Shown in pieces: positions 1-64,000 of a DNA stretch of 64,000 bases. The notes under the pieces were generated by a model that did no database searches, was not told the origin of the DNA, and saw nothing but the letters and a program-made list of their open reading frames with translations. Position 1 is the first letter of the stretch. Each line of letters begins with the position of its first letter. A program made the translations under genes and the position numbers. Source of the DNA: an uncultured Verrucomicrobiae bacterium (GTDB taxonomy: Bacteria; Verrucomicrobiota; Verrucomicrobiia; Chthoniobacterales; JAFAMB01); the NCBI GenBank assembly GCA_963762565.1, contig CAVXLD010000001.1, forward strand, positions 896,001 to 960,000. Reading direction: 5' to 3'.

Positions 1-2
1 CG

Positions 3-542
3 TGCCAACTTTGGATCTGGCTCAATGCCTTGGGCGCACTCGCTTTCCGGTTCTGGGTTGTTGATCGGTTCAACTACACCACGTTCGTGGAAGAAAAGCT
101 TTGGCCCAGTCTATTTCTACTTGAGAGCCTGATGCAACTCTGCCTGGTGATCGTGGTTTGCATTGGATTAGTGACGATCCCGCGCGACAGAAAATTCTGG
201 GTTTTCTTGGCTGCCCTAGTTTTTAGCGTCTTCGTCTACGGCGTTATCGTGGCTGCGTGGACGCTCGTGATCGTGCCGGAAGAATATCGGCTCGCGGCTA
301 CATTCGGTCTGTACGGAGCTTGTCTAACGATCCCGGCGGTCGCATTTGCTGTGTACTGCGCTGTGGTCACTCCCAGCACCGTATCACTTTTGATTTACGC
401 AGTAACCGTCACCATCGCCCTGAAGTGCGCTGCGATCATTCTAATAACGATCCCTTCACTGGCGTTTATCTCGTACGTTGTGATGATTCTCATCGCCATC
501 ACATCTGTCGTTCTTCCTCTGAGGTTCGGCTTCGCTAGATAA
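3..542 (+). CDS. Hypothetical multi-pass membrane protein, 5'-truncated by the window edge
   Basis: Frame is open from the window start and encodes several long hydrophobic segments; no recognisable motif. Confidence 0.55.
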   Translation, partial: CQLWIWLNALGALAFRFWVVDRFNYTTFVEEKLWPSLFLLESLMQLCLVIVVCIGLVTIPRDRKFWVFLAALVFSVFVYGVIVAAWTLVIVPEEYRLAATFGLYGACLTIPAVAFAVYCAVVTPSTVSLLIYAVTVTIALKCAAIILITIPSLAFISYVVMILIAITSVVLPLRFGFAR

Positions 543-609
543 TTCACAACAAGATCGCTAGGTTCAGGAGCCTTGGCGACGTCTGTTGCGGCTATTCTTG
601 TCTTCGTTA

Positions 610-776
610 ATGGCTCAGACCGAGACAACAACATTGTACCGGCCAGTGGGACCGAAGAGCTTGAGCTGATCAAGCGTGCGGATTGGAATACTTTCCCACA
701 GCGCTTACTCGAGCAGCCTATTTTCTATCCGGCGCCGAGTATCGATGAATACATCGAAATTTATACAAGGAAGTGA
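610..776 (+). pseudogene. Remnant of a small conserved protein (family often annotated 'ADP-ribosylation/crystallin J1'), frameshifted and truncated
   Basis: ATG610 gives MAQTETTTLYRPVGP; a frame change near 650 continues ELELIKRADWNTFPQRLLEQPIFYP, matching the recalled TLYRPVGxxELxLI...FPxRLPEQPIFYP motif; similarity ends after ~735. Confidence 0.6.
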
Positions 777-803
777 GCCGAAATTCTAGGGGACGATCGG
801 ACG

Positions 804-1016
804 TCACGCGAGCGCGTGTTTTGGCTCGGGCAACGGGATTCCATCCTGTTTGCTGAGCCTAACCCACTCATCCACCACTTGGCGTAGGTGCCGAAACACT
901 TCCTCAGGATCATCCCCATGAACCCCACCTCCCATGAGTTCCGGGCATTGGCCGATATAGCATTGATCTTCGTCGGACCAGTAGACCAAGTGCTCGTATC
1001 TATCGCCTTCTCTCAT
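804..1016 (-). CDS. hicB: HicB family antitoxin (short form, no DNA-binding domain)
   Basis: YxxxxxWSDEDQCYIGQCPELMGGGVHGDDPEEV...IPLPEP; ATGA overlap with the hicA stop. Confidence 0.85.
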   Translation of the reverse strand: MREGDRYEHLVYWSDEDQCYIGQCPELMGGGVHGDDPEEVFRHLRQVVDEWVRLSKQDGIPLPEPKHALA

Positions 1017-1201
1017 TCTGACAACTTTCTTCGCAGCTCTTTTTCTTGGTAAGGTTTGGCATCGTCGCCTTCCTTTCCCGATATCGTTATTCTCTTCGTT
1101 CCATCCGGACTTGTAAAGTTGCGATGCGATCCCTTGCCACCACGATTGATCCACCCGGCTCTTTCCAAGTCCCTGATTAATTCGCGGACCTTGCGTGGCA
1201 T
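1013..1201 (-). CDS. hicA: HicA family mRNA interferase toxin
   Basis: MPRKVRELIRDLERAGW..GGKGSHRNF with the GSH motif; 62 aa; upstream of hicB. Confidence 0.85.
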   Translation of the reverse strand: MPRKVRELIRDLERAGWINRGGKGSHRNFTSPDGTKRITISGKEGDDAKPYQEKELRRKLSE

Positions 1202-1285
1202 GCTCGTTGATTCTTCCTCAAGTAGGTCCAGGCCTGCAATAGGTTTTCTCCAGTCCAAAATTTGCTAAATTCGACCTCGCCCAAT

Positions 1286-1750
1286 ATGCCCAAGATCAGC
1301 GCTGGCCTGTTGATGTATCGTGGCGAACTCGCTTGCCGGGAAGTCTTGCTCGGTCATCCCGGGGGTCCTTTCTGGAGGAACAAAGATGATGGTGCTTGGA
1401 CGATACCCAAAGGCGAAGTGGAAACGGGAGAAGAATTGTTAGCGGCTGCTATCCGTGAATTCAACGAAGAGACCGGTCTAACGCCCATCGGGCCTTTTCT
1501 TGCATTGGGACAAGTCAAACATAAGTCCGGCAAAGTTGTTCACGCCTGGGCTTTCCGAGGCGACTGCAAACCGACCCAAATCAAAAGTAATACCTTCGAG
1601 ATCGAATGGCCGCCAAAGTCAGGTCATAGACAAGAATTCCCAGAGATCGACCGCGCCGATTTCTTCGATCTCTTTACCGCGCGAGGAAAGATCCTTGCAG
1701 CAGAACAACCCCTTCTGGACCGCTTGGCGGTCTTGATTGGTGAGAAATGA
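1286..1750 (+). CDS. NUDIX hydrolase
   Basis: SAGLLMYR, HPGGPFW, Nudix box GEVETGEELLAAAIREFNEETGL, FPEIDRA. Confidence 0.9.
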   Translation: MPKISAGLLMYRGELACREVLLGHPGGPFWRNKDDGAWTIPKGEVETGEELLAAAIREFNEETGLTPIGPFLALGQVKHKSGKVVHAWAFRGDCKPTQIKSNTFEIEWPPKSGHRQEFPEIDRADFFDLFTARGKILAAEQPLLDRLAVLIGEK

Positions 1751-1914
1751 TCGGTGCAAGCGATCCTCGAATTACCCAACTCTAGCCATTGGGCCGACAC
1801 ACCCGCGACACAATTGACCGATGTCATGCGTCGCCCTATAGGAAACAATCGCCACCAATCACCAATCACCTCTCACCAATCACCTTTCACCTTTCACCAA
1901 TCACCTCTCACCAA
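1733..1914. repeat. Inverted heptamer-repeat element (TTGGTGA-like left arm; TCACCAA/TCACCTY x~9 right arm)
   Basis: Left arm overlaps the NUDIX stop; tandem right arm at 1852-1913 ends just before the LysE ATG. Confidence 0.75.
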
Positions 1915-1916
1915 GA

Positions 1917-2522
1917 ATGAACACCTGGCTAAACTTCGCCCTAGTCGCACTGGTGGTCTCGCTAGTCCCCGGCCCTGCCTTTATCGTCGTACTGACCACT
2001 GCTCTACGCCGCGGGTTTAAGCCCGGGGCTTATGCGACAGCAGGAATTGTAGTTGGGGACGCAGTTTACTTTTTTATGACTGCAGTTGGGCTCGGCTCAG
2101 TTTTGGCGACATCATTCTGGACCTTTACGATCGTTAAATGGCTTGGGATCACTTATCTCGCCTATCTAGGCTTACGTTCGCTGTTTTTTCCTAGCAACAA
2201 TTTGATCGCTGCGGACGGACGTTCTGTCTCGAGACGATCTTCATTCTCCACCGCATTAACCGTTCAATTAGCAAATCCGAAACTTATCCTCTTCCTGGCG
2301 GCTCTGGTGCCACAGTTTCTGGACCCTACCCATCCCATACCACCACAGCTCGCTGTTTTGGGTGGGATCTTCATGTTGTCCGACACAATCATCTACTTGC
2401 TGCTGTCGATGCTGGCGGCACGCGCCCGGCCATTGTTAGCCAGTCCGCGAGCAACGCGAATTGTGAGTCGGGTCAGTGGAGTGGCGATGTTAGGTGCAGC
2501 CGCCCGAGTGGCGACGAAGTAG
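1917..2522 (+). CDS. LysE/RhtB family translocator
   Basis: PGP motif, G..YL.YLG and NPK motifs; hydrophobic; 201 aa. Confidence 0.9.
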   Translation: MNTWLNFALVALVVSLVPGPAFIVVLTTALRRGFKPGAYATAGIVVGDAVYFFMTAVGLGSVLATSFWTFTIVKWLGITYLAYLGLRSLFFPSNNLIAADGRSVSRRSSFSTALTVQLANPKLILFLAALVPQFLDPTHPIPPQLAVLGGIFMLSDTIIYLLLSMLAARARPLLASPRATRIVSRVSGVAMLGAAARVATK

Positions 2523-2860
2523 GAACAGCCGCAAAAGAGTTGGTAGGGCGAGGCTTCCGAAGGGCCTGAAGGAGCTAGGAGCTAGAATCTAGGACCTAGG
2601 AGGCGCGCTGCAGCTCGGTGACAGTCGTCCTCGTCCTCGTCGTCGTCCTCGTCCTCGGAAAGCGAATTCTTCCCGCGATGGCGTAGAAACCCAAGATTCT
2701 CGACTAAAGACCGGGATCCACTCAGCGGCCGATGCAACTCGGCCGAGCTAACCCGCTATTTTCGAGGACGAGAACGACGAGAGGACGAGAAGATACGAGC
2801 CGCGACACCCTCCTCTCCTCTCCTTCCTTCGCTCCCCTCCTTTTTCCTCTCTCACCCCCC
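2523..2860. repeat. Composite nested repeat element with incomplete right side
   Basis: Stacked left arms AACAGCCGCAAAAG, GGTAGGGCGAGGCTTCC, (AGGAGCT)n and (TCGTCC)n; the right side has only (GGACGA)n and a degenerate CTCCT arm. Confidence 0.75.
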
Positions 2861-3590
2861 TGGCGATCCGAGCAAGATCGGCGAGAAGCTGCTGCCGTGA
2901 CTTTTGCTCAAGGGCCCGTACGGGAGAAAATGTTGAATACAGAGCGACTAGACTGGCGGTATCACAGGTGAGACTCGAGCGCCATATATCGACCTCTGCG
3001 TCCTGGAAGCCGTTAGCCGTCAGATCTTCAAGACGTCTGTCGCGGTCGAGCGCAAAGGGAATGCGTTTTTGGCCGCTCCATGCCGGGCTGTCAGCGGTAC
3101 CCACAAACAAGTGATCGGTCGCGCGATGAAAATCATCGGGTTCCTCCGACCCGAAATGGTTCCACCACATTGCCCACCAACCACCGGGCTTCAACGATCG
3201 GTAGACCTTTGCCAATGCAGAAGCTTGCTCCAGCCAATGAAACGAGGTCGCAGAAACTCCTAGATCAAAAACTGCTTCCGGGAGAGCCGCCTCTTCAAAC
3301 GACGTTTGATCGATTTCGAGGCTAGCGGTTCCGATAGTCTCCTGGAGAAACGTTACTAGGCGTGGATCCGGCTCAATCGCCCGCAGACGCGACACGCCAA
3401 GGCTAAGTAGCCGCCGGGTGGCCAACCCTGTCCCCGGACCAATTTCGAAAAGAGAGCTTCCCGGGCGCAAGCCGCATCGAGTTTTCAATCGATCGTACAG
3501 GACATCCGGATACTCCGGGCGAGCCGCAGCATAGACCTTTGGGTCATGCCCGAAAAGACGGCGACCCTCATTCAGGGGAATCGTCTGCAT
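2748..3590 (-). CDS. Class I SAM-dependent methyltransferase; C-terminus derived from repeat DNA
   Basis: Y..ARPEYP, EIGPGTG, ATSFHW, LKPGG; the last ~37 codons read through the repeat element. Confidence 0.8.
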   Translation of the reverse strand: MQTIPLNEGRRLFGHDPKVYAAARPEYPDVLYDRLKTRCGLRPGSSLFEIGPGTGLATRRLLSLGVSRLRAIEPDPRLVTFLQETIGTASLEIDQTSFEEAALPEAVFDLGVSATSFHWLEQASALAKVYRSLKPGGWWAMWWNHFGSEEPDDFHRATDHLFVGTADSPAWSGQKRIPFALDRDRRLEDLTANGFQDAEVDIWRSSLTCDTASLVALYSTFSPVRALEQKSRQQLLADLARIARGVREEKGGERRKERRGGCRGSYLLVLSSFSSSKIAG

Positions 3591-3603
3591 CAGCTAAAAT
3601 ACA

Positions 3604-3808
3604 GGAATAGCCGCAAAAGGGCAAAACGCAAGAATAAGATCGGACGGATCTTCCCAGAAGCCCAGAAAGATCACGAAGAGGGATGTCGGGAGGAGGTCTA
3701 CGAAAAATAAAAGAAATCGCTTTGGACCTACGCGTTCTTCTGTGGATGAACCGCGTCCTGCAAGCTTCCTTTTTGCGCCTTTTGTGCCTTTTTGCGGCTA
3801 TTTATTCC
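3604..3808. repeat. Palindromic element with GGAATAGCCGCAAAA...TTTTGCGGCTATT termini
   Basis: Inverted arms with GCGCAAAA-type subrepeats; the same termini occur at 4866-5063. Confidence 0.8.
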
Positions 3809-4851
3809 TTTCTGTCGCCCGGCTTAAGCACGACCTTGACCCCTTGCTTGTTTTTCACGACGTCGAGCGCCTGATCCCATTGCGCGATCGAAAAACGATG
3901 GGTGATCAACCGTTGAGCATTTATTTTTCTTTCGGAGAGTAATTTCAGCGCTCTGGTCCAGGCTGTGGTGACACTGGCGTTGGTACCGGTAACGACCAGC
4001 TCTTTATAACAGATGGCGTCTTGATCGAGCAGTATCGGTTTACCGTATAAACCCATCTGACAAAAGCGTCCTCCTCGGCGGGCCACGTCGAGCAAGGTCT
4101 TGGCAGCAGGGGCCGCGCCGGAACATTCGATCACCAAATCGGCGCCATCCGTTTTGAATGCATCTGTCACCGATTCAATTACATTCTCAACTTCTTGAGC
4201 ATTGATGGTGTGATCAGCTCCGAGCTCTTTGGCTAAGGCAAGCCGCTCCAGATCTTGGGTTGTGCCAATCATGGCGACAGTAGCCCCCGCCACTTTTGCC
4301 AGCTGCAACGCTAGCAAGCCAATCGGGCCGGGACCGGTAATCGCAACATTATCTCCGGCTCGAACCCCAGCGGTCTCCAGAACCCCATGGACGGTGCATG
4401 CTAGCGGTTCCGTCAACGCTGCGCTTTCGAGATCGAGTTGGTCGGGAACTCGATGAAGGTTCGCTGCCGGAGTCAGCAAATAACGGGTAAAAGCGCCGTC
4501 TTGTTTCGAACCGATAGAACGCCGTCGAGGACACAGATTGGGTCTCCCCTGCCGGCAGGGCGCGCATTCGCCACAGGTGTAAAAATAAGTTTCCGTTGTA
4601 ACCCGATCGCCGACTGACCACCCTGTGACCTGTGGCCCAAGCTCGACAATAGTACCCGCGGTTTCATGGCCGATCGTGACCGGAGGATTGGTCTCGAATT
4701 CGTCCAGATAAATGTGGAGATCGGTCCCGCAAATCCCAGCCGAATCAACCTCGAGCACGATCTGACCAGATCGAGCCCGCGGCTCCAGGATATCCTGTAC
4801 TTCGATATTCCCGACTCCGCGCGCAGTTTTACGTACCGCTTGCATAGCCAT
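3802..4851 (-). CDS. Zn-dependent MDR alcohol dehydrogenase (polyol/L-iditol dehydrogenase-like)
   Basis: GICGTDLH, GHE, structural C-x2-C-x2-C-x7-C, GPGPIG. Confidence 0.9.
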   Translation of the reverse strand: MAMQAVRKTARGVGNIEVQDILEPRARSGQIVLEVDSAGICGTDLHIYLDEFETNPPVTIGHETAGTIVELGPQVTGWSVGDRVTTETYFYTCGECAPCRQGRPNLCPRRRSIGSKQDGAFTRYLLTPAANLHRVPDQLDLESAALTEPLACTVHGVLETAGVRAGDNVAITGPGPIGLLALQLAKVAGATVAMIGTTQDLERLALAKELGADHTINAQEVENVIESVTDAFKTDGADLVIECSGAAPAAKTLLDVARRGGRFCQMGLYGKPILLDQDAICYKELVVTGTNASVTTAWTRALKLLSERKINAQRLITHRFSIAQWDQALDVVKNKQGVKVVLKPGDRKE

Positions 4852-4865
4852 TTACTAAAGCAGAA

Positions 4866-5063
4866 GGAATAGCCGCAGGCGAAAAGCGCGAAAAAAAGGA
4901 GGCGCTGGAACAAAGGATGTCAATGGGTTATTCCCGGGAGCCGCTTGTCTACCCCGAATGCTTTCGGAGGCAGCCTGATTGCAGAACTGCCAACCTATAA
5001 AGCGGCTCCCCTCCAGGCCCATTCTTTCTTTTGCGCTTTTTGTGCCTTTTTTGCGGCTATTCC
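4866..5063. repeat. Palindromic element: GGAATAGCCGC termini enclosing a GGGAGCCGC/GCGGCTCCC core
   Basis: Outer arms match 3604-3808; the inner core matches the family at 24694, 29981, 33461 and 35650. Confidence 0.8.
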
Positions 5064-5085
5064 CGTTTGAAGCGACGAGACTAAC

Positions 5086-5898
5086 TTATTTGCCGCCGTC
5101 GGTTTTATCCGTGTCAGATTTCTGTTCGTCGGCTGGACTCGCGGAGGGACTAGCACTGGGACTTGGGCTTTCAGTTCCGGATTTCAGTTCTCCGGATTTC
5201 TGCTCCTCAGACTTCGGCGCCGCTGGTGAGAATTGAGGAAGCGCTGGTTTCATTTGAGGAACCGCAGGCCGCTCGAACTTTTTGTAATCGGTCGGCAACT
5301 CGAACACGGATGCATCCGGCGGTCCTAACTTAATATTCTTCCATTCAGCCGTGGTCATTGCGTCATCCGACTTAACCAACATATGGGTGTTTTGGCCGAC
5401 CCAGATAAAACCGGTCACATTGCGTCTGGGCGGCAACATCTGCTTATTCTGCGCCAGCATTTTCTTTGGATCGGAAGCGAAGTGGTACTTGTCACAAAGC
5501 TCTCCGTTAACCTCCTCGGTACCCACCTTTTCGTGGACAATTCCGAGCCTCTTAGCCCAATCTCCCGTCGACTCCAGCAGCTTAGGATCCAAAGCCGCTT
5601 CCATGTATGTCTTGGTGCCGGGGTTCAAAATGTACCGCTTACCGAGGTCGCCTCGAATGATAACGGTACCGCCGCCATTGGACACCTGGTCGGTCCGGCG
5701 CTTATTCCCGTCGACATAGACTCGCATGTTCACTGGCGGCGCTGTTTTCTCTCCCATTTTTCGGTTAACAACCAAATCCGCGCTGTATTGGGTTGGCGCA
5801 TTTGCCAGGGGGTTATCGCTCGTCTCTTCGGCCGGCGCATTAAACGCGGGGAGGATGGAAACCAGGGTAAAAAAGCCCGCGGAGATTAGTCTCTTCAT
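5086..5898 (-). CDS. Exported protein, DUF4412-like, with a Pro/Ser-rich tail
   Basis: Signal peptide; GTEEVNGELCDKY and PDASVFELPTDYK motifs; PSPSASPSASP tail. Confidence 0.65.
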   Translation of the reverse strand: MKRLISAGFFTLVSILPAFNAPAEETSDNPLANAPTQYSADLVVNRKMGEKTAPPVNMRVYVDGNKRRTDQVSNGGGTVIIRGDLGKRYILNPGTKTYMEAALDPKLLESTGDWAKRLGIVHEKVGTEEVNGELCDKYHFASDPKKMLAQNKQMLPPRRNVTGFIWVGQNTHMLVKSDDAMTTAEWKNIKLGPPDASVFELPTDYKKFERPAVPQMKPALPQFSPAAPKSEEQKSGELKSGTESPSPSASPSASPADEQKSDTDKTDGGK

Positions 5899-5958
5899 GG
5901 TTCGCTCTTACAGTCTTCCAGGCATTTCGGCTAGAACCAAAAATGGAAGATTTTTTGT

Positions 5959-6224
5959 CCCACCAGTCGCGCCAGGCGCACCGGGCGCTTCGTTCTTGTC
6001 CTCGAAGGCGGCCACGCGGAGTGATGGAGTGTGGGAGTGTTGGAGCATTGCAGTAGTGCGTTTTGTCTGGGATTGCACCATTTTCTGGATGTCTGGCCGG
6101 ATGCTAGCACCATCAGCATCTGCAAAGCGTTGAGGCGAGTGCAAATCGACGGATGGGGCACCACTCCACCACTCCATCACTCCGCGCGGCCGGATTCGAG
6201 GACGAGAACGAAGCGTCTGGTGGG
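5959..6224. repeat. Nested palindromic element: hexamer (TCGTYC) shell around an octamer (GGAGTGAT/ATCACTCC) shell
   Basis: CGCTTCGTTCTTGTCCTCGAA..GCGGAGTGATGGAGTG is inverted against CACTCCATCACTCCGCG..TTCGAGGACGAGAACGAAGCG. Confidence 0.85.
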
Positions 6225-6231
6225 GAAAGCC

Positions 6232-7758
6232 TCACCACAGACCCCGATCCAGCGTCCGATATTGGACAGCTTCACCCAGATGGTCGGCTGTAATCTGTTC
6301 GGCGCCGGCCAAGTCGGCGATCGTACGCGCGACTTTCAGGATGCGATCATACGCTCGCGCACTGAGGTTTAGGTTGGTGACCGCCCTACGGATCAATTCG
6401 ATTCCCTCCGAGTCCAAGCGGCAATGCTTCTTCAACAATCGAGTGGCCATTTGACCGTTGTTCCGAATCAACCCTTCCCGAGCGAATCGTTTCTGCTGCA
6501 CTAAGCGCGCCCGTCTCACCCGGTCTCGGATCGCAGCCGAACCTTCGCCTTCCGCGGTTGAGGTGAGCTCGTTCATCTCGATGGCCGGCACTTCAACGTG
6601 GATATCGATCCGGTCAAGCAACGGCCCGGATAACCTGCTCCGATACCGTTGCACCTGGTTGGGCGAGCAACGGCATTCCCGACGCGGATTTCCGTAGTGA
6701 CCACACGGACAAGGGTTCATAGCGGCAACTAACATGAAGCTCGCCGGAAATGTCATGGACCCGGCAGCTCGGGAAATCGTGACTTTGCCGTCCTCCAAGG
6801 GCTGGCGCAGTACCTCCAGAGTGGACCGATGAAACTCCGGCAGTTCATCCAGGAACAAAACCCCATTATGGGCCAAGCTCACTTCGCCCGGCGTAGGCTG
6901 CGCTGAGCCTCCTAATAGACCGGCGTCTGATACCGTATGATGTGGACTCCGGAACGGGCGTTCGGTAACGAATTGGCGGGATCCATTTAATAACCCGCAG
7001 ATGCTATGGATTTTAGTGGTCTCTATTGCTTCCGCCATGGTGATCGGAGGGAGGATCGTGGGCAACCGTTTTGCGATCATCGATTTACCGGAACCGGGCG
7101 GCCCGATCATGAGCAGATTATGGTTGCCAGCAGCAGCCACTTCGACGGCGCGTTTGACATGTTGCTGGCCATGAACCTCGGCGAAATCGTCGTCGATCTT
7201 GCCCGGAGTAAATGCAGGTTGGCCGGCGACTGGTTCCAGGGGGGCTTCACCGCGCAAGAAATTCACGACCTCGCTAAGGCTGTTAGCGCCGTAAGCAGCT
7301 AAACCCTGTACTGGAGCCGCTTCCTCGGCATTCAGTTTCGGGACAATGAGAATCTGGCGTCCGCGCCTTTTCGCTTCAAGAGCAATGGCCAACACTCCTC
7401 GGACCGGCCGGAGCTCACCAGAGAGCGCGAGTTCGCCAGCCAAACAATACGGATCCAAGTCCGGTATCCTGTTATCGTCAATTAACTTGAGCAGGCCCAA
7501 CGCAATCGGCAGATCGAAACTCGGACCTTCTTTTCGAACCGTCGCCGGAGCGAGGTTGACGGTGATTTTACCACGTGGCCAGCGCAGAGCCGTATTGGTA
7601 ATGGCTGAACGCACCCGGTCCTTGCTTTCACGAACCGCGGTATCCGGTAGGCCAACTACTGTAACTTTGCCTTCTTCGCCCCAGCCGGCATGCACTTCGA
7701 CTTCGATCTCAAAGGCATCGACTCCGACCACCGCAGCAGAATAGACCTTTGATGCCAT
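6232..7758 (-). CDS. comM: YifB/ComM Mg-chelatase-like AAA+ ATPase
   Basis: [56 protein letters not shown]. Confidence 0.95.
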
Positions 7759-7882
7759 AACAGACTGCAATAGTGTTTTATATCCCAAAAATTGGCAAGT
7801 TGTTTTGCTAATAATATAACGTCCTATTTTTACGTTGGTTCACCTTTGACGAATGCCCCGACTAGCACTAGGGTTTGCTGGC

Positions 7883-8101
7883 ATGAACGAGCAACTCAGA
7901 GAACTTCTGATCGCTTCAAGGTTTGTTCCTTTTAGGGTGCGATTGAATGACGGCTCAGCCTACGACGTGCCGTCAAGAGAACATGCCTGGTTCGGTACCG
8001 GACGATCAGGGTTGCTTTTCATCGAACGCGACTCCGGGGCAGCATCGGTCATCCAGATTCGGAATATCGTTGCAGTGGAGACGCCGGGAAGAGGGGGCTA
8101 G
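7883..8101 (+). CDS. Small hypothetical protein
   Basis: 72 aa with F.PF.V.L.DG..Y.V...E pattern; AT-rich upstream region. Confidence 0.55.
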   Translation: MNEQLRELLIASRFVPFRVRLNDGSAYDVPSREHAWFGTGRSGLLFIERDSGAASVIQIRNIVAVETPGRGG

Positions 8102-8127
8102 GCGGGCGAAATAGAGCAAATCCAAGC

Positions 8128-8337
8128 CCAGGACGCTTCTGCCGCCCCTTCAGGGCGCATTCTTCTCCTAACGGTAACCCTGGGCTAAGTTGTGCCGCCC
8201 CTTCGGGGCAAAGATCAGGAAAACTTACCCAAGCTACTCCATCACTCCAATACTCCATCACTCCAATACTCCGACACTCCATCACTCCGCGTGGCCGGAT
8301 TCGAGGACGACGATGACGAGAACGAGTACGAAGTCCG
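8128..8337. repeat. REP-like GCCCCTTC(A/G)GGGC pair followed by an octamer/hexamer half-element
   Basis: (ACTCCATC/ACTCCAAT)n-CGCGTGGCCGGATTCGAGGACGACG at 8235-8336 is the reverse complement of 43390-43473. Confidence 0.8.
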
Positions 8338-9165
8338 CTACGCGACCTCGTTGACCAATTCCCCAAGAGGAGCAGCGGTGATCTGAACCACGTCTCCTGG
8401 CAACAACGTAAAATCGTTTGGGGGGACAATCCCGGTACCAGTCAATAAAAAGGCGCCGGCGGGGAAACTGAGTTCTCGGTAAAGGTATTCGACCAAGACA
8501 TCCAGTTCGCGATGAATTCGTCGGAGCGGAACCTGGCCTTGGAAAATTGTTTGGCCGCTGCGTTCAATCAGCAAGGCGATTTCCGTGTCCAGATCCAAGG
8601 GCTCTTCCGTCACCAGGATGGCAGGGCCCAGGGAACAGCTGCCGTCGTAGACTTTGGCTTGAGGGAGATAGAGCGGATTCTCCCCCTCGATATCGCGGGA
8701 TGAAACGTCATTTCCAAGGGTGTAACCAATGATTTTTGCATCCCGATTAATGACGAGAACAAGTTCTGGTTCGGGCACACTCCAACGCGCATCGCGCCGG
8801 ACCCGGATTTTGCCGTAGGGAGCCACGACCCGCCAGCCAGCCGCTTTAAAGAAGAGCTCTGGCCGCTCGGCGTCGTAAACCCGAGAATAAAACACGGCAG
8901 CGCCACTTTCTTGGGCTTCTTCCCGGCGTCCTTCCCGGCTCCGTTCATAGGTAACACCCGCAGCCCAAACCTCCTGAGCTCCAACCGGAGCTAGCAATTC
9001 TTCCGGCAAAGGGGGTCGCCCCGTTTTGGCATCCGCTTTGAGGTTCGAAAGATAAGCGTATAGACTCTGGTGGCTCAATAACTCGTCGAAGTCGGTGTCC
9101 GGGACCTGAAAATAGTTCTTGTCTGATCGGGCAAGAATGCCGCGCGAAGTCCGATAAAGATACAT
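8338..9165 (-). CDS. Fumarylacetoacetate hydrolase family protein (2-keto-3-deoxypentonate dehydratase-like)
   Basis: QEVWAAGVTY, RPELFFK, VPEPEL, NDVSSRDIEGENPLYLPQAK, TGTGIVP. Confidence 0.9.
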   Translation of the reverse strand: MYLYRTSRGILARSDKNYFQVPDTDFDELLSHQSLYAYLSNLKADAKTGRPPLPEELLAPVGAQEVWAAGVTYERSREGRREEAQESGAAVFYSRVYDAERPELFFKAAGWRVVAPYGKIRVRRDARWSVPEPELVLVINRDAKIIGYTLGNDVSSRDIEGENPLYLPQAKVYDGSCSLGPAILVTEEPLDLDTEIALLIERSGQTIFQGQVPLRRIHRELDVLVEYLYRELSFPAGAFLLTGTGIVPPNDFTLLPGDVVQITAAPLGELVNEVA

Positions 9166-9307
9166 GGTCAGATTTTTCTCTCTTAAGTTGTGATCCCTCC
9201 GGGCTACGTTTTCTAAACCGTTCTTTCCGCGAAAACCCAGCCCTCGCTAAAGCTATGGCGGGCAAGCCGGAGCCGCGGCCACTGCCCATTTCAGTGACCG
9301 CTCTTTA

Positions 9308-9529
9308 TCACACTTCGTGGTTGGTTGTGTGGTGACGTTCAAGATCGCTTCTGGCTGCCTCGACCGCATCATCGACCGTCTTCGACCCTTTGTTGGAAGA
9401 ACCACCAATGTTGCATTCGTGACAGTTCCAAGTGCCCCACATCGCCCCGGCTTCGCTTTCTTCGACGTGTATCGTATACCGAACACTCCCTTTGGTGTAA
9501 TCGTGCTGATGGATTTCCTTTACAGGCAT
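9308..9529 (-). CDS. Small hypothetical protein, possible Zn binder
   Basis: 73 aa; AGGAG RBS upstream; CHEC and a C-terminal HHxxxH. Confidence 0.6.
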   Translation of the reverse strand: MPVKEIHQHDYTKGSVRYTIHVEESEAGAMWGTWNCHECNIGGSSNKGSKTVDDAVEAARSDLERHHTTNHEV

Positions 9530-9582
9530 AGGAGCTCCTTTCGACTAAACCCAACCTCGCGTCGAACCCGCGGACGCACAAG

Positions 9583-9772
9583 TCACAGTTCGGCGTTTGG
9601 CGTTTGGCGTTCGGCGTTTGCGGTTTGGAGGTGCCGAGGGTATTGGGAGAATCCACGCGTGCGAGCATTTAAGAATGAGACCTATGCGACCAATCGCACG
9701 TATGGGTCGCAGCCAGAAACCTTGCAAGGAAAGGTCGAGCGCCGAACGCCAAACGCCAAACGCCGAACGTGA
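9583..9772. repeat. Inverted heptamer-repeat element (GGCGTTY)n / (RAACGCC)n
   Basis: Arms at 9588-9618 and 9738-9768; inner GACCTATGC/ATGGGTC palindrome. Confidence 0.85.
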
Positions 9773-9776
9773 ACCC

Positions 9777-10624
9777 GTGAGCTTCCTTGGAGTCACATTT
9801 GCCGGCGTCGATGAGACCGCCGATGTCGAAATGCTTAGAGAGATCCGGTCGCATTACTTCACGGTTGAATGGGGGCTCCGGCTAGCGGTTGAACATCAAG
9901 GCCGCGCGCCAGGATTCCCCGGTGTTGCCTGGATCCGTAAACTGAGACCAGAGCTTAATCTCTCGGCTCAGCTATGGGGAAAAAACGCCACCGACTTTCT
10001 TCACGGCGACGACACTGAGCTCATGGTTCATTACGGTGAGGCCTGGTCGCTGTTTCAGCGAATCCAAATTAATTCCACGAACGGGATCGACCGGGTGGAT
10101 CTGCCGGCCCTGACTCGGCTCCTAGAGAAGTCCCGGACAAACAAGTGATTCTCCGGATCCGTGACCTGAACCTCGAATTGGCCGATGCTTTGGTTGCGCA
10201 AGGTGTTTCTTGTTCGACGCTTTTTGATCAATCTGAAGCCCCGGAAGGCGCTCAGAAAAGGTGGCCAAAAGGACTAAAACGATTTGCCGGGTGCGGCTAT
10301 GCCGGCGGGTTAGGTCCAGACAATATCTATAAACAGTTATCGCCAATTCTTAACGCAGCGCAAGGCGCGGAGCGTTGGTGGGTTGAAATGGACTCCAGCC
10401 TGCGAACCACACAACACGAGCAGGAGGTGTTCAGTTTGGCAAACTGCAAACGAGCGATCCGAGAATTCGAGAGCTCCTCTGGACCATACCATCTAGGTGG
10501 CAGATTGGCCGGGAGGGATCACTGCCTGTCCGACATAGCCTTCATTCGTGGGTCTTTTCTTCACGGCGCTGGCGACGTCGGATTCTCGCGATCCGTGGTT
10601 ACAGAAGCCGAGGACGTGATGTGA
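9777..10624 (+). pseudogene. TrpF-like TIM-barrel protein with one frameshift near 10130
   Basis: VTFAGVD..VEWG..RIQIN in one frame and LFDQS..GYAGGLGPDN..WVEMDS in the next; the frames join if one base is added in TCCCGG (LEK-S-PDKQVIL). Confidence 0.6.
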
Positions 10625-10908
10625 TCCCGGACCAAAATAAACGTTTGAGTTGCGGCGCACGTTCGCGGCGCACGGGGACGCGCCCCCCCCGGTACTGAAA
10701 ACTTTGGCCAGCCGATACGCCCTTACGTTCTTTCGGCTTGGACTACCGCCAGAAACACAAAGATATAGCCACCATAACGCACCATGACCGCCAAAACAGA
10801 TTCTAGCCGGTCGGCCGGTTACTACCCGTCTCCCGGCCCATCCATCTGTAGGTACATAATCCGTTCGCTCAGGTCGTGCCACGCGCTTTGATGACTGTTA
10901 TTCCCAAG

Positions 10909-11984
10909 ATGAACGACGACGCAAGAGAGTTCCGATTTAGTCTGCCTAACCTATCAAGCCCGACCGGAATTCAGGCTGAAGCCCAGAAGAACTGGATCAG
11001 CCATATTAGCCGTTATAGCGATTCCGTGGACAACGACGCGTACGGCAACGCGTGGGCCATCCGCAATGGGGAAAAAAAAGGCCTCACCCTGACGGTGGAG
11101 GCGCACGCCGATGAGATCGGTTCCATCATCCAGAACATCGGGGATGAAGGACATCCGTACCAGATCGGATCGGAGGCAGTGATCGGGAAATCGCTCGCGG
11201 AAGACGCTCAGAGTTCTGGGTGACCGTGGGCCAGTTATTGCAGTGATCGGCAACACCGCCATTCACCTGCGGGAAAAGGATGAAGATAAAATCCCGGAGG
11301 TACATCAACTCTTTGTCGATATTGGAGCGAAATCCCGGGCTGAAGTGGAAAGCCGAGGGATCCAGGATCAGGCATCCCGCGATCTACACCGATGCGGTCG
11401 AAATGATCACACCCGATCGCCTGGTTGGCCGGGCCATCGATAATCGCATCGGCGGATTTATCATTAACCAATTGTTTGCCAGTCTTTCGAGCCTCCCCGA
11501 GCGCCCGGCTGCGACCGTGATCGGTTTGAACGCCGTCCAGGAAGAGATCGGCGGGTTTGGGGCAAAGATGGCGACCTATCGATTGGACCCAAAAATCGCG
11601 ATCGTTCTCGACGTTACCCACGCCACAGATTCTCCTGGGATCGATCGGAACAAACATGGCTCGGTCAAGTTGGGCGGCGGCCCGTCTGTAACCCACGGAA
11701 GCGCCAATCATCCTCAATTAGTTGCGCAGCTGATTGAGACGTCGCGCCGGGTTGATATTCAGCTGCAGCACGAAGCCAGTTCCCGAACCACCGGGACCGA
11801 TACCGATTCGATCTTTCAATCGAAACAAGGAATTCCGAGCGCTCTGATTTCGATTCCTCTCAGGTACATGCATTCTACCGTCGAGATGGTCGACTTGCGT
11901 GACGTAGACAGCTGTGTCCGTCTACTGAAAGAATTTGTGACCGGACTCACCGATCTTTCGGAGTTTTATCCGAAGTTTTCGTGA
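10909..11984 (+). pseudogene. M42 family metallopeptidase/endoglucanase-like gene with at least 3 frameshifts
   Basis: SPTG, AHADEIG, RIGGSD, VDIGA, DNRIGG, VQEEIG, DVTHATD, GTDTD and PLRYMHS are spread over different frames (shifts near 11160, 11205, 11365). Confidence 0.85.
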
Positions 11985-13008
11985 GCTGGCTCGCTGAAAT
12001 CGCCAAGAATGAAGGCGGCCGTCTGCGGTTTGACCGTTTTATGGAGTTGGCGTTGTTCCATCCGACTCACGGTTATTATACCCGTCGAATCCGTGGAGTC
12101 GGACAGTCTGGCGACTTTTCCACATCGACCACCCTTAGCCCCGCGTTGGGGAAAGCGGTGTTCCGCTGGCTCGAGGCAGAAGCGAAATATCTAGGATTCG
12201 ATCCCCTGATCATCATCGAGCCTGGCATCGGGACCGGAGCACTTGCCAAGGTTGTTCTCTCTCAAATGAGGCCTTGGAGCCGGGTCCGCTATTTCGGCGT
12301 CGATCTCCGACGCCGCGCCAACGCATTTTGGATAGGTCGTTGAGCAGGCCGCCGCCGCTTCCGTTCATTCAATTCGATCGAAACCGCTCTAGCTGGAGGC
12401 GAAAGGGAAAGCGATCGTAATTTCCAACGAATTCGTGGACGCATTTCCATGCCGGCGACTGGTTCGAGTCAGAGACCGGTTGGGCTGATACTCTACCTCC
12501 GCTATGAAGGTGATCAATGGCGACAGGAATTATCGCCGGCGCGGACCTTTCATTTCCAGGCAGCGCTCTGGATAGCCGGTTTTGGAGTCGGGACAAACCA
12601 TCGAAGTCCATGAGCGATTTCGTGACTGGCTCGCGACACTCTCCGCTGAGCTCACCGCCCGGTGCGATCCTGACCATCGATTACGGCGGTCAACCCAGAT
12701 GAGATTTATCAACGCCGGCCCAACGGCACTCTTACGCGGTTATTTCCGGCAACAGCGAATCGAAGGAAACGAAATCTTTCATCGAGCCGGCTTTCAAGAT
12801 CTTACCGCCGACGTTAAGCTCACCGACTTGCAGGTCTGGGGCGACGAATGCGATTTCAAAATCGTCAATTACCTTACTCAACGAGAATTTGTATTTAACT
12901 GGACCCTATCGCCTGCACTGAAGAAACGTTCAGCACGCAACGGCATTCACGTTAGACCAGGGTGGAGCGGGAACCGCTTTCAAGGTGTTGCATCAACGGA
13001 AGGGATAA
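11981..13008 (+). pseudogene. MidA/NDUFAF7-like SAM-dependent methyltransferase with several frameshifts
   Basis: FDRFMELALFHP..GYY, GDFSTS, SNEFVDAFP, LTIDYG, QDLTADV and GAGTAFKVL lie in different frames. Confidence 0.8.
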
Positions 13009-14036
13009 CGGCGTGCTTTAACGCTCCTTGATAGGGCACTTGAGAGAAAATCCGCCAGATCTTTTTCGAATTTGTCAGGCTCTTCAGCATAAGGGAAATG
13101 AGCGCTTTGATCGAATTCATCGAACCGAGCGTGTGCCAAGTGATCAGCCAGATCTCGCATTTGATCCACCCCAACTGCGCCATCATACTTTCCCACCATA
13201 ATCAGGACCGGCATGGTCAGCCTGTCGTACGCCGTGAATTTGTAGCAAAGAAACTGGCTGTCGGAACCAAAGCAGGCCCGGCTAAGTTCGCCGGTGTTAC
13301 TGAGCCCGCTGGCTGCGTCCCGGTCCGCTTGCTCTTTTTGGTAGCGTTGATCGTGGAATTGTTGCCAGTTGTGAAAACTCTGCGAATCAACTTTAGCTAG
13401 AGCGTCCTTTTCTACTGCGAACAACGCTTTGGTAATCGCGCAGATATCACCATTCTTTGATGCCTGCTGATAGTTCTTTTGTTTATCCCCCGAGAACGCG
13501 CTCGCCCAGGCATCCGGGTAGCGTTGTTCGATTTCGGTCCGCCAAAGCACGAGGGTTGCGGGAAGATCCGCAGCTCCGTCGACAACGATTAAGTTCTGCA
13601 CGTTGTCTGGATAACGGGACGCGTACTCTAGGGCGATGTCTCCGCCAAAGCTATGCCCCAGAAGAGAGATTTTTGTCACCCCGAGACTCTTTCGCAGCGC
13701 TTCGACGTCATCTACCAGTGTCGGTATTGCATAGTTATTGGTCCAAGGCCTCTCGCTGTGACCACAACCCCGCTGGTCGAGATAAATCATAACCGCATGC
13801 CGTTCCAAGCGAGGCCCGATGGTTTGCTTGAAACTGTAGCTATTGTATCCCGGACCTCCATGCAGGTAGATTAAAGGCGCGTCTCCGCGCCGTTTCTCGC
13901 CCGCTACTTCGTACCAAAGCCTCACCCCATTCAAAACGACGTTATGTTCACCGGGATCGAGCGCCGTCTGACCGATCGATTTCATTGGGAAAAAAGCAGG
14001 CAGGAACGCCGCCAGGTAGAAGAGTTTCCAGAGCAT
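12993..14036 (-). CDS. Alpha/beta hydrolase (proline iminopeptidase-like), probably exported
   Basis: LHGGPG, DQRGCG, GHSFGG, SAHF; hydrophobic N-terminus. Confidence 0.85.
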   Translation of the reverse strand: MLWKLFYLAAFLPAFFPMKSIGQTALDPGEHNVVLNGVRLWYEVAGEKRRGDAPLIYLHGGPGYNSYSFKQTIGPRLERHAVMIYLDQRGCGHSERPWTNNYAIPTLVDDVEALRKSLGVTKISLLGHSFGGDIALEYASRYPDNVQNLIVVDGAADLPATLVLWRTEIEQRYPDAWASAFSGDKQKNYQQASKNGDICAITKALFAVEKDALAKVDSQSFHNWQQFHDQRYQKEQADRDAASGLSNTGELSRACFGSDSQFLCYKFTAYDRLTMPVLIMVGKYDGAVGVDQMRDLADHLAHARFDEFDQSAHFPYAEEPDKFEKDLADFLSSALSRSVKARRYPFR

Positions 14037-14141
14037 TACTTTTGTCAGATTATGGCTGGGTCTGGTCGCGCAGCCGACAAGCTCAGTCAAACTAATTCGG
14101 CCAAACCGTGAAGCGAGGGAATGCTCCACAGGTGTCGCTCC

Positions 14142-15622
14142 TTAAAACCAACCCTTCAGCCGCGGATATAGTTCTTTGAAGCGGGCGTATGCTCGTTCGT
14201 ACAATTCAACCCGAGCGGCATCTGGTTGAGTGACTTCGTCGAACCGAGGCGCAAAAGATTGGGTTTCTTTAAACCCGCCAAAAACACCAGCGGCGATTCC
14301 GCCTAGAGTCGCGGCGCCGACTCCAGCCCGTTCCGCAGAGTTGGCGTCTTCGCCCCGCAGCAAAGGCCGATTGAGCGTGTCCGCAAGCATCTGGCGCGAC
14401 AACGGGCTAGCCAGTCCGTTTCCGGAAGCCACCCAGCGGTCCATGCGTACGCCGGTTTCTTCTATCGTCTCAATGATCTGGCGCATCGCATAGCTGATCC
14501 CTTCCAAAACCGCCCGGATCAAGTGACCGGTATCGTGCCGGAGGGTAGACCGGCGAAGGTGCCGCGGGCTTGCGGGTCCATCAGGGGCGAGCGTTCACCA
14601 ACCAGATAAGGTAAAAAAAACAATCCTTCCGCACCGATTGGGACTGCTCCGGCCATCTGATCCAATTCTCGATACGAGACTTGATCGCACCGCAGCACCT
14701 GCCGGGCCCATCGAAGCGCCATCCCGGCTGATAGCATTGCGCCCAGCAGATACCAGCGCGAAGGCAGGGCATGACAAAAGGTGTGCAGCCGGCCTTCTGA
14801 ATCAAAAACGGGAGCCGCCAACGGTACAAACACTTGGCCTCCAGTCCCCAGGGTTACCGAACCCTGGCCAGGCTCGATCAATCCATTGCCAACCGCTTGC
14901 GCCGGTTGATCGGCCGAACCAGCAGCAACCGGTATCCCCGGTTCAAGTCCAAGCTCCGCAGCCGGTCCTGGCAACAGTTTGCCGCAAATCGCGGCTGAAT
15001 CACGGGCCTCGGGAAAGATCGTTTTCGGGAGACCTAAGACTTCTATCACCTCCCAAGCCCATGTTCGGCGGGCGACATCAAATAAGCCCGTTGCCGCCGC
15101 GTCGCTAGCATCGGTAGCAACTTCGCCGGTGATCTTGAAGCGGATGTAATCCTTTGGCAGAAGGATTGCGCCGATGTTGTCCAAGCGGGCCGGATCATGT
15201 CGTTGCAACCACCGGAGCGTCGCAATCAGAAACCCCGCAGCAGGCGCAGTTCCGCAGACTTCAGCGAGACGCTTCTTTCCCACAACGGATTCAATCTCCC
15301 CTAACAACGGTCCACTGCGTTGATCTGCCCAAATGATAGCGTTCCCTAACAGCCGGCTTTGTTTGTCTAGAAGCGCGGGCCCGTGCATTTGCCCGGAAAA
15401 ACCGATACCCAGGATTTCCAGGCGACCGGCAGCGTTGAGGGCGGTTCGCACGGCATGCACGGTCGCCGACCACCAATGCTCTGGGTCTTGTTCCGCCCAG
15501 CCTGGTTGAGGCGTCAAAATTGGGTACTCGGCGGATCCCAAACCGAGAATTTTTCCAGCCGTCGAAAAGACGACCACTTTGACACTGGACGTGCCAAGAT
15601 CGATGCCAAGCAGTGAGCTCAT
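14142..15622 (-). pseudogene. xylB: FGGY carbohydrate kinase (xylulokinase-like) with a single frameshift near 14546
   Basis: GIDLGTSSVK, SGQMHG, WADQR, PYLVGERSP, RAVLEG; adding one A restores GLTLRHDTGHLIRAVLEG. Confidence 0.85.
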
Positions 15623-15651
15623 TCAGTTAAAGATATCCTGGAGCTTCCCGT

Positions 15652-15724
15652 AAAGTAATCAGTAATCGGTGCGACAGTGATCAGTTTCAAAACGCCGCAG
15701 CATCAACTGATTACTGATTACTTT
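15652..15724. repeat. Inverted heptamer element (AGTAATC)n / (GATTACT)n
   Basis: AAAGTAATCAGTAATCGGT is inverted against ACTGATTACTGATTACTTT. Confidence 0.8.
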
Positions 15725-15753
15725 GTAACAAGCTCGAGGACGATTAATCCGGT

Positions 15754-16602
15754 CTACGCCAGGCCATACTTGGCGGCTTTCGCCTTGAGGAACTCGAGGC
15801 CGTTAATCGCTAATTCACGGCCCTGATAGCGGCTTTTCCGCCAGAGGCAGGTGGCGCCGATTAGATCCGGATTGATGGCAGCAAACGCCTCAAGTACCAA
15901 CGGCCCTCGATAATTGATATCTTGCAGGCCCTGGAAAACATCGTCCCAATCGACAGTGCCCTCACCCGGCAGCCCGCGGTGACTCTCGGACATATGAATG
16001 TAACCAGCATAGTCACCGGCATTCCGTAGAGCAGAACCAAATCCATCCTCTTCGATGTTCATATGGTAGGTGTCGAAGTGAATCATCATGTCGTCAGCTC
16101 CGATCGCCTTAAAGTACTCGATGGCGTCGGACCCGGTGTTACAAAGATAGGTTTCGTAACGGTTGACCGGCTCGATCCCGAGCGACACGCCTTTGGGAGT
16201 TGCATACTGGCGGAGCTCACCCAGAACCTCAGCGACTTTCTTCTTCTCATCAGCCGTGGGCGGCTGTCGCGTCAATGTCGCCAGGTTACAATAAAGACAG
16301 CCCAAAAGCTGTTTGCCGCCAAAGTCGGCTACCTTGTCGACGGCATGTTTCAGAAACTGCAGGGCTCCAGTTGGATTGAACGGCAAATGCGCATCCGGAG
16401 GTAAACAGAGCGATGCGACAGCCTGGATACCGTTTTGCGACAGCGATTTCGCAACCAGCGCCGAGTCGAACTCCGACGGTTTCAGCAACGGGATTTCAAG
16501 AAGATCGAATCCAAGCTCGGCTGCCTGAGCAATCACTTTAGGAGCCAGATCGTTGTTCCAAAAACCTTCCAGGGTGAACGCGTGAATTCCGTATTTGGGC
16601 AT
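15754..16602 (-). CDS. D-psicose/D-tagatose/L-ribulose 3-epimerase family sugar epimerase
   Basis: EPVNRYE, DTYHMNIEE, HMSESHRG and LEAF metal/catalytic motifs. Confidence 0.85.
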   Translation of the reverse strand: MPKYGIHAFTLEGFWNNDLAPKVIAQAAELGFDLLEIPLLKPSEFDSALVAKSLSQNGIQAVASLCLPPDAHLPFNPTGALQFLKHAVDKVADFGGKQLLGCLYCNLATLTRQPPTADEKKKVAEVLGELRQYATPKGVSLGIEPVNRYETYLCNTGSDAIEYFKAIGADDMMIHFDTYHMNIEEDGFGSALRNAGDYAGYIHMSESHRGLPGEGTVDWDDVFQGLQDINYRGPLVLEAFAAINPDLIGATCLWRKSRYQGRELAINGLEFLKAKAAKYGLA

Positions 16603-16661
16603 AAACGAGTGAGATAGCCTGTTCCGTTCCCAAATGCATGCGCATTTGCGAACGGAACAGG

Positions 16662-18029
16662 CTACAGGAACTTGCCCGGGTTCAGGATCCGGTTCGGGTC
16701 CAGCGCCGATTTTATGGTCTGATGAAGAGCGAGGTTTTCGGCGGAAACCGCTTGCGGCCACCAGCGTTTTTTAGCGAGACCAATTCCATGTTCACCGGTA
16801 ATAGCGCCGTCCCATGCGATGATCTGGGCGAAAAGTGCGTCGAGAGTTTCGTCCATCCGTTGGCCGTTCTCGGGCTTCTCGGGATCGGCCACCATTACAT
16901 TGACATGAATGTTGCCGTCACCGGCATGGCCAAAACAGGCGATGGGGAATCCGGACCGTTTTTGCAGGTCTGCAGCGAACTTTACCAAATCAACCAGGTG
17001 CCCGCGTGGCACGGTCACATCTTGATTCAGTTTAGTTAGTCCGGTCGCTTTAAGCGATTCGGAGAATCCGCGCCGCAAATCCCAAAGCGCTTCGCATTCG
17101 GTCTCCCCAAAGGCAGTATCAATGCTGAGAGCGCCGAGTTTCTTCACGAGCGATTCCAGGATCGTCAATTCGTTCTGAACTGACTTTTCTTGTCCATCCA
17201 AATCCACCAGCAGATGGGCATTGCCGGCAGGAACGATCTGATGACCCAAATGCTGGCGCGCCGATTCCAAAGTGAACCGATCGGCAATTTCTAATGCCGA
17301 TGGCAAAAAACCGGCCCGGAGAATCTGTTGGACTGCTTCGGCTGCGTCTTCGATTTCCCGGAAACTCGCTGAAATGGAGGCTCTAGCCGGGGGCAATGGT
17401 ATCAGGCGGATAGTCGCTTCGGTGACAATGCCTAACATTCCTTCCGACCCGACAAAAAGACCGACTAAGTCGAAACCGGTCTTGTTTTTCATCGTTCTAC
17501 CGCCGACCCGGACGATGGTCCCATCCGCTAACCCGACTTCCAGTCCCAATACATAATGCCGGGTCACTCCATATTTCAGGCAGCGAGGACCGCCTGCGTT
17601 TGTAGCGATATTGCCTCCGATTGAACTGTTTCGGAAACTGGCGGGATCCGGCGGATAAAACATGCCGGCGTTGCGCGCGGCTGCCTGTAAGTCACCGGTA
17701 ATAACGCCCGGCTCGACTACAGCAACACCGTCCGGGACCGATAGTTCTTTGATTCGGTTCATCCGGATCAGCGATAAAGCGATTCCACCCTTCTCGGGAA
17801 CGCAGCCGCCGACATAACCGTAGCCTGCGCCTCTGGGAGTCACCGGTACTCGATGCTGATTGGCGATCCTGAGGATCGCGGCGACCTGCTCAGTATTAAT
17901 CGGTTCTGCCACCAAGTCCGGGAGATGGGAAGCAAACCATTTATCGCCGCTGTAGTCCTTACGCTTTACCTGGTCGCGCGAGATGACATCAGGGCCAACG
18001 GCGCTAGTCAGTTCATCAAAAATGTGCAT
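16662..18029 (-). CDS. glcD: FAD-linked oxidase, GlcD/D-lactate dehydrogenase family
   Basis: PRGAG, YPPDPAS, GGNIATNAGG..CLKYG, GSEGMLG, GHAGDGNIH, GEHGIG, NPGK. Confidence 0.85.
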   Translation of the reverse strand: MHIFDELTSAVGPDVISRDQVKRKDYSGDKWFASHLPDLVAEPINTEQVAAILRIANQHRVPVTPRGAGYGYVGGCVPEKGGIALSLIRMNRIKELSVPDGVAVVEPGVITGDLQAAARNAGMFYPPDPASFRNSSIGGNIATNAGGPRCLKYGVTRHYVLGLEVGLADGTIVRVGGRTMKNKTGFDLVGLFVGSEGMLGIVTEATIRLIPLPPARASISASFREIEDAAEAVQQILRAGFLPSALEIADRFTLESARQHLGHQIVPAGNAHLLVDLDGQEKSVQNELTILESLVKKLGALSIDTAFGETECEALWDLRRGFSESLKATGLTKLNQDVTVPRGHLVDLVKFAADLQKRSGFPIACFGHAGDGNIHVNVMVADPEKPENGQRMDETLDALFAQIIAWDGAITGEHGIGLAKKRWWPQAVSAENLALHQTIKSALDPNRILNPGKFL

Positions 18030-18216
18030 CGGAAACTAAGAGCCAACAACGTACGACAGGTATGGCCCGAACTAAAGGCCGAGGTCCGGTAAGGCGAAGG
18101 CTTGGGAGAGGCGACACCGTAGAACGCTGCCTGGCTTACGAGCCGGGTAAACAGGGCGAGAGAACGTACAAGAAGGACTTCTAGGCGCGCTCTTTCGCCT
18201 ACACGGTACCCGCCGC

Positions 18217-18993
18217 CTACATCCCGACAATCTGATAGCCGCCATCGACATAGATCACCTGGCCGGTGATGGCCGCAGCTCCGTCGCTGGCTAGAAACAC
18301 TCCGGTTTGGCCTAGCTCGGACGGCTCGCAGCTACGGCGAAGCGGAGCCCGTTCTTGATAGTGTTTCAACATCGAGGTGAACCCGGAAATACCCCGCGCG
18401 GCCAATGTTTGTACCGGTCCAGCGCTGATACAGTTCACCCGAATTTTTTTAGTGCCCAGATCGTAGGCCAAGTATCGCGTAGAGGCTTCCAGACTGGCTT
18501 TTGCTACCCCCATCACATTGTAGTGGGGCACAACTTTTTCCGAGCCATAATAGGTCATCGAGATCACGGAACCGCCGTTGGTCATTAACGGCACGGCCTC
18601 CCGGACCACCCCAACCAGGGAATAGGCACTAATATTGTGTGCGGTTAAAAAAGCGTCTCGACTGGTACTAACGAAATCGCCTTCCAAAGCTTCCTTAGGA
18701 GCAAACGCTACCGCATGCAGCAAGAGGTCAACCCGATCGGTGTGCTTTCTGACATTTTGAAAGAACTCGCCGATCTGTTCGTCACTCGAAACATCGCAAG
18801 GATAGGTCGGCACATCGGCGCCAAAAGTGCCTGTCAGTTCTTCGACGTTCTCCTTAAGCCGTTCGCCTTGATAATTGAAAATCAGCTTCGCCCCCGCTGA
18901 ATGCCAAGCCTGGGCGATCGCCCAGGCGATACTACGCTTATTCGCGACCCCAAAAACGACGCCGACTTTGCCATCAAGAGGTTGTGAGCTCAT
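18217..18993 (-). CDS. fabI: Enoyl-ACP reductase
   Basis: GVANKRSIAWAIA, YNVMGVAKASLE, SAGP. Confidence 0.95.
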   Translation of the reverse strand: MSSQPLDGKVGVVFGVANKRSIAWAIAQAWHSAGAKLIFNYQGERLKENVEELTGTFGADVPTYPCDVSSDEQIGEFFQNVRKHTDRVDLLLHAVAFAPKEALEGDFVSTSRDAFLTAHNISAYSLVGVVREAVPLMTNGGSVISMTYYGSEKVVPHYNVMGVAKASLEASTRYLAYDLGTKKIRVNCISAGPVQTLAARGISGFTSMLKHYQERAPLRRSCEPSELGQTGVFLASDGAAAITGQVIYVDGGYQIVGM

Positions 18994-19059
18994 GGGTATG
19001 ATCTCTCGAATAAAACAAGTCAGAGCAAATGCAAACCCCGAATGCACGCAAAGAAAACG

Positions 19060-19387
19060 GACCAACCGCAGCCCCGAAATTCTCCGGGGTGAAATGGACA
19101 CTGATTTAGGCAGATAAAATCGACCGCGAATGCACGCGAATAGACACGAATAAACATCGCAGAACAGAGATTAGATATCCGCAGATTAACGCAGATTACG
19201 CAGATTTCTTCAGGAGCTTGGATTCGACTCTTCAGTAAAAACATCTTCCTGGCTCGGTCACGTTTCCTATAACCCTGGGCGGCATCCGAACCTAAGATCG
19301 AAATCTGCGTAATCTGCGTAATCTGCGGATATTTAATCTTAGTCTGCACCCAATTCATCCCGGAGAATTTCGGGGCTGCGGTTGGTC
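19060..19387. repeat. Nested palindromic element: 34-bp outer IR around a (CGCAGATTA)n / (TAATCTGCG)n inner IR
   Basis: Outer arms 19060-19093 and 19354-19387 (1 mismatch); inner arms 19168-19208 and 19300-19339; unpaired CACGAAT-type repeats. Confidence 0.9.
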
Positions 19388-19402
19388 TTTCCAATCTGCG
19401 GT

Positions 19403-20836
19403 TCAGAGGGATTCGCTCAACAGGCGGATCCCTTCCCTGATCTGGGTTTCATTTAGCGCTGCGTAACCAAGCATCAATCCGGGACGGGACGGCTGTTTCA
19501 GGAAGCAATGGGATATCCCGTAAATACCGACCCCGCGGGATGCGGCGCGAGAAATCGCGGCAGCTTCAGAAATTGGCTCCCGTGGCCATAACACCACATG
19601 AGACCCTGAGTCGGCGCCGGTAATTTCTACACGATCGCCCAAGTATTTGCCGATGGCTTCGAGGAGTGCGTCACGCCGCCCGGTGTTCCTCCGGCGTAAC
19701 CTGCGCAAATGGCGCTCGTATATTCCAGTAGCGATAAATTCGGCGAGCGTCTTCTGCTCCAGAGTCGCGGAGTGCTGATCACTAAGCCACTTGGCGGTCG
19801 TGAAGATGGGGGCCAACGACTTTGGTACGATCATGTAACCAATACGCAAAGCGGGAAAAATCGTGCGCGAGAACGTACCGACGTACAGGATGCGGCCTTC
19901 CCGATCCAATCCTTGGAGGGATTCCAAGGGACGTCCCGTATAGTGAAACTCGCCATCGCGATCATTCTCGATGATCACCGCATTTTTTTGGACAGCCCAT
20001 TCGATAAGAGCCAGACGCCGCTCCAGCGGAAGAATAGCGCCGGTCGGAAACTGGTGCGACGGAGTAACAAAAATCAAACTAGCGCGATTGGGCAATTTGG
20101 CCGGGACAAGTCCCTGGCCATCGACCGGCACGGGCGCCAGGCGGGCCGAAGCAGCCCGAACCACTTCGCGAATCCCTTGGTACTGGGGATCCTCGACCGC
20201 TACCGTGTCGCCACGTTCAACGAGAACTCGCGTCACAAGATCCAGCGCTTGCTGGGAGCCGTTTACCACGATCACTTCTGACGGATCGCAGATCACGGCT
20301 CGCGAACGCCGTAGCTGAGCTGAGATAGCCTCACGCAATGCCGGCATACCTCCGGCAGGCCCATAGTCGAGTTCACGAGTAGAGGCTCTTAGCGCATGTC
20401 GAAGTAAAATACGGCGCCACGCGTCGAATGGAAAGATCGCCAGGTCGCTCCCGCCATAAGCAAAGTCATAACGAAGCCGCGTCGGAAGCCGGTCCGGAAA
20501 CTCAACGGTTTGGGAAGCAGCGGCGGCGGCAGCACCAAATTGCGAAAGCTGAATCTTGGCCGGTTTTTCCAGTATGCGTCGACTATTCAGCCGCAAACTT
20601 CCCGAGACATAGGTCCCCGAACCAGCACGTCCCTCCGCGTATCCCTCTGCCAGCAATTGGTCATAGGCCAAGAGTACGATTGTTCGGGAGACTCCCAATT
20701 GATCGGCCAGTTCTCTGGTTGATGGCAGCCGCTCGCCAGCAGAGAAGGTTCCGGACAAGATGCCTTGTCGGAGACCAAGATAAAGTTGTCTGAAAAGAGG
20801 CCTGCCGTCTTTTGCCAGTGGTATCACAACTTCCAT
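19403..20836 (-). CDS. MocR/GabR family PLP-dependent transcriptional regulator
   Basis: GntR wHTH (RLPSTRELA..LGVSR) fused to an aminotransferase domain (TPSHQFPTG, GTFSR..PALRIG). Confidence 0.92.
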   Translation of the reverse strand: MEVVIPLAKDGRPLFRQLYLGLRQGILSGTFSAGERLPSTRELADQLGVSRTIVLLAYDQLLAEGYAEGRAGSGTYVSGSLRLNSRRILEKPAKIQLSQFGAAAAAASQTVEFPDRLPTRLRYDFAYGGSDLAIFPFDAWRRILLRHALRASTRELDYGPAGGMPALREAISAQLRRSRAVICDPSEVIVVNGSQQALDLVTRVLVERGDTVAVEDPQYQGIREVVRAASARLAPVPVDGQGLVPAKLPNRASLIFVTPSHQFPTGAILPLERRLALIEWAVQKNAVIIENDRDGEFHYTGRPLESLQGLDREGRILYVGTFSRTIFPALRIGYMIVPKSLAPIFTTAKWLSDQHSATLEQKTLAEFIATGIYERHLRRLRRRNTGRRDALLEAIGKYLGDRVEITGADSGSHVVLWPREPISEAAAISRAASRGVGIYGISHCFLKQPSRPGLMLGYAALNETQIREGIRLLSESL

Positions 20837-20862
20837 AGGGAGTGGTATCATCCAAATACCAC
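20817..20862. promoter_or_regulatory. Putative MocR/GabR operator
   Basis: AGTGGTATCA direct repeats at 20817-20826 and 20841-20850 plus inverted ATACCAC at 20856-20862. Confidence 0.6.
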
Positions 20863-20901
20863 GTCCCTAGGCGTTGGGGAAGGTAGCCGATAGGATAACA
20901 A

Positions 20902-21003
20902 AATGACAAATGACAGATGACAAATGACAAATGACAAATCCGCACCGCCTCAGGTACTAAGTTGTCCTCCGTCGCACCGTTTTCTGATCTGTCATTTGTC
21001 ATT
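20902..21003. repeat. Inverted heptamer element (AATGACA)n / (TGTCATT)n
   Basis: About five tandem units on the left and two inverted units on the right. Confidence 0.8.
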
Positions 21004-21019
21004 CCCAGCGCTTCGAGCG

Positions 21020-21994
21020 ATGTCCTCATCCATGCCGGACTCAATCAAAATCGCGGTGCTCGACGACTATCAACGCAACGCCGAATCGTTTGCTAACTGG
21101 GCCAGTCTGGAGCCAGCCGCCAAGACCGTATTTTTCCACGACAACGTGTCCGATATCGATCAGCTAGTATCGCGGCTGGAACCATTTTCTGCGGTGATGT
21201 TAATCCGGGAAAGAACTCGGTTTGGCGCCAATCTGATCGACCGGCTGCCCAACCTGAAATTGATCCTTAACATCGGCATGCACAACGCCGCCATCGATCT
21301 TGAAGCAGCGAAAGCACGGAACATCGTGGTTAGCGGCACGGAAGGGATCGATCTCGAAGCGACTCCGGTGCTGACCTGGGCATTGATCCTCGGAGTAACG
21401 CGGAACCTCTATTCGGAAACTGCGTCGGTGAGAGCCGGAGGTTGGCAAGTAGGTATCGGTATCGATCTGCCCGGTAAAACGCTGGGTTTAGTTGGTCTCG
21501 GCAGGATCGGCCAGGTAATTGCTCGTTATGCAGCCGCTTTCAGAATGCCGGTTATCGCCTGGAGTCAGAATCTGACAGCCGACAAAGCCGCTCAACACGG
21601 GGTAGAACTGGTGAAGAAAGCCGATTTATTCCGCCGAGCAGATATTCTTAGTATCCATGTGAGACTCAGCGACCGCACGCGCAACCTCATCGGCGAACAC
21701 GAATTAAGTCTCATGAAGCCGACCGCCTATCTCGTGAACACCTCGCGCGGACCGATTGTGTCGGAGACGGCTTTGATTGCGGCGTTGCAAACAGGAAAAA
21801 TCAAAGCGGCGGCGCTTGATGTTTTCGATAAGGAACCGCTACCGCCGGATCATCCGTTCCGGTTTTTGCCAAATGTCTTGGCAACCCCGCACATCGGCTA
21901 TGTGACCGAGAACACCTACGCGCAAGCTTTTCAGCAAATCGTCGAAAATATTTCCGCGTGGCTGGATGGTAAACCGCAGAGGGTAATGGGGTGA
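21020..21994 (+). CDS. D-2-hydroxyacid dehydrogenase family protein
   Basis: IAVLDDYQ, RERT, GLGRIG, NTSRGPIV, DVF..EP, TPHIGY. Confidence 0.92.
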   Translation: MSSSMPDSIKIAVLDDYQRNAESFANWASLEPAAKTVFFHDNVSDIDQLVSRLEPFSAVMLIRERTRFGANLIDRLPNLKLILNIGMHNAAIDLEAAKARNIVVSGTEGIDLEATPVLTWALILGVTRNLYSETASVRAGGWQVGIGIDLPGKTLGLVGLGRIGQVIARYAAAFRMPVIAWSQNLTADKAAQHGVELVKKADLFRRADILSIHVRLSDRTRNLIGEHELSLMKPTAYLVNTSRGPIVSETALIAALQTGKIKAAALDVFDKEPLPPDHPFRFLPNVLATPHIGYVTENTYAQAFQQIVENISAWLDGKPQRVMG

Positions 21995-21997
21995 GAT

Positions 21998-22281
21998 CCG
22001 TGGAGCGCTGCCTCGCTTGCGAGGCCGATGGGGTCGCCACCCGTGGAGCGTGCCTCGCTTGCGAGGCCGATGGGGTCGCCACCCGTGGAGCGTGCCTCGC
22101 TTGCGAGGCCGATGGTGAGCAGGGTCCATGGTTAGCTCGGCAAATCGTCGAGTTGCGCTCTGTGTGTCTTAAGAAGCAAACCTCGCGACACAGAGCGTCG
22201 ATCGTAATAAGGTATGCGTCACGATTTCCCCTGGTCACAACGGCCTCGCAAGCGAGGCAGCGCTCCACGGGTGGCGACCCC
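21998..22281. repeat. REP/BIME-like cluster: three tandem 42-43 bp units plus one inverted unit
   Basis: Unit CCGTGGAGCG(C)TGCCTCGCTTGCGAGGCCGATGGGGTCGCCAC has GTGG before a GCCTCGC-TT-GCGAGGC hairpin; inverted copy at 22241-22281. Confidence 0.9.
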
Positions 22282-22291
22282 TTCCACCCTC

Positions 22292-23512
22292 TCAAAACCT
22301 GTCCCAGAAGCTCAGGGCGGGATACTCGTTTGGAAACAGGACCGGCACCAGAAACTTAGCTTGCCCACGCAGTCGAATACCTCCCGAGTCAATCGTCTCT
22401 TGAGGGTCATCCGTTCCAAACATTAGCTGAGCGATCGCTTCTCCACCCGAAATGGAATTCTCAGACCGCGATCCAGGCAAAAGTTCTATCTTTCCCTGCT
22501 TGATGCGAAGTGTGACCGCTTCCTGGCTGTCATCCACCAACAGATCGCCGGACCAGCCTGAAAGGTGAGACCGTCGTAGGCGATCCTCGAGCTCGGGCAG
22601 GAGCCGCCGCGTAAATCTTTGGAGCGAAATCGCACGAATCATTGGACCACCCGAACTCCGATAGTCGCTTTTGAAATCACTATTCTGGCGACGCAGAAAC
22701 CGCGAAAGCTGGCTCTGGTAATGAATCCATCGAAACTGAATCGTAGCGAGACCCCGGGCCTTCGCTAAGCGTCTAACCACCGCTAAGATTACCTCAGGAT
22801 TTCCAGCCCAAGATCGAACTTCGAGAGTATTTCGATTAACCCCAACAAATACAAAACCAGCCACCTGTTGGTGTTGCTTCCAAAGGTAGGCGTCGGATTC
22901 AACCAATGGGTTGCCCAATGGGAACACCGGACGAACTGCGGTTCCGGTTAGGTTCGCGTTCTCCCGATTATATAGAGCAGCTAGATCGGATCGAGCGGCG
23001 GAACGGCATCGCTCTAGTTTCCCAGGGATCGCCTCCGTCGAGATTTGGCCAACTTCGATCGTTGCATTTAAGAATGTCCATGCCCGGCAATAGCCAAACT
23101 GCTCGTAGAAGTTTGGGATACCGAACAATACTGAGACTTCATAGTCGGAATCGCGCAGGGCTTCCAAAGTGGCGTTGGCAGTCTGACGCAGAAATCCTCT
23201 TTTCCGATAGTGACCATCAGTCGCCACCGATCCAATACCGGCAGTGAGAATTCGAGCGCGCCCCACTCGGACCTGCAACTTCCAAATTCCGAAATGACTT
23301 ACGATCTCGCTGCCCAATTTCCCGACCCGGGAAGCATTCCAATCATAGTTGCTGTTTAAGAGAAGGCCGTCCCGGCAGATGCGTTCACCCTGCCAATAGC
23401 CCGCACTAACCGCGAAAGTTTTACAAAGTAAATCAATGAGTTTAGGACCATCAGTTCCAGGGTCCGGCGCAGAGATTTGCAAGTCTTCGGCTGAACCTCG
23501 CGGAGCAGTCAT
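22292..23512 (-). CDS. Eis-like GNAT N-acetyltransferase with SCP2-like C-terminus
   Basis: GIGSVAT...RKRG, LFGIPNFYEQFGY, C-terminal QLMFG..LFP. Confidence 0.8.
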   Translation of the reverse strand: MTAPRGSAEDLQISAPDPGTDGPKLIDLLCKTFAVSAGYWQGERICRDGLLLNSNYDWNASRVGKLGSEIVSHFGIWKLQVRVGRARILTAGIGSVATDGHYRKRGFLRQTANATLEALRDSDYEVSVLFGIPNFYEQFGYCRAWTFLNATIEVGQISTEAIPGKLERCRSAARSDLAALYNRENANLTGTAVRPVFPLGNPLVESDAYLWKQHQQVAGFVFVGVNRNTLEVRSWAGNPEVILAVVRRLAKARGLATIQFRWIHYQSQLSRFLRRQNSDFKSDYRSSGGPMIRAISLQRFTRRLLPELEDRLRRSHLSGWSGDLLVDDSQEAVTLRIKQGKIELLPGSRSENSISGGEAIAQLMFGTDDPQETIDSGGIRLRGQAKFLVPVLFPNEYPALSFWDRF

Positions 23513-23634
23513 GGATATGGTTTGTCGAATGCCGGTTTGTCTCACTTTTTTAGCAGATCGACAAGAATTGTAGCCAATTGAGCTTGCTGGTTTCGCCATT
23601 TTGAGTCAAAGAGTTCGATAAATATCGAACTTCT

Positions 23635-24666
23635 ATGGAATACCGATTACTTGGGGGCTCAGGTTTCAGCGTACCGGTTTTAACCTTCGGGACCGGCACA
23701 TTTGGGGGAAAAAGTGAATTCTTTAAAGCCTGGGGAGAAACCGATGTCAAAGAAGCGACTCATTTGGTTGATATTTGCCTCGAGGCAGGTCTAACCATGT
23801 TCGATTCGGCCGATGTGTATTCGGGAGGCAATTCTGAGGAAGTGCTCGGCGGCGCCATTAAAGGACGCCGGGATCAAGTCCTGATCTCCACGAAAGCGAC
23901 TTTCCGGCATGGAACCGGCCCGAACGACGTTGGCTCGTCCCGTTTCCATCTCGTCAATGCGGTGGAAGGAAGTCTACACCGCCTCGGCACCGACTATATC
24001 GACCTTTTTCAGCTCCACGGGTTCGACGCTTTTACTCCGATCGAAGAAACGCTGAGTACGCTCGACGACCTGGTGCGAGCCGGTAAGATCCGTTATATCG
24101 GCTGCTCGAACTTCTCCGGTTGGCACCTCATGAAGTCACTGGCCATATCGGAAAGATATGGTTGGGCCCGTTATATCGCGCATCAGGCGTACTACTCGCT
24201 CATCGGCCGGGAATACGAATGGGAATTGATGCCATTGAGCGTGGACCAGAAGGTCGGTACCGTGGTTTGGAGCCCACTCGGCTGGGGGCGTTTAACCGGG
24301 AAGGTCCGGCGGGGGCAGCCGCTACCGGAAGTTAGTCGCCAGCGGAGCGCTCTTTCCCAGGAAATGGGACCGAAGGTCACTGACGATTATTTATATAAGG
24401 TCGTGGATGCACTCGATGAAGTTGCTGCCGAGACCGGGAAGACTGTCGCTCAGATTGCGCTCAACTGGCTGGTTCAGCGGCCCACGGTTGCGACGATCAT
24501 CATTGGGGCCCGCAACGAACAACAACTGCGCGACAATCTCGGCGCGGTCGGTTGGAACTTGACGGCCGAACAAGTCCGCAAACTCGACGCAGCCAGTGCT
24601 GTCCCGCTGATTTACCCCTACTGGCACCAGAAAATGTTTGATCGGAATCCCTTGCCGGTCAGTTAG
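23635..24666 (+). CDS. Aldo/keto reductase
   Basis: FDSADVY, STK, DYIDLFQLH, GKIRYIGCSN, WSPLG. Confidence 0.95.
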   Translation: MEYRLLGGSGFSVPVLTFGTGTFGGKSEFFKAWGETDVKEATHLVDICLEAGLTMFDSADVYSGGNSEEVLGGAIKGRRDQVLISTKATFRHGTGPNDVGSSRFHLVNAVEGSLHRLGTDYIDLFQLHGFDAFTPIEETLSTLDDLVRAGKIRYIGCSNFSGWHLMKSLAISERYGWARYIAHQAYYSLIGREYEWELMPLSVDQKVGTVVWSPLGWGRLTGKVRRGQPLPEVSRQRSALSQEMGPKVTDDYLYKVVDALDEVAAETGKTVAQIALNWLVQRPTVATIIIGARNEQQLRDNLGAVGWNLTAEQVRKLDAASAVPLIYPYWHQKMFDRNPLPVS

Positions 24667-25031
24667 GCGCGGGAAGGCGTGTGGGCAACAGCGCCTGGAG
24701 GGGAGCCGCTTTGGCGCGTGCCCCAAGACATCCCGATATTTGTTATATCGCGAGCCTGACTTGAAAACGTGAAAGCAAGCGGCTCCCGGGAATTACCCAA
24801 CGCGGTGTTTCGGCCCAGGGTTCATTGACTCGTTTTCTGTGCGACCGTTAGAACTACACAGCGCTCGGTCTTTCGCGGGAGCCGCCTGTTGCGTACGCTT
24901 CTCAGCCGTGATCATGACAGAGCAAACTCGACGGGATTTTTAGGCACGCGCCAAAGCGGCTCCCCTCCAGGGCCTTGTCTCCCCCTGCCGATCGCTCCAT
25001 CGCCGTTTCGCCGTTTCGCCAACACGCGCCC
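24666..25031. repeat. Nested palindromic element with GGGAGCCGC core
   Basis: Perfect 29-bp IR at 24694-24722 / 24943-24971; inner GCGGCTCCCG..CGGGAGCCGC pair; outer octamer-like (TCGCCGTT) arm. Confidence 0.88.
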
Positions 25032-25062
25032 AAGGCTTGAGCTATCGCCGACCCGGCATTAA

Positions 25063-26961
25063 TTGAGACACGTGGGAGACGCGCTGGTTGATTGCCCCAA
25101 CAGGTTAAGCCGGAGTGCACCGCCGGCGGAACGGCCACTTCTGGTTTACGATGGCGACTGTCAGTTTTGTTTCCGATGGATAGTTCGGTGGCAACGTACA
25201 TTTACCGACAAGGTTGATGTTGCTCCGTTTCAGTCGGTTGCCGCTCGCTTTGGCGAGGATCTGCCCGTTGAATGTTTTCAATCGGCCATCCGGCTGATTG
25301 AGCCGGACGGTCAGGTCTATTCAGGCGCAGAAGCAGTGTTCAGGGCGCTAAGCTACGGACCAGGCAACAGCAAGGCCTACTGGTATTACCGGCGCCTCCC
25401 CGGATTCGGGCTTTGCGCACGAGGTTTCTATTGGGTCGCATCCAAAAATCGCGGGTTAGCTTCATTCCTAACCACCACGCTTTGGGGGAAACAAGCACCA
25501 GTCCCAACGACCTACTATGGTGCTCGGCACTTATTTCTCCGGTTGCTCGGCCTAGTCTACTTTATTGCGATTGTCTCTTTTTGGGTACAAGCGGACGCAC
25601 TGGTTGGCCATGACGGCATCGTCCCGTTGACGCCATGGTTAGATCAAGTGCACGAGCGCCTCGGAGCGCAAGCTTACTGGGTCTGTCCCACCCTTTTCTG
25701 GTTCAACTCTTCTAGCGAGTTCGTGCATATGCTGTGCGGGATCGGCGCGGGGCTTAGCGTGTTACTCGCTTTCGAGGTTGTTCCGGTTCTTTGCCTAATA
25801 CTGCTTTGGTTAATTTATCTTTCGATCGCAGTTGCCGGTCAGGTATTCATGAACTTCCAGTGGGATTATCTCCTGCTTGAAACTGGTTTTTTCAGTATCT
25901 TTCTCGCACCACTACGCTGGCTGCCATACCGGCGATCTGAAGCACCGATATCGCCCTGGGCGCATTTCATTTTACGCTGGCTTTTGTTCCGGCTGATGTT
26001 CATGTCAGGAGTAGTAAAGCTAACCAGCGGCGATCCTTCCTGGTGGAACCTGACCGCCCTAAACTACCATTATTGGACCCAACCGCTGCCGACGCCGCTG
26101 GCTTGGTGGGCGAATCAACTTCCGGATTGGTTCCAATCCACCTCGATGGTCGTTATGTTCGCGATTGAATTGCTCGCTCCCTTCCTTCTCTTCTTTCCTA
26201 AACGACTTCGATTGATTGGCGTTACCAGCATTGTCGGGCTGCAAGTACTGATCGCCGCCACGGGCAACTATTGTTTCTTTAACTTGCTGACGGTCGCACT
26301 TTGCGTCTTATCGGTCGATGATTCGGTCTGGCCGCGTTTCGGGAGAAAAGTACGGCCTCCGGTTAAGCTGACCGGTTTACGCTGGTCATCCTGGCTTCTA
26401 GTTCCGGTAACGGCGATCGTATTGACTTTCAGTGGGCCGTTGCTTTGGGAAGCTTTTTATCCGGACAGCAACTGGCCTCCGTTACTCCAAGACTGGTACG
26501 GTTATATCGAGCGGTTTCGCTCGCTCAACAGCTACGGTCTGTTTCGGGTTATGACGACAAGTCGTCCCGAGATTATTGTGGAGGGAAGTAATGATGGTAT
26601 CACCTGGCAACCTTATGAATTCAAATACCAGGTCGGGAACGTGCAACAGGCGCCGCCGATTGTAGCTCCGCATCAACCAAGATTGGACTGGCAGATTTGG
26701 TTTGCGGCGTTGGGAGACGTGGAAGGGGAACCTTGGTTTGTTAACTTTCTTGCTCGCTTATTGGAAGGATCCCAGCCGGTCATCGGCTTATTAAAAACAA
26801 ATCCGTTTCCGGATTCCCCACCTCTTTATGTTCGGGCGAAGTTATACGAATATCATTTCACAACTCTGGAAGAGAAACAGAAGACCGGCGCCTGGTGGAA
26901 TCGGGAAGAGAAAGGGATGTATTGTCCGGTGGTGAGCTTACGGAAAGCGGGGTCGGAGTGA
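25063..26961 (+). CDS. Lipase maturation factor (LMF) family protein with N-terminal DCC1-like thiol-disulfide domain
   Basis: YDGDCQFC; QWDYLLLETGF, TQPLP, GNYCFFN, YGLFRVMT, PHQPRLDWQ. Confidence 0.88.
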   Translation: MRHVGDALVDCPNRLSRSAPPAERPLLVYDGDCQFCFRWIVRWQRTFTDKVDVAPFQSVAARFGEDLPVECFQSAIRLIEPDGQVYSGAEAVFRALSYGPGNSKAYWYYRRLPGFGLCARGFYWVASKNRGLASFLTTTLWGKQAPVPTTYYGARHLFLRLLGLVYFIAIVSFWVQADALVGHDGIVPLTPWLDQVHERLGAQAYWVCPTLFWFNSSSEFVHMLCGIGAGLSVLLAFEVVPVLCLILLWLIYLSIAVAGQVFMNFQWDYLLLETGFFSIFLAPLRWLPYRRSEAPISPWAHFILRWLLFRLMFMSGVVKLTSGDPSWWNLTALNYHYWTQPLPTPLAWWANQLPDWFQSTSMVVMFAIELLAPFLLFFPKRLRLIGVTSIVGLQVLIAATGNYCFFNLLTVALCVLSVDDSVWPRFGRKVRPPVKLTGLRWSSWLLVPVTAIVLTFSGPLLWEAFYPDSNWPPLLQDWYGYIERFRSLNSYGLFRVMTTSRPEIIVEGSNDGITWQPYEFKYQVGNVQQAPPIVAPHQPRLDWQIWFAALGDVEGEPWFVNFLARLLEGSQPVIGLLKTNPFPDSPPLYVRAKLYEYHFTTLEEKQKTGAWWNREEKGMYCPVVSLRKAGSE

Positions 26962-26983
26962 TGGGCCGGTAGGGCGACCACCC

Positions 26984-27730
26984 TCACGCTGCCTTCTTCG
27001 GCTGCCGCCCGCGCGCCGGCGCCGGCAGAGCTCTGGCCTTGGAAGTCTTCGCGGTTTTCGTAGAAGATGCCGCTTCGGTGTATTCGTCGAAACTCGGACA
27101 GATCGATGCCAAGCCGCAATGGGCGCAATCCGGTTTCTGCGAATAACAACAACGGCGGCCGTGCCAAATCAGCCAATGACTGAAAAGGGTCCAATCGTTT
27201 TGCGGAACGAGCTTCATGAGCTCGATTTCAATTTTGTCCGGGTCCTCTTCGCGAGTCAGACCAAGGCGTTGAGCCAAACGCCGGACATGCGTATCCACGA
27301 CGATGCCGGCGTTAATATTGAACGCGTTGCCAAGAACCACATTTGCAGTTTTTCGGCCGACTCCCGCCAACGAGATTAATTCCTCCATCGAAGCGGGCAC
27401 TTTACCGCCGAATTTGTTAACCAAGTCCTGGGCCATGCTGCGAAGGCTCTTTGATTTGCTTCGGAAAAAGCCGGTCGATTTAATCGCGACCTCTAGGTCT
27501 TCCTGCGGAATCGCGGCGTAATCTGCGGCCGTTCTCAGTTTCTTAAACAAATCTCGCGTGACAATGTTCACGCGTTTGTCTGTGCATTGGGCGGACAGAA
27601 TAGTCGCCACCAACAGTTCCAGGGGATTAGTAAAATCCAGCTCGCAATGGGCATCAGGGTAAAGCTGGCGCAGCTTCCGAATCACTGCGGCAGCGTGTTC
27701 TTTAAGAGCTTGCCCTTTTTTGAGCTTCAT
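26984..27730 (-). CDS. nth: Endonuclease III
   Basis: LSAQCTD, GVGRKTA, VDTHV, C-x6-C-x2-C-x5-C. Confidence 0.95.
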   Translation of the reverse strand: MKLKKGQALKEHAAAVIRKLRQLYPDAHCELDFTNPLELLVATILSAQCTDKRVNIVTRDLFKKLRTAADYAAIPQEDLEVAIKSTGFFRSKSKSLRSMAQDLVNKFGGKVPASMEELISLAGVGRKTANVVLGNAFNINAGIVVDTHVRRLAQRLGLTREEDPDKIEIELMKLVPQNDWTLFSHWLIWHGRRCCYSQKPDCAHCGLASICPSFDEYTEAASSTKTAKTSKARALPAPARGRQPKKAA

Positions 27731-27734
27731 TCCG

Positions 27735-28535
27735 TTACAAAACAGAGGCGTCGAGTCCCATCTCCCGCAGCACGCTCACAAAATAGCTACATTGACTTTC
27801 CGTATAATACTTATGCGCGTTCAGGCTGTACTGGGTGGCGTCTTTGACCAAGCCCTTTTTCAACCAGACTGCAGCCCGGGCATAGTAATACGCTGGAGTC
27901 TTGCCGGGGAAATCCATCTCATCAATCAGAGCCATCGCCTTAGCCGTCTGATTAGCTAGAACATAATCAAGCGCCATCCTGAACTGAAGGATTTCGGACT
28001 TAGGATCGACCTGACCTAGATCCTCCAAAACTGAACGGGCTTGGTCGTAGCTGCCCTGCAACATCAAGGTGTCCGCCAGATTGAATTTCGCTGTGTAGAA
28101 CTTCGGGTTCTCGGTTAGAGCACGATTAAATTGGGAAATCGCCTCCTGGTAATCTTTCTTTTTGCTAGCGACAATTCCCAGGAGATTAGCGGTTTCCGGG
28201 TTATCTGGATCCAGTTTCTCTGCCTGCTGGGCGTCGTTGGACGCATCATCAATTTTTCCGTCTTTCAGGTCACGCGCGGCTTTGTTTAGGACAGAGTCAT
28301 AGCTCTTCTTGGCCTCATTCTTATTTTCAGCGTAGCAAAACGAGGTACCAAGCAAAATCGCGATCAGGCCCAGGGTAGGGAGGGCGCGCGTCCCCGCGCG
28401 CCGTAATTGGCGATGTAGGGCCGAAGAACGTAACTTCACCATTCGGCTTGGAATATCCTCGGCTTCTAAGACAGATCGCGTGGACGCGATCCCTCCCTTT
28501 TTTATCACATCCGTCGCACACAGATACATCTTCAT
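27735..28535 (-). CDS. TPR-repeat exported protein (true start may be downstream)
   Basis: Hydrophobic signal-like segment and TPR-like helices; ATGA overlap with the aroF stop. Confidence 0.7.
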
Positions 28536-29545
28536 ACTTCACGTCCAATTGCTTGCGCTACCCCTCGAATTCTGCCGACCAAGTCCTCGAACTCGTTAGG
28601 GAGAAGACATTGTTCACCGTCGCTCTTGGCGAGTTCGGGCGCATTGTGCACCTCAATCATGATAGAATCTGCGCCAGCGGCAACTGCAGCTAAGGCCATT
28701 GCCGGAACAAATTGGCGGACACCGATTCCATGCGTTGGATCAACCACAACGGGTAAATGCGTTTCCGCTTTCAGGACCGGCACCGCATTCAGATCAAGCG
28801 TATTGCGGGTCATGGTCTCGAATGTCCGGATACCGCGTTCGCAAAGCAGGACATTAAAGTTCCCTTCGCTGAGGATATACTCGGCGCTCATCAAAAGATC
28901 TTTAATTGAAGCCGCCATCCCGCGCTTCAACATCACTGGTAGCCTGGTTCTGCCCACCTCACGTAGCAGCGAGAAGTTTTGCATGTTTCGGGCGCCAACC
29001 TGCAGGCAATCAGCGTATTCAGAAACCAGATCCAGATCTTTCGTGTCCATCACCTCTGTGATGATAGGTAATCCCGTTTCCTTGCGCGCTTCAGCCAAGA
29101 GCTGAAGGCCGGCCTTTCCCAAGCCTTGGAAACTGTATGGCGACGTTCGCGGTTTAAAGGCGCCTCCTCGAAGAATCTTGGCGCCGGCTTTGCCAATCGC
29201 TTGAGCAATCGCGATGATCTGATCCTCATTCTCCACCGAGCAGGGTCCCGCCATCAGCACCACCTCTTTTCCACCCACGACGACATCCCCTACTTTTATT
29301 TTAGAGGGCATGCCTCGGAACTCGTACGAAACGAGCTTGTATGGCTTTAGTACGGGCGTCACTGACTCGACGCCGGGAAACGCGCCCAGCGGCTTTTCCC
29401 GGATTTTATCCTCGGGGCCGATAACACCGATCACCACGCGCATTTCGCCGCGGCTGACTTCGGCTCTTAAACCCCAGTCATGGATTCTAGATACGATATG
29501 CTCGATCTGATCTTCGGTAGCATCGGGACGAGTGATAATTATCAT
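28532..29545 (-). CDS. aroF: DAHP synthase, type I-beta with N-terminal regulatory domain
   Basis: [47 protein letters not shown]. Confidence 0.95.
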
Positions 29546-29685
29546 TGCGAGGGCTTCGGCAGTCTGCGGCGGATTTACTAGTTCGCAACCCTTTTGGCTG
29601 TTACCCCAGGAAAGAGCGGAGCCGATTTTAGTGTCGGGTGCGAGAGGGTTTGAGAGAAAAGTCGCCATGGCGGGAAGTTGAGTTC

Positions 29686-29731
29686 CAGCTTCTGAGAGGT
29701 TGCGTAGGTACTAATCGCAGCTCAGAAGCTG
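29686..29731 (-). promoter_or_regulatory. Attenuator-like hairpin overlapping the leader stop codon
   Basis: Perfect 11-bp IR CAGCTTCTGAG (29686-29696) / CTCAGAAGCTG (29721-29731), followed on the minus strand by a C/T-rich tract. Confidence 0.65.
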
Positions 29732-29820
29732 TTTGAGCCCCACCAAAAATAAAAGAAATAGACAGAGGACAACCCAGCGCTAGGCCTTGCAGAAAGGGTT
29801 CGGGTTGAACTCGTATTCAC
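29722..29820 (-). CDS. Aromatic amino-acid leader peptide MNTSSTRTLSARPSAGLSSVYFFYFWWGSNSF
   Basis: GTG start 6 nt after GGAGG; seven consecutive aromatic codons; same strand as and ~180 nt upstream of aroF. Confidence 0.8.
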   Translation of the reverse strand: MNTSSTRTLSARPSAGLSSVYFFYFWWGSNSF

Positions 29821-29870
29821 GGTGGTCCTCCAGGAATACCGTAATGATCGGCCTTTGCCAAATGAAAAAA

Positions 29871-30385
29871 AACAGGAGCTAGGAGCTAGAATCTAGGAGT
29901 TAGGAGGCGTTCTGCGGCCTGAATCGTTCTCGTCCTCGAAAAGGTTGCACGTTAACAAGGCGTTTTTGTTCCCAACTCCCGGAGGGGAGCCGCTTTGGCG
30001 CGTAGCCCACGATCTCGCGATGTTTCTTTCAGCGCTCAATCCAACCACGAAATGGCGCAACAGGCGGCTCCCGTGAATAACCCAGCGCGATGATTTACCC
30101 GTGGTTCCGATTCGTTTAGACCGGGCCTCAGGGCTGCGAACCGCTGGGTCGTTCCCGGGAGCCGCCTGTTTTTGCACGTTTCGGCCGGATTAATGTTGAG
30201 ACGAATTTCGCGAGGGCGGACAGATTAACGCCAAAGCGGCTCCCGTCCAGGGCGCTGGGTAATGGCGCGGTGCACTAACTGCCACCGCCCATCGAGGACG
30301 AGAACGAGGACGATTTCAATAGAGCCGCGACGCCCCTCCTAGCTCCTAGATTCTAGCTTCTAGCTTCTAGCTTCTAGCTCCTGTT
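29871..30385. repeat. Full composite ~515-bp nested palindromic element (MITE-like)
   Basis: (AGGAGCT)n shell, then (TCGTCC)n shell, then GGGAGCCGC core; a close copy lies at 35522-36045. Confidence 0.9.
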
Positions 30386-30386
30386 G

Positions 30387-31460
30387 TCACACCCCCAACA
30401 AATCCCTTTGCCAATCCATCAGCACCTTCGTCGCGGATTCCGGCTCGCGGGCCACGGCCTCGAGGATACCTCTCGATGCAACAATAGCTGGATCCAGACT
30501 CAATTCGTTGGAAACCGCATCGCGTTTTGCTCGCAGTCGATCAAGACGCTGTTCTTGTTCCGGGGAAGAACGCAGACGAACGGATTTGGCTCGCTGAGGC
30601 CAACCTGATTCCGGGACTTCCAAGGCGCGCGCGATCGTCTCTTCCAAGCGACGGCGCCTGGAGTGCGGCAACCAAGCCGGCGCTCTCAGCTTATCGCCGG
30701 ATACCGCGTTTTTGGCGAGCTCGATCAATTCCTCGTTCCGCATAATCTGAAAGGTTGGACGATCCACCTTCTGCGCTTCGCTATCGCGCCAGAACCAGAG
30801 CTCACGCAATACCGCCAATCCTCTGGGAGAAAGCGCTGCACTGCCCGAAATCTTCCATACTCGCTCCGGGTCCCGTTCCCGGTCTTCGGCCGTAGCCGCG
30901 ATCGCGCGGTTGCAGGTCTCCTCATACCAAGACCAACGATTGATTTCTCGCAACTGAGCTTCTAGGCGTTCGGCCAGGGGAAGCAGGTATTTTGTGTCGT
31001 TGATCGCGTAGTCGAGCATTACCGGCGTCAAAGGCCTGCGCGCCCAATTTGCCTTTTGCGAAGATTTTGGCAGATCCAGACCAAAAAAACTTTTAACTAG
31101 CGACGCCAACCCAACTTCTTTGATCCCAAGCAATCTCGCCGCCAGATAAGTGTCAAATACTGCGCCCGGCACAAAGCCGGCTCCGCGCCGGAGCATTCGC
31201 AGATCGTAATCGCAGCCATGAAACAGTCCCATGCGCTCCGACAAGAATTGATTGAAGCGTTTAAAATCGATGCCGCTGAGTGGATCGACGATTAAATCCT
31301 GATCGGGAACCGAAAGCTGGATCAGGCAAAGCTTTTCGAAGTAACAATGTAAACTGTCGCCTTCAGTATCAACCGCGATCCGATCGGAAGAACCCTGAGC
31401 ATCACACCATGCATTGAGTTCGTCAGTGCTGGCTAGAATGAAAACCTCTTTTGGGACCAT
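30387..31460 (-). CDS. rnd: Ribonuclease D (3'-5' exonuclease plus HRDC domain)
   Basis: AVDTE..S.H.Y..KLCLIQ, HG.DYD, FDT..AA, W..RPL..YA.ND. Confidence 0.9.
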   Translation of the reverse strand: MVPKEVFILASTDELNAWCDAQGSSDRIAVDTEGDSLHCYFEKLCLIQLSVPDQDLIVDPLSGIDFKRFNQFLSERMGLFHGCDYDLRMLRRGAGFVPGAVFDTYLAARLLGIKEVGLASLVKSFFGLDLPKSSQKANWARRPLTPVMLDYAINDTKYLLPLAERLEAQLREINRWSWYEETCNRAIAATAEDRERDPERVWKISGSAALSPRGLAVLRELWFWRDSEAQKVDRPTFQIMRNEELIELAKNAVSGDKLRAPAWLPHSRRRRLEETIARALEVPESGWPQRAKSVRLRSSPEQEQRLDRLRAKRDAVSNELSLDPAIVASRGILEAVAREPESATKVLMDWQRDLLGV

Positions 31461-31493
31461 CAGTGTCCTGTCCCACAAATAACACGGCTTTCG

Positions 31494-32813
31494 CTAGCGG
31501 AGCGCGGATAGAAGCAGTTCTGCATTTGTCTTCGTGCCTTTAACAGTGTTGAGCAGGACTTCCATCGCCTCGATGGCCGGAAGTTGGGCCAGCTTTTTCC
31601 GAAGGATCGTGATCCGGGCGAACTCGTCCGGGTGATAAAGAAGATCATCCCGCCGGGTGCCAGACTTCAGAATATGAATTGCCGGAAAGATCCTTTTTTC
31701 GAGCAAGGTGCGGTCCAAGTGGAGCTCCATGTTCCCGGTGCCCTTGAACTCCTCGAATATGACTTCATCCATCCGGCTTTCGGTTTCAATCAGTGCTGTC
31801 GCCAGAATAGTGAGGCTACCGCCTTCTTCACAATTACGAGCAGAGCCAAAGAATCGTTTCGGCTTCAATAAAGCCTTGGACTCGACACCGCCGGACATAA
31901 TGCGGCCGCGCCCCGGCTGAAGCGAATTATACCCACGAGCCAGCCTAGTGATGCTATCCAGCAAAATCACGACGTCTTTGCGAAGCTCAACCAGACGCTT
32001 AGCACGCTCGCTGACGAGCTCTGCGACTTGCACATGCCGGGTAGGAGTCTCATCGAACGTTGAGCTAAAGATTTCGCAGTCTAAACACCTGCGAAGATCG
32101 GTTACTTCCTCGGGGCGCTCATCGACTAAGAGCAACATCAAATGGACCTCGGGCGAATTTGCCCGGATTGCCATAGCTATCTCCTTCAGAAGAATCGTCT
32201 TGCCCGCCCGTGGCGGCGCCACGATCAATCCACGTTGCCCTCGTCCCAAAGGCGCAATTAAGTCAACCGCTCGCGCGCTTACGCTCTTGGTCCGGCTGTT
32301 TTCGAGTAAGATGCGCCGGTCTGGGAACAACGCGGTCAGCTGGTCAAATTGCTTAGGCTCGGTCCATTGCTCAATCGGGATGCCCTCGACGCTTAAAACT
32401 TCTTCGACGGCCATGAATTTTTCTTTATCCCGGGGCACGCGGATGCTGGCCTTGATCTTTACTCCCGCGCGCAGCCCGAACCGTTTGAGGGTAGAAGCGG
32501 GCACATAAACATCCTCCGGGCAAGGCGTGAAGTTGTAGCGTTCCCAACGCAAGAACCCATAGGCCTCGTTGGAAAGCTCTAACATGCCTTCGGCTCGAAG
32601 TTTAACCCCTCGGGCGCCGTAAGCCTTTAGTAGATCGAACGTAAATTGATGCCGGGTTCGCTCCTGAGCAACGCGCAGATTGAACTCGCGCGCCAGGTTA
32701 ACCAATTCGGCATGGGCCAACTGATGAAGTTGATCCAATTCCAAAACGGTCCCATTCTCGGCAAGATACTGGGCGCCAGGTAGCTGAACGAGCTCAGTCG
32801 TTTGCGTGTCCAT
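31494..32813 (-). CDS. rho: Transcription termination factor Rho
   Basis: [49 protein letters not shown]. Confidence 0.95.
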
Positions 32814-33408
32814 ACCTCGCTACGATGTGTTTGGCCAGACGATCGGTCTGAAGCTTGGTTATCTGGAGCGGACAATCCGTCCAGACCACGTGGGCCCCTC
32901 GTTCCATCTTGTCGGCCAGCGGCGTCTGAGCATTTATCATTTGTTCAACCAAAGATAAGGATAACGAACGTTTCTGAACCATTCTTTCGGTTTGGGTCTG
33001 GTAGCTGCAAGCCGTGACCACAATCAGGTCAAGGTACCGGTCGGCTTTGGTCTCGAACAGCAATGGTATCTCTGCGAGCAACAGCTTCTTCGCTTTTATA
33101 AGCTCAAGCCATGCCGCCCGAATACGAGGGTGCAAGATATTCTCAAGTTCTTTTCGTGCCTGGGGCTTTTGAAAGACCAGTTCCCGAAGTTGTTCCCGCC
33201 GCAAACGACCCTCGCTGTCAAACAGCTGCGCGCCGAGCTTTAGCCTAATCTCACCTTGTACACCCAAATCGCTGTCCGTCAATCTCCTCGCTTCAGAATC
33301 TGAGCTAAATAGGTTGACTTCCAGCTTATCTCGCAAAATCGCGAATAGTTCGGCCGTAACCGTCGACTTCCCTGTCGCAATCCCCCCTGTGATACCAATT
33401 CCCGGCAT
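32794..33408 (-). CDS. coaE: Dephospho-CoA kinase
   Basis: GITGGIATGKST, LENILHP, IPLLFE. Confidence 0.92.
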   Translation of the reverse strand: MPGIGITGGIATGKSTVTAELFAILRDKLEVNLFSSDSEARRLTDSDLGVQGEIRLKLGAQLFDSEGRLRREQLRELVFQKPQARKELENILHPRIRAAWLELIKAKKLLLAEIPLLFETKADRYLDLIVVTACSYQTQTERMVQKRSLSLSLVEQMINAQTPLADKMERGAHVVWTDCPLQITKLQTDRLAKHIVARYGHAND

Positions 33409-33460
33409 TGGGCAGCTTTTCCTATTAGTGAAAAATCGCGCGTTTCGTCTGCCGACAGAC

Positions 33461-33728
33461 CGGAGGGGAGCCGCTTTGGTATGCACCAGGCGACCTGGCG
33501 ATATTTGTTCAGCGGTCAATCCAACCAAAGAATGTGGCAATGTGCGGCTCCCGGGAATAGCCCAGCGCAAGGATTTACCCATGGTCCAATTTGATTACAC
33601 GCAACCGCAGAGCTGCGAACCGCTGGGTCGTTCCCGGGGAGCCGCCTGTTGTTGCCCGTTTCGGCCGATTAGGGTTAGCACAAAATTCGCGAGGGCGAAA
33701 AGATGCGCTCCAAAGCGGCTCCCCTCCG
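33461..33728. repeat. Core-only copy of the GGGAGCCGC palindromic element
   Basis: CGGAGGGGAGCCGCTTTGG...CCAAAGCGGCTCCCCTCCG; interior resembles 29981-30248. Confidence 0.88.
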
Positions 33729-33740
33729 AGCGCCGGGCAA

Positions 33741-34706
33741 TTAACGCTCCAGTCCCAATCTTTGCTTAAAATATCCAATGGTTTCGCGGACGCCGGATTC
33801 AAAATCCACTTTGGGTTGCCAACCCAGCAAACGTTTTGCTCGGGTTATATCGGGCTGGCGAACACGGGGATCATCTACCGGGAGCGGCTTAAACACGATT
33901 TGCGACGTAGAACCGGTCAGAGCCATGATTTTTTTAGCGAAATCAAGAATCGTCATTTCTGCTGGATTCCCAATATTAACCGGTTCGTGGAAATCCGAGA
34001 GCGACAACCGGACGATACCATCAATCAAATCGGACACGTAGCAGAAGCTCCGGGTTTGGCTGCCATCGCCAAAAACCGTAAGGGGTTCGTTGTGAAGAGC
34101 CTGACTAACAAAGGCCGGGACGACTCTTCCATCTTGGAGGCGCATTCTGGGGCCGTAGGTATTGAAAATCCGGACAATCTTAGTGTCCATGCCATGGAAC
34201 CGGTGGTAAGCCATCGTCATCGCTTCGGCGAACCGCTTGGCCTCGTCGTAGACACCTCTGGGCCCAATAGGATTAACGTGCCCCCAATAATCTTCGCTCT
34301 GTGGGTGCACCAACGGATCACCGTAGCATTCCGACGTTGAAGCCAACAGAAAGGTCGCTCCTTTGTCCTTTGCCAAACCGAGCGTGTTGTGTGTCCCCAG
34401 CGCACCCACTTTCAAAGTGGGAATCGGATGTTCCAGGTAATCTATTGGGCTGGCCGGAGAGGCAAAATGGAAGACGTAATCTACCGGACCGGGAACAAAG
34501 ATGTATTCCGAGACATTTCGGCGGATAAACTTAAAATCGGGATTCCCCGCCAGATGCTCGATGTTGTCGGTATTCCCGGTGATCAGATTGTCGATCCCAA
34601 TGACTCTAAATCCCTCCGCGAGCAATCGATCGCTTAAATGCGAGCCGAGAAAGCCCGCTCCGCCGGTGACCACCGCTGTTTTCTTGTTAGACTTCGTTTC
34701 AAACAT
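33741..34706 (-). CDS. UDP-glucuronate decarboxylase (UDP-xylose synthase) family SDR
   Basis: [50 protein letters not shown]. Confidence 0.92.
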
Positions 34707-34759
34707 GGACACGCTCTACAATCAGAAGGGTATGACTTATGGATGTCGAGGAATAAATT

Positions 34760-35452
34760 CTATTCCTCAACCTTGCGTTGGTAGGTGTGCCGGATGTCCT
34801 GGGCTTGATTCGTCCAAACCGCATCCTCGGAAATGTTAGTAGCATGGTCACCCACTCGTTCGAGAGCACGGGCGATCAAAATAATATTAAGGTACGATTT
34901 TACCTGATTGGGATCTGCCACAATGCGAGCCATGATCTTGTCGCCGACTTCCAGATTCAGCTGATCCAGTTCGCGGTCACGCGATTTCATCTTGAGCGCC
35001 ATTTCAACGTCCCGGTCGACAAAAGCGCGCATACTGTCCCGAAAAATCGCTAGAGCTCGTTGAAAAACCGGCTCCAAAAGTGAAATCTCGGACACAACTG
35101 CTTCCGTGTTCAATTTCTTGGCCTTACGTGCAATCGCAACCGACTGATCGGCGATTCGTTCCAGGTTAGCGCTCAGCTTCATCGCCGAAATGACTTCGCG
35201 CATATCGGAAGCCACCGGATGAAACCGGATCAATAAGTCAATCCCTTCACGATCGATCTCTTTCTCCAAAGAATCGACCTCTTCGTCATCGGCGATCGCG
35301 AGATTGCAGAGATCGTTGTCACGCTTAAGCAGGCCTTCCATGGCGAAGTTAAGAAGCCGCTCTGTCAAACTCGACATCATCAAGACGTCGTTTCTTAGTG
35401 ACTGGAGTGCGGTCTCAAAGTTGCTACTAATGTGTTTACCTAACGGCGCCAT
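34760..35452 (-). CDS. phoU: Phosphate signalling protein PhoU
   Basis: Two repeats with LERIAD and LERVGDHATNISE. Confidence 0.93.
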   Translation of the reverse strand: MAPLGKHISSNFETALQSLRNDVLMMSSLTERLLNFAMEGLLKRDNDLCNLAIADDEEVDSLEKEIDREGIDLLIRFHPVASDMREVISAMKLSANLERIADQSVAIARKAKKLNTEAVVSEISLLEPVFQRALAIFRDSMRAFVDRDVEMALKMKSRDRELDQLNLEVGDKIMARIVADPNQVKSYLNIILIARALERVGDHATNISEDAVWTNQAQDIRHTYQRKVEE

Positions 35453-35521
35453 AAAAATCTAATTCCCCCTCGGCACGGGATAATACCTCTCCCCAAGCCT
35501 CTCGGCGAGGCAGTTTTTAAA

Positions 35522-36045
35522 AACAGGAGCTAGGAGCTAGAATCTAGGAGTTAGGAGGCGTTCTGCGGCCTGAATCGTTCTCGTCCTTCGTCGTCGTCCT
35601 CGTCCTCGAAAAGGTCGCAGGTTAACAAGGCGTTTTTGTTCCCAACGTCCGGAGGGGAGCCGCTTCGGCGCGTAGCCCACGACCTCGCGATGTTTCTTTC
35701 AGCGCTCAATCCAACCACGAAATGTCGCAACAGGCGGCTCCCGCGAATAACCCAGCGCGACGTTTTACCCGTGGCTCCGATTCGTTTCGTTTACAGCGGG
35801 CCTCAGACATGCGAACCGCTGGGTCGTTCCCGGGGGCCGCCTGTTTTTGCACGTTTCGGCCGGATTAATGTTGAGACGAATTTCGCGAGGGCGGACAGAT
35901 TAACGCCAAAGCGGCTCCCCTCCGGGGCATTGGACAATCGCTCCTCGCATCAACAGGCCACGCCTTTCGAGGACGAGGACGACGACGAGAACGATTCATG
36001 CCGCTAGATTTCCTCCTAGCTCCTAGATTCTGGCTCCTGGCTCCT
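35522..36045. repeat. Second full copy of the composite nested element
   Basis: Same shells and core as 29871-30385, with a longer (TCGTCC) tract and a different right spacer. Confidence 0.9.
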
Positions 36046-36051
36046 TCTCGA

Positions 36052-37755
36052 TCACATCCGCTCCGGAACCTCGATACCGAGTAAACCCAAACCTGTTTGG
36101 ATCGTCCGGGAGAACAGATCGCACAGTAAAAGGCGGCTGGCTTTGATCTCGCCCTCGGCCGTAAGCACCGGGCATTGCTCATAAAAGACGTGATATTTGG
36201 CCGCCAACTCATAAAGAAAATTGGCCAACACGTTCGGCTTGAAACCGTCCAGTACCGCCGGCACCACTTCACCAAAGCGTAAAATCTCCTTCCCCAGGCT
36301 CTGTTCGGCAGGATCAGTCAACAGCATACGATCAGGCGGCCGGAATACATCGTCTAACCGGCGAAAAATCGCCCTGCTCCGCACGTACGCATTCTGCAGG
36401 TAGGGAGCTGTGTTTCCCTGAAAAGAAAGCATTTTCGACCACGAAAACACATAGTCGGTTAACCGGTGTTGGGAGAGTTCCGCGTATTTAACCGCGCCTA
36501 GACCCACGACTTTGGCGATTTCTCCGGATTCATCGTCGGGTAATGGCGGATTTTTTTCGCGCACTAATTTCCCTGCCCGTTCGATTGCTTCCTCCAGCAA
36601 CTCGCGCAAGGGAACGGATTCGCCGGAACGCGTTCGCATCAGCTTGCGGTCTTCTCCCAAGATGCTGCCGAAAGCGATATGCTCTAAGTCAACCTTATAC
36701 CCAAGCCTCCGAGCCACCCCGAATAACTGCCTGAAATGGAGTTGCTGCGGTGCGCCGACCACATACCAAATCCCGTCTGGATTCCACCTTTTGATTCGGT
36801 AATCCAAAGTCGCGACATCGGTCGAACCGTAACCAAACCCACCGTCTGACTTGCGGATCATGAACGGCGTTTCCGAAATCTTGTTGTCAAACACTACGGC
36901 CGCACCTTCGCTGATCTCGGCTACGCCCTTGGCTAGAAGGCGTTCGACCATGGACGGCAGCTCGGGGTCGTAAGCGCTCTCGCCGAGTTGTTCATCAAAT
37001 TGGACGCCCAGCAGCGTGTAAATGGCGGCAAACTCGCGACGCGAAAGAGACACACATCGCTCCCAGATGGTCCGGTTCTCCGGGTCGCCCTGTTGCAGCC
37101 GGACCAGCTCAAGCCGGCATTGCTCTAAGACGGCAGCATCTTGCTTCGACCGCAGATCCGCCTCTCGATAGAGGCGCACCAACTCCGCCATGGGTTCAGC
37201 TTCAAGCGCTGCCTCGTTCCGAAAATGTTTCCAGGCGTAAATGACCTTTCCAAACTGAGTTCCCCAATCTCCCAAATGATTATCGGTCACGACTCGATGC
37301 CCTAAAAACCGGGCAATTCGGGCGATCGCATCACCGAGGATTGTCGATCGGATATGACCGACATGCATCGGTTTCGCAATATTAGGGGAGCTGAACTCGA
37401 CGATCAGCGTCTTCGGATTCGAGACCGTATCTACGCCCAACCGGGGATCCTTGGAAACCGCGTGCAGTGTTTGAGCTACAAACTCGGGGTCCAAGCGAAA
37501 ATTGACAAAGCCCGGACCAGCCACTTCCGGCGGAGCACCGATCCCAGCCAGGTCTATCTTTTCGGCAATGCGGCCCGCTAGAGCACGAGGATTCTCCCGG
37601 CGCGCCTTGGCCAAAACCATGGCGATGCTTGTCTGGTAATCGCCATTCCTCGGATCCGCAGTCGGCACTACCTCCGCGGAGTCGACAGGTTCAAGCTCCA
37701 GTGCTGCCAGGGCGTGGGCAAGGCGCTCTTGCAGAGTCTGCGCCACCGTTGGCAT
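36052..37755 (-). CDS. argS: Arginine--tRNA ligase
   Basis: SSPNIAKPMHVGH, DWGTQFG, GNTAPYLQ, C-terminal PERM. Confidence 0.96.
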   Translation of the reverse strand: MPTVAQTLQERLAHALAALELEPVDSAEVVPTADPRNGDYQTSIAMVLAKARRENPRALAGRIAEKIDLAGIGAPPEVAGPGFVNFRLDPEFVAQTLHAVSKDPRLGVDTVSNPKTLIVEFSSPNIAKPMHVGHIRSTILGDAIARIARFLGHRVVTDNHLGDWGTQFGKVIYAWKHFRNEAALEAEPMAELVRLYREADLRSKQDAAVLEQCRLELVRLQQGDPENRTIWERCVSLSRREFAAIYTLLGVQFDEQLGESAYDPELPSMVERLLAKGVAEISEGAAVVFDNKISETPFMIRKSDGGFGYGSTDVATLDYRIKRWNPDGIWYVVGAPQQLHFRQLFGVARRLGYKVDLEHIAFGSILGEDRKLMRTRSGESVPLRELLEEAIERAGKLVREKNPPLPDDESGEIAKVVGLGAVKYAELSQHRLTDYVFSWSKMLSFQGNTAPYLQNAYVRSRAIFRRLDDVFRPPDRMLLTDPAEQSLGKEILRFGEVVPAVLDGFKPNVLANFLYELAAKYHVFYEQCPVLTAEGEIKASRLLLCDLFSRTIQTGLGLLGIEVPERM

Positions 37756-37758
37756 CGT

Positions 37759-38235
37759 TTAAGAAGCTTGAGCCTTTGGCGCTTTATTATCGAAGATAGC
37801 GAGAATCTCCTCCGCCGATTCGGCTCTTCCGAGCTGTTCGCGCACCGATTTGTCGTTCAAAAACTTGGCAATCGCAGCCAATGTCCTGAGGTGCACCTGA
37901 AACTGGTCTTTAGGCACCACAAACAGAACAATGAACTTAACCGGCGAATTGTCTAAAGAATCGAATTCTATGCCGGCAGAAGATCTGCCAAACGCCGCTA
38001 CGACCTCGTTGACGCAATTGGATGATGCATGAGGAATCGCGATCCCGAAGCCGATGCCCGTACTCATTGTTTCTTCCCGTTGGCGCAGCGCCGCTAAAAC
38101 GGATTCGCGGTCGGCTTTTCGAACAGCGCCTTTCTCAACCAACAGATCGATTAATTCAACGATCGCGGCCCACCTCTCGGTGGATTTCATTTCCGGGATT
38201 ATTTGATCTACAGATAAAAGAGAGCCCAAAGTCAT
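37759..38235 (-). CDS. ptsN: PTS EIIA (Ntr/Fru-type)
   Basis: RE..MSTGIGFGIAIPH, F.SLD..PV. Confidence 0.85.
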   Translation of the reverse strand: MTLGSLLSVDQIIPEMKSTERWAAIVELIDLLVEKGAVRKADRESVLAALRQREETMSTGIGFGIAIPHASSNCVNEVVAAFGRSSAGIEFDSLDNSPVKFIVLFVVPKDQFQVHLRTLAAIAKFLNDKSVREQLGRAESAEEILAIFDNKAPKAQAS

Positions 38236-38418
38236 AGCTCGCGAGCCAGAATGCGGCACATTATCAAGGTGCGGACCTTTGACAAGAGCGTTTCGCTTGA
38301 AAGATATGGGCCGCGTGCCATCGATTTTTTTGTTAGCTTTTGCTGGAGCAGCGCACGGCAGAAGACACAGTAACGCCAAATAGAATATTCACCTCCAGAA
38401 CCTGAAAGACACTACGGT

Positions 38419-39867
38419 ATGAAGATTTTGATGGCAACGAGCGAATTTGCTCCTCTCGCGTCCACCGGATCCCTCGGCGAGACGGTACGGACCTTGGCCG
38501 TTGAGTTGAAACGTCTTGGACACGATGTGAGCGTGGCGATGCCACTTTATCGCTCGATCAGGGAAGCGACGTACAAACTGGAACCGTCCTACGACCCGCT
38601 CCAGATCGCTTTAGGGGAGAAAAAAGTGACCGCCGAGTTTCTGACCACGAAAACTACCGAGGGCATCCCGGTTTTTCTGGTCCGGCGAGACGAATACTTT
38701 GACCGCTCCGGAATCTATTCCGGAAATGATCGCGCATATGAGGACAATTCGGAGCGATTTATCTTCTTTTCTAAAGCAGTCGTGGAACTGGCTCGCCTGA
38801 TAACGCCGGCACTTGAAATCGTCCACTGCCATGACTGGCCCACTGCGTTGATTCCCGTCTTCGTTAAAGACAGGCGCCTACCGTTATTGACGGCTCTGAG
38901 TGTTCACGATCTCGAGTATCAGGGTTCTTTCTGGAGCTTCGATTTCGCATTAACCAACCTGGCCGGCGGTTATTTTTCCCCTCGCGGGATCGAGTTTTAC
39001 AACCGGCTGAATTTCCTGAAGGGCGGCATCGTGTACGCCGATTCGGTCGTTTTTCCTGGAGAACTCGTTCTCTATGAATCATTTACGCAAGAGGGTGGAT
39101 ACGGGCTCAACTTAGTCCTTCAAGAAAACTCTAGTCGGACGGTTGGAATCCCGTTCGGTGTCGATTACTCGGCAACTAATCCGCCGTTCGAAAAACTCCT
39201 CGGCCGGAAGATGAAGCTTGATTCTGGAAACGGTAAAGCAGCCTGCCGACAAGCGATTCTGGACCAATTGGAGCTTGAAATCGGAGAGAACGACCTGCTG
39301 ACGGTTTGTCCAATCGAAGAGGGTGATAGCCGGACATTGACCAATGTAATTCCGGTTTTCGATCGGTTACTCACCAGTAACCTGCGTTTCGTATTGCTTG
39401 GCTCCGCCGCGAACAGCTGGGTCTCAGATTTGATGGTCACCCAGCGAAAATACCCGAAGCGGTTCGCCTGGAATCCAGAAGCGGAATCCCGGCTCAAGAC
39501 CCTGGCTCTAGCGGGCGCAGATTTGGCTCTGTTCCCAGGATCGTTGGGGCCTCGCGGCGTCACAGCCATCACCGCCATGCGCTACGGCACTGTCCCGATC
39601 GCAGGTAATCGGGGCGGCCTCCGGCAGATCATTGTCGATTTCGACCCGATTCAAAACGAGGGCTCCGGTCTGGTTTACTACCGGGATCATCCGGAAGCTA
39701 TCTGGGACACCGTGCAGCGAGCTTTCTGGCTAAAGCGGGATCCGGCGAGATGGAACAAACTCGTCGCCGGTTGTGAGGCCGTTGATTTCTCCTGGCCAGC
39801 TTCAGCTCGGACGTTCGCCCAACTTTATGCTGATCTGTTGCGCCACCGGCAAGCGGCATCGGCGTAA
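38419..39867 (+). CDS. Glycogen synthase (GT5) homolog with a degenerate active site
   Basis: MKILM..SE..P, DNSERF.FF, HCHDW, H.L.YQG and AMRYGT..GGL kept; KTGGL, RLxxQKG and PSxFEPCGL not conserved. Confidence 0.8.
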   Translation: MKILMATSEFAPLASTGSLGETVRTLAVELKRLGHDVSVAMPLYRSIREATYKLEPSYDPLQIALGEKKVTAEFLTTKTTEGIPVFLVRRDEYFDRSGIYSGNDRAYEDNSERFIFFSKAVVELARLITPALEIVHCHDWPTALIPVFVKDRRLPLLTALSVHDLEYQGSFWSFDFALTNLAGGYFSPRGIEFYNRLNFLKGGIVYADSVVFPGELVLYESFTQEGGYGLNLVLQENSSRTVGIPFGVDYSATNPPFEKLLGRKMKLDSGNGKAACRQAILDQLELEIGENDLLTVCPIEEGDSRTLTNVIPVFDRLLTSNLRFVLLGSAANSWVSDLMVTQRKYPKRFAWNPEAESRLKTLALAGADLALFPGSLGPRGVTAITAMRYGTVPIAGNRGGLRQIIVDFDPIQNEGSGLVYYRDHPEAIWDTVQRAFWLKRDPARWNKLVAGCEAVDFSWPASARTFAQLYADLLRHRQAASA

Positions 39868-40048
39868 CGGCGTGTCGGCGTACCGCGTGTGGGGGTGCTG
39901 GCCGGTAAGAGGTGGTAGCAAGTGAACTTAGTGGACGCAGTGGAACCTACCTGACGCTGGATCAGAGAGAGTCTAGGCGGTCCACTACGTCTACTCAGTC
40001 CACTCCCGTCCACTAAAGCGGGCGCCCATGCGCCCATACGCCCAAACG
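39862..40048. repeat. Nested element: octamer-like GGCGT/ACGCC shell around a 9-mer (AGTGGAC/GTCCACT) shell
   Basis: Lies between convergent genes; arms abut both stop codons. Confidence 0.7.
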
Positions 40049-40354
40049 TCATTTCGGCTTCGGGTCGCCGTCAAAATCCAGGACCAGGGATTCGGCCATA
40101 TTTGGCTTAATGATCTCCTCTACAAACTTGATGTAGAAAGGGTCCTCTTCAAAAATCCGCAAACGCTCTTTCGAATCGAAATCGACCGAGATAAAAAATC
40201 CCCAAGGATTCGACTTATCCGTCCTCCGACCACATCGCACGTTGGCCGCTACCGAGATCTTCAGGAGTTGGATTCGGGTTTGCATCATGATCACTTCGAG
40301 CTGAGCAGAGCTGATGTTTGGCTTCAGTTTGTAGAGAACGATGTGATGAAACAT
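40049..40354 (-). CDS. Dabb (stress-responsive A/B barrel) family protein
   Basis: MFHHIVLYKLK, F.S, C-terminal VLDF; 101 aa. Confidence 0.75.
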   Translation of the reverse strand: MFHHIVLYKLKPNISSAQLEVIMMQTRIQLLKISVAANVRCGRRTDKSNPWGFFISVDFDSKERLRIFEEDPFYIKFVEEIIKPNMAESLVLDFDGDPKPK

Positions 40355-40476
40355 GAGCTTTTTCGTTTGTAGAAACTACCTTTGTCCGAGGCAAGTATTA
40401 TCAGCGGCCTGACCTTCTATGCCTCAAAAATGGTCACCTATTTAACGCCGGGGGCTGGCTGCGAGCCACATAAAAC

Positions 40477-41337
40477 ATGAAAACCGTCTCGGAAAGTACG
40501 CTGGCTTGGAGAAAAATATGCCACGAAAAATGGGTGGACAGCTGGCAAGAGCGCCTGCTTTGGCTGGGCTCCGAGCGACTGGTGATCACTCAGTTCAACG
40601 GCAGCAAACGAGTTCGGCTGGAGATTTACCAGGTTACCAAGTCCGAAGCTGCCGTTCTGAAACGGGAGTTTGGAGGCGAAATCCGCAATCTGAGCCGATC
40701 CACTGCGGACTGGGTAAAATCGATCGTCCAGAAAAAGCCGATCCCGATTCGCGGCAGGCTTCGCATCGTCAATCTTGAGCCCGAAGCCGGCCAGAGCTCG
40801 GATGGCGATATTATTTTTGTCCCGGCAAGTCTGGCATTTGGGACAGGCGAACACGCAACCACGGCGGGCTGCCTGCGCCTGCTGTGCGATATCATTCCTG
40901 CCCATCATACCGATTGGTCTTTTTTGGATGTCGGTACTGGAACCGGCATTTTGGCCCTGGCCGCTGCCAGGCTAGGCGCCGGACGCATCGACGCTATCGA
41001 CGCAGATGCGGTTGCCGTACGGACCGCGAAACAGAATGCTCGGCTAAATGGTGTATCCCGAAAGCTCCGCATTTGGCGTCAAGACGTTTTGCAATTTCAA
41101 CCGGAGTCTGCCTATGACGTCGTTGCCGCCAACCTTTATAGCGTGCTTCTCCGGCAAGCGCTTCCCCAACTCGTCAAAGCCGCCCGCAAGGGTGGTTTCC
41201 TTATTTTTTCTGGGGTCCTCAGGGAGCAACGGGACGAAATAAAAGACTGGTTGAGAGGATCCGGCTTGGAGCTCAAGGAAACGCGGAACCGGGGAAAATG
41301 GATCGTTTTATTGGCGCAGAAACAAAGGAGTGTTTGA
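40477..41337 (+). CDS. prmA: Ribosomal protein L11 methyltransferase
   Basis: AFGTGEHATT, LDVGTGTGILA, VVAANL, LIFSG. Confidence 0.88.
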   Translation: MKTVSESTLAWRKICHEKWVDSWQERLLWLGSERLVITQFNGSKRVRLEIYQVTKSEAAVLKREFGGEIRNLSRSTADWVKSIVQKKPIPIRGRLRIVNLEPEAGQSSDGDIIFVPASLAFGTGEHATTAGCLRLLCDIIPAHHTDWSFLDVGTGTGILALAAARLGAGRIDAIDADAVAVRTAKQNARLNGVSRKLRIWRQDVLQFQPESAYDVVAANLYSVLLRQALPQLVKAARKGGFLIFSGVLREQRDEIKDWLRGSGLELKETRNRGKWIVLLAQKQRSV

Positions 41338-41408
41338 GGTCGCCGAACAAATCCACCCAAATCCTTGGTTGAAATAGGTGGCTGACACATATAGTCCTCA
41401 AAGGTTTT

Positions 41409-42572
41409 ATGCAACTTTCCTCACGAGCGAACAGCCTCACTCCTTCTCTTTCTCTATCAGTTGATAGCAAGGCAAAGGCGATGAAGTCCGAAGGGCTTGA
41501 CGTCTGCGGTTTCGGTGCCGGTGAACCGGACTTCGATACTCCAGAACACATTAAAGCCGCAGCGATTACTGCGTTGGAGTCCGGGTTTACAAAATACACA
41601 CCTAGCTCCGGCATCCCAGAACTACGCCAGGCGATTGCAGATAAATTAGAACTGGAGAACGGCCTCAGCTATAAGCCAAGCCAAATCATCGTTAGCACCG
41701 GAGCGAAACACTCCTGTTACAACGGGATCTTGGCCACCTGCCAGGCGGGAGACGAGGTTATTATCCCAAGCCCTTACTGGCTCAGCTATCCCGAGATGGT
41801 GCGGTTGGCTGGGGCTGAACCTATCTTTGTCCAGACCAAGGAAGAGAACGGCTGGAAGATCACTCGCGACGAGTTCGAGAATGCGATGACACCTCGAACC
41901 AAAATGATCATCCTTAACTCGCCCAACAACCCAACCGGAGCAGTTTATACCCGCGAAGAAATCGAGGGGATCGCGGCGGTCGCAGCGGAAGAGGAAATCT
42001 TGATTCTCTCGGATGAAATCTACGAGAAGCTGGTTTACGAAGGCCACGAGCACGTCAGTATCGCTTCACTAGGACGTGAATTTTACGACCTAACAATCAC
42101 GGTTAACGGATTTAGCAAAGCTTATGCAATGACCGGCTGGAGGCTTGGCTACTTAGCGGCTCCGGAACCGATTGCCAAAGCGATTGACTCCATTCAAAGC
42201 CATGTCACGTCTAACCCGTGTTCGTTTGCGCAAAAAGGGGCTCTAGCAGCTCTGAAAGGAGATCAGCAGAGTGTTGCCGACATGCGCGACGAGTTCGACA
42301 TGCGACGGCAGTACATCATCGAACGCTTTTCCAAGATCCAGAGCGTGAGCATTGTGAAGCCAAACGGAGCTTTCTACGTTCTGGCGAACATCAGTAAGCT
42401 GGGGTTGACCTCTCAAAACTTCGCTGATCGGTTGTTGAGCAAAGCGAATGTCAGCGTTGTACCGGGTATTGCCTTTGGTGACGACCGGACGGTACGGTTC
42501 AGCTACGCAACCAGCCTCGATGTGATCAAGAAAGGGATGGATCGGTTCGAAGATTTCTGCCGAACGCTGTGA
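41409..42572 (+). CDS. aspC: Aspartate aminotransferase (class I/II PLP)
   Basis: GEPDFDTP, NSPNNPTG, DEIYE, SKAYAMTGWRLG. Confidence 0.9.
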   Translation: MQLSSRANSLTPSLSLSVDSKAKAMKSEGLDVCGFGAGEPDFDTPEHIKAAAITALESGFTKYTPSSGIPELRQAIADKLELENGLSYKPSQIIVSTGAKHSCYNGILATCQAGDEVIIPSPYWLSYPEMVRLAGAEPIFVQTKEENGWKITRDEFENAMTPRTKMIILNSPNNPTGAVYTREEIEGIAAVAAEEEILILSDEIYEKLVYEGHEHVSIASLGREFYDLTITVNGFSKAYAMTGWRLGYLAAPEPIAKAIDSIQSHVTSNPCSFAQKGALAALKGDQQSVADMRDEFDMRRQYIIERFSKIQSVSIVKPNGAFYVLANISKLGLTSQNFADRLLSKANVSVVPGIAFGDDRTVRFSYATSLDVIKKGMDRFEDFCRTL

Positions 42573-43372
42573 AGCGTTTAAGCCAGTACCTTGAAGTTTA
42601 CCGTATCATGTTACGGAACTCCCTTGTCCGGGAGATGAACTTCAAGCTCAACTTTATTCTCTGGCTCTTTACAGATGCGCTTTGGTTTGTTGGGCAGCTG
42701 ATCTTTATTGAGGTCATCTACACGCAGGTCGACGCCGTCGGCGATTGGACCAAATGGGATATGGTCCTTTTGGTCGGGACCTATCAGATCATAAGCCAAA
42801 TCTTCCAAGGATTCTTTTACCTTAACCTGACAAATCTGTCTGAGCTGGTGCGGACCGGTAAGCTCGACTTCGTCTTGTTGCAGCCGATCGATCCCCAATT
42901 CACCGTGTCACTGCGGCAATTCGGCATTGACGGCATGGTGAATGCCCTCATCGGAATTGTGATCGTCTGCTACTCCTTGGTGCAACTGCAGGTAATGCCG
43001 TCAATAGGACAAATTCTGCTTTATCTGGTGGCAATCGGATTCGGCATATCAGTGCATTATGCCGCCATGCTGGCTTTTGCGACGGTCAGCTTTTGGACAG
43101 TCCGAACCCAGGGAATCACGTATGGTTATTACAGCTTGATTAGCCTGGCTCGGTATCCGGATTCGATGTTTAAGGGGTTGGCGAAATTTGTCTTCAGCTG
43201 GATAATTCCGGTAATGGTGGTTACGAACGTCCCAGCTCGATTGCTGATTCACGCCACTTCGAGTCCATGGCCATTGCTTGGGCATTTGGCGGCCGCTTCT
43301 ATCTTAATGATCGTGGCCTCACGCCTACTCTGGCGAACAGCGCTCAACCGGTATTCCAGCGCTAGCTCGTAG
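42569..43372 (+). CDS. ABC-2 type permease (DUF990-like)
   Basis: G.LD..LLQP, RYP motifs, C-terminal Y.SASS; multiple TM segments. Confidence 0.85.
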   Translation: MKRLSQYLEVYRIMLRNSLVREMNFKLNFILWLFTDALWFVGQLIFIEVIYTQVDAVGDWTKWDMVLLVGTYQIISQIFQGFFYLNLTNLSELVRTGKLDFVLLQPIDPQFTVSLRQFGIDGMVNALIGIVIVCYSLVQLQVMPSIGQILLYLVAIGFGISVHYAAMLAFATVSFWTVRTQGITYGYYSLISLARYPDSMFKGLAKFVFSWIIPVMVVTNVPARLLIHATSSPWPLLGHLAAASILMIVASRLLWRTALNRYSSASS

Positions 43373-43389
43373 GTGGGGGCATCATGGAC

Positions 43390-43473
43390 GACTTCGTTCT
43401 CGTTCTCGTCCTCGTCGTCGTCGTCCTCGAATCCGGCCACGCGGAGTGATGGAGTGCAGGAGTGTCGGAGTAG
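43390..43473. repeat. Half-element: hexamer plus octamer arm
   Basis: Reverse complement of 8235-8336; same as the left arm at 5986-6050. Confidence 0.8.
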
Positions 43474-43802
43474 TGTGCCAAGTCTGAATAGCGCCCACCT
43501 AGGGGCTAGAACGCCATAACGGAAGGCCCCCCATATCTCATCCATCGTCATCCGGCAAACACCCGATGGTTGTGTCAGGTTACTTTTTTCCGATCATTTT
43601 AAACATCCAGAAGGCATCCGGAGTCGAATCTGTCTCGAACAAAACCACTAGTCACCGAGACAAAACGCGTAGCCGAAAACCGAGGAATGAAGGGCTGATT
43701 TTTCCTGCAATCTTTCGCTTGAACCCAGAGACAATTGCCATTATATGTTCGCCTCTTCCAGGCGGGTAGGCGGCGCGCAGACCAGCTTTGCACTAATCTT
43801 TT

Positions 43803-44396
43803 ATGGCGAAATCGAAATCACAGAAAAAGGATGACGCGTCCGCAAACGGGCACTTACCCGCGGACGAAAATAGAGAGAGACCTGTCTCCTCCATCCCGTC
43901 GGCGCCGAAGGATAACGGCGACGAGAAACTGTCCCCATTTCTTCGCAAACAGAAACTGAAACTGCTCTTTCTGCGCGATTCGCTTCTCGACTCCATGATG
44001 GGGGTTTCCCGGGACACATTACGCGCGCGGGCTGAAGGCAGTGAGGCCTCGGCGTTTGGCATGCACCAAGCAGATGCCGGCAGTGACGCTTACGATCGTG
44101 ACTTTGCTCTCAGCTTACTTTCCCAAGAACAAGACGCTCTCTACGAGATCGAAGAAGCTCTAAAACGCGTGGATGCAGGTACTTACGGCGTTTGTGAGAT
44201 GTCCGGAAAAGCAATCCCGCACGCTCGCTTGGAGGCAATCCCCTTTGCTCGTTTCACGGTTGAGTGCCAGACTCAGATTGAGAAACAGCGGAAAGCGACC
44301 CGTATTCGCCAGCCCGTGACCTCGCTGTTCGGTCTAACCGACGAAGAAGGTGGCGAAGGCGAAGAAGAAGAGTCGACTCCTGAGGCGAAGGACTAA
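43803..44396 (+). CDS. dksA: DksA/TraR family protein, two-cysteine variant
   Basis: HQADAGSD tip, EIEEAL.R...GTYG, CEMS-x17-TVEC. Confidence 0.85.
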   Translation: MAKSKSQKKDDASANGHLPADENRERPVSSIPSAPKDNGDEKLSPFLRKQKLKLLFLRDSLLDSMMGVSRDTLRARAEGSEASAFGMHQADAGSDAYDRDFALSLLSQEQDALYEIEEALKRVDAGTYGVCEMSGKAIPHARLEAIPFARFTVECQTQIEKQRKATRIRQPVTSLFGLTDEEGGEGEEEESTPEAKD

Positions 44397-44399
44397 TTT

Positions 44400-44573
44400 A
44401 TGCCACGCGAGATTATCGTTTTGGAGTGCACTGAAGCCCGGGCAGAGGGAAAGCCGGTCTCCCGTTACGTTAGCACCCGGAATAAAAAGAGCCCAAATAC
44501 TCCGGGACGCTTGGAGAAAAAGAAGTATAATCCTTTCCTTCGCCGGCACACACTGCATCGCGAAGTTAAGTAA
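44400..44573 (+). CDS. rpmG: 50S ribosomal protein L33 (57 aa, absent from the ORF track)
   Basis: [44 protein letters not shown]. Confidence 0.95.
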
Positions 44574-44576
44574 CCC

Positions 44577-44816
44577 ATGGAACCCAAGAACGCTAAACGA
44601 CGGTCCAATTTTCGGCGGGCGAATCGAGCCATGCCCCGGCGCCGGATTGATATCGCTTTAGAGGCGATCGATTACAAGAACCCGGATCTGCTTCGCAAAT
44701 TCGTGACGGAAAGCGGCAAGATTTTGCCTCGCCGGGTAACCGGCATGCCGGCCTATCTGCACCGAAAAATTACCCGAGAGATCAAGCGCGCTCGCTCCGT
44801 GCTGTTGATGAAGTAA
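44577..44816 (+). CDS. rpsR: 30S ribosomal protein S18
   Basis: [27 protein letters not shown]. Confidence 0.95.
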
Positions 44817-44837
44817 CCGGCGGTAATAGCCGCTTAC

Positions 44838-45075
44838 GGTAGGGCGAGGCTCCCGATCTTCCTCAAAGGGAACCCAAAAGCGATCGGAGTTTCCCAATCT
44901 GCAGTGCCCAACACCAAATGGTTGCCGAGCCGCGGCCCAACGTTTGCCAGGGCCCATCGCAGCCAGATTATGGGCACGGCTCGGCGGGTGTGTCGGCCCC
45001 AAGACACGAAATCTTCCTTCCGACGTCCCGGTCCCTGGAAAGCCATCGCGGACCGTGCGGGAGCCTCGCCCCACC
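44838..45075. repeat. REP-like GTAG-type inverted pair
   Basis: GGTAGGGCGAGGCTCCCG (44838-44855) is inverted against CGGGAGCCTCGCCCCACC (45058-45075); preceded by an AATAGCCGC arm. Confidence 0.75.
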
Positions 45076-45223
45076 AAAAACCCATCCAAAACACTGCTTG
45101 CACCCCTCTGTTGAATAGCTATCTTTTGCCTCCCTCTGATTCCGTGAATAGCCATCCGTGTGGGTCGCTCGGTTCGGAGCAAATTTAGGTAACCCGTGGT
45201 TTGTTGGTGTTTGTGACTCTTTT

Positions 45224-46903
45224 ATGACTGAAATGCAGGAGCTAATCGCGAAGTCCCTGCGCGATTTTAAGGAAGGTAGCATCGTTAAGGGCAGAATTCT
45301 GGAAATCCGCCCGCGAGAGGTGTTGGTCGACATAGGATACAAGTCCGAAGGCGTCATTCCCTCGTCTGAGTTTGACGATGTCGAACAAGTGGAAGTTGGT
45401 GACGAGGTCGAAGTTCTCTTAGAACGCCTGGAAAACGAGGACGGGATGGTGGTGCTGTCCAAAGAAAAGGCAGCCCACAAACAGAACTGGGACAAAATTG
45501 TCAAGGTTTTCGAGGGAGACGGCCTGATCAAAGGCAAGGTTAAAGCGGTCGTAAAAGGCGGACTAACGGTCAATATCGGCGTCGAGGCATTCCTGCCCGG
45601 GTCACAAATTGACATTGTTCCGCCCCGCGATCTGCAGCAGTTCGTCGGCAACACGTACGATTTCAAAATCGTTAAAATCAACGACGAGCGGAAGAACGTA
45701 GTCCTCAGCCGGCGAGAAATTATCGAGCAGGAACGCGCAGAGAAACGAAGCCGGTTCTTGGAAACGGTGCAGGTCGGCAACACCGTCAAAGGCACGGTAA
45801 AGAATCTCACCGATTTTGGCGCTTTTATAGATCTCGACGGGATGGACGGTCTTCTGCACATCACCGACATGACTTGGGGACGGCTCACCCATCCAAGCGA
45901 GCTCCTCCGGATCGGCCAGGAAGTCGATGTGGTTGTGCTCGATATTAACAAGGAAAAGGAGCGCGTCTCGCTCGGCTTAAAGCAGACCCAGCGTAATCCT
46001 TGGGATAAAATCGAAGAACGATTCCCTGTCGGCGCCAAGGTGCATGGCAAAGTTACCAACCTGGTACCTTATGGTGCCTTCGTCGAAATCGAAGAGGGCG
46101 TTGAGGGTCTTATCCACGTATCGGAGCTCTCTTGGACCAAACGCATAACCCGGCCTTCGGATGTATTGACCCAGGGTCAGGAAATTGAGGCCGTCGTTCT
46201 TGGCGTCAACAAAGAGGAGCAGAAAATCTCCCTCGGCGTACGCCAATTGGATCCAAATCCGTGGGATGCCATCGAACACCGCTATGCGTTGGGCTCAGTG
46301 GTTAAGGGCAAGATTCGTAACATGACCGCGTACGGTGCCTTCGTTGAGCTTGAAGAAGGAATCGATGGAATGATCCACGTTTCCGATCTCAGCTGGACTC
46401 GAAAGATCAACCACCCGAGCGAAGTTTTGAAGAAAAACGACGAGGTGGAGGCAATTGTCCTGGATATCGACAAGGTCAATCAACGGATCAGCCTCGGAAT
46501 CAAGCAGCTCGAGTCCGACCCGTGGAAAGAGATCGACCAGAAGTACAAGATTGGCGATCTGGTAAACGGAAAAGTGACGAAGCTCGCTAGCTTCGGCGCC
46601 TTTGTCCAACTCCAAGACGATATCGATGGGTTGGTACACATCTCTCAATTGAGCGAAGAGCACGTCGCTAAAGTGAAAGATGTCCTCAAAGTTGGACAAG
46701 AAGTTGAGGCACGCGTCATTAAGGTAGACAAGGCCGAACGACGGATTGGTCTATCGATCAAGGCGGCCCATTACTCCGATGAGGAACTGCGGCGTGAGAC
46801 CGAAGCCTTCGACAGCTTACGGCCAGGCGAAGATATGGTGGGTCTGGAACAGGCATTCCAGGCGGCGGAAGAAGAGTATCGACCTGGAGATCGAAAGCGT
46901 TAA
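45224..46903 (+). CDS. rpsA: 30S ribosomal protein S1
   Basis: Six S1 repeats (DIGYKSEG, FGAFIDL, GLIHVSELSW). Confidence 0.97.
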   Translation: MTEMQELIAKSLRDFKEGSIVKGRILEIRPREVLVDIGYKSEGVIPSSEFDDVEQVEVGDEVEVLLERLENEDGMVVLSKEKAAHKQNWDKIVKVFEGDGLIKGKVKAVVKGGLTVNIGVEAFLPGSQIDIVPPRDLQQFVGNTYDFKIVKINDERKNVVLSRREIIEQERAEKRSRFLETVQVGNTVKGTVKNLTDFGAFIDLDGMDGLLHITDMTWGRLTHPSELLRIGQEVDVVVLDINKEKERVSLGLKQTQRNPWDKIEERFPVGAKVHGKVTNLVPYGAFVEIEEGVEGLIHVSELSWTKRITRPSDVLTQGQEIEAVVLGVNKEEQKISLGVRQLDPNPWDAIEHRYALGSVVKGKIRNMTAYGAFVELEEGIDGMIHVSDLSWTRKINHPSEVLKKNDEVEAIVLDIDKVNQRISLGIKQLESDPWKEIDQKYKIGDLVNGKVTKLASFGAFVQLQDDIDGLVHISQLSEEHVAKVKDVLKVGQEVEARVIKVDKAERRIGLSIKAAHYSDEELRRETEAFDSLRPGEDMVGLEQAFQAAEEEYRPGDRKR

Positions 46904-46953
46904 TCACCGGTTGCGATCCGTCAAAAATGCTGAAGCTTTAGCTTGGAACACTG

Positions 46954-46976
46954 CGAGGCGGCGTTATGCCGCCTCG
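46954..46976 (+). terminator. Stem-loop 3' of rpsA
   Basis: CGAGGCGGC-GTTAT-GCCGCCTCG; no clear U-tract. Confidence 0.4.
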
Positions 46977-47055
46977 ATAGCATTTCCACATAGCTTTGGC
47001 CTGACCCGAGTGGGGGCTTAAGCACGATCACAAACAGATACCTATAGCAAATTTT

Positions 47056-47394
47056 ATGGAAAAACCGCAAATCGCAGCCTACGTGAAGACTTATTGCGGC
47101 TGGAGCAATGGCGTTCGGGCAGTCCTGAAGAAGTACGACCTTCCTTACGAAGAGAAAGATATTATCCAGAACCCGGCATTCCGCTGGGAAATGGAGCAAA
47201 AGAGCGGCCAACCTCTTTCACCGTGCGTTGAAGTAAACGGTACTATGCTGGCCGATATCAGCGGCGAGGAGTTGGAAGAATATTTAGTTTCCAACCAATT
47301 AGTGGCAGCTAGTGCGGCGGCGACCGATGTTCCGCTAAACGCTCCTTGCCCTCCTGAGCAGCACGAAGCGCCCAACGTGGCGTTTCGCAGGTAA
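47056..47394 (+). CDS. Monothiol glutaredoxin-like protein
   Basis: Y.K..CGWS, SGQ.LSP..EVNG. Confidence 0.8.
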   Translation: MEKPQIAAYVKTYCGWSNGVRAVLKKYDLPYEEKDIIQNPAFRWEMEQKSGQPLSPCVEVNGTMLADISGEELEEYLVSNQLVAASAAATDVPLNAPCPPEQHEAPNVAFRR

Positions 47395-47451
47395 CACGGA
47401 TTTGTCCCTGCGCGGAGATTCCAATCTTACGGAAAACAGCGGCCTATTTTG

Positions 47452-47482
47452 AGCCTGGGTTTAACTTAAGCCCAGGCTTTTT
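47452..47482 (+). terminator. Intrinsic terminator
   Basis: AGCCTGGG...CCCAGGCT stem followed by a T-run. Confidence 0.6.
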
Positions 47483-47520
47483 GCGCTTGCGCTAATTAGC
47501 GCCTCAAAGCGGGTGTCCGT

Positions 47521-47673
47521 AGGCGCGAAGGGTTAACCCCGGAGCCTTTCTGGGCTGTTAGATCTTAGCCTAGGCCGCCTTCTTTCGGATATCCCTGGGC
47601 CTCGGCCTCGCAGACTCAGCTAGGCTAAAATCTTTTCAGCCCCGAAATGCTCCCGGGTAAACGCTTCGCGCCT
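47521..47673. repeat. Palindromic element with AGGCGCGAAG...CTTCGCGCCT termini
   Basis: Imperfect ~37-bp IR; a diverged inverted half-copy lies at ~49968-50052. Confidence 0.7.
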
Positions 47674-47709
47674 GGTGCCAAGGCGGACCAGCTTCGCGAG
47701 GCGTCCCCC

Positions 47710-48555
47710 CTACTCCACAAATTCCAGTTCGACCGCGGCCGGTAAGACGCCTTTTTCTTTGCCCCGCCCTAAGAACTGCCGGATCGCTTCCCGGCCGCTC
47801 GCACCGTAATCGAGCGTATAATCGTTTACGTACATTCCGATGAATTTGTCGGCCTGATTCAGATCCAGCCCTCGGGCTAAGGGCATAGAGTGCTTTATGC
47901 CCGCCAGCCTGTTCTCAAGCCCGTATCGAATGCTTTCCTTGAGAATCTCGGAAACTTCCTTGCGGACAGCGGGAGGAATATCTTTGCGGATCACGTTGCC
48001 ACCCAAAGGAAGCGGTAATCCGGTCTCGGATTTCCACCATTGACCCAAATCGAGAATCAAGTGAAACCCTTCTTGCGCATAAGTGAGTTGGCCTTCGTGG
48101 ATCAGCAAACCGACTTCCGCCTTTCCTGAGCGAACATAATCAAAGATCTGATCAAACGGTACCACCACGGTTTCAACCGGAACCCCGAACAGTTTCAACG
48201 CGAGATACGCGCTGGTTCGGAGCCCAGGAACAGCAACTAATTTTTTAGAAAGCCAGTCCCGAATCTGGTCCGGCGTTCGCGGAGGTTCGATCGTAGAAAC
48301 CAACATTGGCCCGTATCCGTCGCCCATGCTCGCCCCACACGGTAAAAGCGCATAGCGATCCGTGAGATAGGCGTACGCATGGATCGAAACTGCCGATATA
48401 TGCAGCTCTCCGCGCGCTGCTCTCTGATTGAGGGTTTCGATATCTTGCAAAATGTGCTGAAAAGTATGGCCGCGAGTGTCGATCTTATTCTCCGCTAGGG
48501 CATAAAACATGAAGGCGTCGTCAGGATCCGGAGAATGACCAAGAAGAAATTCCAT
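47710..48555 (-). CDS. mqnD: 1,4-dihydroxy-6-naphthoate synthase (futalosine pathway)
   Basis: GHSPDPDDAFMF, GYGP, IHEGQ, PLPLGG, MYVN. Confidence 0.92.
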   Translation of the reverse strand: MEFLLGHSPDPDDAFMFYALAENKIDTRGHTFQHILQDIETLNQRAARGELHISAVSIHAYAYLTDRYALLPCGASMGDGYGPMLVSTIEPPRTPDQIRDWLSKKLVAVPGLRTSAYLALKLFGVPVETVVVPFDQIFDYVRSGKAEVGLLIHEGQLTYAQEGFHLILDLGQWWKSETGLPLPLGGNVIRKDIPPAVRKEVSEILKESIRYGLENRLAGIKHSMPLARGLDLNQADKFIGMYVNDYTLDYGASGREAIRQFLGRGKEKGVLPAAVELEFVE

Positions 48556-48599
48556 GGCTCAAGAAAGCGAAAGGAGTCGTGCGTGCAAGGACAACGAAC

Positions 48600-49706
48600 T
48601 TACAAGGCCCCTTTCCACCCGTTCTCGCTCGTTCTCGCTCGCTGCCGTCCGTTCACGGCGGTGTCCGCGTTATCGTCGTCATCCTCGTGGCTATGCGCCT
48701 GTTCGACTTCACCTTCCATCTGTCCCCATCTCGGCCGTGCGCCGGGCTTTCCATTGGCGCGCGGGGAATAGAACAAATAACAGATTCCGCCGATAAGCCC
48801 GAAGAGGAGAAAAAAGGAGAAACCAAGCAGCGATATCAGGATGCCAACCTCGCCTGGCACCTTGGCCAAGTCGCTCATTAAGATTTGGAAAAGAGACTCC
48901 CGAAAGCCGAGCCCACCCGGAGTAATCGGCAACGAGATGATCGTAGTCACAATCGGCATGATTGTGATCATGTCGAGGAACGAAACGTCAGCATGCACCG
49001 CCTGGGAGGCGCAGTAGAAAGCGCCATAAAAGGAAAACAAGACGGGAAACGAAAGCACAAAAGCCCACGCCAATGACGCTCTTGCCTTGGCAAAGAGATG
49101 GTAGGCTTCTGAGGCCTCGATTAGCTGCTCACGAAAGGGAAAATGTCGCGGCAGCCGGTTTGCCAGGTTTAGTCCGCTGATCAGGAAGGACCCACCCACT
49201 AGAGCGGAAAAACCAATCAGCATACAGATCAAGACCCAGGCGAAGAAAGATGCTTGAGGCGTTTGTTGAAGCCATTGCCAGCGCAGAGCGGTGGTGCCAA
49301 CAGCCGTCAATACCAGAGCGAGCATTCCGATCATGCGATCCATTACGACGGTCAGGACCACCTCTTTCTTTCGATCAGGAAACTCTCGCATGGAGTAATA
49401 GAGCCGAGCGAAATCGCCGCCAGTGTAACCCGGCATAAACAGGTTAAAGAACAACCCCACAAAAAACAGCTGAGACAAACGAAGCCAGCCAATGCGCATC
49501 CCTTGCACCCGCAGAAGGATATTCCAGCGTATGATGTTGGCGATTTCGCCAACGAAAGCCACGGGAAGGCCGATCAGCATCCAATGGGCGTCGGCACGGC
49601 CAAAAGCCGCGCCCATCTGCGCCCTTTTTTCTGGGCTGTTAAAGAGATAGATAAGAATCGCAATCGTAAAGATCGCTTGAGCGGTACGGATTAGAGCCTT
49701 CTTCAT
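48600..49706 (-). CDS. Lysylphosphatidylglycerol synthase TM / flippase-like protein
   Basis: RW..LL, FFN.F.P...GGD..R, DR..G, PITPGGLG.RE. Confidence 0.85.
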   Translation of the reverse strand: MKKALIRTAQAIFTIAILIYLFNSPEKRAQMGAAFGRADAHWMLIGLPVAFVGEIANIIRWNILLRVQGMRIGWLRLSQLFFVGLFFNLFMPGYTGGDFARLYYSMREFPDRKKEVVLTVVMDRMIGMLALVLTAVGTTALRWQWLQQTPQASFFAWVLICMLIGFSALVGGSFLISGLNLANRLPRHFPFREQLIEASEAYHLFAKARASLAWAFVLSFPVLFSFYGAFYCASQAVHADVSFLDMITIMPIVTTIISLPITPGGLGFRESLFQILMSDLAKVPGEVGILISLLGFSFFLLFGLIGGICYLFYSPRANGKPGARPRWGQMEGEVEQAHSHEDDDDNADTAVNGRQRARTSENGWKGAL

Positions 49707-50146
49707 CGATACGCCGAAGTCCTAAAGATGGGCTCGTAAGTCGGGCGAGTTCACGTGGTGCAAAGTTTTTTGGCGAGCCTGTCCCGGGAAGCTGCCAAGA
49801 CGGGGCAAGGGCTCTAAGTGATTGCTAAGATCTAAGATTTCGAGACGATACGCCCGGGAGTTCAGGTAAATCAACGGCCGATTTCTCGGGATGAGATGTA
49901 GGCCCCCGGATGATATTGGGTAACTGGAGGCTGCGTGTCACCCCATTTTCCGATCTACCTGGATGCGAGGCGCGAAGCAGTCTACCCCAAAGCATTTCGG
50001 GGCAGAAAGACTTTAGCCTCTAGGCTGAGTCTGCGAGACCTAGGAAGCCCAGAAAAAAGCACCCAGCGCTGAAAGCGCGGCAGAACAGATCTCCCATCGC
50101 CCCACGTTGAATTCGACGCAGCCGCGGGCTACAGCTTCGGTGCAAA

Positions 50147-51442
50147 ATGAATTTTGTCGATCTGACCTCGCAGGGTGAAACCGAATGGCGCAAAGAATTC
50201 GACCGGCGTTATCTGCCGTCAAATGAGCTAGTGCAGCAAGTGCACGAGATCTTGTCGCGAGTTCGGGCCGAGGGAGATGCCGCTTTGGTCGATTTTATTC
50301 TCCGGTTCGATAAGACCCAGCTAGCGGCGAAGGAGCTTCGCGTCAGCCGGTCCGAGATCACGTTGGCATTGGGCCATTTGGACCCCGAACTCCGCGACGC
50401 CTTATCGGCCTCCAAAAAGAATGTTCAAGAATTTGCTCGCCGCAGTCGGAGAACCGATTGGCAGGCGGAGAATGTCCAGGGAGCCAGTGTTGGAGAGCGG
50501 TTTGACCCGATTCGCCGAGTGGGAATCTATGTGCCGGCAGGGACGGCGCCGCTAGTCTCTTCCGCGATCATGACGGTGGCAATCGCCAGCGCGGTTGAAG
50601 TACCGGAGATCGTGGCAGTATCGCCGGTGTCCGGTTCAACCGAGATGAATAGCGCACTCTTGGCCGCTTTGGATATGGCCGGAGCTACCGAGATCTACAA
50701 AATCGGCGGTGCACACGCAATCGGCGCATTGGCGTTCGGAACCGAAACAATTCGACCGGTCGATAAGATCTTCGGCCCAGGAAACGCATTTGTCACCGAG
50801 GCAAAACGGCAGGTCTTCGGTTACGTGGGAGTCGATCTCCTCCCCGGTCCCAGTGAGATTTTGATTGTAGCGGACTGCTCGTCGGTTCCCGCGTGGGTAG
50901 CAGCAGACCTGGTGGCTCAAGCCGAGCACGGTCCCGGCACCGTTATTGCGCTCGCGTCTTGGGATAGGCAAACGTTAGAGCACGTCCAACACGAGATCGA
51001 GAAAAGTTTACCCGCTCTCTCTCGCCAAGGGTTTATCAAGGAAGTCTTGGCAAAAAGAGCCTACGCTGTTCTGACGCGTGATCGCGAGCAAGCAGCCGCT
51101 TTCGCCAATGCGTTTGCTCCCGAGCATCTCACCGTCGTCACCGAAGAGGCAGCCGATTTTGCTTCTGGGATCACTACCGCCGGCGCTATCTTTCTGGGCA
51201 ACTATTCTCCGGTTGCAGCCGGAGACTTCATAGCAGGTCCGAGCCATGAGCTGCCGACCGGTGGCGCCGCTAAATCATTCGGAGGACTAACTGCTGATCA
51301 ATTTCAGCGCCGTACGAGCATTGTGAGGTTAGAGCGGGAATCGTTACAAAAATCGCTCCCCTTTATCCTTTCATTTAGCCGAGCCGAAAAGCTCGATGCC
51401 CACGGTGCATCGGCCCAGATACGCTTCGATAGTGAGAAGTGA
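50147..51442 (+). CDS. hisD: Histidinol dehydrogenase
   Basis: GIYVPAG, FGPGN.FV..AK, GPSE, AQAEH, APEHL, GPSH.LPT. Confidence 0.95.
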   Translation: MNFVDLTSQGETEWRKEFDRRYLPSNELVQQVHEILSRVRAEGDAALVDFILRFDKTQLAAKELRVSRSEITLALGHLDPELRDALSASKKNVQEFARRSRRTDWQAENVQGASVGERFDPIRRVGIYVPAGTAPLVSSAIMTVAIASAVEVPEIVAVSPVSGSTEMNSALLAALDMAGATEIYKIGGAHAIGALAFGTETIRPVDKIFGPGNAFVTEAKRQVFGYVGVDLLPGPSEILIVADCSSVPAWVAADLVAQAEHGPGTVIALASWDRQTLEHVQHEIEKSLPALSRQGFIKEVLAKRAYAVLTRDREQAAAFANAFAPEHLTVVTEEAADFASGITTAGAIFLGNYSPVAAGDFIAGPSHELPTGGAAKSFGGLTADQFQRRTSIVRLERESLQKSLPFILSFSRAEKLDAHGASAQIRFDSEK

Positions 51443-51520
51443 GAGGTGAGAAGTGATTAGTGAGAGGTGACCACGGGGGACCGCCTCTCACTTCTCACCA
51501 ATCACTTCTCACTTCTCACA
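51431..51520. repeat. Inverted heptamer element (GTGAGAA)n / (TTCTCAC)n
   Basis: About five units per arm; fills the whole gap between convergent hisD and atpC and includes the hisD stop. Confidence 0.88.
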
Positions 51521-51934
51521 CTAGTGTTCGCGCCGTCTTCGCTTGAAACGCAACTGGGCAATGGAACGAGCTAGCGCCGCTTCAACTTCCGCAGTGTCGT
51601 CAGAGGAAAGGTTCTTATCCTTTAGAGCCGCTTGAGCCCGGTTGATCGCATCTTGCGTAGCATTCTCATCGATTTCCTCTTCGCCGAGCGCGCTATCGGT
51701 AAGAACCGAGACACTTTCACCGGTGACTTCAATAAATCCAGAGCCAACCACCAACTCCTTGGTATTACCCTCTTTGATGATCCGCAGCTCACCGGGCAGC
51801 AACTGAGTCATCAAAGGCACGTGCGCCGGATAGACCCCGATCTCGCCCTCTATCGAGGGTAGGACCACCATCGTAACATCATCCGAATATGCCCGACCTT
51901 CCGGGGTCACAATCTCCAGCTTCAAGGTGGCCAT
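51521..51934 (-). CDS. atpC: ATP synthase epsilon subunit
   Basis: LEIVTPE, GEIGV.P.H.P, GFIEV. Confidence 0.95.
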   Translation of the reverse strand: MATLKLEIVTPEGRAYSDDVTMVVLPSIEGEIGVYPAHVPLMTQLLPGELRIIKEGNTKELVVGSGFIEVTGESVSVLTDSALGEEEIDENATQDAINRAQAALKDKNLSSDDTAEVEAALARSIAQLRFKRRRREH

Positions 51935-51946
51935 GACAATGCTAGC

Positions 51947-53374
<1,428 letters not shown>

Positions 53375-54223
53375 TTATTGCACTGCGAGTTGAGCGGTGG
53401 TGATTTCTAGCAACTCTGTCGTAATACTGGCTTGCCGGACCTTGTTATATTCCAAGGTAAGGTCTTTCACTAACTGCTTCGCGTTATCTGTCGCATTCTT
53501 CATCGCAACCATGCGGGCGCTGTGTTCAGAGGCTCGAGCCTCGAGCGCCATCTGGTAGATCTCGTAACCAAGATAATGAGGCAGAATCGCAGCTAAAACC
53601 GCATTCTCGTTCGGTTCAAAAACGAATTCACCGCCCTGCGGTTTTTGCTCAAGGGCGATTTCAGCCGGCGTGATCGGCAGTAGCCGATGAAAAGTCGGCT
53701 GCTGATTCAAAGTATTAACAAACTTCGGGTAAAGGATCCGCACCTGATCAACGTCACGGCTCAAGAACTTCTCCGCGCAAAAGGTGGCTACCGGCCGGAC
53801 CTCCCGGAACCGCGGAATTTCACTGGCGGGAAAGTCTGCCAACAAGTCTCTCCGAGTTCGGGATAAAAACTGGACTCCTTTTTTCCCCACGGTGACAAAG
53901 CCAGCGTTGACTGAATCAACCGTCGACAACTCCCGGAATAAATTCGTGTTTAAAGGCCCGCAAAGTCCTTTGTCGGTACTGATCACGACGATCAACTCGC
54001 GGTGCACCGGGCGTTCCTCTAATAAAGGATTCTCCCGAGGATCAACCTTGCCATGAAGAGCGCCCAGTACTCGGTCCAGCGCTTCCTGATAGGGCCGTCC
54101 GGCCAGCGCGGTGGCCTGCGCCTTTCGCATCTTGGAGGCGGCCACCATTTGCATCGCTTTGGTGATCTGGGCAGTATTTTTGACTGACCGGATCCTGCGC
54201 CGAATGTCCAGCGTGTTAGCCAT
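53375..54223 (-). CDS. atpG: ATP synthase gamma subunit
   Basis: ITKAMQMVAASK, SEHSARMVAM, RQASIT.E. Confidence 0.97.
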   Translation of the reverse strand: MANTLDIRRRIRSVKNTAQITKAMQMVAASKMRKAQATALAGRPYQEALDRVLGALHGKVDPRENPLLEERPVHRELIVVISTDKGLCGPLNTNLFRELSTVDSVNAGFVTVGKKGVQFLSRTRRDLLADFPASEIPRFREVRPVATFCAEKFLSRDVDQVRILYPKFVNTLNQQPTFHRLLPITPAEIALEQKPQGGEFVFEPNENAVLAAILPHYLGYEIYQMALEARASEHSARMVAMKNATDNAKQLVKDLTLEYNKVRQASITTELLEITTAQLAVQ

Positions 54224-54270
54224 TTGCTATAGAGATTTCGCTCTTATGAAGCTGGAAATGATCTGAACCA

Positions 54271-55806
54271 TTACGGCTTGTAGAAGGATTTGAAATCCTT
54301 CATCGCGGCTTGGAGTTGTTGGTCGAGCTCTTTGTCGATTGCTAACTTCTCTATCACCACCTTGAGCACATCCTCTTTCCGCGTCCGGAAATAATCCGCC
54401 ATCTTTTCCTGGCAATCCTTCACCTTGTCCACTGGGACATCGTCAAAGTATCCCTTCTGCATGGCAAATAACAGGACCACTTCCATTTCGACCGGAAACG
54501 GGGTGTATTGAACCTGCTTAAATAGCTCAACAACTCGCTGACCGCGGTCTAGCTTCTTCCTCGTGCCCGGATCAACATCGGAACCGAATTGAGCAAAGGC
54601 TTGCAGATCGCGAAACTGGGCTAAATCCAGCTTGATCGACCCCGCCACTTGCTTGACGGCCTTAATTTGCGCGGCCGAACCAACTCTGCTAACCGAAATT
54701 CCGACCGAGATAGCCGGACGTACTCCTTGGTAGAATAGGTCCGTTTCTAGATAAATCTGCCCGTCGGTAATAGAGATAACATTGGTGGGAATATAAGCAG
54801 ACACGTCGCCCGCCTGGGTTTCGACGACCGGCAGGGCGGTCAAAGAGCCACCTCCCTCCTTTTCACTGAGCCGGGCAGCGCGTTCCAACAACCGGGAGTG
54901 AAGATAGAACACATCCCCGGGATAAGCCTCCCTTCCCGAAGGCCGCTTCAGGACGAGTGAAACTTGCCGGTAAGCTGCGGCGTGCTTCGAGAGATCATCA
55001 TAGACGATGAGGGCATCCATGCCATTGTCCATAAACCATTCGCCAATAGCGGCTCCGGCGTACGGAGCAATGTACTGATTCGTAGCGCTTTCTCCCGCGG
55101 GTGCTGAGACTACAACCGTGTACGGCATCGCTCCCGCCTTATCCAGAATATCGATCGTCCTAGCAACACTCATGTTCTTTTGGCCGATGGCGACGTAAAT
55201 GCAGTAAAGCGGCTTATGGTTTTTGAGACGACCTTCTTCGGCAGCGCGATTGAGCTTTGCTTGGCTGATAATGGTGTCCACTGCTACGGTTGTTTTGCCG
55301 GTAGCACGATCACCGATAATCAGTTCGCGCTGGCCTCGGCCGATCGGGATCATCGCGTCGATCGCCAGAATTCCGGTCTGCACTGGGACGCTCACGCTGC
55401 GCCTTTTGATGATGCCGGGCGCTATCTTTTCGACCGGATAACTAATATCCGATTTGATCGGGCCTTTGCCGTCGATCGGTTGGCCTAGAGCGTTGACCAC
55501 TCGACCGAGCAAGCCCTTGCCCACGGGAACCGATAACAATCGCCCAGTGGTCCGTACCTCTGAGCCTTCCTTAATCTCTTCGGAATCACCCAGCAGAATC
55601 GCACCGACTTCGTCCTCCTCGAGGTTTAAAGCTAGACCATACAGGCCGCCCGGAAACTCGAGCATCTCGTTCAGCATCACATCGCTCAACCCCTCGAGTT
55701 TCGCGACTCCATCACCCACCTCCCGAACGGTCCCAACGTTAGACCTTGTGGTGTCCGCCTTCAGTCCGGCGATCGTGGTTTCTAGCTCTTCAAGGATGGT
55801 GCTCAT
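54271..55806 (-). CDS. atpA: ATP synthase alpha subunit
   Basis: [34 protein letters not shown]. Confidence 0.98.
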
Positions 55807-55815
55807 CTTACCTGA

Positions 55816-56208
55816 TTAAATCTGTTCCTGCAGGGTACGGAGGCGACTGCGGACTGACCCGTCCCAGACATCGTCTCCTAATTTGACACGTAAGCCGCCC
55901 AGCAAGGTTGAGTTGGTCTTAAATTCGATCGTCAGATCATCACCATACCGAGCTTTCAACTTGGTCACTAACAGGTTGCTTAAGTTCGAGTTTAAAGCGG
56001 TCGCGCTTTCTACTACAGCATGATGCTTCGCTACCTCCAGCCGCAGGAGCCGTTGGTAGTCCTTCAGTACCTCCCCGAAATGCCGGGGCTTTTCAGTTAA
56101 GACAGTTTGCACCACTTGATTAACCTTGTGTTCATCCAATTTCCCGTCTGTGAAACTAAGCTTGAGCAGCTGCCGGGACGTTTCCCGGGCTTCTTTCGTC
56201 GTTCTCAT
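55816..56208 (-). CDS. atpH: ATP synthase delta subunit (short)
   Basis: V.SA..L, LLGG...GD.V.DGSV; operon position. Confidence 0.9.
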   Translation of the reverse strand: MRTTKEARETSRQLLKLSFTDGKLDEHKVNQVVQTVLTEKPRHFGEVLKDYQRLLRLEVAKHHAVVESATALNSNLSNLLVTKLKARYGDDLTIEFKTNSTLLGGLRVKLGDDVWDGSVRSRLRTLQEQI

Positions 56209-56213
56209 GGCAA

Positions 56214-56723
56214 TTAGGCCGCGATTTGCCGGGCCGATTCTTCGTTGATTTTCTGATGATCCTGCGGGGTTAAAATTTTCTGGGTTACTTTCTCCGTGGT
56301 CTCGGCTACCAGACGGCCAACCTCCTTTTTCAATTCGGCCAAGTTCCGTTCGCGCTCCAGGCTGAGAGATTCATGAGTCCTCCGAATGATCTCTTGGGCT
56401 TCAGCAAGGGCAGCCTGCCGTTTCTCGTCAGCGAGTTTCTCGCCACTGGCCTTCACTTCTTCAATCAAGCGCTGAGCCTCCGCATTTGCCCGAGCCAGCG
56501 TCTCCTCGTACTTCGCTTGGGCCTCGGCCAGCTGTTGTTTGATCCTTTCTGCGTTGATCTGGCCTTCCTCGATTCGCCGTCGCCTTTCTTCGAGCATCGC
56601 CATGATCGGCTTGAAGGCGAACTTGCTCAAAACCCAATAAACAATGAAGAAAAGAACGATCTGGGCGATCAGGTTGGGCCAATAGACTCCAAACTGTTCG
56701 GCGACGTTGCTGGCGGCGTCCAT
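56214..56723 (-). CDS. atpF: ATP synthase b subunit
   Basis: N-terminal TM, F.PI..LEER, coiled coil; operon position. Confidence 0.92.
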   Translation of the reverse strand: MDAASNVAEQFGVYWPNLIAQIVLFFIVYWVLSKFAFKPIMAMLEERRRRIEEGQINAERIKQQLAEAQAKYEETLARANAEAQRLIEEVKASGEKLADEKRQAALAEAQEIIRRTHESLSLERERNLAELKKEVGRLVAETTEKVTQKILTPQDHQKINEESARQIAA

Positions 56724-56818
56724 AGATCAAAGAGCGGGTATTGGGGGGGCTGTGGGGAAGTTTCGCCGCCGCTTCGCAATGGCGCGACGGATTTTCCCCA
56801 CAGCAGTACAGTTATTAT

Positions 56819-57076
56819 TTATTTAACGAAAGCAACGACCAAACCGTAAATGGCGATGGCTTCCGCCAATGCCATACCGATGATCGCCATGGTCAAAATG
56901 TTGCCAAATGCGCCCGGGTTGCGCCCTACGGCTTCCGCCGCCTTTGCTCCAACCAAACCGACGCCGATACCTGCTCCGCCGCCGGCGAAAGCAAGGGGCA
57001 AGGTCGCGGCAATGTTCCCGCCTTGTGCTGCGTCCGCTAGCATCGGCGCTAGCATCGGGAGTAGTTCTAATGTCAT
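56819..57076 (-). CDS. atpE: ATP synthase c subunit
   Basis: GxGxGxG, RNP loop, LAEAIAIY. Confidence 0.95.
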   Translation of the reverse strand: MTLELLPMLAPMLADAAQGGNIAATLPLAFAGGGAGIGVGLVGAKAAEAVGRNPGAFGNILTMAIIGMALAEAIAIYGLVVAFVK

Positions 57077-57164
57077 AATCTTTGTCTTCTCTATCTCTTG
57101 GGGTTGTTTCTATCGGATGCTCTTACCGCCCACGCTCTTGGATGGTCCCGGTAAGAAATTCATT

Positions 57165-58022
57165 TCAGTGGCCTGAACCTCCTCCCGGTTCGGCATGGCC
57201 AGTCGAGAGCCGGATGTAAACTCCGCACAGCGCCGAGAAGACCAAAGCCTGCAGAACCCCTACCAGCAGCTCGAGAAAAAAGAACGGCAACGGAAAAATC
57301 ACCGACGTTATCCAGTTCAGGGGGATCGGCAGCGCGGCGCCCAGGTTGGTCATCGTATGCAGAAGCGTCTCGCCCGCGAAAATATTACCAAAAAGCCGGA
57401 GCGATAGGGAGACCGGCCGCAAGAGGATTGAGAGGACTTCAATTACTCCGACGAACAAGAAAATCACCACTAAGAACGGCCCCAGGGCGCCTTTGACTTC
57501 GCCTTTGGGACCGAAGATCTCTTTGATCAAGCCAAGGATACCTACATCGCGGAGGGTCCAAAAGAGCCACAAGATCATAAACATGACCGCCATCCCCAGC
57601 GTCATGTTTAGGTCGGCGTCCGCCGGCCGCAACAGGGGCCGATCGATTTGGGTAAGGCTCCAGAGGCCGGGACCTGGCTTACCAAACCCAATGCTTCCTA
57701 CTCCTGGCACCAGACCGAACCAATTCGCCGCGCAAATAAAAATAAAAAGTGTCGCGACCACCGGGAACACTTTTGAGATCATGTGCCGGCCGACGATGTT
57801 CTCAAAAGTTGCGTAAAGCGTTTCGACGAGCGCTTCGATGAAGTTCTGTGCTCCGGCCGGCACTAGGGCCATTTTGCGGGTAGCGGCGCGCGCCCCGATC
57901 ACGATCAGGACAGTCACAATCACCGTGAAAATAAACGAGTTGGTGAACCAGCCCTGACTCGGCCAAAGAGAGTTTGGCTGCACCGTGATTTCACCGGCTG
58001 CGAGGATGATTGTGGCCTGCAT
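57165..58022 (-). CDS. atpB: ATP synthase a subunit
   Basis: SLSLRLFGNI.AGE, LQA.VF..L. Confidence 0.95.
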   Translation of the reverse strand: MQATIILAAGEITVQPNSLWPSQGWFTNSFIFTVIVTVLIVIGARAATRKMALVPAGAQNFIEALVETLYATFENIVGRHMISKVFPVVATLFIFICAANWFGLVPGVGSIGFGKPGPGLWSLTQIDRPLLRPADADLNMTLGMAVMFMILWLFWTLRDVGILGLIKEIFGPKGEVKGALGPFLVVIFLFVGVIEVLSILLRPVSLSLRLFGNIFAGETLLHTMTNLGAALPIPLNWITSVIFPLPFFFLELLVGVLQALVFSALCGVYIRLSTGHAEPGGGSGH

Positions 58023-58153
58023 AAATAAAGGGGTACTTCACCGGCCTGAAGACAATAGTCCTGCATCTTTAAACAGCAAAAGACAAAGAACGCCTAAAGG
58101 CCGAAGGGGTAGGCTCGGTAAAAAAGCAACACAGGGCCGTTATGGCAAGTAAT

Positions 58154-58171
58154 TTGTGAAACTTTTCACAA
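58154..58171. promoter_or_regulatory. Rex-type operator (also fits CRP TGTGA-N6-TCACA)
   Basis: TTGTGAA-ACTT-TTCACAA, 132 nt upstream of atpB. Confidence 0.7.
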
Positions 58172-58182
58172 GGAAAGAGCCG

Positions 58183-58333
58183 AGGTTCTAGGTTTTAAGT
58201 TTCAAGTTTTAGGTTTTAACTCTCGTCTAAGGATCGCGAGGACGCTGATAAGGACCGCGTGGACGCCGTGTGCCTTTCGCAGGCGAAACCTCTAACCTAA
58301 AACCTCCAACCTAAAACCTATAACTTGTAACCC
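58183..58333. repeat. Inverted heptamer element (AGGTTTT)n / (AAAACCT)n
   Basis: About five degenerate units on the left and six on the right; ends just before the glycosyltransferase start. Confidence 0.8.
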
Positions 58334-58335
58334 TC

Positions 58336-59520
58336 GTGCGCCGGCTCGCCTATCTGTTTGAAAGGTTCCCCGCGTTCACAAAGACCTTTTGTGCTCGCGA
58401 AGTGGCGGAACTCTATAGCCAAAACCTCCGGGTTCCGGTCTTTTCGATTCGCAGACCTAACGACGACCGACCGCTGAATATCCCGCTGGACGGCGTCGAT
58501 ATCCGCTATCTACCCGATTCTAATAGCCTGCGGTTCAAGGTGTTAACCCGCCTCGCCGCAAAACGGTTCTCTCACATCTGGAACCCGAAACAGGACCCCA
58601 GGGACAAACATCGTTTTTATGAGGCGCTTCATTTGGGTCCATTGCTCGAAAAGGAAGGAGTTACTGCGCTACACGCCCATTTTGCCGGTATGGCGGCGCG
58701 CACAGCTTGGTGGATAAAGCGGCTGTTCGGGATTCCGTACAGCTTCACAGGCCACGCTAACGACATTTTTGTCGAAAAGCCGGATCAACGGTTGCCGCTC
58801 GCACAGTTGATCCAAGACGCGGAGTTTGTAGCTACCGAGACCGAATTCAGCACCCAATACCTGCAATCGAAGTTCCCTGAATCTGGCGGCAAGGTTCATC
58901 GGGTTTATAACGGGATCAACCTGGACCCATTTCGGCCAGCTGATCCGGCCGCCGGCTCGCTCGAAATGATCGCGATCGGCCGCCTGATTCCCAAGAAAGG
59001 CTTCGAGATACTGATTCACGCATGTAACATGTTGGTTTCTAGAGGGTTAAATCTGCATTGCCGAATCGTGGGAGCGGGCCCCGAACATGTTCCATTACGC
59101 CAATTAATCGACCAGTTCCGGCTCGAGAAGTTCGTCGAGCTCGTTGGCCCGAAAGCTCAGCCGGAGATAGTCGAATTGCTGGCTCGAAGCAATCTTTTCG
59201 TGTTTCCAGCAGTCGAAGACGGCACCGGCGATCGAGACAATCTCCCAACCGTGATCATTGAGGCAATGGCGAGCGGTCTACCCGTAGTTGCAACCGGACT
59301 AGGCGGGATCGGCGAAATCGTGACCCACAAATCCAACGGTCTCATCGTCCCTGAGAAGGACCCCGACGCGCTAGCAGATGCGATCGCTTTCCTCGCTGAA
59401 CATGCCCAACTTAGACAGACCTACGGTCAAAACGGTTTGGCGGTTGTTAAGGAAAAGTTCACGGTGGAAACGACGGTCAGAGGACTGGTTGAGCTATTCC
59501 GGCAGTACTTCCGGGAATAG
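58336..59520 (+). CDS. GT4 glycosyltransferase (WcaL-like)
   Basis: HAHF, FTGHA.DI, GRL..KKG, D.LP..I.EAMA.G.PV. Confidence 0.9.
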   Translation: MRRLAYLFERFPAFTKTFCAREVAELYSQNLRVPVFSIRRPNDDRPLNIPLDGVDIRYLPDSNSLRFKVLTRLAAKRFSHIWNPKQDPRDKHRFYEALHLGPLLEKEGVTALHAHFAGMAARTAWWIKRLFGIPYSFTGHANDIFVEKPDQRLPLAQLIQDAEFVATETEFSTQYLQSKFPESGGKVHRVYNGINLDPFRPADPAAGSLEMIAIGRLIPKKGFEILIHACNMLVSRGLNLHCRIVGAGPEHVPLRQLIDQFRLEKFVELVGPKAQPEIVELLARSNLFVFPAVEDGTGDRDNLPTVIIEAMASGLPVVATGLGGIGEIVTHKSNGLIVPEKDPDALADAIAFLAEHAQLRQTYGQNGLAVVKEKFTVETTVRGLVELFRQYFRE

Positions 59521-59659
59521 CCAATAGCCAATAGAGCGCGCAGGGAGATCGGCAAGCGAGTGGACCGGAGTGGACGGCGTGGACAGAGTGGACGAACCAC
59601 CCCAGCACTCCAATACTTCCGCCACTCCAACACTCCGGTTGTTCTGGTTTGGCTATTCT
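59517..59659. repeat. Composite element: (AATAGCC)n arm, (AGTGGAC)n tract, ACTCC octamers and GGCTATT
   Basis: Begins within the glycosyltransferase stop codon; mosaic of units seen elsewhere in the window. Confidence 0.7.
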
Positions 59660-59689
59660 CCATCTCCCCGCTAGGTTCTGGTCCAAAGT

Positions 59690-60445
59690 ATGAATGCTCT
59701 GATCCTGGCCGCCGGATACGCCACCCGACTTTACCCGCTCACGCTAAATCGGGCGAAGCCACTGCTCCCGGTAGCGGGAAAGCCGATCATTCAATGGGTG
59801 GTTGAGCAACTTGAGCCGATCACCGATTTAGAAACCGTCTACATCGTGACTAACAACCGGTTTGAGCGTGATTTTGTAGAGTGGGCCAAAACTTATCGCG
59901 CCACCCGTCCGGTCCAGATCGAGGTGATCAACGACGGCTCTAACTCTGATGCGGATAAGCTCGGGGCGATCGGTGATATCTATTTTGCAGCCAACAAGGC
60001 CAATTTATTTTCCGCGGATCTATTGATCGTGGCTGGAGACAATCTGTTTAGCGAATCATTGGCTGGTTTTGCCGAGTTTGGACGTGAGCATCCGGCAACA
60101 TTGGGAGTTTATAACGTCCAAACGCTCGACCAGGCCCGCAAATACAACGAGCTAACCACCAATACCGCCGGCATCATTACCAAGTTCACCGAAAAACCGG
60201 AAAATCCGACGAGTACGATCTGCGGAATCGCGCTGTACTACTATCGGCCGGAAGTCCTCCGCAAACTGAACACCTATATCGCCGAGCGGAATAATCCGGA
60301 TCAACCAGGCCGATTTGTCCAGTGGCTGCACGAGCAAATCGATGTTTTTACCTATCCGATTGCAGGCACTTGGTACGATATTGGCAGCCACGAGACGCTC
60401 TCAGAGGCAAATGAGCTTTTCTCCAAGCCCGGCAAAGGATGCTAA
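59690..60445 (+). CDS. Sugar-phosphate nucleotidyltransferase
   Basis: ILAAGYATRLYPLT...KPLLP, GDN, EKP, W.DIG. Confidence 0.9.
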   Translation: MNALILAAGYATRLYPLTLNRAKPLLPVAGKPIIQWVVEQLEPITDLETVYIVTNNRFERDFVEWAKTYRATRPVQIEVINDGSNSDADKLGAIGDIYFAANKANLFSADLLIVAGDNLFSESLAGFAEFGREHPATLGVYNVQTLDQARKYNELTTNTAGIITKFTEKPENPTSTICGIALYYYRPEVLRKLNTYIAERNNPDQPGRFVQWLHEQIDVFTYPIAGTWYDIGSHETLSEANELFSKPGKGC

Positions 60446-60520
60446 AAACGGGTGATTCCCCTCGCTACGGAGAGGAATTTATGGTTGATTTGGCGACAGC
60501 CGTTTCTTTAATCCCATCCT

Positions 60521-60778
60521 ATGTCCAACGAAAGCAAAGCAAACAGCGCCTTCATGAAACCGGTTCAACCCGATGAAGCGCTGGCAAAAATCGTGGGGTC
60601 CTCTCCGCTTCCAAGAACTGAAGTTACCAAGAAAGTTTGGGAATATATCAAAAAGCACAAGCTGCAGAACAAGAAGCAGATCAAAGCTGACTCTGCGCTC
60701 GAAGCCGTTTTTAACGGTAAGAAAGAAGTCGACATGTTCGAGCTTACGCGTTTGGTTAACACCCACATTGTAAAGTAG
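60521..60778 (+). CDS. Stand-alone SWIB/MDM2 domain protein
   Basis: LA.IVG..P.PRTEVTKKVW.YIKKH.LQ, V.MFE.T. Confidence 0.9.
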   Translation: MSNESKANSAFMKPVQPDEALAKIVGSSPLPRTEVTKKVWEYIKKHKLQNKKQIKADSALEAVFNGKKEVDMFELTRLVNTHIVK

Positions 60779-60840
60779 TTACCCGGTAAAAACAGGCGAG
60801 GCGGGCCCGAGATCCGTCGGAGGCCAGTTATTGGTATCGT

Positions 60841-61560
60841 GTGTTGTCGTCAATTAAGGCCAAGTTACTCGTCGCGATAGGTACGATTATCGTCCTAGCG
60901 ACGGTAGCTTACTTTTTTCCTTTGGTGCCCGCGCTGGAGCATGTATCCGCGTGGCTTGGAGGACTGGGTCTAATCGGCGCTGCTTTATTTGCGGTCCTAA
61001 TTGCAGCTTCGAGCCTCTGTTTGTTGCCCGCCAGCCCGTTCATTATCGCCGCGTCAGCGGTTTTTGGCTTCTCCCTTGGTTTATTGACTTCTTCGGTTGG
61101 TATTATCTTGGGCGCATCCTCCGGATATTTCCTTTCCCGCCTTTTCCTTCGCAAGGACTTAGCGGATCAGTTAAAGGAGCGGCCAACCTTCAAAGCCATT
61201 GATCAAGCAATTGCCGAAGAAGGCTGGAAAATAGTCTTACTTCTCCGGTTATGCCCAATTCCGTTCGGCTTGGCCAATTATCTTTACGGCCTCACGGCTA
61301 TTCCATTCGTTCCCTATCTCCTTACCAGTTTCCTTGGGGCAGTGCCGGGAATGATCTTATTCTCGCACCTAGGCGCCGCCGGCAAGGCCGGCCTTCAAGC
61401 GCTAGCTGCGGGAAACCTAAACAAGGGTGGCGGTGAACTCGCGTTGCTCGGGCTGAGTTTAGCAGCAGCGATGGTGCTGGTCTTCCTTGTGCCGCGCCTG
61501 GCTCGCCGCGTACTCGAGAAGCGTACAAAGATCACGATCATTCCAGAAGCTAGGAGCTAG
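60841..61560 (+). CDS. TVP38/TMEM64 (VTT/DedA) membrane protein
   Basis: GWKIV.LLRL.P.PF...NY..G. Confidence 0.88.
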   Translation: MLSSIKAKLLVAIGTIIVLATVAYFFPLVPALEHVSAWLGGLGLIGAALFAVLIAASSLCLLPASPFIIAASAVFGFSLGLLTSSVGIILGASSGYFLSRLFLRKDLADQLKERPTFKAIDQAIAEEGWKIVLLLRLCPIPFGLANYLYGLTAIPFVPYLLTSFLGAVPGMILFSHLGAAGKAGLQALAAGNLNKGGGELALLGLSLAAAMVLVFLVPRLARRVLEKRTKITIIPEARS

Positions 61561-61716
61561 AATCTAGGAGTTAGGAGCGAGCGCCGGGCGCTTGACGTGA
61601 CATTATCCTCGTTTCGATAGGCATTTGAACGTCTTTTCGCCCACACGCTGGTGCGCCCTTTCGCCCATTCGATCTCACACGCCCTGCTAGCTCCTGGATT
61701 CTAGCTCCTAGCTCCT
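61542..61716. repeat. Inverted heptamer element (AGGAGCT)n / (AGCTCCT)n
   Basis: Same arm as 29871 and 35522; supplies the TVP38 stop codon and abuts the MBL gene stop. Confidence 0.85.
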
Positions 61717-63086
61717 CATATCTCGTACTCCCTGTCCGGTTCCGGAACGATCACTTGCGTAGCCGGCAATGCCGTAGCGATCGCCTCTTTAAACCAATCA
61801 AGCGATGGAGGATCACCATGAACCAGAATAACCGTCCTCGGCTTTGTCTTCACGATGTAGGCCATCAGAAGTTCCCGAGGAGCGTGTCCGCTGAAATCGA
61901 ACTCTTCTCGGGTACAGAGCACCGGCAATCGAGAACCGCCCTGCTCCAACTGCAGTAATTCGCCATCCCGCGCAGTCTTTAATTTCCCAGCTGGTGAATC
62001 CGGATCGGCATAACCAACGAAGAAAATCGATTGTTCGGGCCGGTCGACAAAACGACTAGCCATTTGATTCGACAACGTATGCTCGGTCATCATTCCACTA
62101 GAAAGGACGTACAGCCGATTGCGCTGGATCTGAGTGGTGGCTAAATCACGCCCGTTAAGAACAAAAGGAGATAATGTTTCTAGCAATTGGAGACCCTTCA
62201 GGGATAGTTGGGGATTGGCGGCCAGCTGATCGTAGACGACCGTTATCTTTGTGCTGAGGCCGCCAATATAAATTGGCGCTTCCAAGGCAGCGGTGGATCG
62301 GAACCGATGCAGCAGAGCGAGAATTTCTTGAGTCTTACCCAGCGCAAACACAGGGATCAGGACCGAGCCTCCCCGCGCGAACGCGTCAAGAATGCACTGT
62401 AGAAAACGCTCCTCCTCGCCCGCTCGTGAATAATTAGCCCTCAAAGCGCGGTCACCGCGGGTCGTCTCGATGATCAGTACGTCGAGTGGTTCGGTTGGGA
62501 ATTCCGCTCGCCTCTGCAATGTTTGGTCCAGAAAATTGACGTCGCCAGTGTAAAAGATTCTCTGCTCGCCATTTCGGAACAACACGCCAGTCGATCCAAG
62601 AATGTGGCCCGCGTAAAAGAGCTCAAAACTCGTTTCAGTTCCGTTAGACCCCAGCCTCTCGCCGTCGATGCTCCAACGCTGGCCGATCCCGACCTCATGC
62701 CACAGCTCTCTCGATTGATCGGCCTCGCGGTGTGTGAACAAGGGATAGCTACCCAAGTCCAATTCATCTCGCTGGCGGGACATCACATTGACCGAGTTAT
62801 GCAGCATGATCTCACTCAGCCTAGCTGTCGCCGGAGTCATAAAAACTTTCGCCTGCGGCTGACGCCGTGTCAGGACGGGAAGCGACCCAATGTGATCTTG
62901 ATGTGCATGGGTAATAAACACGGCATCCATTTCTCCGTCCGCGACCCGTCGATAATTTGGGAGTGCCTCTTCCCCAAACTTTTTCGGATGAAGACCCGCA
63001 TCTAAAATGATTTTTCGCCCGTTAAGCTCTAAGAAATAGGAGTTCGCGCCAATTTCGTTCTGACGCGCTAGATTTATAAACCGCAT
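61716..63086 (-). CDS. Beta-CASP metallo-beta-lactamase fold nuclease
   Basis: THAHQDH, AGHILG, YTGD, PVFALGK.QE, FSGHA, LVHG. Confidence 0.9.
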   Translation of the reverse strand: MRFINLARQNEIGANSYFLELNGRKIILDAGLHPKKFGEEALPNYRRVADGEMDAVFITHAHQDHIGSLPVLTRRQPQAKVFMTPATARLSEIMLHNSVNVMSRQRDELDLGSYPLFTHREADQSRELWHEVGIGQRWSIDGERLGSNGTETSFELFYAGHILGSTGVLFRNGEQRIFYTGDVNFLDQTLQRRAEFPTEPLDVLIIETTRGDRALRANYSRAGEEERFLQCILDAFARGGSVLIPVFALGKTQEILALLHRFRSTAALEAPIYIGGLSTKITVVYDQLAANPQLSLKGLQLLETLSPFVLNGRDLATTQIQRNRLYVLSSGMMTEHTLSNQMASRFVDRPEQSIFFVGYADPDSPAGKLKTARDGELLQLEQGGSRLPVLCTREEFDFSGHAPRELLMAYIVKTKPRTVILVHGDPPSLDWFKEAIATALPATQVIVPEPDREYEI

Positions 63087-63222
63087 AGAATCCTTTAAAT
63101 GCGCCGTGTTCGGTAGAGATGAGCCCCAACTCGTCTCGCTAGCCCCTCGATTTGTCTCCCCCTGCGACACTCGAACAAGCGGGAGTTCGTCTCTACCGAA
63201 CACGGCGCATTTAAAGGATTCT
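63087..63222. repeat. Perfect 33-bp inverted repeat with REP-like GGTAGAGA inner ends
   Basis: Arms at 63087-63119 and 63190-63222; the left arm abuts the MBL start codon. Confidence 0.9.
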
Positions 63223-63463
63223 TCCCGGTTTTCAAGGATTCTCTTTGAAACCTCTCAGAACTCGCCGCGTCAATCCACACATGGAGTTTCGCACGTGCCG
63301 GATTTCCTGGTCGACCCCGCAGCAAGACCAGACATAGTAAACGCGACGGCCACAAGTAAGCTCTAAACATTTCAAGATTCACTGATAGAGAGTGGTCCGA
63401 GAACAGCCTGCGGGCGAGTGGCGCGTTTGCCAGCTAAGGCTAGATGAGAGGTCCCATTCGAGT

Positions 63464-64000
63464 ATGTTAAGCCAATTGTCTAAAGACCAGTGGACTTACG
63501 ATGCCGCGGCTCATTTGGCTGCTCGAGCGGGATTTGGTGAATCGCCGTCTCAACTGGATCGCTGGGCTCAGCAAGGGATGGAAGCAACAATTCAAGAGCT
63601 CCTCCATCCAGTCAGCGACACGACCGTTCCGCCCAGCTGTGCTGCTCCGAACCAATTCCAACAGTTGAGGGAGCGAGTCCGGCTGGCTACATCGCCGGAC
63701 GAAAAAAAGGAGATCCGTCGTGCCATACAAGAAGCCACCAAACAGCAGCTTTTTGAACTGATCAACTGGTGGACGCAACGCATGCTCACCACCCCGGCGC
63801 CATTGGTAGAGAAAATGACTTTATTCTGGCATGGTCACTTCGCCACTAGCGGCCTCAAAGTGCGGTCACCGTACAAACTTTGGCAACAGAACGAGACTTT
63901 TCGGCGGCACGGCCTCGGAAGTTTCGCAGCTTTGACCAAAGCCATCTCTCGCGACCCGGCCATGATGGTTTATCTCGATTTACAAACGAGTCAGGCCGAG
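63464..64000 (+). CDS. DUF1800 family protein (3'-truncated by the window edge)
   Basis: AAHL..RAGFG, W...M, EKMTLFWHGHFATS, DPAM..YLD. Confidence 0.88.
   Translation, partial: MLSQLSKDQWTYDAAAHLAARAGFGESPSQLDRWAQQGMEATIQELLHPVSDTTVPPSCAAPNQFQQLRERVRLATSPDEKKEIRRAIQEATKQQLFELINWWTQRMLTTPAPLVEKMTLFWHGHFATSGLKVRSPYKLWQQNETFRRHGLGSFAALTKAISRDPAMMVYLDLQTSQAE

Follow-up and report, generated by a model that had tools for sequence, protein, structure and literature searches.

The gene for DAHP synthase, the first enzyme of aromatic amino-acid synthesis and the entry step of the shikimate pathway, is preceded in an uncultured Verrucomicrobiae bacterium by a 32-codon open reading frame (ORF) in which seven consecutive codons specify phenylalanine, tyrosine or tryptophan. 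Both lie in the window analyzed here, a 64,000-nt stretch of assembly GCA_963762565.1 (contig CAVXLD010000001.1, positions 896,001 to 960,000 of the forward strand). Our best explanation is a ribosome-mediated leader-peptide attenuator of the DAHP-synthase gene, most likely with Rho-dependent polarity as its output, and we give this reading a probability of about one-half. The sensing part can be stated more firmly: judging by its sequence, the leader is very probably a ribosome-read sensor of the aromatic amino-acid supply, of the aroR-aroF kind found in C. glutamicum. The output step taken by itself, through Rho or polarity, is put forward tentatively, at somewhat under even odds. From the features described below and their conservation across the family, we infer that the leader is translated, that ribosomes stall within it and in which direction the gene is controlled.

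The leader and its genomic setting

The leader ORF (29722..29820, minus strand) has a GTG start and 32 codons plus a stop codon, TGA, at 29724-29722. It lies on the same strand as DAHP synthase, 53 nt before an ATG at 29668 and 176 nt before another at 29545, which are the two in-frame candidate starts of the structural gene. Translation from 29820 to 29722 gives V(M)NTSSTRTLSARPSAGLSSVYFFYFWWGSNSF up to the stop, with YFFYFWWGSNSF as the C-terminal end, and confirms the ORF proposed in the initial annotation, which had been made from the sequence letters. The seven consecutive aromatic codons described there were also found: the regulatory run YFFYFWW (29740..29760, minus strand) is encoded from 29760 to 29740 by TAT TTC TTT TAT TTT TGG TGG, comprising 2 Tyr, 3 Phe and 2 Trp. 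A six-frame translation of the whole 6.1-Mb genome contains 64 runs of at least five F/W/Y residues, and YFFYFWW is the sole run of at least seven besides the poly-Phe of T/A tracts. The GGAGG previously reported 6 nt 5' of the GTG is present in the window (29831-29827) but is not conserved, as just two of the six loci of the genus retain it (L001 and L002); its position falls at or upstream of the predicted transcript start.

A search of Rfam with cmscan (29300-30100, E values up to 10) returned two chance matches only, with E values of 4-5. One metatranscriptome contig (185 nt, identical) covers 29557-29741, running from inside the leader to just 5' of the second ATG, although it is a single contig and could represent DNA carry-over. 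The remaining metatranscriptome contigs match either short repeats (29865-29908, 29961-30003 and 30230-30263) or sequence within the gene.

Aligning the 27 leader-bearing loci at the leader start brought out a promoter-like element upstream of the ORF. On the minus strand of the window, it comprises a -35-like box, TTGGCA (29856..29861), a candidate -10-like box, TATTCC (29833..29838), placed 17 nt after it, and a T-tract adjoining the -35-like box (29865..29872), which recurs in most of the 27 aligned loci and may act as an UP-like element. The spacing is conserved across genera: (T)TGGCA stands at a constant distance, and a TAnnnn hexamer follows after a 17-nt spacer, in loci of g1 (the genus of the window), g4, g5, g7, g8 and g10. 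The -10-like hexamer ends 12-17 nt before the leader start codon, which would leave a 5' untranslated region (UTR) of ~5-10 nt, and the conserved element would place the transcript start just 5' of the leader. No sigma-70-like promoter was called in 29300-30300 by a sigma-70 scan, which misses the TTGGCA/TATTCC element because its -10 box has no T at position 6.

The structural gene (28532..29545, minus strand) encodes the DAHP synthase core (PF00793, E = 3.9e-80) with a ferredoxin-like N-terminal domain (PF18152, E = 1.6e-20). Its stop codon is overlapped by 4 nt by the gene of a TPR protein (28535-27735, minus strand), and an HhH-GPD glycosylase-like gene (27730-26984, minus strand) follows; both are co-directional with DAHP synthase and, from their spacing, may form one operon with it. 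Upstream, on the same strand and in the same direction, lie an RNase D-like gene (31478-30387; PF01612/PF00570) and a gene for Rho (32813-31494; PF07497/PF00006), so the organism has Rho. In this genome, neither the anthranilate-synthase nor the prephenate-dehydratase genes carry a leader. A WFFYW run upstream of a second DAHP-synthase copy (contig C3) was judged to be due to chance; it lacks a start codon and, by reading of the sequence, runs antisense across the 5'-terminal part of a divergent gene. A genome-wide screen for short leader-like ORFs was noisy, yielding at least 445 candidates.

Conservation of the leader and of the RNA behind it

Orthologues of DAHP synthase occur in 40 of the 43 genomes of the family, and the leader was assessed in the 39 orthologous loci with at least 450 nt of upstream sequence. 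A leader ORF with a start codon is present in 28 of these and absent from 11; the homologous ORF accounts for 27 loci from seven genera, to which one variant is added. Over the seven genera the leader keeps its start codon, frame, aromatic content and a length of 24-32 codons, and its position is invariably between the promoter-like element and DAHP synthase. Conservation of the aromatic run in relatives was borne out, since the last 15 codons include at least four Phe, at least one Tyr and at least one Trp codon in all 27 aligned leaders. The order of Phe and Tyr is permuted among them (YFFYF, FFYY, FYYF, YFFFY, YWFFF), both synonymous codons are in use for each residue (TTT 79, TTC 56, TAT 38, TAC 23), and substitutions are commonest at third codon positions (g1, g8 and g4). 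The comparison supports the view that aromatic codon content, and not the exact sequence, is conserved in a translated-looking leader. This part of the earlier proposal of a tri-aromatic, ribosome-stalling leader stands, with stalling itself as the probable consequence.

The C-terminal part of the leader shows a further regularity. Tyr-Trp-Arg-Phe is nearly invariant, 1-2 codons from the stop in five genera and 5 codons from it in g8; the window's genus has FWWG or FWWR instead, 6 codons from the stop. The conserved C-terminal peptide reads GYFFFYWRF-N/I-stop; its counterpart in the window is FWWGSNSF-stop. At one locus (L019), an unrelated leader, MCKFCVSFWYFPW, replaces the usual one, and the same hairpin lies behind it.

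This hairpin, here called helix B (29686..29731, minus strand), was identified in predicted folds and holds the leader stop codon in its 5' arm. The perfect 11-bp helix overlapping the stop codon, already noted in the initial annotation, was confirmed: CAGCUUCUGAG (29731-29721) pairs with CUCAGAAGCUG (29696-29686), and an inner hairpin of 4 bp is predicted within it. An equivalent stop-codon hairpin is predicted in 26 of the 27 loci, with stabilities of -17 to -29 kcal/mol, and it is degenerate in the other (L127). In all genera it ends 8-25 nt 5' of the upstream ATG. MAFFT with RNAalifold, applied to the complete set of 27 hairpin regions, put the g1 arms out of register and retained 5 pairs only; consequently, pairs were counted on the 20 non-g1 sequences and on a model-fitted alignment. 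In the former, 82% of the outer helix cells are paired, against 24-39% with the partner slid, and 5 of the 11 helix pairs show compensatory change; in the latter, 7 of 11 do. Covariation of the hairpin was found, with a score (0.218) just modestly above that of shuffles (0.177, standard deviation 0.017); the reason is the sequence conservation of the core, CUGACC/GGUCAG. A covariance model from the other genera (R1) matches 22 of 22 non-g1 leader loci, none of the six g1 loci and none of 14 loci that were leaderless, outside the family or second copies; searched against the window's genome, it gave no match. Since R1 misses the g1 loci, the homology of the window's hairpin rests on its position and on the reading of its arms.

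Other predicted pairings vary among the genera. The minimum-free-energy folds of all six g1 loci contain an outer pairing (29668..29745, minus strand) between the Trp-Trp-Gly codons, UGGUGGGG (29745-29738), and UCCCGCCA (29675-29668), whose last base is the A of ATG 29668; the other genera do not conserve it. In most loci of g4, g5, g7, g10 and g11, a 1:2 hairpin, GGCGCUU/AAGCGYC (-7 to -12 kcal/mol), holds the stop codon in its loop; no such hairpin is apparent in g8 or in the genus of the window. When 12 loci were folded with the 5' arm removed, no common structure appeared that would give the 3' arm of helix B a 3:4 partner.

Comparison of the 27 loci also drew attention to the RNA between helix B and the gene. 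The upstream in-frame start, ATG 29668-29666, opens a 41-codon C-rich tract that continues into DAHP synthase (29546..29668, minus strand). This ATG occurs 48-71 nt 3' of the leader stop in 27 of 27 loci, and in 25 of them it shares the frame of the second ATG, with no stop codon between the two; the tract ranges from 114 to 138 nt, and each of its eight distinct lengths is a multiple of 3. Two loci that lost the leader together with the upstream ATG keep a remnant of the tract that is out of frame, and in the leaderless orthologues the second ATG is preceded by no ATG, GTG or TTG in its frame. The RNase D-like gene of leaderless relatives lies immediately next to DAHP synthase.

The first reading of this DNA, whose lower bound of 29546 is the base just before the second ATG, had described a C/U-rich, G-poor stretch before aroF. 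The stretch is indeed C-rich and G-poor, but the conserved in-frame ATG 29668 had been missed, and on account of this start codon the tract is most likely translated into DAHP synthase. In the window, its C and G fractions are 0.34 and 0.21, and its C/G ratio of 1.62 compares with a 95th percentile of 1.56 among 120-nt windows of contig C1; the ratio in the tract after the hairpin is 1.43-2.94 in all 17 loci measured. This C-richness could be a simple reflection of the encoded Pro/Ser/Thr-rich peptide. A GUUGCGA motif is conserved within the C-rich tract; its pairing with UCGCAA at ATG 29545 is seen in the window and not in other genera.

The initial annotation had seen no strong intrinsic terminator, and this absence holds. 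Scans of the window (29300-30300) found none between the leader and DAHP synthase, and across the family the terminator scan gave weak matches only, at 10 of 27 loci, with no position common across genera. As positive controls, five look-alike leaders from other phyla gave strong terminators in the same scan (5 of 5). In other phyla, DAHP synthase is likewise preceded by mixed aromatic runs, in unrelated leaders that have classical terminators; an Rfam search of the five loci gave no match. Over 40 kb of the window, terminator-like sites show no enrichment, with 26 counted where 24.2 were expected and 30 where 23.9 were. In the same family, a Leu-rich leader before leuA is without a terminator in 11 of 12 loci.

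Proposed mechanism and competing explanations

A ribosome-mediated attenuator with these parts would be transcribed from a promoter ~20-45 nt upstream, so that the very short 5' UTR would be followed directly by the 32-codon leader. When charged tRNA-Phe, tRNA-Tyr or tRNA-Trp is scarce, a ribosome would stall in YFFYFWW, 5-11 codons before the stop, and would leave helix B free to fold during transcription. When the supply is ample, the ribosome would reach the stop codon and cover the 5' arm of helix B. With the ribosome in this place, a small Trp-Arg-Phe/stop hairpin would be possible in most genera, and the 3' arm of helix B and the C-rich RNA downstream would be left bare. Rho-dependent termination, that is, polarity, would then occur within the C-rich tract of 114-138 nt, opposed by ribosomes that start at ATG 29668 and translate the tract into the enzyme. 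We regard this output as the most likely one given that the intrinsic terminator is lacking. A broader proposition appears somewhat doubtful, namely that amino-acid attenuators of this family work without intrinsic terminators, with stalling setting initiation at the upstream ATG and the in-frame extension serving as the Rho zone (a "translated rut"); the leuA leader may match it.

The same sensor could act purely on translation, with the state of the leader and its hairpin setting initiation at ATG 29668 or ATG 29545. The missing terminator and the closeness of helix B to the upstream ATG in all genera agree with this, and the starts in these family mRNAs mostly lack a Shine-Dalgarno sequence, so local structure could matter. 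In g1, moreover, a stalled ribosome would free ATG 29668 from the pairing of the Trp-Trp-Gly codons with UCCCGCCA. We nevertheless consider a purely translational output unlikely, as that pairing is restricted to g1 and masking of ATG 29668 (-12 to +6) showed no consistent shift in unpaired probability upon stalling in equilibrium folds of 17 loci, in which free RNA was compared with RNA carrying a ribosome at either end of the aromatic run or at the stop. For the window, the mean unpaired probability was 0.42 in the free RNA, 0.40-0.43 in the stalled states and 0.46 once the stop codon was occupied. With or without a stalled ribosome, helix B is the ground state, which leaves little dynamic range at equilibrium and would suit a kinetic, co-transcriptional decision only. 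Stabilization of the mRNA offers another use for the same sensor: as in the erm leader mRNAs of Bacillus, which are stabilized by a stalled ribosome, the ribosome together with helix B near the 5' end would shield the message from 5'-end-dependent decay, and starvation would lengthen its half-life instead of increasing read-through. The location of the leader at the extreme 5' end, behind a UTR predicted at ~5-10 nt, is consistent with such protection, as are the presence of an RNase E/G homologue (349 bits) and the fact that neither a terminator nor a sequestering structure was found. This explanation is improbable, however, because it leaves the conserved in-frame C-rich tract and the 1:2 hairpin unaccounted for, and RNase J was not found (46 bits, against a cut-off of 400).

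We give slightly less credit still to helix B as a noncanonical intrinsic terminator without a U-tract, with the Trp-Arg-Phe/stop hairpin as its antiterminator. Helix B is stable and conserved, a U-rich stretch starts 5-8 nt after it in a subclade of g4 (L128, L129 and L130), and the leuA leader of the family likewise ends in a hairpin without a U-tract; yet the stem is not followed by a U-tract in the window, nor in most genera, and the regulatory codons lie in or beside the segment that competes with the terminator's 5' arm. Stalling would favor helix B and thereby shut the gene down during starvation, the opposite of what a biosynthetic gene requires. The response would have the correct sign if the conserved C-terminal peptide were an arrest peptide that detects free aromatic amino acids from within the ribosome tunnel, much as TnaC and SpeFL detect their ligands: the ribosome would be held at the stop when supply is high, and its occupancy of the 5' arm would prevent helix B. 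The near invariance of Tyr-Trp-Arg-Phe, at a variable distance from the stop, speaks for this, but pairing with AAGCGYC accounts for the invariant UGGCGCUU, the aromatic residues upstream are freely permuted, which fits codon counting over tunnel contact, and the unrelated mixed-aromatic leaders before the same enzyme in other phyla have classical terminators. An arrest peptide is thus very improbable, and so, to the same degree, is an ORF that regulates nothing, being either a chance frame in a T-rich promoter or spacer or the gene of a small hydrophobic protein of its own. Although the Shine-Dalgarno sequence is not conserved and 11 of 39 orthologous loci miss the leader, a nonregulatory frame is hard to reconcile with a start codon, frame, length and aromatic content kept over seven genera amid third-position variation, with constant placement between the promoter-like element and DAHP synthase, or with the lack of any other such run in the genome.

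Precedents and significance

The trpL and pheL attenuators, which we take to be Trp_leader and Phe_leader of Rfam, each sense one amino acid and have a 3:4 terminator with a U-tract; in trpL, the stop codon lies in the loop of the 1:2 hairpin, the 3' strand of which is also the foot of the next hairpin. The candidate attenuator described here resembles both in that the end of the leader ORF overlaps one or more hairpins in the RNA, and in five of the seven genera it resembles trpL further, with the stop in the 1:2 loop and the 3' strand as the foot of the next hairpin. Unlike trpL and pheL, it has no Rfam match and no terminator. To our knowledge, most documented cases of leader-peptide attenuation come from Proteobacteria, Actinobacteria and a few Firmicutes, and nearly all of them involve an intrinsic terminator. 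Leader-peptide switches that depend on Rho also exist, speFL among them.

The initial annotation knew of no such leader in this lineage; the device as such has precedents in aroR-aroF of C. glutamicum (PMC11802643, PMC4046766) and in an upstream ORF (uORF) of aroF in Acholeplasma (PMC8632094). The aroR leader (Phe-Tyr-Phe) upstream of aroF was predicted in PMC4046766 and is treated in PMC11802643, which summarizes Neshat et al. 2014; it is described as a transcription attenuator, in which ribosomes that stall for lack of Phe are reported to increase expression. Set beside these published descriptions, our leader is likewise a short ORF with mixed aromatic codons directly before a DAHP-synthase gene. 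It differs from aroR, for which three regulatory codons and no Trp are described, in having seven consecutive codons for all three amino acids, in lacking an intrinsic terminator, in its conserved upstream in-frame start and C-rich tract, and in belonging to another phylum. The Acholeplasma motif, uORFC-13-1, is described as a predicted uORF with promoter boxes before aroF, with a U run that codes for at least one Phe and adjoins an intrinsic terminator stem, in Acholeplasma and environmental sequences only (PMC8632094). By that description, it shares with our locus the predicted uORF and promoter boxes before a DAHP-synthase gene, but the terminator stem belongs to the Acholeplasma motif and is absent here.

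Rho-dependent leader-peptide switches are further represented by tnaC (PMC8429421) and the toiL uORF of topAI-yjhQ (PMC12121999). As in tnaC, speFL and toiL, a ribosome near the stop codon of a short ORF would decide the access of Rho, and there is no intrinsic terminator; the parts needed for the logic of tnaC and speFL, a Rho gene and a C-rich, G-poor tract after the leader stop, are present, with a putative role for Rho. These switches respond to a free ligand or a drug by way of the nascent peptide and turn on catabolic or stress genes, whereas the codon make-up found here points to tRNA charging and the gene is biosynthetic. In the openly accessible literature that was searched, aroR and the Acholeplasma aroF uORF were the only precedents found, and none of the papers listed for leader-peptide attenuation in Verrucomicrobia dealt with the subject, to judge by the title or the opening of the abstract. 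What is new here is the absence of an intrinsic terminator and the conserved ATG that opens an in-frame C-rich tract; the kind of sensor was already known.

If the proposed mechanism is true, a leader-peptide sensor would be coupled to Rho-dependent polarity for a biosynthetic gene. Rho-dependent polarity in this place would link two mechanisms that are usually treated apart and would offer a handle on read-through control in lineages poor in canonical terminators. As a sensor of three amino acids, the leader could also serve as a compact biosensor part. For this uncultured soil family of Verrucomicrobiota, the results point to a putative single leader with Phe, Tyr and Trp codons at the shikimate entry step, and they provide 27 natural variants that have, in place of the terminator, a conserved start codon followed by a C-rich tract that is most likely translated.

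The aromatic leader and its conservation in the family

The ORF, aromatic run, GGAGG motif and stop-codon hairpin listed in the initial annotation are all present in the sequence. On the minus strand, 32 codons run from GTG at 29820 to TGA at 29724-29722, with a translation that reads V(M)NTSSTRTLSARPSAGLSSVYFFYFWWGSNSF. They include seven consecutive aromatic codons (TAT TTC TTT TAT TTT TGG TGG, minus strand, 29760-29740), and GGAGG lies 6 nt ahead of the GTG. An 11-bp perfect hairpin on the same strand pairs 29731-29721 with 29696-29686, and the stop codon falls within its 5' arm. Six-frame translation of the whole 6.1-Mb assembly showed that, apart from poly-Phe encoded by T/A tracts, this is the only run of at least seven F, W or Y residues in the genome. 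According to Pfam, the gene 3' of the leader encodes a DAHP synthase with a ferredoxin-like N-terminal domain (PF00793 and PF18152), and an RNase D-like gene and rho lie upstream of the leader on the same strand. The closest named relatives of the enzyme are from MAGs labelled Chthoniobacteraceae, Chthoniobacter, Chthoniobacterales and Spartobacteria (79-63% identity), which suggests an origin in the order Chthoniobacterales of the Verrucomicrobiota; the stretch is present in soil metagenomes. Rfam had no family matching the leader region, where promoter and terminator scans called neither a sigma-70 consensus promoter nor an intrinsic terminator. In the interval from the RNase D-like gene to the leader promoter, an ORF of 94 codons (29893-30177, minus) had no Pfam match and may not be a gene. 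At 26984-28535 (minus), a TPR-repeat gene overlapping the DAHP-synthase stop by 4 nt is followed by an HhH-GPD glycosylase-like gene; neither would be expected in an operon with a gene of the aromatic pathway.

DAHP-synthase orthologues were found in 40 of the 43 genomes of the family, and upstream regions of at least 450 nt were compared at 39 orthologous loci (23 + 16; L021, with 63 nt only, was excluded), together with the second DAHP-synthase copy of one genome. At 27 loci in seven genera there is a homologous leader, 24-32 codons long and opened by a start codon. It is absent at 11 loci and at the second copy, and one locus (L019) carries an unrelated aromatic leader, MCKFCVSFWYFPW, ahead of the same hairpin. 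The start codon is ATG in six genera; in the genus of the window (g1) it is GTG at five of six loci and ATG at L007. Within the last 15 codons, every one of the 27 aligned leaders has at least four Phe, one Tyr and one Trp codons, so the aromatic run is kept in relatives as content. The order of Phe and Tyr differs between genera, both synonymous codons are in use (TTT 79, TTC 56, TAT 38, TAC 23), and in each of the three genera represented by several sequences, third codon positions have the most pairwise differences. This combination of kept content, permuted order and third-position variation would be expected of an ORF whose codon identity is selected, one that is translated and read as an aromatic-codon counter.

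Loci aligned at the leader start also have in common a T-tract and (T)TGGCA, followed at a spacing of 17 nt by a TAnnnn hexamer that ends 12-17 nt ahead of the start codon; the corresponding boxes in the window are at 29861-29856 and 29838-29833 (minus). The predicted 5' UTR is short, about 5-10 nt, and the GGAGG of the window would lie at or before the predicted transcript start. The motif is present as first described, but kept at only two of the six loci of the genus. Over window positions 1-40000, sigma-70 consensus promoters were not enriched relative to shuffled sequence (7 vs 9.8 and 5 vs 10.8 expected), nor were terminator-like sites commoner (26 vs 24.2, sd 4.7; 30 vs 23.9, sd 4.9, in these 40 kb); the lineage may use other signals. 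A 185-nt metatranscriptome contig identical to the window covers 29557-29741, with one end within the leader and the other just short of the second ATG; as a single contig that DNA carry-over could explain, it hints only weakly at co-transcription. Shortly upstream of the promoter-like element, low-complexity short repeats (e.g., CTCCTAGATTCTAGCTCCTAGCTCCTG; 29865-29908, 29961-30003 and 30230-30263) align to numerous unrelated metatranscriptome contigs, at 90-95% identity and with loose ends.

The hairpin at the leader stop codon

A hairpin whose 5' arm begins in or directly after the stop codon was predicted at 26 of the 27 loci; at the exception, L127, the hairpin is degenerate and the frame is also broken. 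Inside its outer stem are a small hairpin and, on the 3' side, a pyrimidine-rich internal loop. In a MAFFT alignment of 20 sequences from genera other than g1, 82% of the cells of the outer stem (11 pairs) were paired, vs 24-39% with the partner slid, and five pairs had changes on both sides. The covariation score was 0.218 vs 0.177 (sd 0.017) in shuffles, 6 of 500 of which reached it. A model-fitted alignment of 22 sequences gave similar figures, with both-side changes at 7 of the 11 pairs. The covariation is modest because the core, CUGACC/GGUCAG, is conserved in sequence. Read by eye, the arms of g1 (CAGCUUCUGAG/CUCAGAAGCUG) and of genus g8 (CGGCUUCUGACC/GGUCAGAGCUG) differ by one pair flipped from C-G to G-C and by a bulged U that gains a partner in g1. 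Both-side changes were counted outside g1. When trained on these other genera, a covariance model detected none of the six g1 loci.

At most loci of genera g4, g5, g7, g10 and g11, a further hairpin of -7 to -12 kcal/mol, with the stop codon in its loop, joins the Trp-Arg-Phe codons (UGGCGCUU) to AAGCGYC at the foot of the main hairpin; this pairing is not evident in g1 or g8. Where it occurs, the small hairpin and the main hairpin resemble the layout of segments 1:2 and 2:3 in trpL.

The missing terminator and the in-frame C-rich tract

The terminator scan found nothing in the window between leader and gene, and across the family it returned weak hairpins only (10 of 27 loci), at positions not common across genera. 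By contrast, positive controls from other phyla had compact, strong terminators (-16 to -26 kcal/mol plus a U-run) after all five of their aromatic leaders. These controls, 5 of 80 loci fetched from other taxa, come from Gemmatimonadota (L083, L089, L093), Terriglobia (L095) and an unclassified MAG (L067), and have mixed aromatic runs (YFTSFWGY, FTFAFYF, FWYFTYRYWGF, YRYYYYF). They are classical attenuators upstream of the same type of DAHP synthase, and Rfam had no match for them.

An ATG lies 48-71 nt past the leader stop at all 27 loci (29668 in the window), in frame and open to the ATG of the conserved enzyme core (29545) at 25 of them. The tract between the two ATGs has eight different lengths, each a multiple of three, and is C-rich and G-poor at all 17 loci measured (C/G 1.43-2.94 vs a genomic 95th percentile of 1.56). 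Its peptide evolves fast; g1 has a clear third-position excess, g4 a modest one and g8 none. Two g4 loci (L132, L133) are deletion derivatives lacking everything from the promoter to the upstream ATG, leader and hairpin included; what is left of the tract directly follows the RNase D-like stop codon and at both loci is out of frame with the enzyme. With nine other leaderless loci, they suggest that the leader module has been lost repeatedly. Since the tract is kept in frame with the enzyme core alongside the module and its remnant is out of frame where the module was lost, we conclude that, at loci with the module, translation of the tract most likely starts at the upstream ATG. In leaderless orthologues, no ATG, GTG or TTG precedes the second ATG (29545) in frame, so this ATG is probably a working start too. 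Inside the tract, a conserved A-rich stretch is followed by GUUGCGA (29590-29600, with equivalents in L006, L012, L014 and L015), about 45 nt before the second ATG and read in frame as (K/N)x(S/G)C(E/D). This site can pair with UCGCAA at ATG 29545 in the window, but not in other genera.

Possible mode of action and other leaders of the genome

The leader is a real, conserved feature, and the comparison across the family supports the sensor proposed initially. At a probability of roughly 0.85, the leader would be translated, and a shortage of any one of the three charged tRNAs would stall ribosomes at its aromatic codons; the alternatives are an arrest peptide sensing free amino acids and a leader without any regulatory role. 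The regulatory codons adjoin the hairpin, so a stalled ribosome would leave it free to fold, and a ribosome at the stop codon would cover its 5' arm. Since the gene is biosynthetic, the folded hairpin should be the ON state. A non-canonical terminator would give the wrong sign of control.

How the hairpin acts is less certain. No conserved OFF-state partner was found for its 3' arm, and ribosome position did not consistently alter how accessible the upstream ATG is, which favours a kinetic, co-transcriptional decision. Purely translational control could draw on pairing of the Trp codons with the upstream ATG (29745-29738 with 29675-29668), but this exists only in the genus of the window. A stalled ribosome could instead protect the mRNA; the genome has an RNase E/G, and the search for RNase J found none. 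Given the missing terminator, the C-rich tract, the conserved frame and the presence of rho, we tentatively favour readout by Rho on the tract, which translation from ATG 29668 would oppose, at somewhat less than even odds.

The second DAHP-synthase copy of the genome (contig C3, 53% identity) lacks a leader. WFFYW occurs in a frame upstream of this copy, but was rejected: the frame has no start codon and, as read from the sequence, lies antisense to a divergent gene. No leader ORF was seen in the frames upstream of an anthranilate-synthase-like gene (C3:640050-640814, abutted by a hisI-like gene as read) or of two prephenate-dehydratase genes (C1:291522-292040, abutted by an upstream open frame, and C1:1166606-1167142, viewed less closely). 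Thus, the DAHP-synthase leader is the only aromatic leader found in this genome. Short DNA repeats recur near gene starts (e.g., C1:668658), translate as WWGEAPE, SRTRTTTRTRTK and ITNHQSPITNH/LVISDWW (tandem GTGATTG-like units) and inflate screens for Trp- or Thr-rich leaders.

In the literature, aroR-aroF of C. glutamicum comes closest: its Phe-Tyr-Phe leader is reported to respond to Phe limitation (PMC11802643, PMC4046766). An aroF uORF motif described from Acholeplasma combines Phe codons with a terminator (PMC8632094), and for the Phe and Tyr genes of Actinobacteria a 2005 survey reported no RNA elements (PMC1262725). Among titles and abstracts, with most subscription journals outside coverage, we found no such leader for Verrucomicrobiota. 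What distinguishes the leader of the window is the missing terminator together with a conserved, apparently translated, in-frame C-rich tract. Outside the window, a Leu-rich leader, MRLFAQLLSLELLLLGSGAPNDSLLLSL, lies 92 nt upstream of leuA (C12:261794-261892, minus) and is conserved at all 12 family loci that include the start of the gene (L139-L150). These leaders have the motif LLLGSG(A/T)P and competing hairpins in common, and the scan found no terminator at 11 of the 12 loci. With both the aromatic and the leuA leaders lacking one, terminator-less leader-peptide switches look like a habit of this family.
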